A stretch of 64,000 nucleotides of DNA from an uncultured Collinsella sp. (GCA_958420355.1 CATZJG010000004.1:69972-133971), one strand, 5' to 3'; shown: positions 1-64,000, numbered from the stretch's first letter. The notes: generated from the letters alone by a model not told the origin. Numbers and translations: made by a program.

Positions 1-868
1 GCATATTGAGCTCGTCGGGGCAGGTGGCCATAACGTCCTTAAGGACGTACTTGAGCATGGCCTCGGCGTTGTCCATGTAGTCGTTAAGGTCGGCAAAGGC
101 CATCTCGGGCTCGATCATCCAAAACTCGGCGGCGTGGCGCGTGGTGTTGGAGTTCTCGGCACGGAAGGTGGGGCCAAAGGTGTACACGTCACCAAAGGCC
201 ATGGCAAAGTTCTCGGCATTGAGCTGGCCGGACACGGTGAGGCTTGCATGCTTGCCAAAGAAGTCCTGGCTCCAGTCGACCTCGCCGGACTCGGTGAGGG
301 GCGGATTTTTGGGGTCGAGCGTGGTCACGCGGAACATCTCGCCGGCGCCCTCGCAGTCACTCGTGGTGATGATGGGGGTGTTGACGTAGACAAAGCCCTG
401 CTCCTGGAAGAAGCGGTGGATGGCGGCAGCCGCGACAGAGCGGATGCGGAACACGGCGCGGAACAGGTTGGTGCGCGGGCGCAGGTGCTGCTGGGTGCGC
501 AGGAACTCGACGGTTGCGCGCTTCTTCTGCAGCGGGTAATCCGGGGCGCTCGTGCCCTCGACCTCGATGGAGGTGGCAGAAAGCTCGAAAGGCTGGGGCG
601 CATCGGGGGTCAGCTTGACGGTGCCGGTGCAAATGAGTGCGGCCGAGACGTTTTGATGGGCGATCTCGTCGTAGTTGTCGAGTGCCTCGCGGTTCATGAC
701 GACCTGCAGGTCGCGGAAGCAGCTGCCGTCGTTGAGCGTAACAAAGCCAAAGTTCTTCATGTCGCGGACGGACTTGACCCAGCCGGCGACGGTGACGGTC
801 TGGCCGCCGAGCGACTCGGCATCGGCATAGAGCTGCGCGATTTTGGTGCGGTTCACGTATCCTCCCAT
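1..868 (-). CDS. asnS: asparagine--tRNA ligase, N-terminal ~289 codons (3' end lies beyond the window start)
   Basis: The minus frame is open from ATG 868 to the window edge. It is missing from the ORF track because it has no in-window stop. The translation contains [28 protein letters not shown] (AsnRS class II signature) and [22 protein letters not shown]. An alternative GTG start lies at 856. Confidence 0.9.
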
Positions 869-960
869 AACGGTTGAATGATAGTTATCCATACAGTTCG
901 ATATTCTAGCAGCTCGGCTCATTTGGGCTATACAGATAAGGCATTGGCGGGATGGTTTTT

Positions 961-1000
961 CAAACGAAAAGCGCCCGCGGCCAAATGGTCGCGGGCGCTT
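961..1000 (-). terminator. hairpin plus T-rich tail downstream of the EIIA gene
   Basis: AAGCGCCCGCG (969-979) pairs with CGCGGGCGCTT (990-1000). On the minus strand it is followed by TTCGTTTG. Confidence 0.5.
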
Positions 1001-1037
1001 GACGAGGTGCCTTTTGGCTGTGTGGCGTGGGGCCTGG

Positions 1038-1601
1038 CTACTTGGTCTTGGCAACCAACAGCGGGTCGCCAAGCTTGACGAGCGGGTTGCCGCCGATAAG
1101 CGTTCCAGACTCGCCGACATGGTCGATGCTCTTAAGACGATCGAGCTCGGAGACGATGACGGTCACGATGTCCTCGTGACCAGCGGCCTTAATGGCCTCG
1201 CGGTCGAAGCTGATGAGCGGCTGGCCTGCCTTGACCACATCGCCCATCTCAACAAAGCGGGCAAAACCCTTGCCGTTCATTTCCACGGTGCCCAGGCCGA
1301 CATGGATAAACACGCGAAGACCGTCTTCGGTGATCATGCCGATGGAGTGGTTGGTGACAGTGGTGGCACCGATGCGGCCGTTGGCGGGCGCATAGATGGT
1401 GCCGGTAATGGGCTCGATGCCATAGCCCTGGCCAAGCATGCCCGAGGCGATCGTCTCGTCGGGAACCTCGTTCAGGTTGACGAGCACGCCGTTGACGGGG
1501 GCATAGATGACGCCTTCGCGGGTAGCGAAGCTTGCTGCGGGCGGAACGGACGCCTCGCCGGTCGAGGTGAAGGTGGACCTAAGCGAATCGAGCAGACCCA
1601 T
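1038..1601 (-). CDS. PTS glucose-family EIIA component
   Basis: [14 protein letters not shown] and [14 protein letters not shown] match the EIIA-Glc phosphohistidine region. I moved the start to ATG 1601, which is preceded by GGAGG. The track ORF begins further upstream at 1682. Confidence 0.85.
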
Positions 1602-1844
1602 AGTTGCCTCCAACTTAAATAGGCGCATATCGCGCGTTTGGTTTGCCGGAAACGTTTCACATGTGTTTCGCGGCTTGGTCAACGCCCCTATTCTACGCTG
1701 CTCAACGATACCTCTGAACTGGGATTATGTGATATATCAGTTGAAGGGAAACTTATTGCCGGAGTGTTTCTGCGCCACGGGTTCAAGTGGGGTACGCTTG
1801 AAGGCGAAAAACAAGGGCGCATAATTTGCGCGAAGGGAGCACAT

Positions 1845-2747
1845 ATGATTGTCGAGAACCATGCGCTGTGGGGCGAGGAGCCGACCGAGGATTATCCGGC
1901 GACGTTTACGTATTTGGGTGCCGAGCCGTTGCCCGATAAACCGAATGGCCGCCGCCCCGCGGTGATTATCTGTGGCGGAGGTGCGTTTACGCATATCGCT
2001 CCGCATGAGCAGGATCCTGTGGCGTTTGCGTTTTTGGATCACGGTTACCAGGCCTTTGTGCTCAACTATGTCACGAGTTCTACGGGTGACGTGAGCTTTC
2101 CGCACCCCCAGGCAGATCTTGCCAAGATGGTCGCCATGGTGCGCGCCAACGCCGACGAGTGGCATGTCGATCCCAAGCGCGTGTGCGTCGTGGGCTTTTC
2201 TGCTGGCGGCATGATTTGCGCCTCGCTGGCAACACAGTGGAAGACCGGCCCCTTTGCGGCACTTGCCGGGGCGCGTCCGGACGACATTCGTCCCGATGCC
2301 GTGGTGCTGGGCTATCCATTGCTCGACTTTGCCTATGTGCGCGACATGCAGACGCGCGATCCGCGCATTGACTTGCGTGTGCCCAAGACGGGCGGCAAGA
2401 CGGGGCGCGATTTGCTCAACGACTACCTGTCGATGGTGACGGGCGGCGAGGCAACTGACGAGCATCTGGCCGACATCTGCCCCACCACGCATGTTTCGCG
2501 TCAGATGCCACCGACCTTTGTGTGGGGCGTGTCCGACGACAAGACGGCGCCGATCGCGCAGGTCTACCCGTTTGCGCAGCGCATGGCCGAGGAGGGCGTT
2601 GCATGCGAGATGCACGTCTTCGACCAGGGTGGTCACGGCCTTTCGCTCGGCAACGCCAACACCGCGGTCGACAACGAGGACAAGCAGGTGGCGGTCCGTC
2701 CCTGGATCCGCCTGGCCTTCCGCTTCCTCGAGCGCCACGGGTTTTAG
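1845..2747 (+). CDS. alpha/beta hydrolase (esterase/lipase-like)
   Basis: GFSAGG nucleophile elbow and a CGGGAF oxyanion-type motif. ATG 1845 is preceded by GAAGGGAG. The upstream part of the track ORF has no support. Confidence 0.8.
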   Translation: MIVENHALWGEEPTEDYPATFTYLGAEPLPDKPNGRRPAVIICGGGAFTHIAPHEQDPVAFAFLDHGYQAFVLNYVTSSTGDVSFPHPQADLAKMVAMVRANADEWHVDPKRVCVVGFSAGGMICASLATQWKTGPFAALAGARPDDIRPDAVVLGYPLLDFAYVRDMQTRDPRIDLRVPKTGGKTGRDLLNDYLSMVTGGEATDEHLADICPTTHVSRQMPPTFVWGVSDDKTAPIAQVYPFAQRMAEEGVACEMHVFDQGGHGLSLGNANTAVDNEDKQVAVRPWIRLAFRFLERHGF

Positions 2748-2927
2748 TTACGGCGTTTTACCAAACGCCGTAACCACTTGACGCTGCAAGCCCGCCAGGG
2801 CGGCAATCTGCCTTTCAACTTCGGCGGCATGACCAGAAGGTCAATGCCGCCTCGTTTCAAGGCACCTTGCTCGCTCTGGCGGGCTTTCGCTGTCCGCGCC
2901 AAAACATCGGCGTTGCCATGGCCCAGA

Positions 2928-2979
2928 TGCGGCACTTGGGGACGTTCCTTTTGTGCCGGCACTTGGGGACGGTCCTTGC
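2928..2979. repeat. two tandem ~26-nt units (TGCCGGCA + TTGGGGACG(T/G)TCC)
   Basis: TGCGGCACTTGGGGACGTTCCTTTT is followed by GTGCCGGCACTTGGGGACGGTCCTTGC. The same unit type recurs at 47574-47645. Confidence 0.6.
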
Positions 2980-3036
2980 AGCAATCTGTCGATTGAACGT
3001 CGTTGCGTGTTCACGCTATCATGTAAGCTTAAAATT

Positions 3037-3070
3037 GGTTAGCCATGGCAAACGGTTAGCCTTGGTGAAC
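3037..3070. promoter_or_regulatory. candidate metalloregulator operator upstream of feoAB (two abutting 17-bp units)
   Basis: GGTTAGCCATGGCAAAC abuts GGTTAGCCTTGGTGAAC. Within the first unit, GTTAGCCATGGCAAAC is 14/16 self-complementary. GGTTAGCC resembles a DtxR/IdeR-type half-site. The site lies ~45 nt before the feoAB start. Confidence 0.3.
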
Positions 3071-3112
3071 ATAAATACAACGCCCTGTGGGCGCCGGGGG
3101 AGGAACACGGAC

Positions 3113-5473
3113 GTGAAGCTCGATACACTCGAGATTGGAAAGGACGCCGTTGTCGCATCGGTGGCATCGGACGATCAGGCACTCCGACAGCATATTTTGG
3201 ACATGGGTCTAACGCCGGGCACCGAAGTCACCATGATGAAGTACGCCCCCATGGGTGACCCGCTCGAGATCCGCCTGCGTGGCTACGAGTTGACACTGCG
3301 TAAGGACGATGCCGCTCGCATCGAGCTCGTGGGTATTCACGACACCGATACGGGTCCGCGCGCTAACGCCGCAATCGGCACGACGGAGCATCCGGCCCTG
3401 GGCGAGGGGACGTATTCGCCCCGTGCGGCAAAGACGGCCGTGCCAGAGGGCGCGCCGCTGCACTTTGCCCTCGCCGGAAACCAAAACTGCGGCAAGACCA
3501 CGTTATTCAACCAGCTGACGGGCTCCAACCAGCACGTCGGTAACTTTCCCGGCGTGACGGTCGACCGCAAAGATGGCACCATCCGTAACCATCCCGAGGC
3601 GAGCGTTACCGACCTGCCCGGCATTTACTCCCTGTCGCCGTACACAGGCGAGGAGGTCGTGAGCCGTCAGTTCATCCTCGACGAGCGTCCGGACGCCATC
3701 ATCGACATCATTGACGCCACCAACATCGAGCGCAACCTGTACCTGACACTGCAGCTCATGGAGCTTGACCGTCCTATGGTCATCGCGCTCAACATGATGG
3801 ACGAGGTGACCGCCAACGGCGGCGCCGTAGACGTCAACTTGCTCGAGAGCCTGTTGGGCGTGCCCGTTGTTCCCATTAGCGCTGCCCGCAACGAGGGCAT
3901 CGGCGAGCTGGTGGACCACGCCCTGCACGTGGCGCGGTTCCGCGAGCGCCCTGGTCGCCTGGACTTTTGCGCGCCCGACGGTCCGGACGGCGGTGCGCTG
4001 CATCGCTGCATCCACGGTATTGCTAACCTGATCGAGGACCATGCCGTGACGGCGCACATCCCGGTGCGCTTTGCGGCGACCAAGCTGGTCGAGGGCGATG
4101 AGCTGGTAACCGAGGCGCTTCACCTGGATCGCAACGAGCTCGACGCTATCGAGCACATCATCACCCAGATGGAGGGCGAGGCCGGCACCGACCGCCTATC
4201 TGCGCTGGCCGATATGCGTTTTAGCTTTATCGGCGACGTGTGCGGGCGTTGCGTCGTCAAGCCGCACGAGAGTCGCGAGCACGTGCGCTCCGTCAAGATT
4301 GACCGCATCCTGACAGGTCGTTACACAGCCATTCCGGCGTTTCTGGTGATCATGGGCCTCGTCTTTTGGCTGACGTTTGGCGTGATCGGCGCGGCGTTGC
4401 AGGGACTCATGGAGGACGGTATCGCTGCCATCATCGCCTCGGCCGATGCGGGCCTCAAGGCGTTCGGTACCAACGACGTGGTGCGCTCGCTGGCTGTCGA
4501 CGGCGTGCTTACGGGCGTGGGCAGTGTGCTGACCTTCCTGCCGATTATCGTCGTGCTCTTTTTGTTCCTCTCCATTCTGGAAGACTCCGGATACATGGCG
4601 CGCGTGGCCTTTGTCATGGATAAGGTGTTGCGTCGCTTTGGCCTGTCGGGCCGCAGTTTTGTGCCCATGCTCGTCGGTTTTGGCTGCACCGTGCCGGCTA
4701 TCATGTCGACCCGTACGCTCCCATCCGAGCACGACCGCAAGATGACGGTCATGCTCACGCCGTTTATGAGCTGCTCAGCCAAGCTGCCGGTTTACGGCTT
4801 GCTGTGCGGGGCGTTTTTCCCGCAGGCGACGGTTCCCGCCATGGTCTCGCTCTATCTGATCGGTATCGTGGTCGGCTGCGTCGCGGCTTTGGTGCTCAAC
4901 CGCACGGCATTTAAGGGCGACCCGGTGCCGTTTATCATGGAGCTCCCCAATTACCGCCTGCCGAGCGTCAAGACGACGGTGATGCTGGCATGGGATAAGG
5001 CCAAGGACTTCATCACCAAGGCCTTTACCATTATCTTTGCCGCGACCGTGGTCATCTGGTTCCTTCAGACGTTCGACATCCGCTTTAACGTGGTCGCCGA
5101 CCAGTCGCAAAGCCTGCTTGCCGGTCTGGGTAGCATCATCGCGCCGGTGTTGGCCCCGCTCGGCTTTGGCGACTGGCGCGCCTCGACGGCGCTCGTCACG
5201 GGGCTCATTGCCAAGGAGAGCGTCATCTCGACGCTCACGGTGCTTTTGGGCGCAACCTCTCCCGCGGTGCTGTCAACTATGTTTTCGCCGTTTACCGCCT
5301 ACGTGTTCTTGGTCTTTACGTTGCTGTACCCGCCTTGTGTGGCGGCAATCGGCGCCGTCAAGAGCGAGTTGGGCGCGCGCTATGCCGTGGCCGTATTCGC
5401 GTTTCAGGTCGCCGTTGCCTGGATCGTGGCGTTTGTCGTGCATTCGGCGGGCATATTGCTGGGGTTGGCTTAG
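3113..5473 (+). CDS. feoB: fused FeoA-FeoB ferrous iron transporter
   Basis: The N-terminal FeoA-like domain (LGLTPGTEVTMMKYAPMGDPLEIRLRGYELTLRK) is followed by the FeoB G-domain (ALAGNQNCGKTTLFNQLTG, NFPGVTVDRKDG) and a polytopic membrane domain. GTG 3113 is preceded by GGGGGAGGA. Confidence 0.9.
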   Translation: MKLDTLEIGKDAVVASVASDDQALRQHILDMGLTPGTEVTMMKYAPMGDPLEIRLRGYELTLRKDDAARIELVGIHDTDTGPRANAAIGTTEHPALGEGTYSPRAAKTAVPEGAPLHFALAGNQNCGKTTLFNQLTGSNQHVGNFPGVTVDRKDGTIRNHPEASVTDLPGIYSLSPYTGEEVVSRQFILDERPDAIIDIIDATNIERNLYLTLQLMELDRPMVIALNMMDEVTANGGAVDVNLLESLLGVPVVPISAARNEGIGELVDHALHVARFRERPGRLDFCAPDGPDGGALHRCIHGIANLIEDHAVTAHIPVRFAATKLVEGDELVTEALHLDRNELDAIEHIITQMEGEAGTDRLSALADMRFSFIGDVCGRCVVKPHESREHVRSVKIDRILTGRYTAIPAFLVIMGLVFWLTFGVIGAALQGLMEDGIAAIIASADAGLKAFGTNDVVRSLAVDGVLTGVGSVLTFLPIIVVLFLFLSILEDSGYMARVAFVMDKVLRRFGLSGRSFVPMLVGFGCTVPAIMSTRTLPSEHDRKMTVMLTPFMSCSAKLPVYGLLCGAFFPQATVPAMVSLYLIGIVVGCVAALVLNRTAFKGDPVPFIMELPNYRLPSVKTTVMLAWDKAKDFITKAFTIIFAATVVIWFLQTFDIRFNVVADQSQSLLAGLGSIIAPVLAPLGFGDWRASTALVTGLIAKESVISTLTVLLGATSPAVLSTMFSPFTAYVFLVFTLLYPPCVAAIGAVKSELGARYAVAVFAFQVAVAWIVAFVVHSAGILLGLA

Positions 5474-5594
5474 TTATTTATTGACGGCGCAACCTCTGTG
5501 TATCGAATTGTTTTCAGCCCTGCATCTGTTGCTGACGGATGCGGGGCCGTTGCTATATAATCGCCTCCGCTCAAAACGATTGGAGACGTTATAT

Positions 5595-6791
5595 ATGACT
5601 CAGACAAGGCAAGACGGCATCACGCTCAAGCAGTGGCTCCCACTCGTCGGGCTCACCTGCTGTGCGTTCGTGTTCAACACGTCGGAGTTTATGCCCATCG
5701 GCCTTTTGACTGATATCGCCGCGTCGTTCTCGCTCACCGAGGCCCAGGCGGGCATCATGATCTCGGTCTATGCCTGGGGCGTCATGCTGCTGTCGCTGCC
5801 GCTCATGGTGTTCGCCTCGCGCTTTGAGTTCAAGCGGATGCTGCTGGGCGTGCTGGCCGTGTTCTCGCTCGGTCAGTTCCTGTCCGCTGTGGCGCCGACC
5901 TATCCCATCCTGGTCTGCGCGCGTCTGGTGGTCGCTTGCGCACATGCCGTGTTCTGGTCGGTCGCCTCGATTATGGCCTCGCGCCTGGTCGACACTCGCC
6001 ACGGCGCGCTCGCCATCAGCATGATCGCTACGGGCTCGTCCATCGCGCAGATCTTTGGCCTGCCGCTCGGTCGCGCCATTGGCTTGGCCGTGGGCTGGCG
6101 CATGACGTTTGCCGTGGTCGGGGGCCTCTCAGCCATCGCGGTCGTCTACCAGGCAGCGGTGTTCCCGGCCATGCCGGCGGGTGAGCGCTTTACCGTCAAA
6201 CAGCTGCCCGAACTGCTCAAGAACCCGCTCCTCATCGCGCTCTACGCAGTCACGGTCTTCATGGCGACCGGCTATTACGCAAGCTACAGCTATATCGAGC
6301 CCTTCCTGGCGCAGGTCGCGCACGTCGATGCGGGTGCCATTACCATGACGCTGACGGCGTTTGGCTGCTCTGGTTTGCTCGGAAGCTGGCTGTTTGGCCG
6401 CCTGTTCGATGGGCATCGCTTCCCGTTCTTGGCTATCACGCTCTCCGGCGTGCCGGCGGCCCTGCTGCTCATGGGTTCGGCCGCATCGTCGCTCGCTGCG
6501 GTTCTCGCTGTGTGCGCACTGTGGGGTTGCTGCGCCACGGCCTTTAACGTGGCGTTTCAGGCCGAGCTCATCAAGCACACGTCGGCAGATTCGTCGGCCG
6601 TCGCCATGTCGATCTTCTCGGGCCTGTTTAACCTCGGTATTGGCACGGGCACCGCAATCGGCGGCGCCGTGGTTTCGGGTCCCGGCATCGCTTGGATCGG
6701 CTTCGCGGGCGGGTCGATTGCCGTCGTGGGCGTCATCCTCGCCATCACCGTGCTGTTTCCGGCCATCCGCCGCGCCAAGCCCGTCGCCTAA
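5595..6791 (+). CDS. MFS transporter (sugar-efflux/arabinose-efflux-like)
   Basis: About 12 hydrophobic segments and an MFS-type N-terminus (FVFNTSEFMPIGLLTDIA). I chose ATG 5595 because the upstream part of the track ORF overlaps feoB in another frame. Confidence 0.85.
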   Translation: MTQTRQDGITLKQWLPLVGLTCCAFVFNTSEFMPIGLLTDIAASFSLTEAQAGIMISVYAWGVMLLSLPLMVFASRFEFKRMLLGVLAVFSLGQFLSAVAPTYPILVCARLVVACAHAVFWSVASIMASRLVDTRHGALAISMIATGSSIAQIFGLPLGRAIGLAVGWRMTFAVVGGLSAIAVVYQAAVFPAMPAGERFTVKQLPELLKNPLLIALYAVTVFMATGYYASYSYIEPFLAQVAHVDAGAITMTLTAFGCSGLLGSWLFGRLFDGHRFPFLAITLSGVPAALLLMGSAASSLAAVLAVCALWGCCATAFNVAFQAELIKHTSADSSAVAMSIFSGLFNLGIGTGTAIGGAVVSGPGIAWIGFAGGSIAVVGVILAITVLFPAIRRAKPVA

Positions 6792-6806
6792 TCACGTCCC
6801 CTCATC

Positions 6807-6873
6807 AGTTGCGGTGGAATAGTTCCTGTTTAAGGCTTCTGAAGGCCCAGACAGGAACTATTCCACCGCAACT
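6807..6873 (+). terminator. long perfect hairpin (23-bp stem) followed by TATTTTGG
   Basis: AGTTGCGGTGGAATAGTTCCTGT (6807-6829) is the exact reverse complement of ACAGGAACTATTCCACCGCAACT (6851-6873). The loop is 21 nt. Confidence 0.6.
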
Positions 6874-6944
6874 TATTTTGGGGGAGAGGATACAAGCTGG
6901 GCATACAATGGATGTCGTTGTGTTGAGCTTACCGGGAGGCTGTT

Positions 6945-8321
6945 ATGTGGGCATACGAGACGACGTTCTATCAGATCTATCCGCTGGGCTTTTGCGGGGC
7001 TCCGCGCGAAAACGCCGCGCCCGTTGCCGAGGGTGAGCTCGCCCAGGCTGCCAACGCCGCGCCCAACCCCGATGCTCCTATCATGAAGGTCGCCCAATGG
7101 GCCGACTACATGCAGGAACTCGGCGTTGGCGCTGTGCTCATCAACCCACCGCTCGAATCTGATAGCCACGGCTACGATACACGCAGCCTGCGCCATATCG
7201 ACCGTCGCCTGGGTGGGGACGCCGACTTTGCCGCCGTATGCGACACGCTGCATGCCCATGGCATCCGCGTGGTGCTCGATGCCGTCTTCAACCACGTCGG
7301 CCGCGGTTTTTGGGCCTTCCGCGATGTGCAGGAGCGCAAGTGGGACTCGCCGTACAAGGACTGGTTCCACATTAGCTTTGACGGCGATTCCTGCTATGGC
7401 GATGGCTTTTGGTACGAGGGCTGGGAAGGCCATTTTGAGCTTGTGAAGCTCAACCTGCAAAATCCCGCTGTGGTCGATTACCTGCTCGAGTCCGTGCGCC
7501 GCTGGGCCGAGGTCTTTGGCGTCGACGGCCTGCGCCTGGACGTTGCCTATATGCTCGACCGCGACTTTATGCGCCGCCTGCACGCCTTTACCCGTGAGCT
7601 CAAGCCCGACTTTGTGCTGATCGGCGAGACGCTCCACGGCGACTACAACCAAATCGTCAACGACGAGATGCTCGACTCCTGCACCAACTACGAGTGCTAC
7701 AAGGGCCTGTACTCCAGCTTTAACTCGGTCAACATGTTCGAGATCGCCCATTCGCTGCACCGCCAGTTTGGCGGCGATCCGTGGTGCATCTACCGCGGCA
7801 AACATCTGCTGTCGTTTGTCGACAACCACGATGTGCCGCGCCTGGCAAGTATCCTCACCGACAAGTCGTGTCTGCGTCCCGCCTACGGCATGCTCTTTGG
7901 CATGCCGGGCATCCCGTGCGTCTACTATGGCAGCGAGTGGGGAATTGCCGGCGAAAAGGGTGGCCCCGATGGCGACTGGGCGCTGCGACCTGCGCTCAAT
8001 GAGCCTGCGCCCAACGAGCTGACGGCGTTCATCACGCAGCTTGCGCACCTTCGCTCGGCCGACGACGCGGCTGCCCGTGCTCTCAACTACGGTGCCTATC
8101 GCAACGTGGTGATCCAGAACAAGCAGCTGCTGTTCGAGCGCGCCTGTGACGGCGCGACGGTACTCGTGGCGGTGAATGCTGTGGGCGAGCCTTACACCTT
8201 TGGCGCCGGCGAGCTCAACGGCTCTTTTGTCGATTTGCTTGCCGACGGTGTGCTCACGGTCGAGCTGACGGGCACCCTCGAGCTTGCGCCCTACGAGGTG
8301 CGTTATCTGCTGAGGGCCTAG
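6945..8321 (+). CDS. glycoside hydrolase family 13 (alpha-amylase superfamily)
   Basis: GH13 conserved regions are present: DAVFNHVG, GVDGLRLDVAYM, IGETLHGDY, FVDNHDVPR. Confidence 0.85.
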   Translation: MWAYETTFYQIYPLGFCGAPRENAAPVAEGELAQAANAAPNPDAPIMKVAQWADYMQELGVGAVLINPPLESDSHGYDTRSLRHIDRRLGGDADFAAVCDTLHAHGIRVVLDAVFNHVGRGFWAFRDVQERKWDSPYKDWFHISFDGDSCYGDGFWYEGWEGHFELVKLNLQNPAVVDYLLESVRRWAEVFGVDGLRLDVAYMLDRDFMRRLHAFTRELKPDFVLIGETLHGDYNQIVNDEMLDSCTNYECYKGLYSSFNSVNMFEIAHSLHRQFGGDPWCIYRGKHLLSFVDNHDVPRLASILTDKSCLRPAYGMLFGMPGIPCVYYGSEWGIAGEKGGPDGDWALRPALNEPAPNELTAFITQLAHLRSADDAAARALNYGAYRNVVIQNKQLLFERACDGATVLVAVNAVGEPYTFGAGELNGSFVDLLADGVLTVELTGTLELAPYEVRYLLRA

Positions 8322-8324
8322 GCC

Positions 8325-8888
8325 ATGGCAACGTCTGACGAGGGCTATCAACATATTGAGCATGGGTTTGAGCCCGTGTTTGACGAGCGTTCGCGCGTTT
8401 TGGTGCTCGGGTCGTTTCCCTCGGTGCTTTCGCGCGCCAATGCCTTTTATTACGGCAACCCTCAGAATCGCTTTTGGCGTGTGATGGCCATGTGCCTCGG
8501 TATGCCTGTGCCGCCCAACGAGGGCGATCCTTTGGCAAGCGGTGAGCCCGCGACGCTCGATGCCTCCATTGCCGCCAAGCGGGCCATGCTGCTGAACGGC
8601 GGCGTGGCCCTGTGGGATGCAATTGAGAGCTGCGACATTAAGGGCTCGAGCGACGCGAGCATCCGCAACGTTGTGCCGGCACATATCGAGCGCATTACCG
8701 ATGCCGCGTCGATCGAGGTCGTTGTCTGTAACGGCGGTACGGCAGGGCGACTCTACAAACGCTACTTGCAAGATCGGACGGGGCTGCCCGCCATCGTCCT
8801 GCCCTCGACAAGTCCTGCCAATGCCGCCTGGCGCCTGGAACGTCTTGTTGAGCGTTGGCACGAAGCCGTTGACTGGGCTGTTATTTAA
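8325..8888 (+). CDS. uracil-DNA glycosylase superfamily protein (DNA-deoxyinosine/hypoxanthine glycosylase-like)
   Basis: LVLGSFPS motif near the N-terminus, NRFW, and PSTSPANA near the C-terminus. These are typical of the small UDG-family enzymes. Confidence 0.7.
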   Translation: MATSDEGYQHIEHGFEPVFDERSRVLVLGSFPSVLSRANAFYYGNPQNRFWRVMAMCLGMPVPPNEGDPLASGEPATLDASIAAKRAMLLNGGVALWDAIESCDIKGSSDASIRNVVPAHIERITDAASIEVVVCNGGTAGRLYKRYLQDRTGLPAIVLPSTSPANAAWRLERLVERWHEAVDWAVI

Positions 8889-8889
8889 T

Positions 8890-9552
8890 TTAGATTTTTG
8901 TTTGAGCGTGGGCGCCCAGACGTTTCAGAACGCCTCGCCAGATCGGCGCGGGCACGGCTGGCTCGGCGCAAACCATGCCGTCGGCGTCGACGTTGGCGGC
9001 ATTGCCGCCGCCAAGTCGCTGTGCATGCTCGACGGAGCAGCCCATGCGCACAGCGCCCACAAGCTTGTCCATGGCCTCCGAAAATGGTCGGCGCAAGAGG
9101 CCCATGCGTGGGGAATGGCGAAGCGCTGCGATGCCGCTGCCGGCGCAGATGGCAATGCCGCCACACCACAATTGGTCATGGCGCTCACATGCCTTGTGCA
9201 GGCGAACAGCGGTCCCACGCGCCTGCTCAGTGCCCTCTTGTGCGGCTCGAATCGCGGCATAGACACGCGTTCCCGTACCGCCAAAGCGCTCAAGCGCCTG
9301 CTCGATGGCTGTCAACGTCTCATCGTCAGCCACATCTTCAATGGCCAGCACGATGCCATCGGCAACGTTGCCGGCGTCATTTGCCTTCAAGTCGACCGGG
9401 CGGGGGAGTGCGGTGCCGGAAAGTTGAGCATAGGCGGCGATGGCATCCTGCAGGTCCCAGAGCAAAAAATCAAGATCGGCGCTATTGGGAATACTGATAT
9501 ACGCAATGGTGTGCAGTGTTTTTGGTACGTCGCCGCGCGCGGTCGTCTCCAT
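8890..9552 (-). CDS. hypothetical protein (220 aa)
   Basis: This is the only frame here with normal amino-acid composition. The overlapping plus-strand ORFs are Arg/Cys-rich nonsense. I recognise no family. It is Cys-containing (LWCGGIAICAGSG, RMGCSVEH). Confidence 0.55.
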   Translation of the reverse strand: METTARGDVPKTLHTIAYISIPNSADLDFLLWDLQDAIAAYAQLSGTALPRPVDLKANDAGNVADGIVLAIEDVADDETLTAIEQALERFGGTGTRVYAAIRAAQEGTEQARGTAVRLHKACERHDQLWCGGIAICAGSGIAALRHSPRMGLLRRPFSEAMDKLVGAVRMGCSVEHAQRLGGGNAANVDADGMVCAEPAVPAPIWRGVLKRLGAHAQTKI

Positions 9553-9645
9553 GCCATCTCCTTTCCGGCTCGTTTCCGTTTAGGTTACACCGTCTGGTGG
9601 CGCCTCGCCGCGCTATCCTAGTGCAACCCTTACGAAAGGAACGCC

Positions 9646-10782
9646 ATGCGTCTGCCCATGAATACCTCGCTTGCCACGCTCAAGCCCTCCGGTATCCGCC
9701 GGATCAACGCGCTCGCCGCCCAGCACCCGGGATGCATCGCGCTTGCGCTTGGCGAGCCCGATTTTCCCACGCCCGATGTGATTAGTGCCGAGGTGACCGC
9801 CGCACTGGACCGCGGTGACACGCACTATCCGCCCAACAACGGTCGCCCCGCCCTGCGTGAGGCGTTATCTGCCTACATGGGGGACGCGGGCCTTACGTTT
9901 TCGGCCGACGAGGTCATCCTAACCGACGGCGCGACCGAGGCCCTGTCGGCAACATTCATGGCTATGCTCAACCCCGGCGACGAGGTCATCATCCCCACGC
10001 CGGCCTTTGGCCTGTACGAGAGCATCGTCGTGGCCAATCACGCCAAAGCGGTCTTTTTGGATACGGAGCCTGCGCAATTCCAGATTGACGAGGACGCACT
10101 TCGTGCTTGCGTGACGCCGGCGACCAAGGCCATCGTCATCTGCTCGCCCAACAATCCTACGGGCTGTATCCTCAACGCGGCTTCGCTCGACGCCGTGGCG
10201 CACGTGGCGGAGCAGGCGGGCATCTACGTGGTCTGCGACGACGTATACAACCGCCTGGTCTACGTGGACGGCTACGAGCGCTTTACCCAGCGCCACCCGG
10301 AGCTTCGCGATCAGACGGTAGTTATTGAGAGCTTTTCCAAGCCCTGGGCCATGACCGGCTGGCGTTTGGGCTGGCTCGCAGCGGCAGCCCCCGTCATCGC
10401 CGAGATCGCAAAAGCCCACCAATACTTAGTATCGAGCGCCGTCTCCTTCGAAATGGACGCCGCAGCCCGAGCCCTCACCGTCGACCCCACCCCCATGCTC
10501 GAAGTCTACCGAGCCCGTTGCAAACGTGTACTCGCAGCCTTAAACGCCATGGGCCTCGACGTAGTAGAGCCCGCAGGAGCCTTCTACACTTTCCCGAGCA
10601 TCAAAAAGTTCGGCCTAACCAGCGAAGCCTTCTGCATCAAAGCCATCAAAGAGGCCAACGTAGCCCTAGTCCCCGGAAACTGCTTCGGCACCGAAAGCCA
10701 CATCCGCCTAAGCTACTGCGTCTCCGACCAAGATCTGGACGAAGGCCTAAATCGCCTGTCCACCTTCATTTCAACCTTATAG
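9646..10782 (+). CDS. pyridoxal-phosphate-dependent aminotransferase, class I/II (aspartate-aminotransferase-like)
   Basis: SFSKPWAMTGWRLGW (PLP-lysine motif), NPTG, and a LALGEPDFPTP N-terminal motif. Confidence 0.9.
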   Translation: MRLPMNTSLATLKPSGIRRINALAAQHPGCIALALGEPDFPTPDVISAEVTAALDRGDTHYPPNNGRPALREALSAYMGDAGLTFSADEVILTDGATEALSATFMAMLNPGDEVIIPTPAFGLYESIVVANHAKAVFLDTEPAQFQIDEDALRACVTPATKAIVICSPNNPTGCILNAASLDAVAHVAEQAGIYVVCDDVYNRLVYVDGYERFTQRHPELRDQTVVIESFSKPWAMTGWRLGWLAAAAPVIAEIAKAHQYLVSSAVSFEMDAAARALTVDPTPMLEVYRARCKRVLAALNAMGLDVVEPAGAFYTFPSIKKFGLTSEAFCIKAIKEANVALVPGNCFGTESHIRLSYCVSDQDLDEGLNRLSTFISTL

Positions 10783-10830
10783 CCCAACGGGACGCAACAC
10801 ATCAGCCCATCGACCCAAGCATTATGAGTG

Positions 10831-11058
10831 GGGGCGTCAGCCAACGAAAACCCGGGCTGCCCAAAGTCAACGCAGGCACGCGCCGCCGAAGGCCAGGCGC
10901 AAGGTTTTCGTAGATTCCGCACGAGCCGAAGAGCACTTAATGTGCTCTTCGTGCGAGCCAGGACTTGACCGAGCGAAAACCTTGCGCCTGGCCTTCGGCG
11001 GCGCGTGCCGGATGGTGGAATTGTGTGCAGCCCGGTTTTCCGTTGACCGACGCCGGGG
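10831..11058. repeat. nested palindromic element, diverged copy (perfect 36-bp arms 10875-10910/10974-11009 around a 63-bp core, plus an imperfect outer layer)
   Basis: The arms were checked base by base as reverse complements. The core shares TTCCGCACG, GCACTTAATGTGC and CAGGACT with the 77-bp core found at three other loci. Confidence 0.75.
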
Positions 11059-11185
11059 TCCCCGCCATAATACTTTCGGTTCACGCACGAATCCGCTGCC
11101 AGAGACAGCCGGCGCAAACGGGTCTTACCCGCGAGCTTAATGGGACTTCCCGCCAGCCGAGGTGGTCGAGTAGATATGTCTTCTC

Positions 11186-11222
11186 GCCCCCGTCGCTCAT
11201 GCAGCGCGGGGGCTTTCTTTTT
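11186..11222 (+). terminator. hairpin plus T-tract just upstream of rplJ (terminator or leader attenuator)
   Basis: GCCCCCG (11186-11192) pairs with CGGGGGC (11207-11213), followed by TTTCTTTTT. Confidence 0.5.
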
Positions 11223-11287
11223 GGACATGCCCCCGTCACGTCCTTGTGGCGGACCGTGCCCGGAAAGAATTCGAGGAGGTGTAATTC

Positions 11288-11809
11288 ATGCCCCAGCAGT
11301 ACAAAATCGACAAGGTTGCAGAGATCGAGTCCCGTATCGCCGAGAACGCCGGTCTGTTCGTCGTCAACTACAACGGTCTGACGGTTAAGCAGGCTCAGGA
11401 GCTGCGTCATCAGCTTCGCGAGTGCGGCGCCGAGATGAAGGTCTACAAGAACAACCTGGTCAAGATCGCCCTCAAGAACCAGGAGCAGCCCGAGATCGAC
11501 GAGATCCTCGCCGGCCCCGTCGCTTATGTGTTCTACGAGACCGAGCCGGTCGAGGCCGCTAAGGCCCTTAAGGACTTCTCCGCTCAGTCCAAGGGCGTCC
11601 TTGAGATCAAGGGCGGTATCTCCGACGGCAAGGCCGTTTCCGCTGATGATGTTAAGGCTATCGCCGAGCTGCCCACCAAGGATCAGCTTCTCGGCCAGAT
11701 TGCCGGTCTCATCTCCGGTTTCGCTCGCGACATCGCTGTCTGCGTCAACGGCGTTTCCTCTGGTCTCGCTCGTTCGATCCAGCAGGTCTCCGAGCAGAAG
11801 GCAGCCTAG
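11288..11809 (+). CDS. rplJ: 50S ribosomal protein L10
   Basis: The translation and the position immediately upstream of rplL support the call. GAGGAGG precedes the ATG. Confidence 0.95.
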   Translation: MPQQYKIDKVAEIESRIAENAGLFVVNYNGLTVKQAQELRHQLRECGAEMKVYKNNLVKIALKNQEQPEIDEILAGPVAYVFYETEPVEAAKALKDFSAQSKGVLEIKGGISDGKAVSADDVKAIAELPTKDQLLGQIAGLISGFARDIAVCVNGVSSGLARSIQQVSEQKAA

Positions 11810-11911
11810 TCGCTGTTTTCACCCGCGGCGGCAACGCCGCACCCCTGGCGCATTCGCGCCGTGTTTTAACTGATCTCCGTGCATCCGCACGGAAACCGAA
11901 AGGACTTAGAA

Positions 11912-12289
11912 ATGGCTAAGCTTACCACCGATGAGATCATCGATGCTCTTAAGGAAATGACCCTTCTCGAGGCTTCCGAGCTCGTCAAGGCTATCGAGGA
12001 CACCTTCGGCGTTTCCGCCGCTGCTCCTGCCGCTGTTGTCGCCGCTCCCGCTGCTGGCGCTGCTGAGGCCGAGGAGAAGACCGAGTTTGACGTCGTGCTC
12101 GAGGGCTTCGGCGACAACAAGATCCAGGTCATCAAGGCCGTCCGTGAGCTCACCAACCTTGGCCTGAAGGAGGCCAAGGAGGTCGTCGAGGGCGCTCCCA
12201 AGGCTGTTCTCGAGGGTGCCAAGAAGGAGGACGCCGAGGCTGCCAAGGAGAAGCTCGAGGCTGCTGGCGCTGCTGTCACCCTCAAGTAA
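11912..12289 (+). CDS. rplL: 50S ribosomal protein L7/L12
   Basis: [34 protein letters not shown], an Ala-rich hinge, and [26 protein letters not shown] moved the start to ATG 11912. Confidence 0.95.
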
Positions 12290-12316
12290 TCAGGCTTTCT
12301 CGCCAGATTTCTTTGC

Positions 12317-12356
12317 AGACGGGGTTCGCATTGCGAGCCCCGTCTTTTTTGTTTTT
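12317..12356 (+). terminator. Rho-independent terminator after rplL
   Basis: AGACGGGGTTCGC pairs with GCGAGCCCCGTCT, followed by TTTTTTGTTTTT. Confidence 0.8.
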
Positions 12357-12603
12357 CGGTCCCTCGGCATCGGTTGTTCAAACTGCCATGTTCTGTGATT
12401 TGTGTCGTATCGCGTGCTCTGCCGTTGGGCAATAAAATTGCACCATTCGAGCAATAATTTGCGTTGACCTGCTGAAGAATTGTCTCTGCCTTGTAGTGAC
12501 ATATAGTTCCAGCGGTAAGATGCTTGGGTATCGCAATTTGGTCTGCGGCTGTGTGCCGCACGCATGGGGCGCTTTTGCGCCTGCGAAAGGATCTTTGAAT
12601 AAC

Positions 12604-13512
12604 ATGAAGGCAATCATCCCCGCCGCCGGTCTTGGCACGCGTTTTCTGCCTGGCACCAAGTGCACGCCCAAAGAGATGCTGCCGGTGCTCGACAAGCCCG
12701 TCATTCAGTACGTCGTCGAGGAGGCGCTCGACCCCGAGGAGGTCGACGACGCCATCATCGTTACCTCTCCCGGCAAGCCCGAGCTACTGAACTACTTCCA
12801 GCCCGATCGCTCGCTCGAGAACCTGCTGCGCGAGCGCGGCAAGAATGCCTATGCCGATGCCGTCGCCCACGCTGGCGGTATGCCGGTCGACTTCCGTTAT
12901 CAGTACGAGCCCAAGGGCCTCGGCCATGCTATTCGTTCTGCTGCCGACGCCGTGGCAGGGGAGAACTTCCTGGTTCTTCTGGGCGACTACGTTGTGCCTA
13001 ACCGCGACATCTGCGACAAGATGCTCGCCGTTTCCAAGGAGCACGGTGGCGCTTCGGTTATCGCCGTCGCTGCTTGCTCGCCCGAGGAAGTCAGCCGCTA
13101 CGGCGTTATCGCCGGCGAGCGCGTCGGTTCGCTCGAGGGCGCCGAGGGCGTTGCCGATGCTGAGCCGGGCGCTGTCTGGCGCATCGGCGGTCTGGTCGAG
13201 AAGCCCGCTCCCGAGGCGGCTCCGTCCAACCTGTACATCGTCGGTCGCTACTTGCTGAGCCCGCTGGTCATGGACCTGCTGGCAGATCAGCAGGCCGGCA
13301 AGGGCGGCGAGATCCAGCTCACCGACGCAATGGCCCGTTCGCTCGATCGCGAGGCCATGTATGCGGTCGTCATCGACCCGCTGTCGGGCTACGACACCGG
13401 CACTCCCTCTGGCTGGATGGCCACCAACGCCCTCATGGCTGCAAGCGATCCCCGCTTTGCCGATGCCTTCTGGGACGCTATCGACGAGCGCGGCGGATTG
13501 ATGCGCAAGTAA
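12604..13512 (+). CDS. galU: UTP--glucose-1-phosphate uridylyltransferase
   Basis: MKAIIPAAGLGTRFLPGTKCTPKEMLPV, YQYEPKGLGHA, VEKP. The start is ATG 12604. Confidence 0.9.
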   Translation: MKAIIPAAGLGTRFLPGTKCTPKEMLPVLDKPVIQYVVEEALDPEEVDDAIIVTSPGKPELLNYFQPDRSLENLLRERGKNAYADAVAHAGGMPVDFRYQYEPKGLGHAIRSAADAVAGENFLVLLGDYVVPNRDICDKMLAVSKEHGGASVIAVAACSPEEVSRYGVIAGERVGSLEGAEGVADAEPGAVWRIGGLVEKPAPEAAPSNLYIVGRYLLSPLVMDLLADQQAGKGGEIQLTDAMARSLDREAMYAVVIDPLSGYDTGTPSGWMATNALMAASDPRFADAFWDAIDERGGLMRK

Positions 13513-13532
13513 ACCTTCGGACATCGACATTT

Positions 13533-13567
13533 ACGGGCACGGACCTCGGTTCGCGCCCGTTTTTTTA
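13533..13567 (+). terminator. hairpin plus T-tract after galU
   Basis: ACGGGC pairs with GCCCGT, followed by TTTTTTT. Confidence 0.55.
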
Positions 13568-13800
13568 TAAGAGCTGCGATTACTGGCTCTCTGTTCACAG
13601 AAAATATATGAACAGATGTTCGATACACATACATTTACCTGCGTATTTTCTGTCGAAAAACTTTGCTACTCCAAAAACTCAATCGCGTCAAGGCTTTTCT
13701 TGCCCAACGGTCGGTACCTGATAAACTATTAGGTTGCGATAACTGGCGAAGCTATGCCTCGCCAACCCACCGAGCATTTCCGTGAAGGAGGAAAAACCTG

Positions 13801-21774
<7,974 letters not shown>

Positions 21775-21800
21775 CTTCCAAGTACGTTAACCGCCCTTCC

Positions 21801-21838
21801 AAAGACCCGTTTCCCAACAGGGAAGCGGGTCTTTTTTG
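21801..21838 (+). terminator. Rho-independent terminator after rpoC
   Basis: AAAGACCCGTTTCCC pairs with GGGAAGCGGGTCTTT, and the run continues as TTTTTT. Confidence 0.8.
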
Positions 21839-21844
21839 GTGAGG

Positions 21845-22036
21845 AACGTTACCTCGACGAGTACGTCGGATTCCCGGAACGGGCCGCCCGCTGTTTAAGT
21901 TTGTCGCGAGTTCCGCACGCAAAGGAAAGCACTTAATGTGCTTTCCGTCTTGCGCAGGACTGTAGAGCAGCAAACTTAAACAGCGGGCGGCCCGTTCCGG
22001 GAATCTGCCCCCGCGCACAGAAGGGGATTCCTTTTG
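21845..22036. repeat. 192-bp module A containing a nested palindromic element (palindrome 21869-22005; TTAA-77 bp core-TTAA at 21895-21979)
   Basis: It is a direct repeat of 23862-24053, with about a dozen substitutions. The 26-bp outer arms are perfect. The 85-bp centre is identical to the copies at 23912-23996 and 41183-41267. Confidence 0.85.
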
Positions 22037-22062
22037 CCAATAAGGGACAGGTTTATTTTGGT
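22035..22062. repeat. left 28-bp inverted repeat bounding the sigma cassette
   Basis: The reverse complement of TGCCAATAAGGGACAGGTTTATTTTGGT matches 23831-23858 at 27/28 positions. Confidence 0.65.
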
Positions 22063-22153
22063 AGGTTATTCCTGCTTGAATTTGAAACATTTCGTTCGGT
22101 CAAAGCGTATCTATGGTGAGGGCCTCAGCAAGAATCATTAACGTCACCGGGAG

Positions 22154-22678
22154 GTGATTATGGAAGAACAAGCATTTAGACAGGCGGTCGAGGATCACCG
22201 TGATGTCGTGTTTCGAATCGCATTGACGTACCTGCGCGATTGTGCCGATGCCGACGATATTGCCCAGGATGTCTTTCTTAAGTTGCTTAAAAGCGATGGA
22301 CACTTTGAAAGTTGGGAACATCTTCGCCGCTGGCTTATCCGGGTCACGATCAATGAATGTAAATCCCTCTTTCGAAAGCCATGGAGGCGTGTGGAGGATA
22401 TTGAGAACCTGGCCGAGTCGCTTTCGACAGCGCAGGATGAGACCAAGGCCGTCCTGTCAGATGTCATGCGGCTTCCGGAACGATTCCGTATCCCCATCGT
22501 GCTCTATTACTATCTGGGCTTCTCGACTTCAGAGATTGCCGAGTTGCTGCACGTACCAGCCGCGACCGTTCGAACGCGTTTAGCTCGCGGCAGATCGAAA
22601 CTCAAGTTCATCCTAGAGGAGGGCGACCGTGAAATCCAACCAAATCAAGCAGGCCTTCGAGTCCGTCCAAGCCGATAG
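22154..22678 (+). CDS. ECF-type RNA polymerase sigma-70 family factor
   Basis: Region 2 (DADDIAQDVFLKLL, WLIRVTINECKSLFRK) and the region 4 HTH (GFSTSEIAELLHVPAATVRTRLARGRSKL). Confidence 0.9.
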   Translation: MIMEEQAFRQAVEDHRDVVFRIALTYLRDCADADDIAQDVFLKLLKSDGHFESWEHLRRWLIRVTINECKSLFRKPWRRVEDIENLAESLSTAQDETKAVLSDVMRLPERFRIPIVLYYYLGFSTSEIAELLHVPAATVRTRLARGRSKLKFILEEGDREIQPNQAGLRVRPSR

Positions 22679-23705
22679 CGATCTTGCTGACCGTGTTCTT
22701 TATGCCGCTGCTGGTGAGCCGCTTCGCCGAAAGGGTCACGCGAAGCCTCTGTATGTTGCCGTGATCGGATGCCTTGCCGGAGTGCTGGCGACCGGAGGGG
22801 TCGCCTACGCCGTCGTCAATTCCAGTTATTTTGCCTCTGCCTGGGGAAACCATGGCAACGGAGAGTCCATTACCTGGACTCAAGGTGGCTCGTCGGGGAC
22901 TAAATATACCTACACCAGAGAGTTTGGTGATGGTATCGCGCCCCAAAGCTTGGAGGGTTCAGTACAGAAGGTCAATCTGTCCGTCGAGGGCAACGGCTAT
23001 ACGCTCGACATTCATGATATGGCTATCGATAAAAACGGTTGCGGTGCCGTGACGTTTACGTTGTCCAATCCAAATGGTGTTAACTACTACAAGCCGGCAG
23101 CAGAGACAGGCGAACTTGTTCTCTATGGTGAAGAAGAACAAGGCATCGGCACGCCCAGCATGAACTTCGGCGAGGAATGGGCTGATACACGCTGCACAAT
23201 TGATAAGGACACATCAAGCGACACGGTCATTAATGGCACGATGTACTTTGCCTCGTGGAATCGCGAGCGAGATTTGGGACATGCGGTCACCTGGAATATC
23301 TGCTGGACTGAGGGCGAAGGCGAGGACGCGAGGCTGTTCGAGGCATCGACGCCCGAGTTTAGCGTTGGAGCGTACGTCGATACAAAGGAACTCCGCTCCG
23401 ATGACTCGCCTCTCGAGATCAGCCCGTTTTCTATCCAGACACACATCGATGATTTGGGCATTGACGCAGTCACGAAGAAGTTGACGGTTACCTACAAGGA
23501 TGGATCGGAGCAGATTATCGAAGATGACGACGCAGGGGCGTTCAACTTATATTTTTCTTATACGCGCAATAGCGGAGAGAACATCTGGGTGCCAACGAAG
23601 TTGATTGATGTCGACCAAGTGGTCTCAGTAACGCTTGAGGGCACGAGGTGCACGTCAACAGGAGAGACCGAAACGGAAGAGTCCTTTACTATCGTCTATT
23701 CGTAA
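22629..23705 (+). CDS. putative anti-sigma factor: single-pass membrane protein with a large extracytoplasmic domain
   Basis: Short cytoplasmic N-terminus (MKSNQIKQAFESVQADSDLADRVL), one TM segment (LYVAVIGCLAGVLATGGVAYAVV), then ~290 aa outside. GTG 22629 is preceded by GGAGGG and overlaps the sigma gene end by 50 nt. Confidence 0.7.
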   Translation: MKSNQIKQAFESVQADSDLADRVLYAAAGEPLRRKGHAKPLYVAVIGCLAGVLATGGVAYAVVNSSYFASAWGNHGNGESITWTQGGSSGTKYTYTREFGDGIAPQSLEGSVQKVNLSVEGNGYTLDIHDMAIDKNGCGAVTFTLSNPNGVNYYKPAAETGELVLYGEEEQGIGTPSMNFGEEWADTRCTIDKDTSSDTVINGTMYFASWNRERDLGHAVTWNICWTEGEGEDARLFEASTPEFSVGAYVDTKELRSDDSPLEISPFSIQTHIDDLGIDAVTKKLTVTYKDGSEQIIEDDDAGAFNLYFSYTRNSGENIWVPTKLIDVDQVVSVTLEGTRCTSTGETETEESFTIVYS

Positions 23706-23830
23706 GGTCTGAGGCCGCTTCCTACTAGGGGAAGCGGCCTCTTTTGCGTTAAATGGAAACGCCGCCGATTTCCATGCGACAGATGAGAGCAGATTACCGC
23801 TGGAGCTCGACGTTTCCCCAGATAAAACCG

Positions 23831-23858
23831 ACCAAAATAAACCTGTCCCTTTTTGGCA
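23831..23858. repeat. right 28-bp inverted repeat bounding the sigma cassette
   Basis: ACCAAAATAAACCTGTCCCTTTTTGGCA. It includes the small hairpin CCTGTCC..GGCAGG. Confidence 0.65.
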
Positions 23859-23861
23859 GGT

Positions 23862-24053
23862 AACGTTGCCCCGACGAGCGCATCGGATTCCCGGTCCGGG
23901 CGGCCCGCTGTTTAAGTTTGTCGCGAGTTCCGCACGCAAAGGAAAGCACTTAATGTGCTTTCCGTCTTGCGCAGGACTGTAGAGCAGCAAACTTAAACAG
24001 CGGGCCGCCCGGACCGGGAATCCGCCCCCGCGCACAGAAGGGGATTCCTTTTG
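23862..24053. repeat. 192-bp module B containing a nested palindromic element (palindrome 23885-24023; TTAA-core-TTAA at 23912-23996)
   Basis: Direct repeat of module A. The arms differ from A at three positions per arm, and each difference is mirrored on the partner arm. Confidence 0.85.
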
Positions 24054-24107
24054 TGTAGGCTTTGCGGAAATATGCTCATTTTGGGATACGCCCGGCGGCG
24101 TGGTCTG

Positions 24108-24136
24108 TTGACGGCACAGCTAACGCCACGTATCCT
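24108..24136 (+). promoter_or_regulatory. candidate sigma-70-type promoter for rpsL
   Basis: TTGACG, a 17-nt spacer, then TATCCT, located ~95 nt upstream of the rpsL start. Confidence 0.4.
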
Positions 24137-24229
24137 ATCGAACTGCGTGTTTCGTAGGGGGATGCTGACCCCTCGATTCAAGCCGTTGCACTTTACAGAA
24201 AGCTGGAATCATTCGAGAAGGAGTACGCT

Positions 24230-24607
24230 TTGCCTACTATTAACCAGCTGGTTCGCCAGGGCCGTCGTTCCGTGCCCAAGAAGTCCAAGAACGCTGCTCT
24301 GCAGCACAACTCCCAGAAGCGCGGCGTGTGCACCCGCGTCTTCACCACGAGCCCCAAGAAGCCGAACTCGGCTCTTCGTAAGGTTGCCCGTGTTCGCCTT
24401 GTCAACGGCATCGAAGTTACTGCTTACATCCCGGGTGAGGGCCACAACCTGCAGGAGCACTCCATCGTGCTCGTCCGCGGCGGTCGTGTCCGTGACCTCC
24501 CTGGTGTCCGTTATCACGTCATCCGTGGCGCCTACGACGCTGCTCCGGTCCAGAACCGTATGCAGGCCCGTTCCAAGTACGGTGCTAAGCGCCCCAAGGC
24601 CAAATAA
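24230..24607 (+). CDS. rpsL: 30S ribosomal protein S12
   Basis: [44 protein letters not shown] start preceded by GAAGGAG. Confidence 0.97.
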
Positions 24608-24680
24608 GCCAGATAACGTTTTGATACTTTCGCCGTGTGCCGCCTAAGCGCCGCACGGTAGACACTTAAGGAGATTTCAC

Positions 24681-25154
24681 ATGCCGCGTCGTGCAGCAGC
24701 TAATCGTCGTGAGGTTCAGCCTGACGCCGTTTACAACAACCGCCTGGTGACTCAGCTCATCAACAAGGTCCTTCTTGACGGCAAGAAGGCCACCGCTGAG
24801 CGCATCGTTTACACCGCTTTCGAGATCGTTGCCGAGAAGTCCGAGGGTGGCGACGCTCTCGCTACCTTCAAGAAGGCTATGGACAACGTCAAGCCCACGC
24901 TCGAGGTTAAGCCCAAGCGTGTCGGTGGCGCTACCTATCAGGTCCCGATGGAGGTCAACTCCCGTCGTTCCACCGCTCTGGGTATCCGCTGGATCGTCAA
25001 CTTCTCCCGCGCTCGCAAGGAGAAGACCATGGCCGAGCGTCTCGCCAACGAGATCCTCGACGCTTCCAACGGCCTGGGTGCTTCCGTCAAGAAGCGTGAG
25101 GACGTCTTCAAGATGGCCGAGGCCAACCGCGCTTTCTCTCACTATCGTTGGTAA
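24681..25154 (+). CDS. rpsG: 30S ribosomal protein S7
   Basis: [31 protein letters not shown] at the C-terminus. Confidence 0.97.
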
Positions 25155-25173
25155 GTTAAGGTAAGGAACTAAC

Positions 25174-27273
25174 ATGGCTAAGCCTAAGTACAAGCTTTCC
25201 GATACCCGTAACATCGGCATCATGGCCCACATCGATGCCGGTAAGACCACCACGACCGAGCGTATTCTTTACTACACCGGTAAGACCCACAAGATCGGTG
25301 AGGTCCATGAGGGCGCTGCCACCATGGACTGGATGGTTCAGGAGCAGGAGCGCGGCGTAACCATTACCTCCGCTGCTACCACGTGCTTCTGGAACAAGGA
25401 CGGTAAGGACTACCGCATCCAGATCATCGACACCCCGGGCCACGTTGACTTCACCGCCGAGGTCGAGCGCTGCCTGCGCGTCCTCGATGGTGCTGTCGCC
25501 GTCTTCGACGCCGTTGCCGGCGTTCAGCCCCAGTCTGAGACCGTTTGGCGTCAGGCTTCTACCTTCAACGTCCCCCGCATCGCCTTCATCAACAAGTATG
25601 ACCGCGTGGGCGCTGACTTCTTCAACGCTATCGAGACCATGAAGGATCGTCTCGACGCTAACGCCGTGGCCGCTCAGGTCCCGATGGGCGCCGAGGACAA
25701 CTTCTGGGGCGTCATCGACCTGGTCACCATGACTGCATGGGACTTCAAGGCCGACGAGAAGGGTATGACCTACCCCGAGCCGATGGACGAGATCCCGGCT
25801 GAGTTCGCCGACATCGCTGCCACCAAGCGCGAGGAGCTCCTCGACGCTGCTGCCAGCTTTGACGACGAGCTCATGGAGAAGATCCTCATGGAGGAGGACT
25901 TCACCGTCGAGGAGCTCAAGGCCGCTCTGCGCAAGGGCGTTCTGGCCAACGAGCTCAACCTCGTCTTCGTGGGCTCCGCCTACAAGAACAAGGGCGTTCA
26001 GGAGCTGCTCGACGCTGTCGTCGACTACCTGCCCAGCCCGCTCGACGTTGAGGCCGTCACCGGTACCGATCCGGACACCGGCGAGGAGATCCAGCGTCAT
26101 CCTTCCTTCGACGAGCCCTTCTCCGGCCTGGTCTTCAAGATTATGACCGACCCGTTCGTCGGTAAGCTCACCTATGTCCGCGTTTACTCCGGCCGCGCCG
26201 AGTCCGGCTCCTACGTGGTCAACGCTTCCAACGGTCAGCGCGAGCGCCTCGGCCGCATCCTCGAGATGAACGCCGCCGAGCGTATCGACCGTGACGACGC
26301 TGCCGCCGGCGACATCGTCGCTTGCGTCGGCTTCAAGAACTCCACCACCGGTGACACCCTGTGCGAAGAGGGCAAGGAGATCGTCCTCGAGAAAATCGAG
26401 TTCGCTAAGCCCGTTATCGACGTTGCCATCGAGCCCAAGACCAAGGCCGAGCAGGACAAGATGTCCCTGGCTCTGACCAAGCTCGCCGAGGAGGACCCGA
26501 CCTTCCAGGTGTCCACCAACCACGAGACCGGCCAGACCATCATCGCCGGCATGGGCGAGCTGCACCTCGAGATCATCGTCGACCGTCTGCTCCGCGAGTT
26601 CAAGGTTGACGCTAACGTTGGTAAGCCCCAGGTTGCCTACCGCGAGACCGCTGGTCACGACGTCGAGAAGGCTGAGGGCAAGTTCGTCCGTCAGTCCGGC
26701 GGTCGCGGTCAGTACGGCCACGCCGTCATCAAGCTCGAGAAGATGGAGGAGGGCTTCGGCTACGAGTTCGTCAACGCTATCGTCGGCGGCGTCGTGCCCA
26801 AGGAGTACATCCCGTCCATCGACAAGGGCATCCAGGAGGCCCTGAACACCGGTGTTATCGCCGGCTTCCCGGTCCTCGACGTTAAGGTCACCCTGTTCGA
26901 CGGTTCTTACCACGAGGTCGACTCCTCCGAGGCCGCCTTCAAGATCGCCGGTTCCATGGCTATCAAGGACGCCCTCAAGAAGTCCGATCCGCAGCTGCTC
27001 GAGCCGATCATGGCTGTCGAGGTCGAGACCCCCGAGCAGTACATGGGCGACGTTATGGGCAACCTCTCCGGTCGCCGCGGCAAGATCGAGGGCATGGAGG
27101 ATCGCAAGAACAGCAAGCTCATCCGTGCCAAGGTGCCGCTGGGCGAGATGTTCGGTTACGCTACCGACCTTCGCTCCCAGACCCAGGGCCGTGCATCCTA
27201 CACGATGCAGTTCGACTCTTATGAGCCCGCGCCCAAGTCCATCGTGGACGAGGTCATGAGCAAGAACGCCTAA
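25174..27273 (+). CDS. fusA: elongation factor G
   Basis: [37 protein letters not shown]. Confidence 0.97.
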
Positions 27274-27333
27274 GTTCGAGCTCCCTGTTACGTAATCCGC
27301 GAGAACATCTCTCGCACTCTTTGGAGGTTTAAG

Positions 27334-27642
27334 TTGGCTACCCAGAAGATCCGCATTCGCCTCAAGGGCTATGATCACGAGGTCGTCGATCAGTCCGCGA
27401 AGCTCATCGTCGAGACCGCTCAGAAGACCGGCGCTCGCGTTTCCGGTCCTGTCCCCCTGCCCACCGAGCGCAACCTGTACACGGTTATCCGCTCGCCGCA
27501 CGTGAACAAGGACTCCCGTGAGCAGTTCGAGATGCGCACCCACAAGCGCCTCATCGACATCCTCGACCCCACCTCGGGCACTGTTGATTCGCTCATGCGT
27601 CTCGACCTCCCCGCTGGCGTCGACATCGACATCAAGCTCTAA
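27334..27642 (+). CDS. rpsJ: 30S ribosomal protein S10
   Basis: [26 protein letters not shown] and [27 protein letters not shown] start preceded by GGAGG. Confidence 0.97.
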
Positions 27643-27663
27643 GCGATATCGCTCTTAGCTTAT

Positions 27664-27704
27664 AGAGCCCCGCTGCCATCTTGGTAGCGGGGCTCTTTTG
27701 TTTT
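27664..27704. terminator. strong hairpin between convergent rpsJ and birA (possibly bidirectional)
   Basis: AGAGCCCCGCTGCCA pairs with GGTAGCGGGGCTCT, followed by TTTTGTTTT. Confidence 0.8.
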
Positions 27705-27758
27705 GAGTTTAGATTTTGGGATAGCGAATTCGTCTGCCGAGCTGATGGCTGCGGCGCC

Positions 27759-28535
27759 CTATTCGCTCAGGGGGCGCAAGGACGCTTCTTCGAAGTGGAA
27801 GACGCACAAGCCGCTCTCGGTCTCAATGCTTGCGCGGCCGCAATCGTCGACCGTTCTAAATATGCCGCGTGCCAGCTCGTCTCCAGCGGGGGAGCGGGCG
27901 ATAACGTGCTCCCCAATCCAATTGAGGTGTGCGACATATTCGTCGTGGACGGGCGCGAGCGGTCCGGCGTTTTCTTCCATGGCGTTGAGGCGCTCTGCCC
28001 AGGTATCTACAGCGTCTATAACTGCGTGATAGACCTCATCGAGGAGCATGTCGACGGCGGGAACGCTCTCGTTGAGGTCCGAGAGGCCAATTGCCGCCAG
28101 GCCGCCATCGGGCACCTCTTGGGGCGTGTAGTTTACGTTGACACCAATGCCGCAGACGGCGAAAGGTTTGCCTTCGTTATCGCGTGCGGCCTCGACCAGA
28201 ATGCCGCCGAGCTTGCGTCCTCGCGCGACCAGGTCGTTGGGCCACTTGAGGGCTATTTCGCTTGCAAGGCCTTGCTTTTCGAGTGCTTCGAGCACCGCTA
28301 GGCCGCTGACGGCGGCAAGACCAGAGTACTTTGCGGGATTAACGCATGGACGCAGGACAATCGAAAGCAATAGGTTGCCGGCGGTTGAATCCCACTTGTG
28401 GCCGCGCCGGCCGCGTCCTGCCGTTTGCGCGCGGGCGGCAAGTCCTGTGCCGTGCGGCGCACCCTGTTTTCCTGCCTCGAGCAGGTCATCGTTGGTCGAT
28501 CCGGTTACATCGACAATCGTTAATTGGGCATCCAT
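27759..28535 (-). CDS. birA: biotin--[acetyl-CoA-carboxylase] ligase, short form without an N-terminal HTH
   Basis: QTAGRGRRGHKWDS (GRGRxGRxW-type motif) and LKWPNDL. I chose ATG 28535, which is preceded by AAGGAGG. Confidence 0.85.
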   Translation of the reverse strand: MDAQLTIVDVTGSTNDDLLEAGKQGAPHGTGLAARAQTAGRGRRGHKWDSTAGNLLLSIVLRPCVNPAKYSGLAAVSGLAVLEALEKQGLASEIALKWPNDLVARGRKLGGILVEAARDNEGKPFAVCGIGVNVNYTPQEVPDGGLAAIGLSDLNESVPAVDMLLDEVYHAVIDAVDTWAERLNAMEENAGPLAPVHDEYVAHLNWIGEHVIARSPAGDELARGIFRTVDDCGRASIETESGLCVFHFEEASLRPLSE

Positions 28536-28628
28536 AGCGGCTGCTACCTCCTTATTGAATAAGTGAATGACGCAATGGTGTCGAGAGATAGACACAATGT
28601 GAAGCCTTTGTCGCATTTGGACAATTTA

Positions 28629-28694
28629 ATGTTAACACGTCAACAAAGACTGAAATGCGTTATCCTCTCTTGGTCGATGTAAACACGTCAACAA
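28629..28694. promoter_or_regulatory. two 18-nt direct repeats in the birA/fabH divergent region
   Basis: ATGTTAACACGTCAACAA (28629-28646) and ATGTAAACACGTCAACAA (28677-28694) match at 17/18 positions, 48 bp apart. The second ends 6 nt before the fabH RBS. Confidence 0.35.
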
Positions 28695-28711
28695 CTCAAA
28701 GGAGGTTAGTG

Positions 28712-29671
28712 ATGGGTTTCACGATTCTTGGAACAGGTTCGGCACTTCCTGAGCGCAGTGTTTCCAATGACGAGCTGTCTGAGTTCCTCGATACCTCGGA
28801 TGAGTGGATTTTTACTCGCACAGGTATCAAGAGCCGCCACGTCTGCACCACCGAGTCACTTGACGACCTTGCCGTAGCAGCGAGCGAGCGGGCACTCCAG
28901 GTGTCCGGAATCGACGCGAGCCAGCTGGATCTGATCGTCTGCTCGACGACGACGGGTGACCACCTTGTTCCCGCCGAGGCGTGTGCCGTTGCTGAGCGAC
29001 TAGGCGCGACGTGCCCTGCCTTCGATGTCTCGGCGGCTTGTGCCGGCTTCGTATTTGCGCTCGATGTCGCCGAGGGCTATATCGCCCGCAGCCGTGCCGA
29101 GCGCGTGCTTGTTGTTGCTGCCGAGCAGATGACGCGCGCGCTCGAGTGGACCGACCGTGCCACCTGCGTGCTATTTGGCGATGGGGCAGGCGCCGCAGTG
29201 ATTGAAGCTGGGGGAGACAACCCCCTTGCCGTTGAGCTTTCGACGGCGCCCGACGTCGAGACGTTGCGCGTTCCCGGTCTGGTCGGTACCTCGCCGTTTA
29301 AGGCTTCCGCAGATAGCGCGAGCGTGCTGTTCATGAATGGCCGCCGCGTGTTCAAGTTCGGCGTCAACGCCATCTGTGACACGGTCCATAAGCTTGCGAT
29401 CGATGCGAGCATTTTGGTCGAAGACATCGATCATTTTGTATTCCATCAGGCTAACGAACGAATCCTGAGCCAGGCGGTCAAGCGTCTGGGCGTGCCGGAC
29501 GAGCGTGTGGTTCGCACGTTGCGCGAGACCGGCAACATTTCGAGCGCATGCATTCCGCTTGCCCTCGACCGGCTGGCAAACGCCGGTGCACTTCACACGG
29601 GCGACACGATCGCCTTGGTTGGATTTGGCGCCGGTCTGGATATAGGTGGCTATCTGCTTCGTTGGAAGTAG
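28712..29671 (+). CDS. fabH: 3-oxoacyl-ACP synthase III
   Basis: ILGTGSALPERSVSNDEL, AFDVSAACAGF (active-site Cys), FHQAN, GNISSACIP, GFGAG. Confidence 0.9.
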   Translation: MGFTILGTGSALPERSVSNDELSEFLDTSDEWIFTRTGIKSRHVCTTESLDDLAVAASERALQVSGIDASQLDLIVCSTTTGDHLVPAEACAVAERLGATCPAFDVSAACAGFVFALDVAEGYIARSRAERVLVVAAEQMTRALEWTDRATCVLFGDGAGAAVIEAGGDNPLAVELSTAPDVETLRVPGLVGTSPFKASADSASVLFMNGRRVFKFGVNAICDTVHKLAIDASILVEDIDHFVFHQANERILSQAVKRLGVPDERVVRTLRETGNISSACIPLALDRLANAGALHTGDTIALVGFGAGLDIGGYLLRWK

Positions 29672-29722
29672 TCGCACATAGGAAATAAAAACGCCCTAGG
29701 GCACAACCAAAGGAGAACTACC

Positions 29723-29959
29723 ATGGCAGATCAGAAGACCTTCGAGCGCGTTTGCGACGTTATCCGCGAGACCGCCGGTCTTGACGACGTTGAGATGAAG
29801 CCCGAGTCCACGCTCGAGGAGATTGGTCTCGACAGCCTGGGCACCGTCGAGATCCTCGTCGCCGTCGAGGACGAGTTTGGCATCCAGCTCGATACCGAGG
29901 AGAACCCCAAGACGGTCGGCGAGTTCGCCGATACGGTCGAGGCGGCATTGGAGAAGTAG
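29723..29959 (+). CDS. acpP: acyl carrier protein
   Basis: 78 aa, acidic, with the LGLDSLGTVEIL phosphopantetheine-attachment motif. Confidence 0.9.
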   Translation: MADQKTFERVCDVIRETAGLDDVEMKPESTLEEIGLDSLGTVEILVAVEDEFGIQLDTEENPKTVGEFADTVEAALEK

Positions 29960-29961
29960 AG

Positions 29962-30906
29962 ATGCTCAAGACTCCTCTCTGCGATCTGCTCGGCATCGAA
30001 AAGCCCGTGTTCCAGGGCGGTATGGCCTGGATTGCCGATGCCTCGCTGGCGTCCGCAGTGTCCGAGGCGGGTGGCTTAGGCATCATTGCGGCCATGAACG
30101 CCGACGCCAACTGGCTGCGCGACCAGATTCACGAGCTGCGCGCCAGGACGGATAAGCCCTTTGGCGTCAACGTCATGCTCATGAGCCCGTTCGCCGACGA
30201 GGTTGCACAGGTCGTGATTGACGAGCGAGTGCCGGTCGTCGTGACGGGCGCCGGCAATCCCGCCAAGTACATGAAGGCGTGGAACGAGGCGGGCATCAAG
30301 GTCATCCCGGTCGTTGCCTCGGTGGCGCTGGCGCGCCTCGTGGCACGTCGTGGAGCCACGGCGGTTGTTGCCGAGGGTACCGAATCGGGCGGCCATATTG
30401 GCGAGACCTCGACGATGGCACTGGTGCCGCAGGTCGTCGATGCGGTTGACATTCCCGTCGTGGCCGCCGGCGGTATTGCCGACGGCCGCGGCGTGGCGGC
30501 CGCCTTTATGCTGGGCGCCGAAGGCGTGCAAGTGGGTACGCGCTTTCTGGTCGCAGACGAGTGCACCGTCTCGGAGCAGTACAAAGAGATGGTCCTGAAG
30601 GCCAACGACACTTCAACGCGTGCGACCGGTCGCTCGACGGGACATCCAGTGCGCGCCCTCAAGAGCCCCTTCACCAACGCCTATGCCAAGAGCGAGGGTT
30701 CCGGCGCGAGTGCCGAGGAGCTCGGTGCTATGGGAACCGGTGCGCTGCGTAAGGCCGCCAAGGACGGCAACTACGAAGAGGGTTCGTTTTTGTGTGGACA
30801 GATTGCCGGCATGGTTAGCGAGCGCCAGAGCGCACGCGAAATCGTTGACGATCTGGTCGATGGCGCCGAGCGCGTCCTGAAGGGTGCGTCCGCATGGGTA
30901 GCGTAG
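29962..30906 (+). CDS. fabK: enoyl-ACP reductase FabK (FMN-dependent, nitronate-monooxygenase fold)
   Basis: IEKPVFQGGMAWIADASLASAVSEAGGLGII and ESGGHIGE, plus its position between acpP and fabD. Confidence 0.85.
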   Translation: MLKTPLCDLLGIEKPVFQGGMAWIADASLASAVSEAGGLGIIAAMNADANWLRDQIHELRARTDKPFGVNVMLMSPFADEVAQVVIDERVPVVVTGAGNPAKYMKAWNEAGIKVIPVVASVALARLVARRGATAVVAEGTESGGHIGETSTMALVPQVVDAVDIPVVAAGGIADGRGVAAAFMLGAEGVQVGTRFLVADECTVSEQYKEMVLKANDTSTRATGRSTGHPVRALKSPFTNAYAKSEGSGASAEELGAMGTGALRKAAKDGNYEEGSFLCGQIAGMVSERQSAREIVDDLVDGAERVLKGASAWVA

Positions 30907-31820
30907 CGTTTCTGTTTGCCGGCCAGGGTGCCCAACACCCCGCGATGGGCGTCGACTTGATCGAGACATCGCCGGCGGCCGCCGAGGTGTTCGCCATTGC
31001 CGATGAGGTGCGCCCGGGGACGAGCGAGCAGTGCCGGAGCGCCTCCAAGGAGGAGCTCTCGCAGACCGAGAACACGCAGCCTTGCGTGTTCGTGCACGAC
31101 CTGGCAGCAGCTGCCGCCCTGCGCGAGCGCGGCGTGGCACCTGCCGCCTGTGCGGGTTTTTCGCTTGGCGAGGTCGCCGCGCTCACCTTTGCGGGGGCAT
31201 TCGATACGCGAGCAGGCTTTGAGCTCGTGTGCGAGCGCGCGGCGCTGATGGCCGCGGCTGCCGAGCGCCATCCGGGCGGCATGCGCGCCGTCATCAAGCT
31301 TGATGCGGCGCAAGTCGAGGGCCTGGCTGCGCAGGCCGGCGAGGACTGCTGGCCGGTCAACTACAACAGCCCGCAGCAGACGGTTGTTGCCGGAGCGCCC
31401 GAGGCACTGCAGGAGCTCGACGTCCTAGTAAAAGAGGCTGGCGGCCGCGCCATGAAGGTCGCGGTGTCGGGTGCATTTCATAGCCCCTATATGGCCGAGG
31501 CGACCTGTGGCCTTGCCGCATATATTGAGGCCGGTCACGCGCCGTCCCCGTTGCTCATTCCTGTTTTGGCAAATATGACAGCGGCGCCCTATCCGGCGGA
31601 TCCCCAGACGGCATCGGATGTCTTGGCCAATCAGGTGAGCCATGCCGTACGCTGGGTCGATACGCTGCATGCTCTGCAGGATCAAGGCATCGACACATTT
31701 ATTGAGGTCGGCCCCGGCAAAACGCTGTCCGGCCTGGTCAAGCGTACGCTGAGCGACGTTCGTGTGTATTCGTGCGAGACGGCCGAGCAGGTCGCAGCTA
31801 TTGCCGACGAGCTCGCATAG
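30894..31820 (+). CDS. fabD: malonyl-CoA--ACP transacylase
   Basis: FLFAGQGAQHPAMG, GFSLGEVAAL (active-site Ser), AFHSPYM. Confidence 0.9.
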   Translation: MGSVAFLFAGQGAQHPAMGVDLIETSPAAAEVFAIADEVRPGTSEQCRSASKEELSQTENTQPCVFVHDLAAAAALRERGVAPAACAGFSLGEVAALTFAGAFDTRAGFELVCERAALMAAAAERHPGGMRAVIKLDAAQVEGLAAQAGEDCWPVNYNSPQQTVVAGAPEALQELDVLVKEAGGRAMKVAVSGAFHSPYMAEATCGLAAYIEAGHAPSPLLIPVLANMTAAPYPADPQTASDVLANQVSHAVRWVDTLHALQDQGIDTFIEVGPGKTLSGLVKRTLSDVRVYSCETAEQVAAIADELA

Positions 31821-31850
31821 TCCACAGGGCTGTAACCCGAAAGGAATGAC

Positions 31851-32624
31851 ATGGGCAACTTGAACAATGGCGCGCTCGAGCGCAACGACTCACGTCGCGT
31901 GGCACTGGTCACGGGCGGCTCGCGGGGTATCGGCCGCGCCTGCGCTATCGGTCTGGCGGAGGATGGCTACGATATCGCCGTCGTCTATGCCGGCAGCGTC
32001 GATGCGGCGCGCGAGACGTGCGACGCCTGCGAGGCGGCTGGCGCCACGGCGCGCTCATATCAATGCGACGTGGCCGACCCCGCTGCCGTCAACGCGTGCG
32101 TGGAAGCGGTCCTCAACGACTTTGGCTCCATTTGGGCGCTCGTCAACAACGCTGGCATCACCCGCGATGGCCTGCTCATGCGCATGGGCGATGACGCCTT
32201 CGATCGCGTGCTCGATGTCAATCTTAAAGGAACGTTTAACACGACGCGCGCGCTCACCAAGACCTTTATGCGCCAGCGCGGCGGCTGCGTCGTCAACATG
32301 AGCTCGGTCGTGGGCCTGATGGGCAATGCCGGGCAAGCCAACTACGCTGCCTCCAAGGCGGGCGTGATCGGCCTGACCAAGGCGGTGGCGCGCGAGCTTG
32401 CGCCCCGCGGCGTACGAGTGAACGCGGTTGCCCCCGGGTTTGTCGAGACGGATATGACGGCAAAGCTCTCGGAGAAGGTGCGTACGGTAACCGAGGAGCA
32501 GATTCCCCTTAAGCGTATGGCGCGCCCTGAGGAGGTGGCCGGCGTAGTGCGCTTTCTGGCGAGTGATGCGGCTGCCTACATTACGGGTGAGGTCGTGCGC
32601 GTCGACGGCGGAATGGCGATGTAG
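31851..32624 (+). CDS. fabG: 3-oxoacyl-ACP reductase
   Basis: ALVTGGSRGIGRA, NNAGI, and the SDR signature YAASKAG. Confidence 0.9.
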   Translation: MGNLNNGALERNDSRRVALVTGGSRGIGRACAIGLAEDGYDIAVVYAGSVDAARETCDACEAAGATARSYQCDVADPAAVNACVEAVLNDFGSIWALVNNAGITRDGLLMRMGDDAFDRVLDVNLKGTFNTTRALTKTFMRQRGGCVVNMSSVVGLMGNAGQANYAASKAGVIGLTKAVARELAPRGVRVNAVAPGFVETDMTAKLSEKVRTVTEEQIPLKRMARPEEVAGVVRFLASDAAAYITGEVVRVDGGMAM

Positions 32625-32660
32625 AAACCAGGGCCGAAGAACGGCTTGGATGAGGAGACC

Positions 32661-33911
32661 ATGATGGAACAGAGAGTTGCAATCACCGGTATCGGTGCCG
32701 TGTCGCCGCTCGGCAACACCGCGCTTGCCACCTGGGCGGCCATGTGCGCCGGCACGTGCGGCATCGGCCCGATCACGCACTTCGATACCGATGCGTTTGC
32801 CGTCAAGGTGGCAGCCGAGGTCAAGGGCTTTGACGGCAACGAGTACTTTGGCAAGCGTGACGCCAAGCACCTGGACCCCTGCGTCCAGTTTGCCCTGGCG
32901 GCGTCAGACGAGGCCATGCACGATGCGGGCTTTGATATCGAAGGCGCCATCGATCGCGAGCGCCTGGGCGTCTACGTGGGCTCGGGCGTGGGCGGCATGA
33001 CGACGCTCGTCGACAACGTCCATACGATTGCCGAACGTGGGCCCCGCCGCGCATCGCCCTATATGATCGCGATGATGATCCCCAACATGGCATCGGGCAA
33101 TATCGCAATCCGCCACAAGGCAAAGGGCCCGACCCTGCCCGTGGTGACCGCGTGCGCAACCTCGGCCCATGCGGTGGGCGAGGCGTTCCGCGCCATAAAG
33201 CACGGCTATGCCGACGCGATCATCGCGGGCGGCGCCGAGGCCGCAATTATCCCCGATGCCGTTGCGGGCTTTACGTCCTGCCGCGCATTGACCACCAACC
33301 CTGATCCCGCGACGGCTTGCCGCCCGTTCGATGCAGACCGCGATGGCTTTGTGATGGGCGAGGGCGCCTGCGTGCTCCTGCTCGAGAGCATGGAACATGC
33401 GCAGGCGCGCGGTGCGCACATTTATGCCGAGGTCGTGGGCTACGGCAACACCGATGATGCCTATCACATCACGAGCCCTGATCCCGAGGCTGCCGGCATT
33501 GCCCGCGCGATATCGCTGGCGGTGACCGAGGGCGACGTCAGGCCTTCCGAGGGCCTCTACATCAATGCCCACGGCACATCGACCAAGCTCAACGATTCGT
33601 CCGAGACGGCGGGCATTAAGCGTGCGCTCGGCGAGGACGCGGCGCGCGCCGCGCACGTCTCGTCGACTAAGTCGATGACCGGCCACATGATCGGTGCCAC
33701 GGGCGCCATCGAGGTCATGGCCTGCGCCATGGCGCTCGAGCAGGGCGTGGTGCCGCCGACCATTAACTACCACACGCCCGATCCCGCCTGCGATCTTGAC
33801 TACACGCCCAATCGCGCGGTTCGCGCCGACCTTACCTGGGCGCTTTCGACCAACCTGGGCTTTGGCGGGCACAACGCCGCCATCGCGCTGCGTAGATATA
33901 CGAGGAGCTAG
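32661..33911 (+). CDS. fabF: 3-oxoacyl-ACP synthase II
   Basis: VVTACATSAHAVGEA (active-site Cys), INAHGTST, SSTKSMTGH, GFGGHNA. The start is ATG 32661 or 32664, after GAGGAG. The track begins at TTG 32646. Confidence 0.9.
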   Translation: MMEQRVAITGIGAVSPLGNTALATWAAMCAGTCGIGPITHFDTDAFAVKVAAEVKGFDGNEYFGKRDAKHLDPCVQFALAASDEAMHDAGFDIEGAIDRERLGVYVGSGVGGMTTLVDNVHTIAERGPRRASPYMIAMMIPNMASGNIAIRHKAKGPTLPVVTACATSAHAVGEAFRAIKHGYADAIIAGGAEAAIIPDAVAGFTSCRALTTNPDPATACRPFDADRDGFVMGEGACVLLLESMEHAQARGAHIYAEVVGYGNTDDAYHITSPDPEAAGIARAISLAVTEGDVRPSEGLYINAHGTSTKLNDSSETAGIKRALGEDAARAAHVSSTKSMTGHMIGATGAIEVMACAMALEQGVVPPTINYHTPDPACDLDYTPNRAVRADLTWALSTNLGFGGHNAAIALRRYTRS

Positions 33912-33914
33912 AGC

Positions 33915-34388
33915 ATGGATTCCAAAAGACTTGCCGAGATAGCCGATGTTATGGAGGACCGCGGCCTCACGCGCGTACGCGTTGAGGAGCCCGATGGCAC
34001 CGCGGTCGAACTCGAGCGCGCGAGCGCCGCACAGCCGGTTGCCGTGCCCATGCCCATGCCGAGCGCTATGGCCGCTCCAGTTGCAGCTCCCACAGTCGCG
34101 CCTGCCGCACCGGAGCCCGCCGCGCAGACACCTGCCGCCGCACCGGAGCCCAAGGGCACCGAGGTGACCGCTCCCATGGTCGGCGTTTTCTATGCTGCCC
34201 CGGCGCCGGGCGACGAGCCGTTTGTGCACGTGGGCTCTAAGGTCAAGGCCGGCGAGACGCTCTGCATCATCGAGGCCATGAAGGTTCTCAACGAGGTAAC
34301 GGCAGAGGCAGACGGCGAGGTGCTCGAGATCTGCGTGGCCGACGGCGACCTCGTGGAGTTTGGCAGCTGCCTCATGAGGATCGGATAG
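33915..34388 (+). CDS. accB: biotin carboxyl carrier protein
   Basis: Ala/Pro-rich linker, then LCIIEAMKVLNEV (biotinyl-lysine motif). Confidence 0.9.
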   Translation: MDSKRLAEIADVMEDRGLTRVRVEEPDGTAVELERASAAQPVAVPMPMPSAMAAPVAAPTVAPAAPEPAAQTPAAAPEPKGTEVTAPMVGVFYAAPAPGDEPFVHVGSKVKAGETLCIIEAMKVLNEVTAEADGEVLEICVADGDLVEFGSCLMRIG

Positions 34389-34820
34389 GTGATATCCATG
34401 AACAAAGAAGAGCTTAAGGAACTGTTGCCGCATCGCGAACCGATGCTTTTGCTCGACGAGGCCGAGCTGGTGGGCGACGAGGCCCACGGCAAGATCACGA
34501 TCACGGGCGACGAGTACTTTTTGCAGGGGCATTTTCCGGGAAACCCGGTGGTCCCCGGCGTGATTCAGTGCGAGATGCTCGCCCAAAACTGTTGCGTGCT
34601 GCTGATGGGCGATGAGGAGGCGCGCGGCGCGACGCCGTTCTACACGAGTCTGGACAAGGTGCGCTTTAAGCGTCCGGTGCGCCCGGGCGACACGGTTGAT
34701 CTGGTGTGCACCATCACGCGTGCGCGCGGGCCGTTCCGCTTTGCGACGGGTACTGCGAGCGTCAACGGTGAGGTTTGCTGCCGCGCCGATATGTCTTTTG
34801 CACTCATGCACGAAAGTTAA
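34389..34820 (+). CDS. fabZ: 3-hydroxyacyl-ACP dehydratase
   Basis: LPHREPMLLLDE and GHFPGNPVVPGVIQCEMLAQ. Confidence 0.9.
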   Translation: MISMNKEELKELLPHREPMLLLDEAELVGDEAHGKITITGDEYFLQGHFPGNPVVPGVIQCEMLAQNCCVLLMGDEEARGATPFYTSLDKVRFKRPVRPGDTVDLVCTITRARGPFRFATGTASVNGEVCCRADMSFALMHES

Positions 34821-34830
34821 GGAAGGCTTC

Positions 34831-36174
34831 ATGTTCGACAAAGTGCTCATCGCCAACCGCGGAGAAGTCGCGGTCCGTGTTATCCGCGCGTGCCGCGATA
34901 TGGGCATCAAGACCGTCGCCGTTTATTCCACGGCCGATGCGGACGCGCTGCACGTGCAGCTTGCCGACGAGGCGTATTGCATCGGCGGCCCGCGTCTTGC
35001 CGAGAGCTACCTCAACGACGATGCTGTGCTCACCTGTGCCGTGAAGTCGGGAGCAAAGGCGATCCATCCCGGCTATGGCTTCTTTTCCGAGAAGGCGAGC
35101 TTCGTGCGCGACTGCGACAAGTATGGCCTGACGTTTGTCGGTCCTTCGGCCGAGGTGATCGACAGCATGGGCGATAAGGACGCCGCGCGTCGAACGGCTG
35201 CCGCGGCGGGCGTGCCCATCGTACCGGGCTGCGATTTGCTCAAAAGCCCCGAGGAGGCGACGGCCGAGGCCGAGCGCATTGGCTGCCCCGTGCTTATTAA
35301 GGCGCGTGCAGGTGGCGGCGGTCGCGGCATTCGCAAGGTCGAGCGCGTGGAAGATGCGGCAAAGGCCTTTATTGAAGCACGCGCCGAGGGCGAGGCCGTT
35401 TTTGGCGACGGCGAGTGCTACATGGAGAAGTTCGTCGCGCCGGCGCATCACGTTGAGGTACAGATTATGGCCGATAAGCAGGGCCATGTGTTTTCGCTCG
35501 GCGAGCGCGAGTGCTCGGTGCAGCGTCGCAACCAAAAGCTGATCGAAGAGAGTCCCGCGCCGTGCCTCGACGGACACGACGACATTCGTGTTCGCATGCA
35601 TAAGGCGGCGCGTGACCTGGCTCGTGCCGTCGGCTACGAAGGAGCCGGTACCATCGAATTCCTGTATTCGGACGACGGCAATTTCTACTTTATGGAAATG
35701 AACACGCGCTTGCAGGTGGAGCATCCGGTTACGGAGTTTGTGACCGATACCGACTTGGTCAAGTGGCAGCTGCGCGTGGCAGCCGGCCAACCTCTGCCCT
35801 TTGAGCAGGAGGACATGCCGGTCCGCAACCACGCCATGGAGTGCCGCATCAATGCCGAAACGCCGGACTTTCTGCCGTCATGCGGAACGGTCACCGCGTT
35901 GCGTGTGCCGGGTGGTCCGCGCGTGCGCTGGGATTCCGCCATGTTTACCGGTGCGAAAGTTCCGCCGTACTACGACTCCATGCTTGGCAAGCTCATCGTG
36001 TGTGCGCCCACGCGTGACGGCGCCATTCGCAAGATGCGCTCGGCCCTGGGCGAGCTCGTGATTGAGGGCGTGAGCGAAAACAGCGAGCTTCAGCTCGACG
36101 TGCTGGCAAACGACGAGTTCTTGTCGGGCATGTATCACACCGATCTGATGGGGCATCTCTATGCTGATGAATAG
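34831..36174 (+). CDS. accC: biotin carboxylase
   Basis: MFDKVLIANRGEVAVRVIRACRDMGI, HPGYGFFSE, EMNTRLQVEHPVTE. ATG 34831 is preceded by AAGGAAGG. Confidence 0.95.
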   Translation: MFDKVLIANRGEVAVRVIRACRDMGIKTVAVYSTADADALHVQLADEAYCIGGPRLAESYLNDDAVLTCAVKSGAKAIHPGYGFFSEKASFVRDCDKYGLTFVGPSAEVIDSMGDKDAARRTAAAAGVPIVPGCDLLKSPEEATAEAERIGCPVLIKARAGGGGRGIRKVERVEDAAKAFIEARAEGEAVFGDGECYMEKFVAPAHHVEVQIMADKQGHVFSLGERECSVQRRNQKLIEESPAPCLDGHDDIRVRMHKAARDLARAVGYEGAGTIEFLYSDDGNFYFMEMNTRLQVEHPVTEFVTDTDLVKWQLRVAAGQPLPFEQEDMPVRNHAMECRINAETPDFLPSCGTVTALRVPGGPRVRWDSAMFTGAKVPPYYDSMLGKLIVCAPTRDGAIRKMRSALGELVIEGVSENSELQLDVLANDEFLSGMYHTDLMGHLYADE

Positions 36175-37885
36175 AAAAGCGAAGACGGTCAACGTCCTCG
36201 AGGGACCGATGACCGAGTCGTGCGCCGAGTTTCCCGCGCGCCATGTGTTTATCAAGTGCCCGGAGTGCCGCCGCGTGATCGATGAGGCGCGTCTGCACGA
36301 CAACCTCGAGGTCTGCCCTCGTTGCGGAAAACACTTTCGCGTGAGCGGTCGCGCGCGCATGCGCATGACGGTTGACGAGGGCACGTTTGAGGAATGGGAT
36401 GCCAATCTGGCGTCGGAGGACTTCCTCTCGTTTCCCGGTTATGCCGACAAGCTCAAGAGCGTGAGCGAGCGTTCGGGCGAGCGCGATGCCGTTGTGTGCG
36501 GTAGAGGCAAAATCTGCGGTTGCGATACGGCGCTCTTCTTTATGGACGCCAACTTTATGATGGGCTCGATGGGTTCCGTGGTGGGCGAGAAGATCTGTCG
36601 CACATTTGAGCATGCGACCGAGCTGGGGTTGTCAGTTGTCGGCTTTACCGTTTCGGGCGGTGCGCGCATGCAAGAGGGCGTGACGTCGCTTATGCAGATG
36701 GCCAAGATTTCTGCGGCGGTTAGGCGCCACAGCGAGGCGGGCGGCCTGTATATCACGGTGCTCACCGACCCCACGACCGGAGGCGTAACCGCGAGTTTTG
36801 CCATGGAGGGCGACATTATCCTGGCCGAGCCCGATGCCCTGACGGCATTTGCCGGCCCGCGCGTGATCGAGCAGAACATGCACAAGCGCCTGCCCAAGGG
36901 ATTCCAGCGCTCCGAGTTTTTGCTGGAGCATGGCTTTTGCGATGCCGTTGTTCCGCGTGGCGAGATTGCGCTCACGGTAGGCGAGCTGCTGGCGCTGCAC
37001 GAAGGGCACGCGCCCGGCCTGGGGGCACCGCATGAGATCGTGCATACGGGTCGCCGCGGCAAAAAGTTGGGACACTTGTTCAAGCGCTCGGCCGCACCAA
37101 AAACCGCGCTCGAGATTGTCAAACAGACCCGCTCGGCAGATCGCGCCACGGCAGGCGAGATGATCTCGCTGAGCCTGGATGGATTTGTGGAGCTGCACGG
37201 CGACCGCTACTTTGGCGACGACGCCGCTGTGGTGGCTGGCATTGGCTGGAAAGACGGGCGCCCCGTAACGGTCATCGCCATCGAGCGCGGCACCACGACC
37301 AAAGAGCGCATGCGTCGCAACTTTGGCATGGCACATCCCGAGGGCTACCGCAAAGCGCGTCGCCTTATGCGCCAGGCCGAAAAGTTTGGTCGACCGGTTC
37401 TGTGCCTGGTCGATACTTCGGGCGCGTTTTGCGGCATCGGTGCCGAGGAGCGCGGCCAGGGCGAGGCGATTGCTCAGAATCTCATGGAGATGAGCGGCCT
37501 TAAGACACCGATTGTCTCGGTGGTGACAGGCGAGGGCGGCTCTGGTGGCGCGCTGGCGCTGTCCGTGGCCGACCGCATCCTGATGCTCTCGAGCTCGGCC
37601 TATTCAGTCGTGAGCCCCGAGGCCTGTGCGTCGATCCTGTGGAAGGATACCGAGCGTGCGGATGAGGCCGCCGAGGCGCTTAAGCTCACGGCCCCCGATC
37701 TGCTGGCGCTCGGCATCATCGACGGCATTGTTGACGATAAGGGCCTGTCGCATGAGGAGATCGCCGGTGCCGTCATGTCCTCGGCATTTGATGCCTTCGA
37801 TACGCTTGGGCAGCTCGACGACGCGACCCTCACAAACCTCCGCTACGAAAAGTACCGCGCAATCGGTCGATACCGCACGATGTGA
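36161..37885 (+). CDS. accD: acetyl-CoA carboxylase carboxyltransferase, fused beta-alpha subunits
   Basis: The N-terminal half has the AccD Zn ribbon (CPECRRV...CPRCGKHFRV). The C-terminal half carries AccA motifs (RNFGMAHPEGYRKARRLMRQAEKFGRPVLCLVDTSGA, GEGGSGGALAL). Confidence 0.9.
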   Translation: MLMNRKAKTVNVLEGPMTESCAEFPARHVFIKCPECRRVIDEARLHDNLEVCPRCGKHFRVSGRARMRMTVDEGTFEEWDANLASEDFLSFPGYADKLKSVSERSGERDAVVCGRGKICGCDTALFFMDANFMMGSMGSVVGEKICRTFEHATELGLSVVGFTVSGGARMQEGVTSLMQMAKISAAVRRHSEAGGLYITVLTDPTTGGVTASFAMEGDIILAEPDALTAFAGPRVIEQNMHKRLPKGFQRSEFLLEHGFCDAVVPRGEIALTVGELLALHEGHAPGLGAPHEIVHTGRRGKKLGHLFKRSAAPKTALEIVKQTRSADRATAGEMISLSLDGFVELHGDRYFGDDAAVVAGIGWKDGRPVTVIAIERGTTTKERMRRNFGMAHPEGYRKARRLMRQAEKFGRPVLCLVDTSGAFCGIGAEERGQGEAIAQNLMEMSGLKTPIVSVVTGEGGSGGALALSVADRILMLSSSAYSVVSPEACASILWKDTERADEAAEALKLTAPDLLALGIIDGIVDDKGLSHEEIAGAVMSSAFDAFDTLGQLDDATLTNLRYEKYRAIGRYRTM

Positions 37886-37901
37886 CAAAGGGACAGCCCG
37901 C

Positions 37902-39140
37902 ATGTCATATTGGGAAAGGCGTTCCATGCTACAAGTTTCTAACACCTCGTTTACAACGTCGGTTTCATCAAACGCCATGGCCGTGGTGGACTATCTGTCC
38001 AAAAGCATGATGTCGGCGCTGCCGTTTATTGTCTGCGCGGCGTTGTTCCGCACCGTCGCTGTCATTATGGGCGAAGGCATGCTGGGCCTGTGGTCTGCCG
38101 ATTCCGATATCTATCGCCTGTTCTACAGTTGGCTCTATAACGCCGGCTACTACTTTTTGCCCATTTATCTTGGTTGGGCGGCCGCCCGCCAGCTCGGTTG
38201 CTCGGAGCAGCTGGGCATGATGCTGGGCGGCGTATTGATTGCACCCGATTTACTCAAGCTTGTCGATGCCGCATCGACGACGGGGGCATCGATGACTTCC
38301 GTGTATGGTCTGCTTCCTGCGCCGGTCAACGATTACACGACGACTGTTATTCCGGTTCTCATCTCGGTGCCCGTGCTATGGCGAGTGGAGTGTTTCTTTA
38401 AGCGCGTTATCCCTAAGGACGTGGCGTTTTCGTTCGTTCCGTTTGCGACCATGCTTGTCATGGTTCCGGTTTCGCTGTGTATTACGGCGCCGGCGGGCAG
38501 CTATCTGGGCATGCTGTTGGGCCAGCTTATGTTTATGCTTGGCAATTCCGGTGGCATCGTGTCGCTGCTCACGCTCATGGGGCTTGCTGCGGGCTGGGAG
38601 TTCCTTAAGATCGCGGGCGTCAGCAACGTCGTCCTATCGCTCGCCTATGCGCAGTTTATGAGTGTGGGAACGGATTCGTGCATCCTGATCGCCGCGACGA
38701 TGGCAACGTTCGCCGTTTGGGGCATGCCTTTTGGCGCGTCGCTCCGCGTTGCGGATAAGGACGAGAAGGCGCTCATGCTGGGCTATTCGATCTCGGGCGT
38801 GCTTGGCGGCGTAAGCGAGCCGGCGCTGTACGGTTGCGGCTTTAAATATGGCAGGTGCCTGACGTGCATGGCCATTGGCGGCGCCGTCGGAGGCCTTGTT
38901 GCGGCCGTGGGCCACGTTACGGCCTATACCATCGGCATGACGAATGTCCTTATGGTCATTGGCTTTGCCACGGGCGGCATCTCGAACCTGCTGTGGTGCT
39001 GCGCTGCCGGCGGTGTGGCATTTGCGGTGTCTGCGGCGCTGAGCTACTGCTTTGGCGTGGTGCCGGCGAAGGGACAGACGACGGGGGACGGAGCCGATTC
39101 ACCCGAAACCTCGAAGAGCGTGGCCGAAGTAAGCGCGTAA
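37902..39140 (+). CDS. PTS EIIC-type permease (glucose/beta-glucoside superfamily-like), no EIIB or EIIA domain seen
   Basis: Polytopic. FLPIYLGWAAARQLGCSEQLGMMLGGVLIAPDL resembles the conserved EIIC segment. The start is uncertain (ATG 37902, 37926 or 37977, none with a clear RBS). Confidence 0.65.
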   Translation: MSYWERRSMLQVSNTSFTTSVSSNAMAVVDYLSKSMMSALPFIVCAALFRTVAVIMGEGMLGLWSADSDIYRLFYSWLYNAGYYFLPIYLGWAAARQLGCSEQLGMMLGGVLIAPDLLKLVDAASTTGASMTSVYGLLPAPVNDYTTTVIPVLISVPVLWRVECFFKRVIPKDVAFSFVPFATMLVMVPVSLCITAPAGSYLGMLLGQLMFMLGNSGGIVSLLTLMGLAAGWEFLKIAGVSNVVLSLAYAQFMSVGTDSCILIAATMATFAVWGMPFGASLRVADKDEKALMLGYSISGVLGGVSEPALYGCGFKYGRCLTCMAIGGAVGGLVAAVGHVTAYTIGMTNVLMVIGFATGGISNLLWCCAAGGVAFAVSAALSYCFGVVPAKGQTTGDGADSPETSKSVAEVSA

Positions 39141-39178
39141 ACCTGTGCGACACAAGGACGATTCCTTTGCCATATTCC

Positions 39179-39212
39179 AAGGCCGTGGCCCGTGTGGGTT
39201 GCGGCCTTTTTT
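39179..39212 (+). terminator. Rho-independent terminator after the EIIC gene
   Basis: AAGGCCG pairs with CGGCCTT, followed by TTTT. Confidence 0.65.
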
Positions 39213-39291
39213 GTATCTGGGGGACAAAGTGGCTACACTACAATCCGTTTGAGCAATAGATATATAGGTAGTACCGTGGGGGCGGATGTAG

Positions 39292-40446
39292 ATGGTCGAG
39301 TGGATTGTTAAGCGTGCGCAGGGCGACCGTGCGCGCGTGGGCACGTTGACGGGCGTGGTGTGTATTCTCGCCAATGTGGCACTATGCGCTGCGAAGGGCG
39401 TAATTGGCGTGCTGTCGGGATCGGTTTCGATTGTGGCGGATGCCATGAACAACCTGTCCGATGCCAGCTCGAATATCGTGAGCGTGCTGGGCTTTAAGCT
39501 GGCGAGCAAGCCGGCCGACCCCGAGCATCCTTACGGCCACGGTCGCTACGAGTATCTCTCGGGTTTGGTCGTGGCGGCGCTCGTGCTGCTTATTGGCATC
39601 GAACTGGTGAAGTCCTCGGTGGAGCGTATTGTCAACCCGGAGCCTGTCGAGTTCTCGCTTGCCCTGGTGGCAGTCCTGGCACTTTCGATGGTTGTAAAGC
39701 TGTGGATGGCGGCCCTCAACCAAAAGCTCGGCGATCGCATTGAGTCCGAGACGCTGCATGCGACCGCGCAGGATTCCAAGAACGATGTCCTTGCTACAGG
39801 CGCCGTGTTGGCGTGCGCAATTGTTTCGCAGGTGACGCACATCAATCTTGACGCATGGGTCGGCCTTGCCGTTGGCGCCTATATTGGCTGGAGCGGTTTT
39901 GAGCTCATCCAGGATACGGTGAGCCCGCTTTTGGGCCAGTCGCCCGATCCTAAGCTGGTCAAGCACATTCGAGACAAGATCATGAGCTACCCCGGCGTTT
40001 TGGGCGTTCACGATCTGATGGTTCACGACTACGGCCCGGGCAGGAAGTTCGCAAGCGCTCACGCTGAGATGGCAGCCGAGGCCAGCCCGATGGAAAGTCA
40101 CGACACGCTCGATAACATCGAGCAGTCGTTTAGGGACGAGGACGGCATGATCGTCACGCTTCACTACGACCCCATCGTGACCGACGATCCAAAGGTGGCG
40201 AGCATGCGCTTGCGCATTCACGTCATGGCCCAGGAGATCGATAGCCGCCTCTCGATTCATGACCTGCGCTGTGTGCCGGGTCCTACGCACACCAACGTGA
40301 TCTTTGACTGCGTGCGTCCCTCGGATCTGCAGATGAGTGCCGAAGACGTAAAGCACGCGCTGGCACAACGGGTCGAATCGGAATATCCCAAGTCGATTGC
40401 CAAGATTACGATCGACGAAGACTACGTAGGACATACCCACGAGTAA
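39292..40446 (+). CDS. cation diffusion facilitator family transporter
   Basis: SGSVSIVADAMNNLSDASSNIV, DPEHPYGHGRYEY, and a C-terminal cytoplasmic domain (VHDLMVHDYGPGR). Confidence 0.9.
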   Translation: MVEWIVKRAQGDRARVGTLTGVVCILANVALCAAKGVIGVLSGSVSIVADAMNNLSDASSNIVSVLGFKLASKPADPEHPYGHGRYEYLSGLVVAALVLLIGIELVKSSVERIVNPEPVEFSLALVAVLALSMVVKLWMAALNQKLGDRIESETLHATAQDSKNDVLATGAVLACAIVSQVTHINLDAWVGLAVGAYIGWSGFELIQDTVSPLLGQSPDPKLVKHIRDKIMSYPGVLGVHDLMVHDYGPGRKFASAHAEMAAEASPMESHDTLDNIEQSFRDEDGMIVTLHYDPIVTDDPKVASMRLRIHVMAQEIDSRLSIHDLRCVPGPTHTNVIFDCVRPSDLQMSAEDVKHALAQRVESEYPKSIAKITIDEDYVGHTHE

Positions 40447-40485
40447 GGCTGTGCCGGCAAAGCAGGTTATGCAGAAGGGGAGAGC

Positions 40486-41112
40486 ATGAAGAAGCTGTAT
40501 CTACTCCGCCACGGCCAGACGGAGTTCAACGTCAAAAAGCTGGTCCAGGGCCGCTGCGATTCACCGCTGACCGACCTGGGCCGCAAACAAGCGGGAATGG
40601 CAGCCGCATGGCTCAAGAGCCACGACGTTGTCCCCGACAAAGTGGTCTCTTCGCCCTTAGGCCGAGCCATGGACACAGCTCAGCTCGTCGCATGCGAGCT
40701 CCTCGGCCCGGACGCAGCAGCCGAGCCCTGCGAAGGCATCATCGAGCGCTGCTACGGCACCTTCGAAGAAGGCCCGCACGACGCTCTGCCCACCGACGTC
40801 TGGGATCCGGGCGAGGACCTGGTCCCCTTCGGAGGAGAAGGAAGCCAGGCGCTGCAAGAACGTATGGTGGACGCCCTTACCAATCTCATGAGCTCCGAGG
40901 GCATCGAAACCCTCCTAGCAGTAAGCCACGGCAGCGCTAGCCGCCAATTCATCAAGGCTGCAGCCCCAGAGGGCTTCGAGCTCCCAACAAAACTCCCCAA
41001 CTGCGCCATCATGATTTTCGATTTCGATGAGGCAAAGCCACAAGCAGAAGGCGAGCCAATGAATTGCAAGTTCACCCTTCAGCAAATAGTGGACCCTCAA
41101 CAAAGTAATTAG
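40486..41112 (+). CDS. histidine phosphatase (phosphoglycerate-mutase superfamily)
   Basis: LYLLRHGQTEFN (RHG motif), SPLGRA, and a VSHG second histidine motif. Confidence 0.85.
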   Translation: MKKLYLLRHGQTEFNVKKLVQGRCDSPLTDLGRKQAGMAAAWLKSHDVVPDKVVSSPLGRAMDTAQLVACELLGPDAAAEPCEGIIERCYGTFEEGPHDALPTDVWDPGEDLVPFGGEGSQALQERMVDALTNLMSSEGIETLLAVSHGSASRQFIKAAAPEGFELPTKLPNCAIMIFDFDEAKPQAEGEPMNCKFTLQQIVDPQQSN

Positions 41113-41157
41113 CTGAGCGAGCAGAGTTAAGCAGACATCAAGGTGCCGTCTCCCGAG

Positions 41158-41292
41158 CTTGGCAGAGGGGCGGCGAAATATATTAAGTTTGTCGCGAGTT
41201 CCGCACGCAAAGGAAAGCACTTAATGTGCTTTCCGTCTTGCGCAGGACTGTAGAGCAGCAAACTTAATATATTTCGCCGCCCCTCTGCCAAG
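41158..41292. repeat. nested palindromic element copy C (perfect 25-bp arms; TTAA-77 bp core-TTAA at 41183-41267)
   Basis: The core is identical to copies A and B. The arms CTTGGCAGAGGGGCGGCGAAATATA / TATATTTCGCCGCCCCTCTGCCAAG are unrelated to the A/B arms. Confidence 0.85.
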
Positions 41293-41560
41293 CCCAGGCG
41301 ACTCCACGCACTTTACCTGCGTAAACAATGTGAGTGAAATATGAATCTCGATGGATACGCCCGCAGCCGTGTATACTAAACAGCTGTGTGTAACCAGGGG
41401 AGTATTCTGGCTGGACAAAATGCCTGCTTAATAGGGTTGTCAGGTAGTCCGGGCGAAATACAAGGCTGGGGAGCACGTCGTGTAAGTAGTGGTCCTCTAG
41501 GGGCGTACGCTCGGTGGTGTACGCATTGTCCCAAGACCACGCGAGAGTTGGGATCATATC

Positions 41561-42181
41561 TTGATCAGCATGATTCTCGGCCGCAAGATTGGCATGACCC
41601 AGGTTTGGGACGAGGACGACAACGTCGTTCCCGTCACGGTCATCCAGGCTGGCCCCTGCGCTGTCTCGCAGGTTAAAACTCAGGCAACCGACGGCTATGA
41701 CGCCGTCCAGATCGGTTTCGGCGACATCAAGGCCAAGAACGTGAACAAGCCCATGGCTGGTCACTTCGCCAAGGCTGGCGTCGAGCCTGTCCGCTTCCTT
41801 CGTGAGGTCCGCGTCGAGAACGGCGAGGAGCACAAGGTCGGCGAGGTCGTCACCGTCGCTGATTTCGCTGATGTCGAGAAGGTCGACGTCATCGGTACCT
41901 CCAAGGGTAAGGGCTTCCAGGGTCGCATCAAGCGCTGGGGTCAGCGCCGCGGTCCTATGACGCATGGTTCTCACTTCCAGCGTCACCCCGGTTCTATCGG
42001 TCAGTGCGCCTATCCTGCGCGCGTCCTCAAGGGCGTCAAGATGGCCGGTCACATGGGTAACGAGCGCGTTACCGTCAAGAACCTTTCCGTTGTCCGCATC
42101 GATGCCGAGCAGAACCTCATCTTGGTCAAGGGCGCTGTCCCGGGTGCCAAGAATGGTCTCGTCGCCATCCGTATGGCCTAA
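41561..42181 (+). CDS. rplC: 50S ribosomal protein L3
   Basis: [14 protein letters not shown] and [12 protein letters not shown]. The start is TTG 41561 or ATG 41570. Confidence 0.95.
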
Positions 42182-42227
42182 GGGCCCAGCCCATTTAGCC
42201 CAGCGTCATACCAAGGAGAACACTTAA

Positions 42228-42854
42228 ATGGCAAAGTTTGAAGTAAAGAACAGCGAGGGCAAGAAGGTCGCCGAGGCCGAGCTCGCCGCTGAGGTGTACG
42301 GCATCGAGCCGAACATCCACGTTATGCACCACATCGTCAAGTGCCAGATGGCCTCTTGGCGTCAGGGCACCCAGTCCGCTAAGGGCCGCTCTGAGGTTTC
42401 CGGTGGCGGCAAGAAGCCTTGGCGTCAGAAGGGCACCGGCCGTGCCCGCCAGGGTTCCATCCGTGCTGCCCAGTGGCGTCACGGTGGCGTCGTCTTCGCC
42501 CCCAAGCCCCGTTCCTACGCTAAGCGTATGAACAACAAGGAGGTCAAGCTGGCTATGCGCTCCGCGCTGTCCGCCAAGCTGGCCGATGGCGAGCTCGTGC
42601 TCGTCGACGACTACGGCTTCGAGAAGCCTTCCACCAAGGCTGCCGTCGCCATGCTCAAGGCTCTCGGCCTTGAGGGCAAGCGTCTGACCATCATCGTTCG
42701 CGATGAGGACGTCAACGCCTACCTGTCGTTCCGCAACATTCCCAAGACGTTCATCATCACCGCTGACGAGGCCAACACCTACGATCTCGTCAACAACAAC
42801 GCCGTGCTGATGCCCGCCGACATCGCCGCTCACTTCGGGGAGGTGCTTGCATAA
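42228..42854 (+). CDS. rplD: 50S ribosomal protein L4
   Basis: GGGKKPWRQKGTGRARQGSIRAAQWRHGG. Confidence 0.95.
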   Translation: MAKFEVKNSEGKKVAEAELAAEVYGIEPNIHVMHHIVKCQMASWRQGTQSAKGRSEVSGGGKKPWRQKGTGRARQGSIRAAQWRHGGVVFAPKPRSYAKRMNNKEVKLAMRSALSAKLADGELVLVDDYGFEKPSTKAAVAMLKALGLEGKRLTIIVRDEDVNAYLSFRNIPKTFIITADEANTYDLVNNNAVLMPADIAAHFGEVLA

Positions 42855-43142
42855 ATGACCGCCCACGAGATCATCATCCGTCCGATCGTGTCCGAGCGTT
42901 CCTTCTCCGGCATGGAGCTGAACAAGTACACGTTCGAGGTCGCCAAGGATGCTAACAAGTATCAGATCAAGGACGCTGTCGAGGAGATCTTCGGCGTCAA
43001 GGTCGTTCGCGTGAACACCCTGACGGTCAAGCCCAAGACCAAGCGCGTGCGCTATGTCGCCGGCAAGACCCGTTCTTGGAAGAAGGCCATCGTCACGCTG
43101 GCCGAGGGCGACACCATCGAGGTCTTTGGCAACCAGGCCTAA
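42855..43142 (+). CDS. rplW: 50S ribosomal protein L23
   Basis: IIRPIVSERS, KYTFEVAKDANKYQIKDAVEEIFGVKV, KKAIVTL. Confidence 0.95.
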   Translation: MTAHEIIIRPIVSERSFSGMELNKYTFEVAKDANKYQIKDAVEEIFGVKVVRVNTLTVKPKTKRVRYVAGKTRSWKKAIVTLAEGDTIEVFGNQA

Positions 43143-43160
43143 GACTCGCTGCTGTTGAGT

Positions 43161-43204
43161 GAGCTCATGCCTCCCAAATAGGGGAGGCGGGAGCTCAAGG
43201 TTTT
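43161..43204 (+). terminator. terminator-like hairpin inside the rplW-rplB spacer
   Basis: GAGCTCATGCCTCCC pairs with GGGGAGGCGGGAGCTC, followed by AAGGTTTT. Confidence 0.45.
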
Positions 43205-43321
43205 GGGCGTATAAAATGGACACGCCCGGAACCGTGTATACGTCCGGTGTCATCGCACCCGAGGCAGAACCTCGAATCCCTGTCTGCGATGGCTAACGGA
43301 TTCCTATTGAAAGGGATTGTA

Positions 43322-44152
43322 ATGGCTGTAAAGCACCTTAAGCCGACCTCCGCTGGTAGGCGTTGGCAGACGATCTCCGACTTCTCCGAGATCACCTGCA
43401 CCAAGCCCGAGAAGTCTCTTCTCGAGCCCCTGCCCAAGAAGGCCGGTCGTAACAACAACGGCCGCATCACCACCCGCCACCAGGGCGGCGGCGTGAAGCG
43501 TCGTTACCGCGTGATCGACTTCAAGCGCAACAAGGACGGCGTGCCCGCCAAGGTTGCCACGATCGAGTACGATCCGAACCGTTCCGCTCGCATCGCTCTG
43601 CTGCACTACGCTGACGGTGAGAAGCGCTACATCCTGGCCCCCAAGGGCCTCGAGGTCGGTCAGACCATCATGTCCGGTTCTGACGCCGACATCAAGCCGG
43701 GCAACGCTCTGCCCCTCGCCGACATCCCCGTCGGTACGCTCATCCACGCCGTCGAGTTCCAGCCGGGCAAGGGCGCTGCTATCGCCCGTTCCGCCGGTAA
43801 CTCTTGCCAGCTGATGGGTAAGGAGGGCAAGTACGCTATCGTCCGTATGCCTTCCTCCGAGATGCGCCGCATCCTCGTTACCTGCCGCGCCACCGTCGGT
43901 GAGGTCGGCAACGCCGATCACTCCAACATCGTCATCGGCAAGGCCGGCCGTAAGCGTCACATGAACGTTCGCCCGACCGTCCGCGGTACCGTCATGAACC
44001 CTGTCGACCACCCGCACGGCGGTGGCGAGGGCAAGAACCACACCTCTGGTCGTCCCTCTGTTACCCCCTGGGGTAAGCCGACGAAGGGCCTTCGTACGCG
44101 CAAGAAGAAGAAGGTCTCGAACCAGCACATCATTCGTCGCCGTAAGAAGTAA
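43322..44152 (+). CDS. rplB: 50S ribosomal protein L2
   Basis: [38 protein letters not shown]. The start is ATG 43322. Confidence 0.97.
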
Positions 44153-44184
44153 TTTCGGATACCGAGTTTTAGGAGAAAGCACTT

Positions 44185-44445
44185 ATGAGCAGAAGTCTCA
44201 AAAAGGGCCCGTTCGTGGAGACTCGCCTTCTCTCGCGTATCACCGCGATGAACGAGGCTGGCAAGAAGGACGTCGTGAAGACCTGGTCCCGCGCGTCCAC
44301 CATCTTCCCCGAGATGGTTGGTCACACCATCGCCGTCCACGACGGCCGCAAGCATGTGCCCGTGTATGTTACCGAGTCCATGGTTGGTCACAAGCTCGGC
44401 GAGTTCGCGCCGACTCGTACGTTCCGTGGCCACAAGGCCAAATAG
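44185..44445 (+). CDS. rpsS: 30S ribosomal protein S19
   Basis: [39 protein letters not shown]. Confidence 0.97.
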
Positions 44446-44459
44446 GGGGTTAACCGTAA

Positions 44460-44831
44460 ATGGCAACTAAGTCTATTGAAACTGAGGCCACCGAGGTTCG
44501 CGCCGTCGCTAAGTACGTGCGTGTTTCCCCCAGCAAGGCCCGCCTGGTGGTCGATCTGATCCGCCGCAAGCCTGTCGCTCAGGCCTTCGACATCCTCCAC
44601 TTCTGCGACCGCGCTGTCGCCGTGGATGTCGAGAAGGTTCTCCGTTCCGCCGTTGCGAACGCCGAGAACAACAACGGTCTGCGTGCCGACAACCTGGTTG
44701 TCGCCGCTGCCTATGTTGACGAGGGTCCGACGCTTAAGCGCATCCGTCCCCGCGCCAAGGGTTCCGCTTCTCGCATTCTGAAGCGTACTTCCCACATCAC
44801 CGTCGTCGTTGCTCCTCGAAAGGAGGCGTAA
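44460..44831 (+). CDS. rplV: 50S ribosomal protein L22
   Basis: [38 protein letters not shown]. Confidence 0.95.
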
Positions 44832-44837
44832 AGCTGT

Positions 44838-45548
44838 ATGGGTCAGAAAGTCTACCCCACCGGCTTCCGTCTTGGCATCACCGAGAACTGGCGCTCCCGC
44901 TGGTTCGCAGAGAAGGATTACGCTAAGACCCTCGGTAACGATCTCGAGATCCGCAAGTACCTCGAGAAGCGTCTTTCCCGCGCAGCTGTCTCCCGCGTCG
45001 AGATCGAGCGCGCTGGCGACAAGGTGAAGGTCATCATCCTCACTGCTCGCCCCGGCGTTGTCATCGGTAAGAAGGGTGCCGAGATCGATACCCTCCGCAC
45101 CGAGCTTGAGAAGGTCGCTGGCGTCTCCAAGGGCCAGCTCTCCGTCGACGTTGTCGAGATCAAGCGCCCCGAGCTCGACGCCAACCTCGTTGCTCAGTCT
45201 ATCGCCGAGCAGCTCGAGGGCCGCGTTGCCTTCCGTCGCGCTATGCGCAAGGCTGTCCAGTCCGCCCGCAAGGCCGGCGCTAAGGGCATCCGTATCCAGT
45301 GCTCCGGTCGTCTCGGCGGTGCCGAGATGGGTCGTCGTGAGTGGTACCGTGAGGGTCGCGTGCCTCTGCACACCCTCCGCGCCAAGATCGACTACGGCAC
45401 GGCTGTCGCCAGCACCACCATGGGCGCTTGCGGCGTGAAGGTCTGGATCTACCTGGGCGAGAAGCTCCCGGGCCAGCCTGTTCCCAACCCTGCACTCGAG
45501 GGCTCTTCCCGTCCTCGTCGTCGTAACTCCGAGAGGAGGGGTCAGTAG
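44838..45548 (+). CDS. rpsC: 30S ribosomal protein S3
   Basis: [45 protein letters not shown]. Confidence 0.97.
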
Positions 45549-46051
45549 TGCTTGCCCCTAAGCGTATTCTTCACCGCAAGGTGCAGCGTGGCTCCATGAA
45601 GGGCCAGGCCAAGGGTAATACCGAGCTGCATTTCGGCGAGTTTGGTATCCAGGCTCTCGAGGCCCATTGGATCACCAACCGTCAGATCGAGGCCGCTCGT
45701 ATTGCCATGACCCGCTACATGAAGCGTGGCGGTCGTGTCTACATCACGATCTTCCCCGATAAGCCCATCACCAAGAAGCCTGCCGAGACTCGCATGGGTT
45801 CTGGTAAGGGTAACCCCGAGGAGTGGGTGGCCGTCGTCAAGCCCGGCCGCATCATGTTCGAGGTCAAGGGTGTTCCCGAGGAGGTCGCTCGCGAGGCTCT
45901 GCGTCTTGCGCAGCACAAGCTCCCCATCAAGACCAAGATTGTTGCTGCCAAGAACGCTGAGCAGCGCATCGAGAAGGAGATGGCTGAGGAGGCCGCTCTC
46001 GAGGCCAAGTGGGCTGCTGAGGACGCCGCCGCCGCCAAGGAGGAGAACTAA
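45548..46051 (+). CDS. rplP: 50S ribosomal protein L16 (with a ~30-aa Ala/Glu-rich C-terminal tail)
   Basis: [42 protein letters not shown] start overlaps the rpsC stop. Confidence 0.95.
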
Positions 46052-46266
46052 TGAAGCCCGCAGAGATTCGTGAGCTCTCGGACGCTCAGCTCGTTGAGAA
46101 GCTGAAGGAAATGCGCGCCGAGCTCTTTAACCTTCGTTTCCAGATGGCCACCAGCCAGCTGGACAACACCGCTCGCGTTAACACCGTGAAGAAGGACATC
46201 GCTCGCGTCCTCACGGAGCAGCGCGCCCGCGAGATCGCAGCGGAGAAGTCCGCTGTCGCCGAGTAG
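46051..46266 (+). CDS. rpmC: 50S ribosomal protein L29
   Basis: LREMRAELFNLRFQMATSQLDNTARV, plus position. Confidence 0.93.
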   Translation: MKPAEIRELSDAQLVEKLKEMRAELFNLRFQMATSQLDNTARVNTVKKDIARVLTEQRAREIAAEKSAVAE

Positions 46267-46282
46267 GACCTAAGGAGAGAAC

Positions 46283-46543
46283 ATGACTGATTCGCGTAAC
46301 TCGCGTAAGGTCCGTACGGGTGTCGTTACCTCCGTCTCCGGTGCCAAGACCATTGTTGTCACCATCACCGAGCGCAAGCGTCACCCCAAGTACGGCAAGA
46401 TGATGACCAGCTCCAAGAAGCTGCACGCTCACGACGAGGAGTGCACGGCTGGCGTGGGCGACACCGTCCGCGTTATGGAGACCCGTCCTATGTCCAAGAT
46501 GAAGCGTTGGCGCCTCATCGAGGTCGTCGAGCGCGCTAAATAA
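46283..46543 (+). CDS. rpsQ: 30S ribosomal protein S17
   Basis: RKVRTGVVTSVSGAKTIVV, HPKYGK, RPMSKMKRWRLIEV. Confidence 0.95.
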   Translation: MTDSRNSRKVRTGVVTSVSGAKTIVVTITERKRHPKYGKMMTSSKKLHAHDEECTAGVGDTVRVMETRPMSKMKRWRLIEVVERAK

Positions 46544-46661
46544 GCAGTCGCTCTTACGACTTGTACGTTTCCGAAGATGTGCGTATGCCTGGCTTGCATA
46601 CCACGGGCCGCATAAAGGCTGCGCACCTCTCTTCGGTTCTTAGTTCGGAGGAACATCTACC

Positions 46662-47030
46662 ATGATTCAGATGCAAACCATGCTGAACGTCGCCGACAAC
46701 TCCGGCGCTCGCAAGATTCGCTGCATCAAGGTGCTTGGCGGTTCCAAGCGTCGTTATGCAGGCATCGGCGATGTGTTCATCGGTGCTGTCCAGGAGGCTA
46801 CCCCTGGCGCCAACGTCAAGAAGAAGGACGTTGTCCGTTGCGTCGTCGTTCGCACCGTTAAGGAGATCCGCCGCAAGGATGGCTCCTACATTCGCTTTGA
46901 TGAGAACGCCTGCGTTGTCATCAACAACGATGGTTCGCCCGTCGGCACCCGTATCTTCGGGCCCGTCGCTCGCGAGCTTCGTGATAAGAAGTACATGAAG
47001 ATCGTCTCGCTCGCTCCCGAGACCCTGTAG
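46662..47030 (+). CDS. rplN: 50S ribosomal protein L14
   Basis: [38 protein letters not shown]. Confidence 0.97.
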
Positions 47031-47043
47031 TTAGGGGAGATAT

Positions 47044-47349
47044 ATGTATATCAAGAAGGGCGATAAGGTCCAGGTTCTCTCTGGTAAGGATCGCGGCAAG
47101 CAGGGCGTTATCCTGCGTGCTCTCCCCGCCGAGAACAAGGTCGTTGTCGAGGGCGTTTCGGTCGTCAAGAAGGCCGTCAAGCCCAACGCTGCCAACCAGC
47201 AGGGCGGCATCGTTTCGCAGGAGGCTCCTATCGACGCCTCCAACGTCAATCTCGTCTGCCCCGAGTGCGGTAAGGTTACACGCGTCGGTCACGAGAAGGA
47301 CGGCAAGAACAAGCTGCGCGTCTGCAAGAAGTGCGGCCACAAGTTCTAA
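47044..47349 (+). CDS. rplX: 50S ribosomal protein L24 (variant with four Cys arranged CxxC...CxxC)
   Basis: [19 protein letters not shown] (KOW motif), [17 protein letters not shown]. The C-terminus reads [30 protein letters not shown]. Confidence 0.95.
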
Positions 47350-47375
47350 GCTGCCTGCAACATCAAGTTGCTAGC

Positions 47376-47411
47376 AAAGGCCCGGATGCCCCACGGCACC
47401 CGGGCCTTTTT
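47376..47411 (+). terminator. Rho-independent terminator after rplX
   Basis: AAAGGCCCGGATGCC pairs with GGCACCCGGGCCTTT, and the run continues as TTTTT. Confidence 0.85.
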
Positions 47412-47420
47412 CTATCCCTA

Positions 47421-47645
47421 CTCATTGGGGGCTCATTGGGGACAGACATAAATGAGTGGCCGTTGATTGGCAGTCATTGGGGACATACTCATTGGGGACA
47501 GACTTAAATGAGTGGTCGTCGCTTGGCATTCATTGGGGACAGGCTTAAATGAGTGCCGTTGAAACGCCGGTAGCTGGGGACGTTCCCTATGTGCCGGCAG
47601 TTAGGGAAGTCCCTATCTGCCGGCAGTTTGGAACAGTCCTTTGAT
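47421..47645. repeat. degenerate tandem array (five CATTGGGG(A) units, then three ~26-nt GGGGACG/TGCCGGCA units)
   Basis: CATTGGGG starts at 47423, 47434, 47475, 47490 and 47531. The 42-44-nt units CTCATTGGGGACAGAC(A/T)TAAATGAGTGG... occur three times. The array ends with CTGGGGACGTTCCCTATGTGCCGGCAG, TTAGGGAAGTCCCTATCTGCCGGCAG and TTTGGAACAGTCC. Confidence 0.7.
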
Positions 47646-47919
47646 GGCTGCGCCCCCCAGAGGGGTGGAGTAATACAGCCTACTCTGTCTTTTATGGCTA
47701 TGGTGTTCCGCCCTTTTATGTTTCATAAGGATCGTCGCATGCGCATTTACGCGCATAGCCTTGCGCGATAATGCGCATGGCCGCGCAAATATCTGCTAAC
47801 TATGGTTAAATAATGACCGATAAACAAATAAACACGCAAATACAAGCAAACGCGCGCGCATTTGTGCGAATATAAGGCTGTTGGAAATGAAGGACTTCCG
47901 ATGACTCAGGAGGCACATA

Positions 47920-48999
47920 ATGGCAGATTCCAAACAGGCTCCGCTCGACGCCGAAGCAGCCGCAAAAGCAGCGTTCACTTCGGTCCAGGACAAGCCATTC
48001 CCCGATGATATCTTTACGGCTCCCGAGCTTCGTTGGGCTGTGATCGGGTGCGGCGTTATCGCCAACCAGATGGCCCAGTCTCTCGCTCTTGCCGGTCGCA
48101 AGCTTGCGGGCGTCGCCAACCGCACGCTGTCCAAGGCTCAGGCTTTTGCTGAGCAATATGGCATCGAGAAGGTCTATGAAACGGTCGAGGACCTCTACGC
48201 CGATCCGAACATTGACGCAGTCTATATCACCACGCCGCACAACACGCATATCACCTACCTGCGAGCCGCTCTGGCAGCTGGTAAGCACGTACTCTGCGAG
48301 AAGGCCATTACCCTTAACTCTGCCGAGCTCGACGAGGCCCGTGCCATCGCCGACGAGCACAACGTGGTCCTTATGGATGCCACCACGGTGCTCCACATGC
48401 CCTTGTATCAGGAGCTGCGCCGCCGCATGGATGCCGGCGACTTTGGACGCATGAACCTCGCCCAGCTCAACTTTGGCAGCTACAAGGAGTACGGCGACCT
48501 GACCAACCGCTTTTACAATCGCAACCTTGCTGGCGGTGCCATGCTCGATATTGGCGTCTATGCCCTGTCCGTCATGCGCCTCTTTATGGCAAGCCAGCCC
48601 GCCGAGGTCGTCTCGCTGGGCAACACCTGCGAGACTGGCGTTGACGTCGCGGGTGGCATCGTATGCCGTAATTCCGAACAGCAGCTGGGCGTCGTGAGCC
48701 TTACGCTCCACTCCAAGCAGCCCAAGCGCTCGGTCATCAGCTTCGACAAGTGCTACATCGAGGTCAATGAATATCCGCGTGCCGATCACGCGACCATCGT
48801 GTGGACTGCGGACGGCCACCGCGAGGAGGTCCACGCCGGCACCGAGGCTTACGCCCTGTGCTATGAGATGGCCGACCTGGAGAAGGCCGTTGCCGGCGAC
48901 GACTCCAAGCGCGAGCTTCTGGGCTATGCTTCTGATGTTATGGAGCTGATGACCAAGCTCCGCGCCGACTGGGGAGTCGTGTACCCCGAGGAGGAGTAA
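47920..48999 (+). CDS. Gfo/Idh/MocA family NAD(P)-dependent oxidoreductase
   Basis: LRWAVIGCGVIANQMA (Rossmann fold), DAVYITTPHNTH, GKHVLCEKA. Confidence 0.9.
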   Translation: MADSKQAPLDAEAAAKAAFTSVQDKPFPDDIFTAPELRWAVIGCGVIANQMAQSLALAGRKLAGVANRTLSKAQAFAEQYGIEKVYETVEDLYADPNIDAVYITTPHNTHITYLRAALAAGKHVLCEKAITLNSAELDEARAIADEHNVVLMDATTVLHMPLYQELRRRMDAGDFGRMNLAQLNFGSYKEYGDLTNRFYNRNLAGGAMLDIGVYALSVMRLFMASQPAEVVSLGNTCETGVDVAGGIVCRNSEQQLGVVSLTLHSKQPKRSVISFDKCYIEVNEYPRADHATIVWTADGHREEVHAGTEAYALCYEMADLEKAVAGDDSKRELLGYASDVMELMTKLRADWGVVYPEEE

Positions 49000-49002
49000 G
49001 CG

Positions 49003-49749
49003 ATGCTTGCGGAAGATAGGCTCAACGCGATTGTGTCGATGGTGCAGCAGGCCGGCTCGGTTACCGTGCCGGAGCTTGCCGAAGCCCTGGGCGTGACGCC
49101 GTCCACCATTCGCCGTGACCTGCAGACGCTCGACCGCGCACACCGTATCGCCAAGGTGCACGGAGGCGCGACGAGTCTGGAACGCGCGCACGTGACGCGC
49201 GACCTGACGATCAGCGAGCGCAGTGATCTCCATAACGATGACAAGGAGCGCATCTGCGCCCGTGCCGCGGCTCTGGTGGAGCCCGATAGCTTTGTGTATA
49301 TCGATTCGGGCTCCACGACCCTCAAGCTCATCGAGCATCTTCCGCGCCTTGAGGGTGTCACCTATGTGACCGATTCCGTGCTCCATGCTCAGCATCTCGC
49401 CCTGCGTGGTATGCGCACCGTGGTGCTAGGCGGCGAGCTCAAGCCCGAGACCGAGGCGCTCGTCGGTCCCGACGCCTTGGCAACCCTGGACCGCTATAAC
49501 TTCAACTGCGGCTTTTGGGGTTCCAATGGCATCGCCGCCGAGCAAGGTCTCACCACACCGGATATCGAGGAAGCGCAAGTCAAGCGTATCTCGATGCGCC
49601 ATACCGCCAAACGCTTCGTAATCTCAGACGCCAGCAAATTCGGCATGGTGGCGCCCGTCAAGTTCGCGGACTTCCGCGACGCAACGATTATTACCGCGGG
49701 CGAGGTGCCAGCCAAGTACCAGTCGATGGACAACGTCATCACGGTCTAG
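49003..49749 (+). CDS. DeoR/GlpR family transcriptional regulator
   Basis: N-terminal HTH (SVTVPELAEALGVTPSTIRRDLQTLD) and a sugar-phosphate-binding C-terminal domain (YIDSGSTT). Confidence 0.9.
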   Translation: MLAEDRLNAIVSMVQQAGSVTVPELAEALGVTPSTIRRDLQTLDRAHRIAKVHGGATSLERAHVTRDLTISERSDLHNDDKERICARAAALVEPDSFVYIDSGSTTLKLIEHLPRLEGVTYVTDSVLHAQHLALRGMRTVVLGGELKPETEALVGPDALATLDRYNFNCGFWGSNGIAAEQGLTTPDIEEAQVKRISMRHTAKRFVISDASKFGMVAPVKFADFRDATIITAGEVPAKYQSMDNVITV

Positions 49750-49840
49750 CGACAGGGCAAGGTCAAAACCATTTAGGTTCCTCAATAGAAAAGCGGCAAC
49801 ACCCTCGATGGGCGATGCCGCTTTTGTTGTCTGCCGTTTT

Positions 49841-50058
49841 GTCTAAATCTGTAACAACTAGACCGTTAAAAGTGGGCTAGGTGTTACAGATTGAGATACT
49901 TCCGAACCTTGCCGTCCCTTTGTCTCGATCTGTAACATCTGGGACCGATTTTGACGAGTAATTGTTACAGATTGAGATTTTCCCTTGAGGGGGATTCGAA
50001 TGTCTCGATCTGTAACGGATAGACCGGAAAATGGGTTCTAACTGTTACAGATCGAGAC
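49841..50058. repeat. three tandem hairpin units (15-bp inverted repeat, 27-nt loop, ~80-bp period)
   Basis: GTCT(A/C)(A/G)ATCTGTAAC at 49841, 49922 and 50002. The partners GTTACAGAT(T/C)GAGA(T/C) are at 49883, 49964 and 50044. The third unit pairs perfectly at 15/15. Confidence 0.75.
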
Positions 50059-50126
50059 GTTTTGGGACCGCGGCTGAGCCATTGCGGCAAAGCCACCACA
50101 AAGGTGCCTGCCCTTTTTGGCAGGTT

Positions 50127-50786
50127 TTAGGGCTCCCAGGGGCAGGGGGCTTCGATGTGGATGTGCTCACCGGTTACGGGATGCGTAAAGGACACGCTGT
50201 GGGCATGGAGCATCAGGCCGCAGGGGCGCGGCGTTCCGTACAGGTCGTCGCCAACCAGGGGATGACGCTCGCTCGCCAGGTGCACACGGATTTGGTGTTT
50301 GCGGCCGGTGAGCAGCTCGACATCGATATACGAGCGTGTGGGCAGGCCACGACGGCTCTTAAGACGCTTGAGCACCTTCACGCGCGTCTGAGACGGCTTG
50401 CCGCTGGCGCCAACGCGCATCTTGCGGCTATCGTGACGGTCGCGGGCGATGGGCTTGTCGATGAGCTTTTCGTCCCAGTCGATCTTGCCCTCGGCGAGCG
50501 CGAGGTAGTGCTTTTCGAAAGCGTGGTCGATGACCATCTGGTCAAAGGCAGGTTGCGTCTGCTTGTCGAGCGAGAACAGCACCACGCCGGTGGTGTCACG
50601 GTCCAGGCGGTTGAGCGGCTGCATGTCGGTCGCGGCAAAGCCGTCGCCCATCGCCAGCAGCAGGTCGCTGGCGTAGTCGGTGAGCGTGCGCTCGCCGGTG
50701 CCGTCGCCGTGGACGATCATGCCGGCGGGCTTGTTGATGGCCATGAGCCAGGCGTCGCAGTAGAGGACTTGAGGTTCTTCGTTCAC
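50127..50786 (-). CDS. RluA-family pseudouridine synthase
   Basis: AINKPAGMIVHG, LNRLDRDTTGVVLF (catalytic Asp motif), GRKHQIRVHL. GTG start 15 nt after the U32 gene stop. Confidence 0.85.
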   Translation of the reverse strand: MNEEPQVLYCDAWLMAINKPAGMIVHGDGTGERTLTDYASDLLLAMGDGFAATDMQPLNRLDRDTTGVVLFSLDKQTQPAFDQMVIDHAFEKHYLALAEGKIDWDEKLIDKPIARDRHDSRKMRVGASGKPSQTRVKVLKRLKSRRGLPTRSYIDVELLTGRKHQIRVHLASERHPLVGDDLYGTPRPCGLMLHAHSVSFTHPVTGEHIHIEAPCPWEP

Positions 50787-50801
50787 GTGTAAGCCTTTCG
50801 G

Positions 50802-53294
50802 TTAGCTGATTCCCACAAACATGCAGCCCGAGGTCGCCCCGCGCAGACGGGCGGCGGGCTTGCGGCCGGCCTGCGCGGCCTCGACGGCACGACGGACGCG
50901 GGCGACGGCACGGCCCACCTCATCCGTCTCGAGCAGCGTTCCGTCCACCATGAGACGACGCACGCCGGCATCGAGCAGCTGAGGAACCTGCGGCGTGAGG
51001 TCGATGGGGTAAGCATCGTACAGGCGAGAGCGGCCGTGGATGTCGGTACGCACCGGCATGACCTTTCCGTCGATATTCTTGAGCGAGAGCTTGCGGACAC
51101 GCAGGCGGCAGTTGGCGCAATCGTGGATGCAGCCGTTGGCAACCTGCAGAATGCAATGCTCGCTTGTCATGACGCGCGGCCGGCCAAAGACGGTGATGCC
51201 CAGAGTCGCGGGCGCGGCGGCGCCGAGCGAGACAATCTCGTCGAGTGTGATCTCGGGCGAGAGCCAAAACGCACCGGCTCCGCGCTCGGCAAGCGCCTCC
51301 ATGCAGGGCGTGTTGTGCACCGGCAGGCAAGAGCGAATCTCGGCCGTGGCGCCAACCTGGGCGGCCAGGGCAAGCTCAGAGATGTTGCCAATAGCGACCG
51401 TGGCGCCGGCAACAACCCACGGGTCGACGCGCTCGTGGTCAACGGCACGGCAGACCTCGTCGAGCACGGGCACGATGCCCTGCTCAAACGCATCGGCGGG
51501 GGAGAGCTCGGCCGCATCGAGCGCGTCGGTGGTCATGTAGATGCGCGTTGCACCCTCCGCTCGCGCTGCCTCGGCGGCCTCGAGCGAGGTGACGGTGGCG
51601 CAGATCTGCGGCTCGTCGCGGTAGTGCTCGGGCATGGGCCGCGTACATTTGTCGAGCACCGGCAGCTCGAGCGTGCGGGCACGCTCGTCATACGGTGCCA
51701 GAATGGCCTCCTCCAGCGCCTTGCAGGCGGCGGCGCGCACCTTGTGCACAGCGGAGAAGCCCATGCCGCAGCCCTTATCGAGCGCCACATCAAAGCTCGC
51801 GGACTCAAAGGGCGAGGACCCCATGCGGCCCACATGCTCTACCAGATCGGACGCCTCGACCGCGCGGGTCTTGGCGGCCTCGACGGTAAAGCCCGTGGCC
51901 GTGGCCGTAAGCGAAGGGGCGTCGCAGCAAGTAAGCGTGACGGCAAACGGTTCGCCCAAACGCGCCACAACGGTTGCATCAACGGCGCGGCGGCGCAGCA
52001 CATCGCGCTTGAGCGCGGCGCCGGCAGCGTCAATGGCGCGCTGGCTTCGAATCACGCGCACGCGGCAGCCCTCGGGCATGCTGCGAGGCACGCGGCACTC
52101 GATGATGTCACCGGCGGCGGCATCATCGGCGGCAATGGTGGTCAGGAACTGGTCAAACTCGTTATCGTGGCGAAGCTCCAGCAGGTCGCCCTTGCCCACG
52201 GGCTCAAACAACTCAATGCGGGCGATGGCGGCGCGCCGACGGCGGTCGTCGGGCTTGAGGCCGCGCACATCGCGGTTGGCCGGGCGGCTGCCCAGCACCG
52301 TGCCCACGATCTGGCCGCGGTTGTTGGAGCGCTCGTAGCTCATCATCTCGTCACCCGAGGTACCGTCTTGGTAGGCGTGCGTAAAGTCGCGGTTAAAGCA
52401 GCGCTTGAGCTGTCGCTGGCGGGCTGCATCCTCATCCTTGGAGGTCGAAACATCGGCCAGCATGTCATCAATCTGATGACGATACACGTCGACGATGGAG
52501 TACACGTAATCGGGGGCCTTCATGCGGCCCTCGAGCTTGAGCGATGCGGCGCCGGCGTCATACAGACGGCGAACAAGCTGCGAAGTGTTGGTGTCGCGCG
52601 GGCATAGCGCACGCTCGCGACCGGCAGGGGAGAGCGAGCGGCCGTTCTCGTCGATCAGCTCGTAGGGCAGGCGGCAGGGCTGGGCGCACATGCCGCGGTT
52701 GGCCGAGCGGCCCGCCATGGCAAAGCTCGAGAGCAGGCACAGGCCCGAGTAACAAAAGCAGATGGCACCGTGGCTAAAGACCTCGAGGTCCACATCGGGT
52801 GCGGCGTCGTGGATGGCGGCGATCTCGTCAATGGAGAGCTCGCGCGACAAGGTCACTCGGTCGGCGCCCTGCTCACGGCACCAAAGGGTTCCGCGGTCGT
52901 CGTGGATGTTTGCTTGGGTTGAGATGTGCGTCTCGATGCCGGGCATGGTGCGCTTGACTTCAAAGAACAGACCCCAGTCCTGGATAATGAAGGCGTCGGC
53001 GCCCAGCGTTGAGCAGCGATAGATGAGTTGCAGCGCATCGTCCATCTCGGACTGCTTGATGACGATGTTGACCGTGACGTAGACGCGCGACCCGGCTAGA
53101 TGTGCGGCGCGGCAGGCTTGCTCAAAGGTCTCGTCGGTAAAGTTGGTGGCCTTGCGGCGGGCGTTGAAGCTGCCCATGCCGCAGTAGATGGCGTCTGCCC
53201 CGGCGGCGAGTGCGGCGGCAAGGGGCTCGGGTCCTCCGGCGGGCGCTAAAAGCTCGGGTCTGCGGTTGGTGGTTCGACTGGCGGTTGCGGTCAT
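50802..53294 (-). CDS. peptidase U32 family protein, long (830 aa) form
   Basis: ELLAPAGGPEPLAAALAAGADAIYCG, TVNIVIKQSEMD, GADAFIIQDWG, and a second U32-like half in the C-terminal part. Confidence 0.9.
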   Translation of the reverse strand: MTATASRTTNRRPELLAPAGGPEPLAAALAAGADAIYCGMGSFNARRKATNFTDETFEQACRAAHLAGSRVYVTVNIVIKQSEMDDALQLIYRCSTLGADAFIIQDWGLFFEVKRTMPGIETHISTQANIHDDRGTLWCREQGADRVTLSRELSIDEIAAIHDAAPDVDLEVFSHGAICFCYSGLCLLSSFAMAGRSANRGMCAQPCRLPYELIDENGRSLSPAGRERALCPRDTNTSQLVRRLYDAGAASLKLEGRMKAPDYVYSIVDVYRHQIDDMLADVSTSKDEDAARQRQLKRCFNRDFTHAYQDGTSGDEMMSYERSNNRGQIVGTVLGSRPANRDVRGLKPDDRRRRAAIARIELFEPVGKGDLLELRHDNEFDQFLTTIAADDAAAGDIIECRVPRSMPEGCRVRVIRSQRAIDAAGAALKRDVLRRRAVDATVVARLGEPFAVTLTCCDAPSLTATATGFTVEAAKTRAVEASDLVEHVGRMGSSPFESASFDVALDKGCGMGFSAVHKVRAAACKALEEAILAPYDERARTLELPVLDKCTRPMPEHYRDEPQICATVTSLEAAEAARAEGATRIYMTTDALDAAELSPADAFEQGIVPVLDEVCRAVDHERVDPWVVAGATVAIGNISELALAAQVGATAEIRSCLPVHNTPCMEALAERGAGAFWLSPEITLDEIVSLGAAAPATLGITVFGRPRVMTSEHCILQVANGCIHDCANCRLRVRKLSLKNIDGKVMPVRTDIHGRSRLYDAYPIDLTPQVPQLLDAGVRRLMVDGTLLETDEVGRAVARVRRAVEAAQAGRKPAARLRGATSGCMFVGIS

Positions 53295-53476
53295 ATCCTG
53301 CCTTTCAAAATGCTCAGATACTCAAAAGTATAGTGGCGTCGCTGCGGTGGGCGACGCCCGCAGCCTAAGCAGGACAAAGTCTTCAGCAGCTTGGACTGGC
53401 TGCTCCACATGAGAACCGTTCAGCGGTTCGGGGAAACCGTTGGGCGATAAAATATTCTCGCAACGTGATAATAATC

Positions 53477-53505
53477 TTGCATCGCGCGGAAACCTTAAGT
53501 ACTAT
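53477..53505 (+). promoter_or_regulatory. candidate sigma-70 promoter for ridA
   Basis: TTGCAT (53477-53482), an exact 17-nt spacer, then TACTAT (53500-53505). Confidence 0.5.
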
Positions 53506-53594
53506 CCCAATCAAGCGCGGTGTTCAGACCGAACTGTGCCTCCCGGTGTGAACACCGCGCTCACGCTCTCTCAATTGATCGTAAGGAGAAAAAC

Positions 53595-53972
53595 ATGAGC
53601 AAGACCGTCGTGTCTTCCGATAACGCACCCGCAGCCATCGGCCCGTATTCCCCCGGTATCCAGGCCGGCAACATGGTGTTCCTGTCCGGCCAGCTGGGCA
53701 TCGATCCCGCGACTGGCAAGATGCCCGAGGGCGTCGAGGCCCAGGCCAAGCAGTCCCTCGCCAACGTTGAGGCCCTGCTGACCGCTGCCGGCGCTACCTT
53801 TGCCGATGTCGTCAAGACCACGGTCTACCTGGCCGACATCGCCGACTTCGCTGCCGTGAACGAGATCTACGCTTCCAAGTTCGAGGCTCCGTTCCCCGCG
53901 CGCAGCGCTTTCCAGGTTGCCGCTCTTCCGGCCGGCGGTCTGGTCGAGATCGAGGTCGTCGCCGCTCTCTAA
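53595..53972 (+). CDS. ridA: RidA/YjgF family reactive-intermediate deaminase
   Basis: APAAIGPYSPGIQAGNMVFLSGQLGIDP, VKTTVYLADIADFAAVNEIY, ARSAFQVAALP. ATG 53595 is preceded by AAGGAG. Confidence 0.9.
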   Translation: MSKTVVSSDNAPAAIGPYSPGIQAGNMVFLSGQLGIDPATGKMPEGVEAQAKQSLANVEALLTAAGATFADVVKTTVYLADIADFAAVNEIYASKFEAPFPARSAFQVAALPAGGLVEIEVVAAL

Positions 53973-54003
53973 GGCGTTGGCCACAACTAAACATGACATG
54001 CAA

Positions 54004-54041
54004 AAAGACCCTGCAGCGCGTACGAGCTGCAGGGTCTTTTA
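54004..54041. terminator. strong hairpin between convergent ridA and the YheO-like gene
   Basis: AAAGACCCTGCAGC pairs with GCTGCAGGGTCTTT, then T. A-rich on the left, so it may work in both directions. Confidence 0.85.
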
Positions 54042-54084
54042 TCAAGTGACGGATCGCTTGTGGAGCCGCGCTCCATTTTGCCCG

Positions 54085-54741
54085 TTAGCCTTCCTTGCGG
54101 ACTTTTTGCAGGTAGCGGTAGACGCTGGGCTCCGAGATGCCCAGCGCGGTGGCGGCGCAGGACACGGCGCCCTTGAGCATGAACACCCCGTTGCCGTTGA
54201 GGTGGCGAATGACGTCCACGCGGTCGCTCTGACCAAGCGACGCCACATCCAGCCCGCGCGCGCTCAGCAACTCGGCAATGCTGCGGTCGATGAGCTCCTG
54301 TGTAGACTCCGAAAGACTTTCGACCTCGATAGACGCGGGCTCCGCCTGCCTTGGCACAGCGTCGAAGCAGGCCATGAGCTGCTGAGCCATGGCGTTGATG
54401 GAGCGTACCGTGGAAAGATCGGTGTTGACGCAGAGCATGCCGACGATCTCGTTATCCTCGCGGATAAAGTACGTCGCTGACTCCAACGTCTTGCCGCCGG
54501 CACCGCGCCCCTCGTAGCCCGTAATAAACGGCAGGTCGCGATACTTGGCGTCGTGCATGATCTTGAGTGCCAGATCGGTGGCGGGACCGCCGACCTTGCG
54601 GCCGCTCACGATGCCGTTGCGAATATCAACGATGGCGTGGTCGGGATCCGAGAAATCGTGCAGCACGATTTCGCTGTTTTTGCCGAGTACCTGCTCCAGA
54701 AAATCGACCATCGGCAAAAAGCGACGTACGGTCTCGTTCAC
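54085..54741 (-). CDS. YheO/DauR-like transcriptional regulator (PAS-like sensor domain plus C-terminal HTH)
   Basis: FLPMVDFLEQVLGKNSEIVLHDFSD, VGMLCVNTDLS, and the C-terminal HTH ALGISEPSVYRYLQK. I chose GTG 54741, which follows AAAGGAG. The track starts at 54792. Confidence 0.8.
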   Translation of the reverse strand: MNETVRRFLPMVDFLEQVLGKNSEIVLHDFSDPDHAIVDIRNGIVSGRKVGGPATDLALKIMHDAKYRDLPFITGYEGRGAGGKTLESATYFIREDNEIVGMLCVNTDLSTVRSINAMAQQLMACFDAVPRQAEPASIEVESLSESTQELIDRSIAELLSARGLDVASLGQSDRVDVIRHLNGNGVFMLKGAVSCAATALGISEPSVYRYLQKVRKEG

Positions 54742-55093
54742 GGGCAACTCCTTTGGGTGAAATCGGAAATGTTCATAACAATTTTTTCTCATGGTAACAC
54801 GGTGTCTATTGATTCACATATTCGCAGGTACATTGCGTAATACGGACGAGCGGTAGGAATTTGGCGGTAAACGGTCGACCAAAAGAAAAGTTAGATGCTA
54901 TTTTGACAGGACACTTTCCTGACCTGCGGAAATGCATTGTCTCAGCTCAAGAATAGTCTGATAACAAAAAATTATTATTGAGAATGAGAAAAATCTTTAA
55001 TACGATATGCAACGAAGGCACAACCTCACCCCCGCACTGCGTCACAATAGAGCGCTAGATGCGAAAACAACTACTTCGAGGATTGGTGGTCAA

Positions 55094-56488
55094 ATGGCCC
55101 AGGAGACGGTTACGAACGGCACTGAAGCCCTGTTCACTCGCGAAGGCATGCCGCCCGTTACGGAAATGATTCCGTGTGCCCTTCAGCATGTGCTGGCATC
55201 GTTTGCCGGCATCATTACCCCGGCGGTCATCATGGCCGGCGTCTACGGCTTTAATAGCCAGCAGAGCACCGACATCATTCAGGTTGCGCTCATTCTTTCG
55301 GCAATCGACACGGCCCTTCAAGCCTTCGCTCCCTTCCGTCGCATCGGCGGCGGCCTGCCCATCGTCATGGGCGTTTCGTTCGCGTTCCTGCCGGCCCTGC
55401 AGGCCATGGGTGCCTCGGGCTTTAGCTTTGGTGCGCTGCTGGGCGGCGAGATTGTCGGCGGTGCCGTCGCGGTCCTCTTTGGTCTGGCCTACAGCAAGAT
55501 TAAGTGGCTGTTCCCGCCCGTCGTGACCGGTACGGTCATCTTCTCCATCGGCGTTTCGCTGTATCCCACGGCCGTCAAGTATATGGCCGGCGGTATGGGT
55601 ACGCCGCTGTGGGGCACCCCGCAGGCCTGGTGCGTCGCTCTTATCACCTTCGCCGTGGTCTTTGCGCTCGCCAACTTTGGCAAGGGCACGCTCAAGCTGG
55701 GATCCGTGTTCTTTGGCATGATCGTTGGCATGATTGTCTCCATCCCCTTTGGCATGATCGACTTCTCCAGCGTCGCCACCGCTCAGGTCTTCGCCCTTCC
55801 CAAGCTCATGCCCTACGCACTCGAGTTTGATCCCGAGGTCTGCATTACCCTCGCCGTCGTGTTCCCCATGGTCGCCATCCAGGTTATCGGCGACGTCTCC
55901 GCTGCCTGCCTGGGCTCCATCGACCGTATGCCCACCGAGCGCGAGCTCTCCGGCGCTATCGTGTCCCAGGGCCTCACCTCTATGGTCGGCGGCCTGCTGG
56001 GCGGTCTTCCCACCAGCGCCCTTGGCCAGAACGTGGGCATCATCTGCTCCAACAAGGTCGTCAACAAGTGGGTCTTTGTGATCATCGCGGCCGTCTTTGC
56101 CATCGCCGGTCTGTTCCCGCAGCTCTCTGCCGTCCTTTCCGCTATCCCGCAGCCCGTCATCGGCGGCGCGACCGTCGGCGTCTTTGGCACCATCACCATG
56201 AACGGCGTGCGCATGTTCACCCGCGAGGGCCTCACGCAGCGCACTACCACCATCGTCGGTACCTCCGTCGTCTTTGGCCTGGGTATCTGGATGGCCAGCG
56301 GTTGCCTTGCCGGCGAGGGTATGCCCACCTGGGTTTCCACCGTCATCGGCTCCAATGCCGTAACCCCCACCGCCATCATGGCCATTGTCCTTAACCTGAT
56401 CCTTCCGCAGACGCCGGTCGTGGCCCAGCACATCGATGCTGCCAAGGACGCTGCCGTGGATCTGGTCTTGCCCGAGAGCAAGAAGTAA
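55094..56488 (+). CDS. nucleobase:cation symporter-2 (NCS2) permease, xanthine/urate/uracil type
   Basis: Polytopic, with QHVLASFAGIITPAVI, a VIGDVSA-type motif and GLPTSALGQNVGIICSNKV. The start is ATG 55094. Confidence 0.9.
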   Translation: MAQETVTNGTEALFTREGMPPVTEMIPCALQHVLASFAGIITPAVIMAGVYGFNSQQSTDIIQVALILSAIDTALQAFAPFRRIGGGLPIVMGVSFAFLPALQAMGASGFSFGALLGGEIVGGAVAVLFGLAYSKIKWLFPPVVTGTVIFSIGVSLYPTAVKYMAGGMGTPLWGTPQAWCVALITFAVVFALANFGKGTLKLGSVFFGMIVGMIVSIPFGMIDFSSVATAQVFALPKLMPYALEFDPEVCITLAVVFPMVAIQVIGDVSAACLGSIDRMPTERELSGAIVSQGLTSMVGGLLGGLPTSALGQNVGIICSNKVVNKWVFVIIAAVFAIAGLFPQLSAVLSAIPQPVIGGATVGVFGTITMNGVRMFTREGLTQRTTTIVGTSVVFGLGIWMASGCLAGEGMPTWVSTVIGSNAVTPTAIMAIVLNLILPQTPVVAQHIDAAKDAAVDLVLPESKK

Positions 56489-56504
56489 CCAATTCGGTGC
56501 TATT

Positions 56505-56536
56505 CGTCGGCGGACGCATCGCCTCGTCCGCCGACG
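56505..56536 (+). terminator. 12-bp perfect hairpin after the permease gene (no T-tract)
   Basis: CGTCGGCGGACG pairs with CGTCCGCCGACG. Confidence 0.35.
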
Positions 56537-56683
56537 TCATGCGGCGCCAAGCCGCACTTCAAAGGGTTTGTCCCTTTGGTGAAGCGTTGACGGGAGAGGG
56601 CCCGTTTCCGGTGTAGGCCGGCGCTTCGCACTCCGCCATGTCAGAGGTGTCAAACCCCGCCTCTGATGTCGAAGGGAGCATCC

Positions 56684-58039
56684 ATGCTTCTGGTCGCTAA
56701 CGGTTCCGTCTTTACCCGCAACGCTCAGACCCCGTTTATTCCAAACGGTGCGGTCGCCATTGACGGAGATACGATCGTCGAAGTGGGCCCCGAGTGCGAG
56801 CTCAAGGCCAAGTACCCGGATGCCGAGTACGTCGACGCCCAGGGCAACCTCATCATGCCCGGACTCATCAACTGCCACACCCACATCTATTCGGGTCTAG
56901 CCCGCGGCCTTGCCATCAAGGGCTGCAACCCCACCAACTTCCTGGAGAATCTTGAGCAGCAGTGGTGGAAGATCGACGACAACCTGACGCTCGACGGCAC
57001 CAAGGCCAGCGCCTATGCCACGATCTTGGACTCCATCCGCGACGGCGTCACCACGATCTTCGATCACCATGCGAGCTTCTGTGAGATCCCGGGTAGCCTC
57101 TTTACCATTAAGGACGCAGCTCAGGAGCTGGGCATGCGTTCGTGCCTGTGCTACGAGGTCTCCGATCGCCGCGGCCAGGAAAAATGCGACCAGGCCATTG
57201 CCGAGAACGCCGAATTTGCCCAGTGGGCCGCCAAGGAGCGTCGCGATAACGACAACCATATGATCGCCGCCATGTTTGGCGGACATGCCACCTTTACGCT
57301 TTCGGACGAGACCATGGATAAGATGGCCGAGGCCAACAACGGCCTGACCGGCTTCCACATCCATGTGTGCGAGGGCATGAACGACGTGTGGGATTCCCGC
57401 CTCAACCGCGGCGGCATCAGCCCCGTCGAGCGCCTGCTGCAGCACAACCTGCTGGGTCCCGACACCATGCTGGGCCACTGCATCCACGTGACGCCTGCCG
57501 AGATGGATATCGTCAAGGAGTCCGGCACCTGGCTCGTCAACAACCCCGAATCCAATATGGGCAACGCCGTGGGCTGCGCCCCCGTGCTCGAGTTCTTCCG
57601 CCGCGGCATCCCCGTGTGCATGGGCACCGACGCCTACACCCACGATATGCTCGAGAGCCTCAAGGTCTTCCTGATCATTCAGCGTCACAACGCCGCTATG
57701 CCCAACGTGGGCTGGTGCGAGGCAATGACGATGCTGTTCGAGAACAACGCCAAGATGGCCAGCAAGTACTTCGATCGCAAACTCGGTGTGCTCGAGGCCG
57801 GCGCTGCCGCCGACGTCATCGTCATGGACTACAAGCCCTTTACGCCGCTGAGCGAGGAGAACATCGACGGCCACATGCTCTTTGGCATGATGGGCAAAAA
57901 CTGCCGCACCACCATCATCAACGGCCGCGTCCTGTACAAGGATCGCGAGTTCGTTGGCATTGATGAGGACAAGATCAACGCGTGGACCATGGCTGAGTCC
58001 AAGAAGCTCTGGAGCACGCTCAACGAACGCACCTACTAA
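56684..58039 (+). CDS. ssnA: SsnA-type putative aminohydrolase (amidohydrolase superfamily)
   Basis: MPGLINCHTHIYSGLARG, EQQWWKID, IFDHHAS, FHIHVCEG, GTDAYTHDM. ATG 56684 is preceded by GAAGGGAG. Confidence 0.85.
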   Translation: MLLVANGSVFTRNAQTPFIPNGAVAIDGDTIVEVGPECELKAKYPDAEYVDAQGNLIMPGLINCHTHIYSGLARGLAIKGCNPTNFLENLEQQWWKIDDNLTLDGTKASAYATILDSIRDGVTTIFDHHASFCEIPGSLFTIKDAAQELGMRSCLCYEVSDRRGQEKCDQAIAENAEFAQWAAKERRDNDNHMIAAMFGGHATFTLSDETMDKMAEANNGLTGFHIHVCEGMNDVWDSRLNRGGISPVERLLQHNLLGPDTMLGHCIHVTPAEMDIVKESGTWLVNNPESNMGNAVGCAPVLEFFRRGIPVCMGTDAYTHDMLESLKVFLIIQRHNAAMPNVGWCEAMTMLFENNAKMASKYFDRKLGVLEAGAAADVIVMDYKPFTPLSEENIDGHMLFGMMGKNCRTTIINGRVLYKDREFVGIDEDKINAWTMAESKKLWSTLNERTY

Positions 58040-58187
58040 TTACAAGTAGATTCACGCGCGTCGGATGTTTCGCCGCGTTCGACGCGCGTATAGGCGGCCT
58101 CCGCGGGGTCGCCGGCGCTGTGCTAGCGCTACACCGTATTTGCGCCCGTCGCGCGGTCTCGCCGGGCGTTACAGAGAGGAGCTCATT

Positions 58188-61187
58188 ATGAGCGACATCA
58201 TGAGGCCGATCCCGTTTTCGCAGCTGATGAACTGGATCATCGAGGAGCACAAGACTCAGGGCGCCGTCTTTGGCGTGCGCAAGATGGTCACGACCAACCA
58301 GGAGGGCGCGCTTCCCATTTTTGACGAGCGCATCGAGACTCCGTTTGGCCCGGCCGCCGGTCCCAATACGCAGCTGGCCCAGAACATCGTGGCATCCTAC
58401 GTGGCCGGTTCCCGCTTCTTTGAGCTCAAGACCGTTCAGGTTATGGACGGCGAGGAGCTCTCCAAGTGTGTGAACAAGCCCTGCATCGTGGCGCAGGACG
58501 AGTGCTACAACTGCGAGTGGTCGACCGAGCTCGAGGTTCCGCAGGCCTTTGCCGAGTACGTGAAGGCATGGTTTGCCTGCCACCTGATCGCTCGCGAGTA
58601 CGGCCTGGGCAGCCCGGATGGTTTTGTCTTCAACATGTCCGTGGGTTATGACCTCGAGGGCATCAAGAGCCCCAAGGTCGATGCGTACATTGAGGGCATG
58701 AAGGACGCCAGCGGCTCCGAGGTTTGGAACGAGTGCCGCACGTGGGCGCTCGCTAACCTGGACAAGTTTGAGCATGTCGATGCCGCGTTTGTCGAGTCCA
58801 TCCCGGCGCGCGTCTCCAACTCCATTACCGAGTCCACGCTGCATGGCTGCCCGCCGGCGGAGATCGAGCGCATCGCGACCTATCTGATTACCGAGAAGGG
58901 TCTCAACACCTACATCAAGTGCAACCCCACGCTGCTGGGCTATGAGTTTGCCCGCCAGCGTCTGAACGAGCTGGGCTTTGACTACATCGTTTTCGATGAC
59001 ACGCACTTCCGTGAGGACCTGCAGTGGGCCGATGCCGTGCCTATGTTCGAGCGCCTGATTGCCCTGTGCGCCGAGCGCGGCCTGGAGTTTGGCGTCAAGC
59101 TGACCAACACCTTCCCCGTCGACGTGACGAGAAACGAGCTGCCCTCTACCGAGATGTACATGTCCGGCCGTTCGCTGTTCTCGCTGACCATCGAGGCCGC
59201 CCGCCGCATTACCGAGCAGTTTGACGGTAAGCTGCGCATCAGCTACTCCGGTGGTGCCACGGTCTACAACATCCGCGCCCTGTATGATGCCGGCATTTGG
59301 CCCGTCACCCTGGCGACCGACGTGCTCAAGCCCGGTGGCTACGAGCGCTTTAGCCAGATGGCCGGCGAGTTTACCGACCTGGATGGCAAGCCGTTTGCGG
59401 GCGTCTCGCTCGAGGCCGTGACCGCGATTCAGACCGACTCGCTCACCAACCCGCTCTACAAGAAGCCGCTGCGCCCGCTGCCCGACCGCAAGGTCGCCGG
59501 CAAGAGCCCGCTTTCCGACTGCTTTACCACGCCGTGCCGCACGAGCTGTCCCATCCAGCAGGATATTCCCGCCTATCTGGCGGCTGTTGACGAGGGCCGC
59601 TTCGAGGACGCGCTCAACATCATCATCGAGCGCAACGCCCTGCCGTTTATCACCGGCACCATCTGCCCGCATCCCTGCGGCCGCGCTTGCGAGCGTGCGT
59701 TCTACGAGCCCGAGGGTGCCCAGATTCGCGCCAGCAAGCTCAAGGCTGCCCGCGAGGCCATGACCGCCGTGCTGCCCAAGCTGCGCGCCCAGGCCATTGC
59801 CAACGACGGCGAGCACAACGTTGCCGTTATCGGCGGCGGCCCGGCCGGCCTGGCGACGGCGTTCTTCCTGACGCGCGCTGGCGTGCCCGTCACCATCTTC
59901 GAGGCCCGCGATTCGCTCGGCGGCGTGGTCCGTCACGTCATCCCCGAGTTCCGCATTGCGAGCGATGACATCTCCCACGATGCCGAGCTCTGCCTGGCCT
60001 TTGGTGCCAAGGTGCAGCTCAATGCCCGCGTGGAGTCCATTGACGAGCTCAAGGCCCAGGGCTTTACCGACGTGGTCGTGGCCACCGGCGCCTGGATGCC
60101 CGGCTCTGCGGGCCTGGGCGAGGATGCCGAGCTCGACGTGCTGGAGTTCCTCGAGGCCGCCAAGAGGGGCGAGAAGCTCGAGCTGGGCGAGGACGTCGTG
60201 GTCATTGGCGCCGGCAACACCGCCATGGATGCGGCTCGCGTGGCCAAGCGCCTGGCTGGCGTGAAGAACGTGCGCCTGGTGTATCGCCGCACCAAGAAGC
60301 AGATGCCCGCCGACGAGGAAGAGCTTGATCTTGCTCTTGCCGATGGTGTTGAGTTCTGCGAGCTGCTGGCCCCCAAGGCGCTTAACGGCGCCGTGCTGAC
60401 CTGCGACGTCATGGAGCTTGGCGAGCCGGATGCAAGCGGCCGTCGCAGCCCCGTCGCCACGGGCGAGACCGTCGAGCTTTCCGCCACCACGGTGATCTGC
60501 GCCGTGGGCGAGGGCATCGATGCCAGCCTGTACGATGCCGCGGGCGTTGAGCACGACCGTCGCGGCCGCCTTGCCGCCACCTCCACTGGCGTCGAGGGCG
60601 TCTGGGCTGCCGGCGACTGCCGTCGCGGTCCTGCCACCGTGGTCGAGGCTATCGCCGATGCTGCCGAGGTCGCCCGTGCCATCGCCGGTGTGGACTTTAA
60701 CAAGTACGCCGACCAGAATGCTCAGGCCGGTCGCGAGGACACCTGCTACGAGCGCAAGGGGTCGCTGTGCCGCGACAAGCGCAACTGCACCAAAACCCGC
60801 TGCCTGGGCTGCGGCTCGGTGTGCGAGGTCTGCTGCGATGTGTGCCCCAACCGCGCCAACGTTGCCATTAAGGTGCCGGGTCTCGCCAAGCATCAGGTCG
60901 TCCACGTCGACGGCATGTGCAACGAGTGCGGCAACTGCGCTGTGTTCTGCCCCTACCAGGAGGGCCGTCCCTACAAGGACAAGCTCACCCTGTTCTGGAG
61001 CGAGCAGGACATGGAGAACTCCGAGAACGAGGGCTTCCTGGCTGTGGACGAGGACCACTTTAAGGTCCGCGTCGCCGGCACGGTCCGCACCGTCTCGGTC
61101 GATGCCGTCAACACCGGCCTTCCCGAGGCCGTCCGCCTGACCATCAGGGCTGTGCGCGACAACTATCCGTATCTCCTTAAGAAATAG
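58188..61187 (+). CDS. ygfK: YgfK-like Fe-S/flavin oxidoreductase (DPD-like barrel plus glutamate-synthase-small-subunit-like NAD(P)/FAD domains)
   Basis: MSDIMRPIPFSQLMNWIIEEH N-terminus, Cys clusters (CPHPCGRACE; CLGCGSVCEVCCDVCPNRA; CNECGNCAVFCP), and dinucleotide folds VAVIGGGPAGLA and VVVIGAGNTAMD. Confidence 0.85.
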   Translation: MSDIMRPIPFSQLMNWIIEEHKTQGAVFGVRKMVTTNQEGALPIFDERIETPFGPAAGPNTQLAQNIVASYVAGSRFFELKTVQVMDGEELSKCVNKPCIVAQDECYNCEWSTELEVPQAFAEYVKAWFACHLIAREYGLGSPDGFVFNMSVGYDLEGIKSPKVDAYIEGMKDASGSEVWNECRTWALANLDKFEHVDAAFVESIPARVSNSITESTLHGCPPAEIERIATYLITEKGLNTYIKCNPTLLGYEFARQRLNELGFDYIVFDDTHFREDLQWADAVPMFERLIALCAERGLEFGVKLTNTFPVDVTRNELPSTEMYMSGRSLFSLTIEAARRITEQFDGKLRISYSGGATVYNIRALYDAGIWPVTLATDVLKPGGYERFSQMAGEFTDLDGKPFAGVSLEAVTAIQTDSLTNPLYKKPLRPLPDRKVAGKSPLSDCFTTPCRTSCPIQQDIPAYLAAVDEGRFEDALNIIIERNALPFITGTICPHPCGRACERAFYEPEGAQIRASKLKAAREAMTAVLPKLRAQAIANDGEHNVAVIGGGPAGLATAFFLTRAGVPVTIFEARDSLGGVVRHVIPEFRIASDDISHDAELCLAFGAKVQLNARVESIDELKAQGFTDVVVATGAWMPGSAGLGEDAELDVLEFLEAAKRGEKLELGEDVVVIGAGNTAMDAARVAKRLAGVKNVRLVYRRTKKQMPADEEELDLALADGVEFCELLAPKALNGAVLTCDVMELGEPDASGRRSPVATGETVELSATTVICAVGEGIDASLYDAAGVEHDRRGRLAATSTGVEGVWAAGDCRRGPATVVEAIADAAEVARAIAGVDFNKYADQNAQAGREDTCYERKGSLCRDKRNCTKTRCLGCGSVCEVCCDVCPNRANVAIKVPGLAKHQVVHVDGMCNECGNCAVFCPYQEGRPYKDKLTLFWSEQDMENSENEGFLAVDEDHFKVRVAGTVRTVSVDAVNTGLPEAVRLTIRAVRDNYPYLLKK

Positions 61188-61198
61188 GCGAGTCTCTT

Positions 61199-61678
61199 AT
61201 GGCCAAATCCATTCAACATAACGTGGCCTACGTTGCCTGCGGAAGCGGTTGCGCCTCCGCAGGCGGCGACGCCCGCTGCAGCGAAGGCTGCATTGGCTGT
61301 GGCGCCTGCGTCACGGCCTGCCCCCACGGTGCCATTGCGCTGGTCGATGGCATCGCCCGCGTGGATCGCTCAAAGTGCACGGGCTGTGGCCTGTGCGGCA
61401 TGGCGTGCCCGCAGCGCGTGATTGCCTTCGTTCCCGGCTACCAGAATATCCTGGTGCGCTGCAACAACACCGATAAGGGCGCCATCGCCCGTAAGATTTG
61501 CGATACGAGCTGCATCGGTTGCGGCATGTGCGCCAAAAAGTGCCCTGCCGGCGCTATCCGCATCGAGGACAACTGCGCCCATATCGACGGTGCGGATTGC
61601 CTGTCGTGCGGCATGTGCGCCGTCGTCTGCCCGCATGGCGCCATCCACGACCGCACCGGCATCGCCGCCGGCGTGTAG
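61199..61678 (+). CDS. ferredoxin-type protein with four 4Fe-4S cluster motifs (YgfS-like)
   Basis: CIGCGACVTACP, CTGCGLCGMACP, CIGCGMCAKKCP, CLSCGMCAVVCP. Confidence 0.85.
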   Translation: MAKSIQHNVAYVACGSGCASAGGDARCSEGCIGCGACVTACPHGAIALVDGIARVDRSKCTGCGLCGMACPQRVIAFVPGYQNILVRCNNTDKGAIARKICDTSCIGCGMCAKKCPAGAIRIEDNCAHIDGADCLSCGMCAVVCPHGAIHDRTGIAAGV

Positions 61679-61690
61679 AAGGGAATCACC

Positions 61691-64000
61691 ATGGCACAGG
61701 AATTCACTTTTACCGTTAACGGCGTCGAGCGCACGACGACCCAAAACAAACCGCTGCTGCGCTACCTGCGCGACGACCTGCATATCCATTCCGCCAAGGA
61801 CGGTTGCTCCGAAGGTGCTTGTGGCACCTGCACCATCCATGTGGACGGTGCAGCCGTCAAGGCGTGCGTGCTGACCACCGCTCTTGCCGCCGGTCGCAAC
61901 ATCGTGACCGTCGAGGGCCTGCCCGAGGACGTGCGCGAGGCCTTTGTGTACGCCTTTGGCGCTGTGGGCGCCGTGCAGTGCGGTTTTTGCATCCCTGGCA
62001 TGGTCATGGCGGGTGCGGCGCTCATCGCCGAGGACCCCGAGCCCACCGAGGAGCAGATCAAGTACGCCATTCGCGGTAACGTCTGCCGCTGCACCGGCTA
62101 CAAGAAGATTATCGAGGGCATTTCGCTGGCAGCCGCGGTGCTCCGCGGCGAAAAGCAGATCGACGAGGACCTGGAGCGCGGCGATGACTACGGCGTGGGC
62201 AAGCGCGCCTTCCGTATCGACGTGCGCAAGAAGGTGCTCGGCGAGGGCAAGTACCCCGACGACATCGACGAGCTCGACCAGCCGGGCCTGACCTATGCCA
62301 GCGCCGTGCGCTCGAAGTACCCGCGTGCCCGCGTGCTCTCCATCGATACCTCCAAGGCCGAGGCCCTGCCCGGCGTGGTAGGCATTCTGCGCGCCGAGGA
62401 CGTGCCGGTCAACCAGGTCGGCCACCTTATCCAGGACTGGGACGTCATGATCGCCCAGCGCGATGGCATCACCCGCTGCGTGGGTGATGCCATCGCGCTG
62501 GTGGTTGCCGAGGACGAGGCGACGCTCGAGAAGGCCAAGAAGCTCGTAAAGATCGATTACGAGCCGCTGGAGCCCGTGCGCAACATCGCCGAGGCCAAGG
62601 CCGCCGACGCCCCGCGCCTGCATGACAGTTTCTTTGCCTTTGGCAACACGGTGGAGCTCAAGGACAACGTGTGCCAGAGTCGCCATGTGACGCGTGGCGA
62701 CGCCGCCAAGGCGCTGGCGGAGAGCGCATTCACCGTGACGCAGCGCTTTACCACGCCCTTTACCGAGCATGCCTTCTTGGAGCCCGAGTGCGCCGTCGCC
62801 TTCCCGTACAAGAACGGCGTCAAGGTGCAGTCGACCGACCAGGGTGCCTACGATACGCGCAAAGAGTGCGCCCACATGTTTGGCTGGGACAACGAGCCCG
62901 AGCGTGTGGTCGTCGAGACCATGCTCGTGGGTGGCGGCTTTGGCGGCAAGGAGGACGTGTCCATTCAGCACTTGGCCGCGCTCGCTGCCTATAAGTTCCA
63001 GCGTCCTGTGAAGTGCAAGCTCACGCGTGCCGAGTCGCTTGCTTTCCATCCCAAGCGTCATGCCATGGACGGCGCCTTTACGCTGGGTTGCGACGCCGAG
63101 GGCAACTTTACCGGTTTGGATTGCGAGATCAACTTTGATACCGGAGCCTACGCGTCGCTGTGCGGCCCGGTGCTCGAGCGCGCCTGTACGCATGCCGTCG
63201 GCCCCTACAAGTACCAGAACACCGACATCCGCGGCTTTGGCTACTACACCAACAACCCGCCTGCCGGCGCGTACCGCGGCTTTGGCGTCTGTCAGTCCGA
63301 GTTTGCGCTCGAGAGCCTGATCGACCTGCTGGCCGAGAAGGTCGGCCTGGATCCGTGGGAGATCCGCTACCGTAACGCCATCGAGCCGGGCGAGGTTCTG
63401 CCCAACGGTCAGATTGCCGATTGCTCCACGGCGCTTAAAGAGACGCTGCTCGAGGTCAAGGATGCCTACTACGCGCATCCCGGACACGCCGGTATCGCCT
63501 GCGCCATGAAGAACGCCGGCGTGGGCGTGGGCCTGCCCGATGCCGGCCGCTGCAAGATCCGCATCGAGGATGGCCGCGCCGTGGTCTACGCCGCCACGTC
63601 CGACATCGGCCAGGGCTGTAACACCGTCTTTTTGCAAGACGTTGCCGAGGCCTGCGGTCTGCCGCTGAGCTGCATTGCCAATGGCGAGTGCTCCACCGAG
63701 AACGCTCCCGACTCCGGCACTACGTCTGGCTCGCGTCAGACGGTCGTGACCGGCGAGGCCGTGCGCGGCGCCGCCTTCCTGCTGCGCGATGCCATGGTTG
63801 GCATCGAGGCGGGCAAGCCTGCACCCGATGCTCCCGTGAGCGCGCATGGCGACGGCGTCAAGATCGAGTACGACGACGGTCGCGCCTATCAGCTGCGCGC
63901 GCAGGAGCTCGTCGCCGGCCAAGGTATGCATCCTCAGGATCCCGCGGCCGCCATCAAGGCGCTCGAGGGATGCGAGTTTGGCTACGTGTATCTGGAGCCG
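61691..64000 (+). CDS. xdhD: XdhD-like molybdopterin hydroxylase with a fused N-terminal 2Fe-2S domain (partial, continues beyond the window)
   Basis: The frame is open from ATG 61691 to the window end (770 codons). It is missing from the track because it has no in-window stop. CSEGACGTCT and QCGFCIPG...CRCTGY are 2Fe-2S motifs. The xanthine-dehydrogenase/aldehyde-oxidase large-subunit region follows (YRGFGV, EPECAVA). Confidence 0.9.
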   Translation, partial: MAQEFTFTVNGVERTTTQNKPLLRYLRDDLHIHSAKDGCSEGACGTCTIHVDGAAVKACVLTTALAAGRNIVTVEGLPEDVREAFVYAFGAVGAVQCGFCIPGMVMAGAALIAEDPEPTEEQIKYAIRGNVCRCTGYKKIIEGISLAAAVLRGEKQIDEDLERGDDYGVGKRAFRIDVRKKVLGEGKYPDDIDELDQPGLTYASAVRSKYPRARVLSIDTSKAEALPGVVGILRAEDVPVNQVGHLIQDWDVMIAQRDGITRCVGDAIALVVAEDEATLEKAKKLVKIDYEPLEPVRNIAEAKAADAPRLHDSFFAFGNTVELKDNVCQSRHVTRGDAAKALAESAFTVTQRFTTPFTEHAFLEPECAVAFPYKNGVKVQSTDQGAYDTRKECAHMFGWDNEPERVVVETMLVGGGFGGKEDVSIQHLAALAAYKFQRPVKCKLTRAESLAFHPKRHAMDGAFTLGCDAEGNFTGLDCEINFDTGAYASLCGPVLERACTHAVGPYKYQNTDIRGFGYYTNNPPAGAYRGFGVCQSEFALESLIDLLAEKVGLDPWEIRYRNAIEPGEVLPNGQIADCSTALKETLLEVKDAYYAHPGHAGIACAMKNAGVGVGLPDAGRCKIRIEDGRAVVYAATSDIGQGCNTVFLQDVAEACGLPLSCIANGECSTENAPDSGTTSGSRQTVVTGEAVRGAAFLLRDAMVGIEAGKPAPDAPVSAHGDGVKIEYDDGRAYQLRAQELVAGQGMHPQDPAAAIKALEGCEFGYVYLEP

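Follow-up and report, generated by a model that had tools for sequence, protein, structure and literature searches.

The bacterial repeats closest to the elements described here are the REP/BIME and REPIN-RAYT systems of proteobacteria, which are likewise multi-copy, extragenic and palindromic and often lie just after stop codons; BIMEs are, in addition, mosaics of modules and substrates for recombination. REPs are imperfect palindromes of 20-40 nt in which the stem is conserved in sequence, as is a 5' GTAG, and they occur alongside a RAYT gene. A second group, made up of ERIC/IRU, the Correia elements of Neisseria, RUP/BOX and other MITEs, resembles our elements in length (~100-150 bp), in forming a long hairpin, in intergenic location and in TA-type brackets, and we list the co-transcription of ERIC/Correia-type elements with neighbouring genes as a further likeness. 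MITEs keep their terminal inverted repeats and a fixed target duplication, and present clean filled and empty alleles. Integron attC sites provide a third comparison, as their structure is conserved while their sequence is mostly free, and asymmetric unpaired bases define the strand that is read; their conserved sequence lies at the base (R''/R' boxes, RYYYAAC/GTTRRRY), the tip varies, and they are associated with cassettes and an integrase. Mutation by intrastrand template switching, in which one arm of a quasipalindrome is copied to the other, is well established in E. coli and yeast (PMC7202029); it predicts coupled changes, compensated indels and symmetrisation of the type that we describe below for one copy, L122. 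Quasipalindrome hotspots reflect a mutational mechanism, however, and not an element family, and in Collinsella the mechanism would act continuously on natural repeats. Finally, the Collinsella-1 RNA motif (RF01700; Weinberg et al. 2010, PMC2864571) is a structured motif from Collinsella and human-gut metagenomes, but comparison with its alignment shows sequence and architecture unrelated to those of the hairpins considered here.

The Collinsella hairpins differ from each of these systems. They are extragenic, multi-copy and often found just downstream of stop codons, as REPs are; however, they measure 110-165 nt, with a conserved apex on near-perfect arms that differ from locus to locus and form stems of 20-49 bp, and no RAYT gene was found in ~1.1 Mb. 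The REP-like GTAG occurs only in the GACTGTAGAGCAG subtype and is absent from the GCCCGAGCAG and TGACCGAGCG subtypes. Compared with MITEs, the outer arms differ at every locus where terminal inverted repeats would be conserved, TTAA covaries as part of a stem and is not a fixed duplication at every copy, and no clean empty allele (lacking the element and one duplication) was found. Compared with attC, it is the tip that is conserved and the hairpin base that is free of conserved sequence, and the neighbours are housekeeping genes, with neither cassettes nor an integrase. The family acts like the REP/BIME and ERIC/Correia class, yet lacks the conserved termini and the fixed duplication seen there, and no RAYT or transposase gene was found to accompany it in the loci examined. 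In architecture it is the reverse of MITEs and REPs, with conservation at the tip and with arms that are free in sequence but near-perfect in pairing.

The window, by which we mean the whole stretch of 64,000 nucleotides analysed here, is from an uncultured Collinsella sp. (GCA_958420355.1, CATZJG010000004.1:69972-133971) and contains rplJ-rplL, rpoB-rpoC, rpsL-rpsG-fusA-rpsJ, a fatty-acid synthesis cluster and the rplC operon. The genome scan described below, together with an annotated record, places the organism in the Collinsella aerofaciens group. A preliminary description had reported a 77-bp core, identical at three loci and flanked by TTAA, and this was borne out: the copies at 21899-21975, 23916-23992 and 41187-41263, all on the + strand, show no mismatches among them, where no match is expected by chance. 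Counting both TTAAs (TTAA+77+TTAA), the stretch common to the three loci is 85 bp, and its copy at the first of them occupies 21895-21979 on the + strand. The hairpin at this first locus (L1; 21869-22005, + strand) has perfect arms of 35 nt, counted with TTAAGTTTG, at 21869-21903 and 21971-22005, around an asymmetric apex of 67 nt. At the second locus (L2; 23884-24024, + strand), the perfect arms, counted in the same way, are of 37 nt (23884-23920 and 23988-24024). The third (L3; 41143-41307, + strand) is perfectly paired over 25 bp (41158-41292) and 90% paired over 49-nt arms (41143-41191 and 41259-41307). Outside the TTAA, perfect pairing extends over 26 bp at L1 and 28 bp at L2; the lengths of 26 and 25 bp previously given for L1 and L3 therefore stand, whereas the 27 bp given for L2 falls one short. 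In comparison with shuffled controls, an RNA fold of -105.7 kcal/mol (z = -13.6) was obtained, and single-stranded DNA folds of the loci range from -58 to -70 kcal/mol (z about -14).

L1 and L2 are not independent, as both lie within a 204-nt direct repeat of 92% identity (21833-22036 and 23850-24053, + strand), of which the first copy consists of the hairpin with 36 nt of left and 31 nt of right flank. These flanks contain an ECF-promoter-like motif (GGAAC-N16-CGTC) and a terminator-like hairpin (GGAATCC/GGATTCC+TTTTG). The arms of L3 had been described as unrelated to those of the other two loci; they cannot be aligned with other arms, but a loose design is nonetheless common to the family, GC-rich on the outside (GGGGCGG-like) and AT-rich (ATATTAAG; ATAT/TAAGG) beside the apex. 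A fourth, diverged member (L4; 10875-11009, + strand, 97 bits) has perfect 36-nt arms and lacks the TTAA brackets. Its spacing, TTCCGCACG-N9-GCACTTAATGTGC-N13-CAGGACT, is the same as in the other copies, its apical stem is changed compensatorily, and it represents a subtype with a TTCGTAGA…TGACCGAGCG lower module and an AGCC/GAAGAGCAC apex; the hairpin is itself nested inside an outer inverted repeat (10846-10860 and 11028-11041). A scan with a covariance model identified no copy in the window beyond these four. All of them are found between genes: L1 between the rpoC terminator and an ECF sigma gene, L2 between a DUF4179 gene and the rpsL promoter (24108-24136), from which it is ~85 nt upstream, L3 between a histidine-phosphatase gene (ending at 41112) and rplC (41561), and L4 between an aminotransferase gene (ending at 10782) and the rplJ promoter (11043-11071).

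The four loci belong to what is apparently an uncatalogued family of dispersed intergenic long-hairpin repeats, known so far only from Collinsella, and the unit of this family is the whole 110-165-bp hairpin, not the 77-bp core. A pattern made from the blocks common to L1 and L4 was used to scan a collection of species-representative genomes, which returned at least 120 rows. Almost every record among the matches listed carries the name Collinsella or Coriobacteriaceae; a few are given only as 'uncultured bacterium', and one match is at the end of a contig labelled Methanobrevibacter (M. smithii). Many contigs among these matches start or stop within the element, as is characteristic of a repeat present in many copies. 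The listed matches and the strain loci obtained via rpsL and rplJ make up a set of at least 149 matches and at least 123 unique full copies, which fall into about 51-54 clusters of distinct arms. A covariance model built on 13 copies gave ~125 forward matches in 719 kb. Forward scores are far above reverse scores (at L1, 136 bits on the + strand versus 64 on the - strand), indicating that the element has a polarity. In the C. aerofaciens record NZ_OY725717.1 (0.9 Mb), which is a chromosome piece mislabelled as a plasmid, BLAST identified 12 places, with no copy in the first 50 kb and no annotated feature under the best place listed (the L2 locus). The four copies in 64 kb thus represent a local concentration. 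A phage or plasmid origin was rejected: two matches are in viral contigs and none is in the phage database, and the sole 'plasmid' match is the C. aerofaciens chromosome piece. The preliminary description had considered that the sequence might be new, and our searches agree with this: Rfam 15 gave no match at the gathering score for the whole window and nothing relevant under permissive settings (E up to 10) for the L1 locus alone (21780-22100), and no description was found in literature searched for the sequence and for Collinsella or Coriobacteriia repeats.

Across the family, the apex is a strand-asymmetric segment of ~75-85 nt, conserved as AGTTCCGCACG…CAC-TTAAT-GTG…CAGGACTG…GAGCAG. Three blocks within it hardly vary, namely (R)TCGCGAG-TTCCGCACG, a 9-bp apical stem that CAC-TTAAT-GTG closes, and CAGGACTG-NNN-GAGCAG; the single positions that are nearly invariant comprise AGTTCC-GCACG, CAC-TTAAT-GTG, CCG, CAGGACTG and GA-GCAG. 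Three main mid-modules occur (CAAA/GTCTTGCG, AGCC/GTGCGAGC(C) and AACA/GTCGTGAG), each with its own 5-bp helix and its own register of the invariant CCGCACG, and the apex is also modular in its five common 9-bp apical stems and several lower modules. The arms, of 20-49 bp (median 31) and G-rich on the 5' side, are specific to the locus. Their pairing is kept almost without exception: across ~50 arm sequences, 98.6% of stem positions are paired, with 49 mismatches in 3564 positions (1.4%), and in a 13-sequence alignment 26 of 51 pairs are compensatory. These counts support the other reading offered in the preliminary description, in which the structure is a hairpin whose outer helix only has to pair. 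Mismatches of G:T type (17) and of A:C type (14) are equally rare, and wobble pairs of G:U type make up ~0.5% of stem positions. Beyond the hairpin, we found no conserved motif, promoter or terminator common to the flanks across loci.

The stem that adjoins the apex bears directly on the status of TTAA. The version TTAAGTTTG…CAAACTTAA is present in only about a third of copies; elsewhere the stem reads TTTAGTTCG…CGAACTAAA, ATAAGGTCG…CGACCTTAT or CAACATCG…CGATGTTG, always compensated. Counted in the window's register, TTAAG is found in ~38 of 128 copies, and the others have TTTAG, ATAAGG, ATGAAG, CAACATCG and so on, again with compensation on the 3' side. TTAA is thus part of a covarying helix and not a target-site duplication; it is the commonest version of the stem adjoining the apex. 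Conservation falls off gradually from the apex, with no sharp border.

These observations weigh heavily against the proposal, also made in the preliminary description, that the core is mobile. Stated in full, the 77-bp core would be a miniature non-autonomous transposon with GTTTG…CAAAC ends, which duplicates TTAA and prefers the centres of pre-existing palindromes. The ends that a cognate transposase would have to match are GTTTGTCGCGAG…GCAGCAAAC. The proposal accounts for the identical TTAA-bracketed 85 bp at three loci on non-alignable arms, for identical or near-identical apexes on different arms across genomes, and for the difference in apex type between close strains at one locus. Most subtypes, however, have TTAA missing or replaced, always with a compensating 3' side, and L4 has none; a sharp conservation border is lacking as well. 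The common arm design indicates that the arms are homologous rather than arbitrary targets. Potential targets are in any case few, as 1.1 Mb of Collinsella DNA contains only ~9 other perfect palindromes with arms of at least 16 nt, none of which resembles an arm. The empty sites that the proposal predicts for L1/L2 and for L3, in which the arms are joined by a single TTAA, gave no matches in the metagenome collection, in a search made without a positive control.

Polymorphism among strains argues in the same direction. L1, the sole element with a presence/absence polymorphism, is present in some strains and absent from others, and the difference between the alleles is a unit of ~190 bp that takes in 36 + 31 nt of non-palindromic flank. 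Alignment of the filled and empty alleles shows that these flanks are homologous to those of the L2 unit; L1 is a segmental duplicate of L2, flanks included, over ~190 bp. Two strains without L2 have untidy deletions, one of which keeps the right arm only. In comparisons of the arm clusters, no two loci other than L1 and L2 have the same arms, and no clean insertion polymorphism was seen. No transposase was found in the window, as had been stated before, or linked to the elements, and none recurs within 2.5 kb of ~50 loci. A TTAA-inserting transposon is therefore already largely refuted, and we regard it as very improbable. What stands of the original observation is a common apex on locus-specific arms; insertion as its cause does not, and recombination between copies fits better.

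Several other candidate explanations for the arrangement of the copies were considered and rejected. The Y1 transposase beside L1 in one strain (L003) is an ordinary IS200 TnpA, which together with an IS3 lies in the rpoC terminator of that strain only. L1 and L2 do not enclose an insertion sequence: the 1.8-kb segment that separates them codes for an ECF sigma factor and a DUF4179 protein but for no transposase, and its 40-nt 'inverted repeats' are copies of a recurring terminator-like hairpin. There is no element-specific family of neighbouring genes, as the neighbours are diverse housekeeping genes, and a conserved segment of ~80 nt upstream of some copies is a neighbouring inverted copy, with no tRNA. 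An origin of the arms by fold-back copying of target DNA is at odds with the common arm design and with the identity of the L1 and L2 arms.

Copies of the family recombine with one another, as is seen in mosaic apex modules, hybrid elements and exchanged apexes. Of the 15 possible combinations of mid-module and apical stem, 13 were observed, and 10 of 121 apical stems are hybrids. Several elements (L016, L051, L073, L128 and L050) join the left arm of one locus to the right arm of another, and some hybrid elements have non-complementary arms or hybrid apexes. At the loci orthologous to L2, L3 and L4, the hairpin is kept in nearly all strains and species examined (L2 is kept at its position in most strains), while arms and apex type change; the orthologues of L3 in other Collinsella, for example, differ in both respects, and close strains can have, at the same locus, apex types that differ at ~16 positions. 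Recombination between copies would explain the identical cores. Given the mosaicism across the family, the simplest explanation for the identical 85 bp of L2 and L3 would be gene conversion confined to the homologous apex. For genome analysis, the consequences are that the repeat family fragments assemblies and that its hybrid elements show the rearrangements that it has mediated.

To follow the evolution of the arms, we compared 116 pairs of orthologous elements with flanks that are at most 12% different; these pairs are not independent of one another, and the comparisons use crude ORF-based gene calls. In these 116 non-independent pairs, divergence per nucleotide is 5.2% in the arms and 5.3% in the flanks. 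Among the stem positions that changed, 180 changed on both sides (169 of them fully compensated) and 51 on one side, so that 78% of changes are double, whereas only 10.6 double changes would be expected if the two sides were independent. Between some orthologues, a single compensated pair is the sole difference over 225 nt, and in one orthologous pair the difference is a compensated indel of one base. The apex of L122 has lost its 3' half (GTCTTGCGCAGGACT) to an exact reverse-complement copy of the 5' half (TTTGCGTGCGGAACT), and is thus a perfect stem of 24 bp instead of being asymmetric. As at quasipalindromes, changes in one arm appear in the other and an imperfect part has become perfect.

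The coupled arm changes and the L122 apex point to hairpin-templated correction. By this mechanism, a change in one arm would be copied to the other by intrastrand hairpin-templated synthesis or repair, that is, by quasipalindrome template switching. If a mutation in one arm is as likely to be reverted as to be copied to the other arm, paired substitutions should accumulate at the neutral per-site rate, and the rate that we observed matches this. The family would thereby provide a natural, family-wide case in which palindrome arms evolve in a coupled ('concerted') manner at the neutral rate, with one visible symmetrisation, and would allow the contribution of hairpin-templated mutation to genome evolution to be tested in nature. 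The apex is probably under selection, as a symmetrising force exists and yet more than 120 apexes stay asymmetric; it would most likely serve as a recognition site for a protein.

All copies are intergenic. In 25 of 51 clusters, a stop codon is less than 50 nt from the hairpin. In 23 arm clusters, this stop codon is near the right end of the hairpin and belongs to a gene on the opposite strand, compared with two clusters for the left end (p = 2e-5), and ten further same-strand stops are 50-99 nt to the left. Overall, the elements face neighbouring genes in mixed orientations, but with respect to abutting stop codons they are polarised 23:2. The hairpin usually begins 3-40 nt past the stop codon, and in several copies the end of the hairpin is 1-25 nt short of a ribosome-binding site. 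The genes that abut the hairpins are housekeeping genes unrelated to one another which, to judge from their C-terminal sequences, are likely valS, a uvrD-like helicase gene, nrdD, def and gatB. An intrinsic (Rho-independent) terminator consists of a GC-rich hairpin followed by a U-tract; no T-run follows the hairpin on either strand, no terminator was called at the window copies, and only 4 of 40 clusters have terminator-like sites in their flanks.

REP and ERIC elements act as stable stem-loops at transcript ends. By analogy, and because the hairpin usually lies just past a stop codon where canonical terminators are rare nearby, the most likely role of the Collinsella element would be to place a stem-loop of very high stability at the ends of transcripts, where it would affect the formation of 3' ends or the stability of the mRNA. 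Its position at the boundaries of highly expressed operons (rplJL-rpoBC, rpsL-fusA and rplC), as well as after stop codons, suggests that it probably influences transcript ends or transcript stability. Taken together, the explanation that we favour, and which we consider reasonably probable, is that of a family of hairpins conserved at the tip, with copies that recombine, arms that are templated on each other, an apex under selection and a role at 3' ends.

Alternatively, the hairpins might be a family of non-coding RNAs with a defined structure, acting in cis within UTRs or as small RNAs, with the asymmetric apex as a functional RNA motif. The apex could be, for example, a protein-binding or RNase-processing site, and a long stem gives stability. 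Extensive covariation and extreme folding energy are what such RNAs would show, as are an apex that is conserved, asymmetric and of clear polarity, the 23 versus 2 polarity toward abutting stop codons, the copies ending close to a ribosome-binding site, and, for the L1/L2 unit, the promoter-like motif just upstream and terminator-like hairpin just downstream. However, there is no excess of wobble pairs on either strand; that G:U-type pairs are rare, and G:T no commoner than A:C, is unlike typical selected RNA helices. The elements also occur in both orientations relative to flanking genes, L2 and L4 are located between the 3' side of the previous gene and the promoter of the next operon, where transcription is uncertain, no promoter or terminator motif is common across loci, and Rfam has no match. 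Arms coupled at the neutral rate and a symmetrised apex fit a DNA-templated process better than selection at the RNA level. We therefore consider an RNA family unlikely; the structure may instead be maintained at the level of DNA, given that wobble pairs are not tolerated and that its evolution looks DNA-templated.

A DNA-level structure could also be a site of action, with the hairpin or cruciform as the substrate of a structure-specific enzyme, encoded in trans, that moves, copies or exchanges the elements, by analogy with REP-RAYT, the ends of IS200/IS605 and integron attC. Candidate enzymes would be an HUH/Y1 transposase, a tyrosine recombinase or a nuclease, acting via folded single-stranded DNA. 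Near-perfect pairing without wobble tolerance is consistent with such a substrate, and so are a conserved, strand-defining asymmetric region in a hairpin with otherwise free arm sequence, the exchange of apexes between loci and, among the matches listed, the many contigs that break at the element. With regard to a replication-strand bias, the orientation of the elements gives mixed results: a weak bias is seen by GC skew (14 versus 31 clusters), but none relative to the local coding strand (25 versus 19). No enzyme gene that is linked to the copies or recurs beside them was found in the ~1.1 Mb surrounding them, the only Y1 enzyme being the IS200 TnpA of a single strain, and no recent transposition is visible, as different loci have no arms in common. 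Recombination of RecA type together with template switching explains the data without a dedicated enzyme. An enzyme of this kind seems to us unlikely, slightly more so than an RNA family, and recombining, hairpin-templated copies remain the explanation that we prefer.

A more specific proposal, which we put forward as a long shot, is that the apex is the recognition module of a structure-specific enzyme that works on the hairpin in its extruded or single-stranded form and swaps or copies apexes between hairpins or primes the rebuilding of arms by fold-back synthesis. If it were true, the family would represent a new kind of mobile or self-maintaining DNA element, with its identity in the hairpin tip and not in the ends, and the strong polarity toward the 3' ends of genes would be the mark of a domesticated function in the formation of transcript ends.

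Among the actinobacteria of the human gut, Collinsella aerofaciens is one of the commonest. The protein encoded by rpsL in the window (S12), the gene whose promoter lies downstream of L2, has exact matches in more than 50,000 assembly blocks; the records listed among these matches derive from gut metagenomes and metagenome assemblies.

We found that the two 204-nt units of the window, each comprising the L1 or L2 long hairpin with its flanks, carry an ECF-type promoter-like motif, GGAAC-N16-CGTC, before the hairpin (window 21845-21866 for L1 and 23862-23883 for L2); at L1 the motif ends about 3 nt from the hairpin start. Before L2 the window has a degenerate version (gtAAC…CATC), and the motif is intact at this position in other strains. 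On the 3' side, both hairpins are followed by a GGAATCC/GGATTCC hairpin and then TTTTG (window 22000-22036 and 24017-24053, respectively). With an ECF-like motif before the hairpin and this terminator-like element after it, the 204-nt unit, which adjoins the ECF sigma gene, thus resembles in sequence a transcription unit of promoter, hairpin and terminator. The ECF sigma gene has its own promoter, TGAAAC-N17-CGTAT, near window 22083-22110. This arrangement is confined to the L1/L2 unit, and was not found at other members of the long-hairpin family.

The ECF sigma / DUF4179 gene pair between L1 and L2 is bordered on both sides by a 40-nt inverted repeat (window 22035-22074 and 23819-23858; see also 50107-50130). 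Each arm contains a hairpin, AAACCTGyC-CCTTwTT-GGCAGGTTT, which looks like a bidirectional terminator module and recurs elsewhere in Collinsella (34 matches among the fetched loci). The two-gene cassette itself is missing from one strain (L007). At L4, another long-hairpin copy in the window, an outer inverted repeat, GAAAACCCGGGCTGC / GCAGCCCGGTTTTC, encloses the hairpin (window 10846-10860 / 11028-11041). Its sequence is reminiscent of a bidirectional terminator whose halves are split by the L4 element, and the element could thereby mark where a terminator loop was invaded long ago.

One copy at the L1 locus (L122:4837-4889) has an apex that is now a perfect palindrome, its 3' half replaced by the 5' half in reverse-complemented form; this symmetrised apex probably arose naturally by template switching. 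In a single strain (L003:300-2530) the rpoC terminator is interrupted by an IS200-type Y1 transposase gene and an element of the IS3 family, both unrelated to the hairpin family. Several long-hairpin elements adjoin another Collinsella repeat family, consisting of inverted pairs GGAAAGTGCGTCCCA…TGGGATGCAGTTTCC (L023:5075-5184, L111:1783-1894, L050:4249-4450 and L101:7690-7790).

Other repeats are present in the window. Three intergenic inverted-repeat copies, TCTCGATCTGTAACA…(about 30 nt)…TGTTACAGATTGAGA, lie at 49842-50061, ahead of the gene at 50031/50127, and by their sequence resemble an array of operators. At 47420-47640, tandem repeats (41-56 nt) with CATTGGGGACA and GGCAGTTnGGGA motifs follow a terminator 3' of the ribosomal-protein operon; together with a related doublet, CGGCACTTGGGGACGTTCCT, at 2930-2976, they may form an unrelated second repeat family.

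NZ_OY725717.1 (PLSDB; C. aerofaciens, 899,693 bp), labelled 'plasmid 6', includes rpoC, rpsL, fusA, recA and ftsK and is evidently a chromosome fragment. A contig in a Methanobrevibacter smithii bin (L044, CAVHBE010000088.1) has a Collinsella-type hairpin element at its end, which probably reflects binning contamination.
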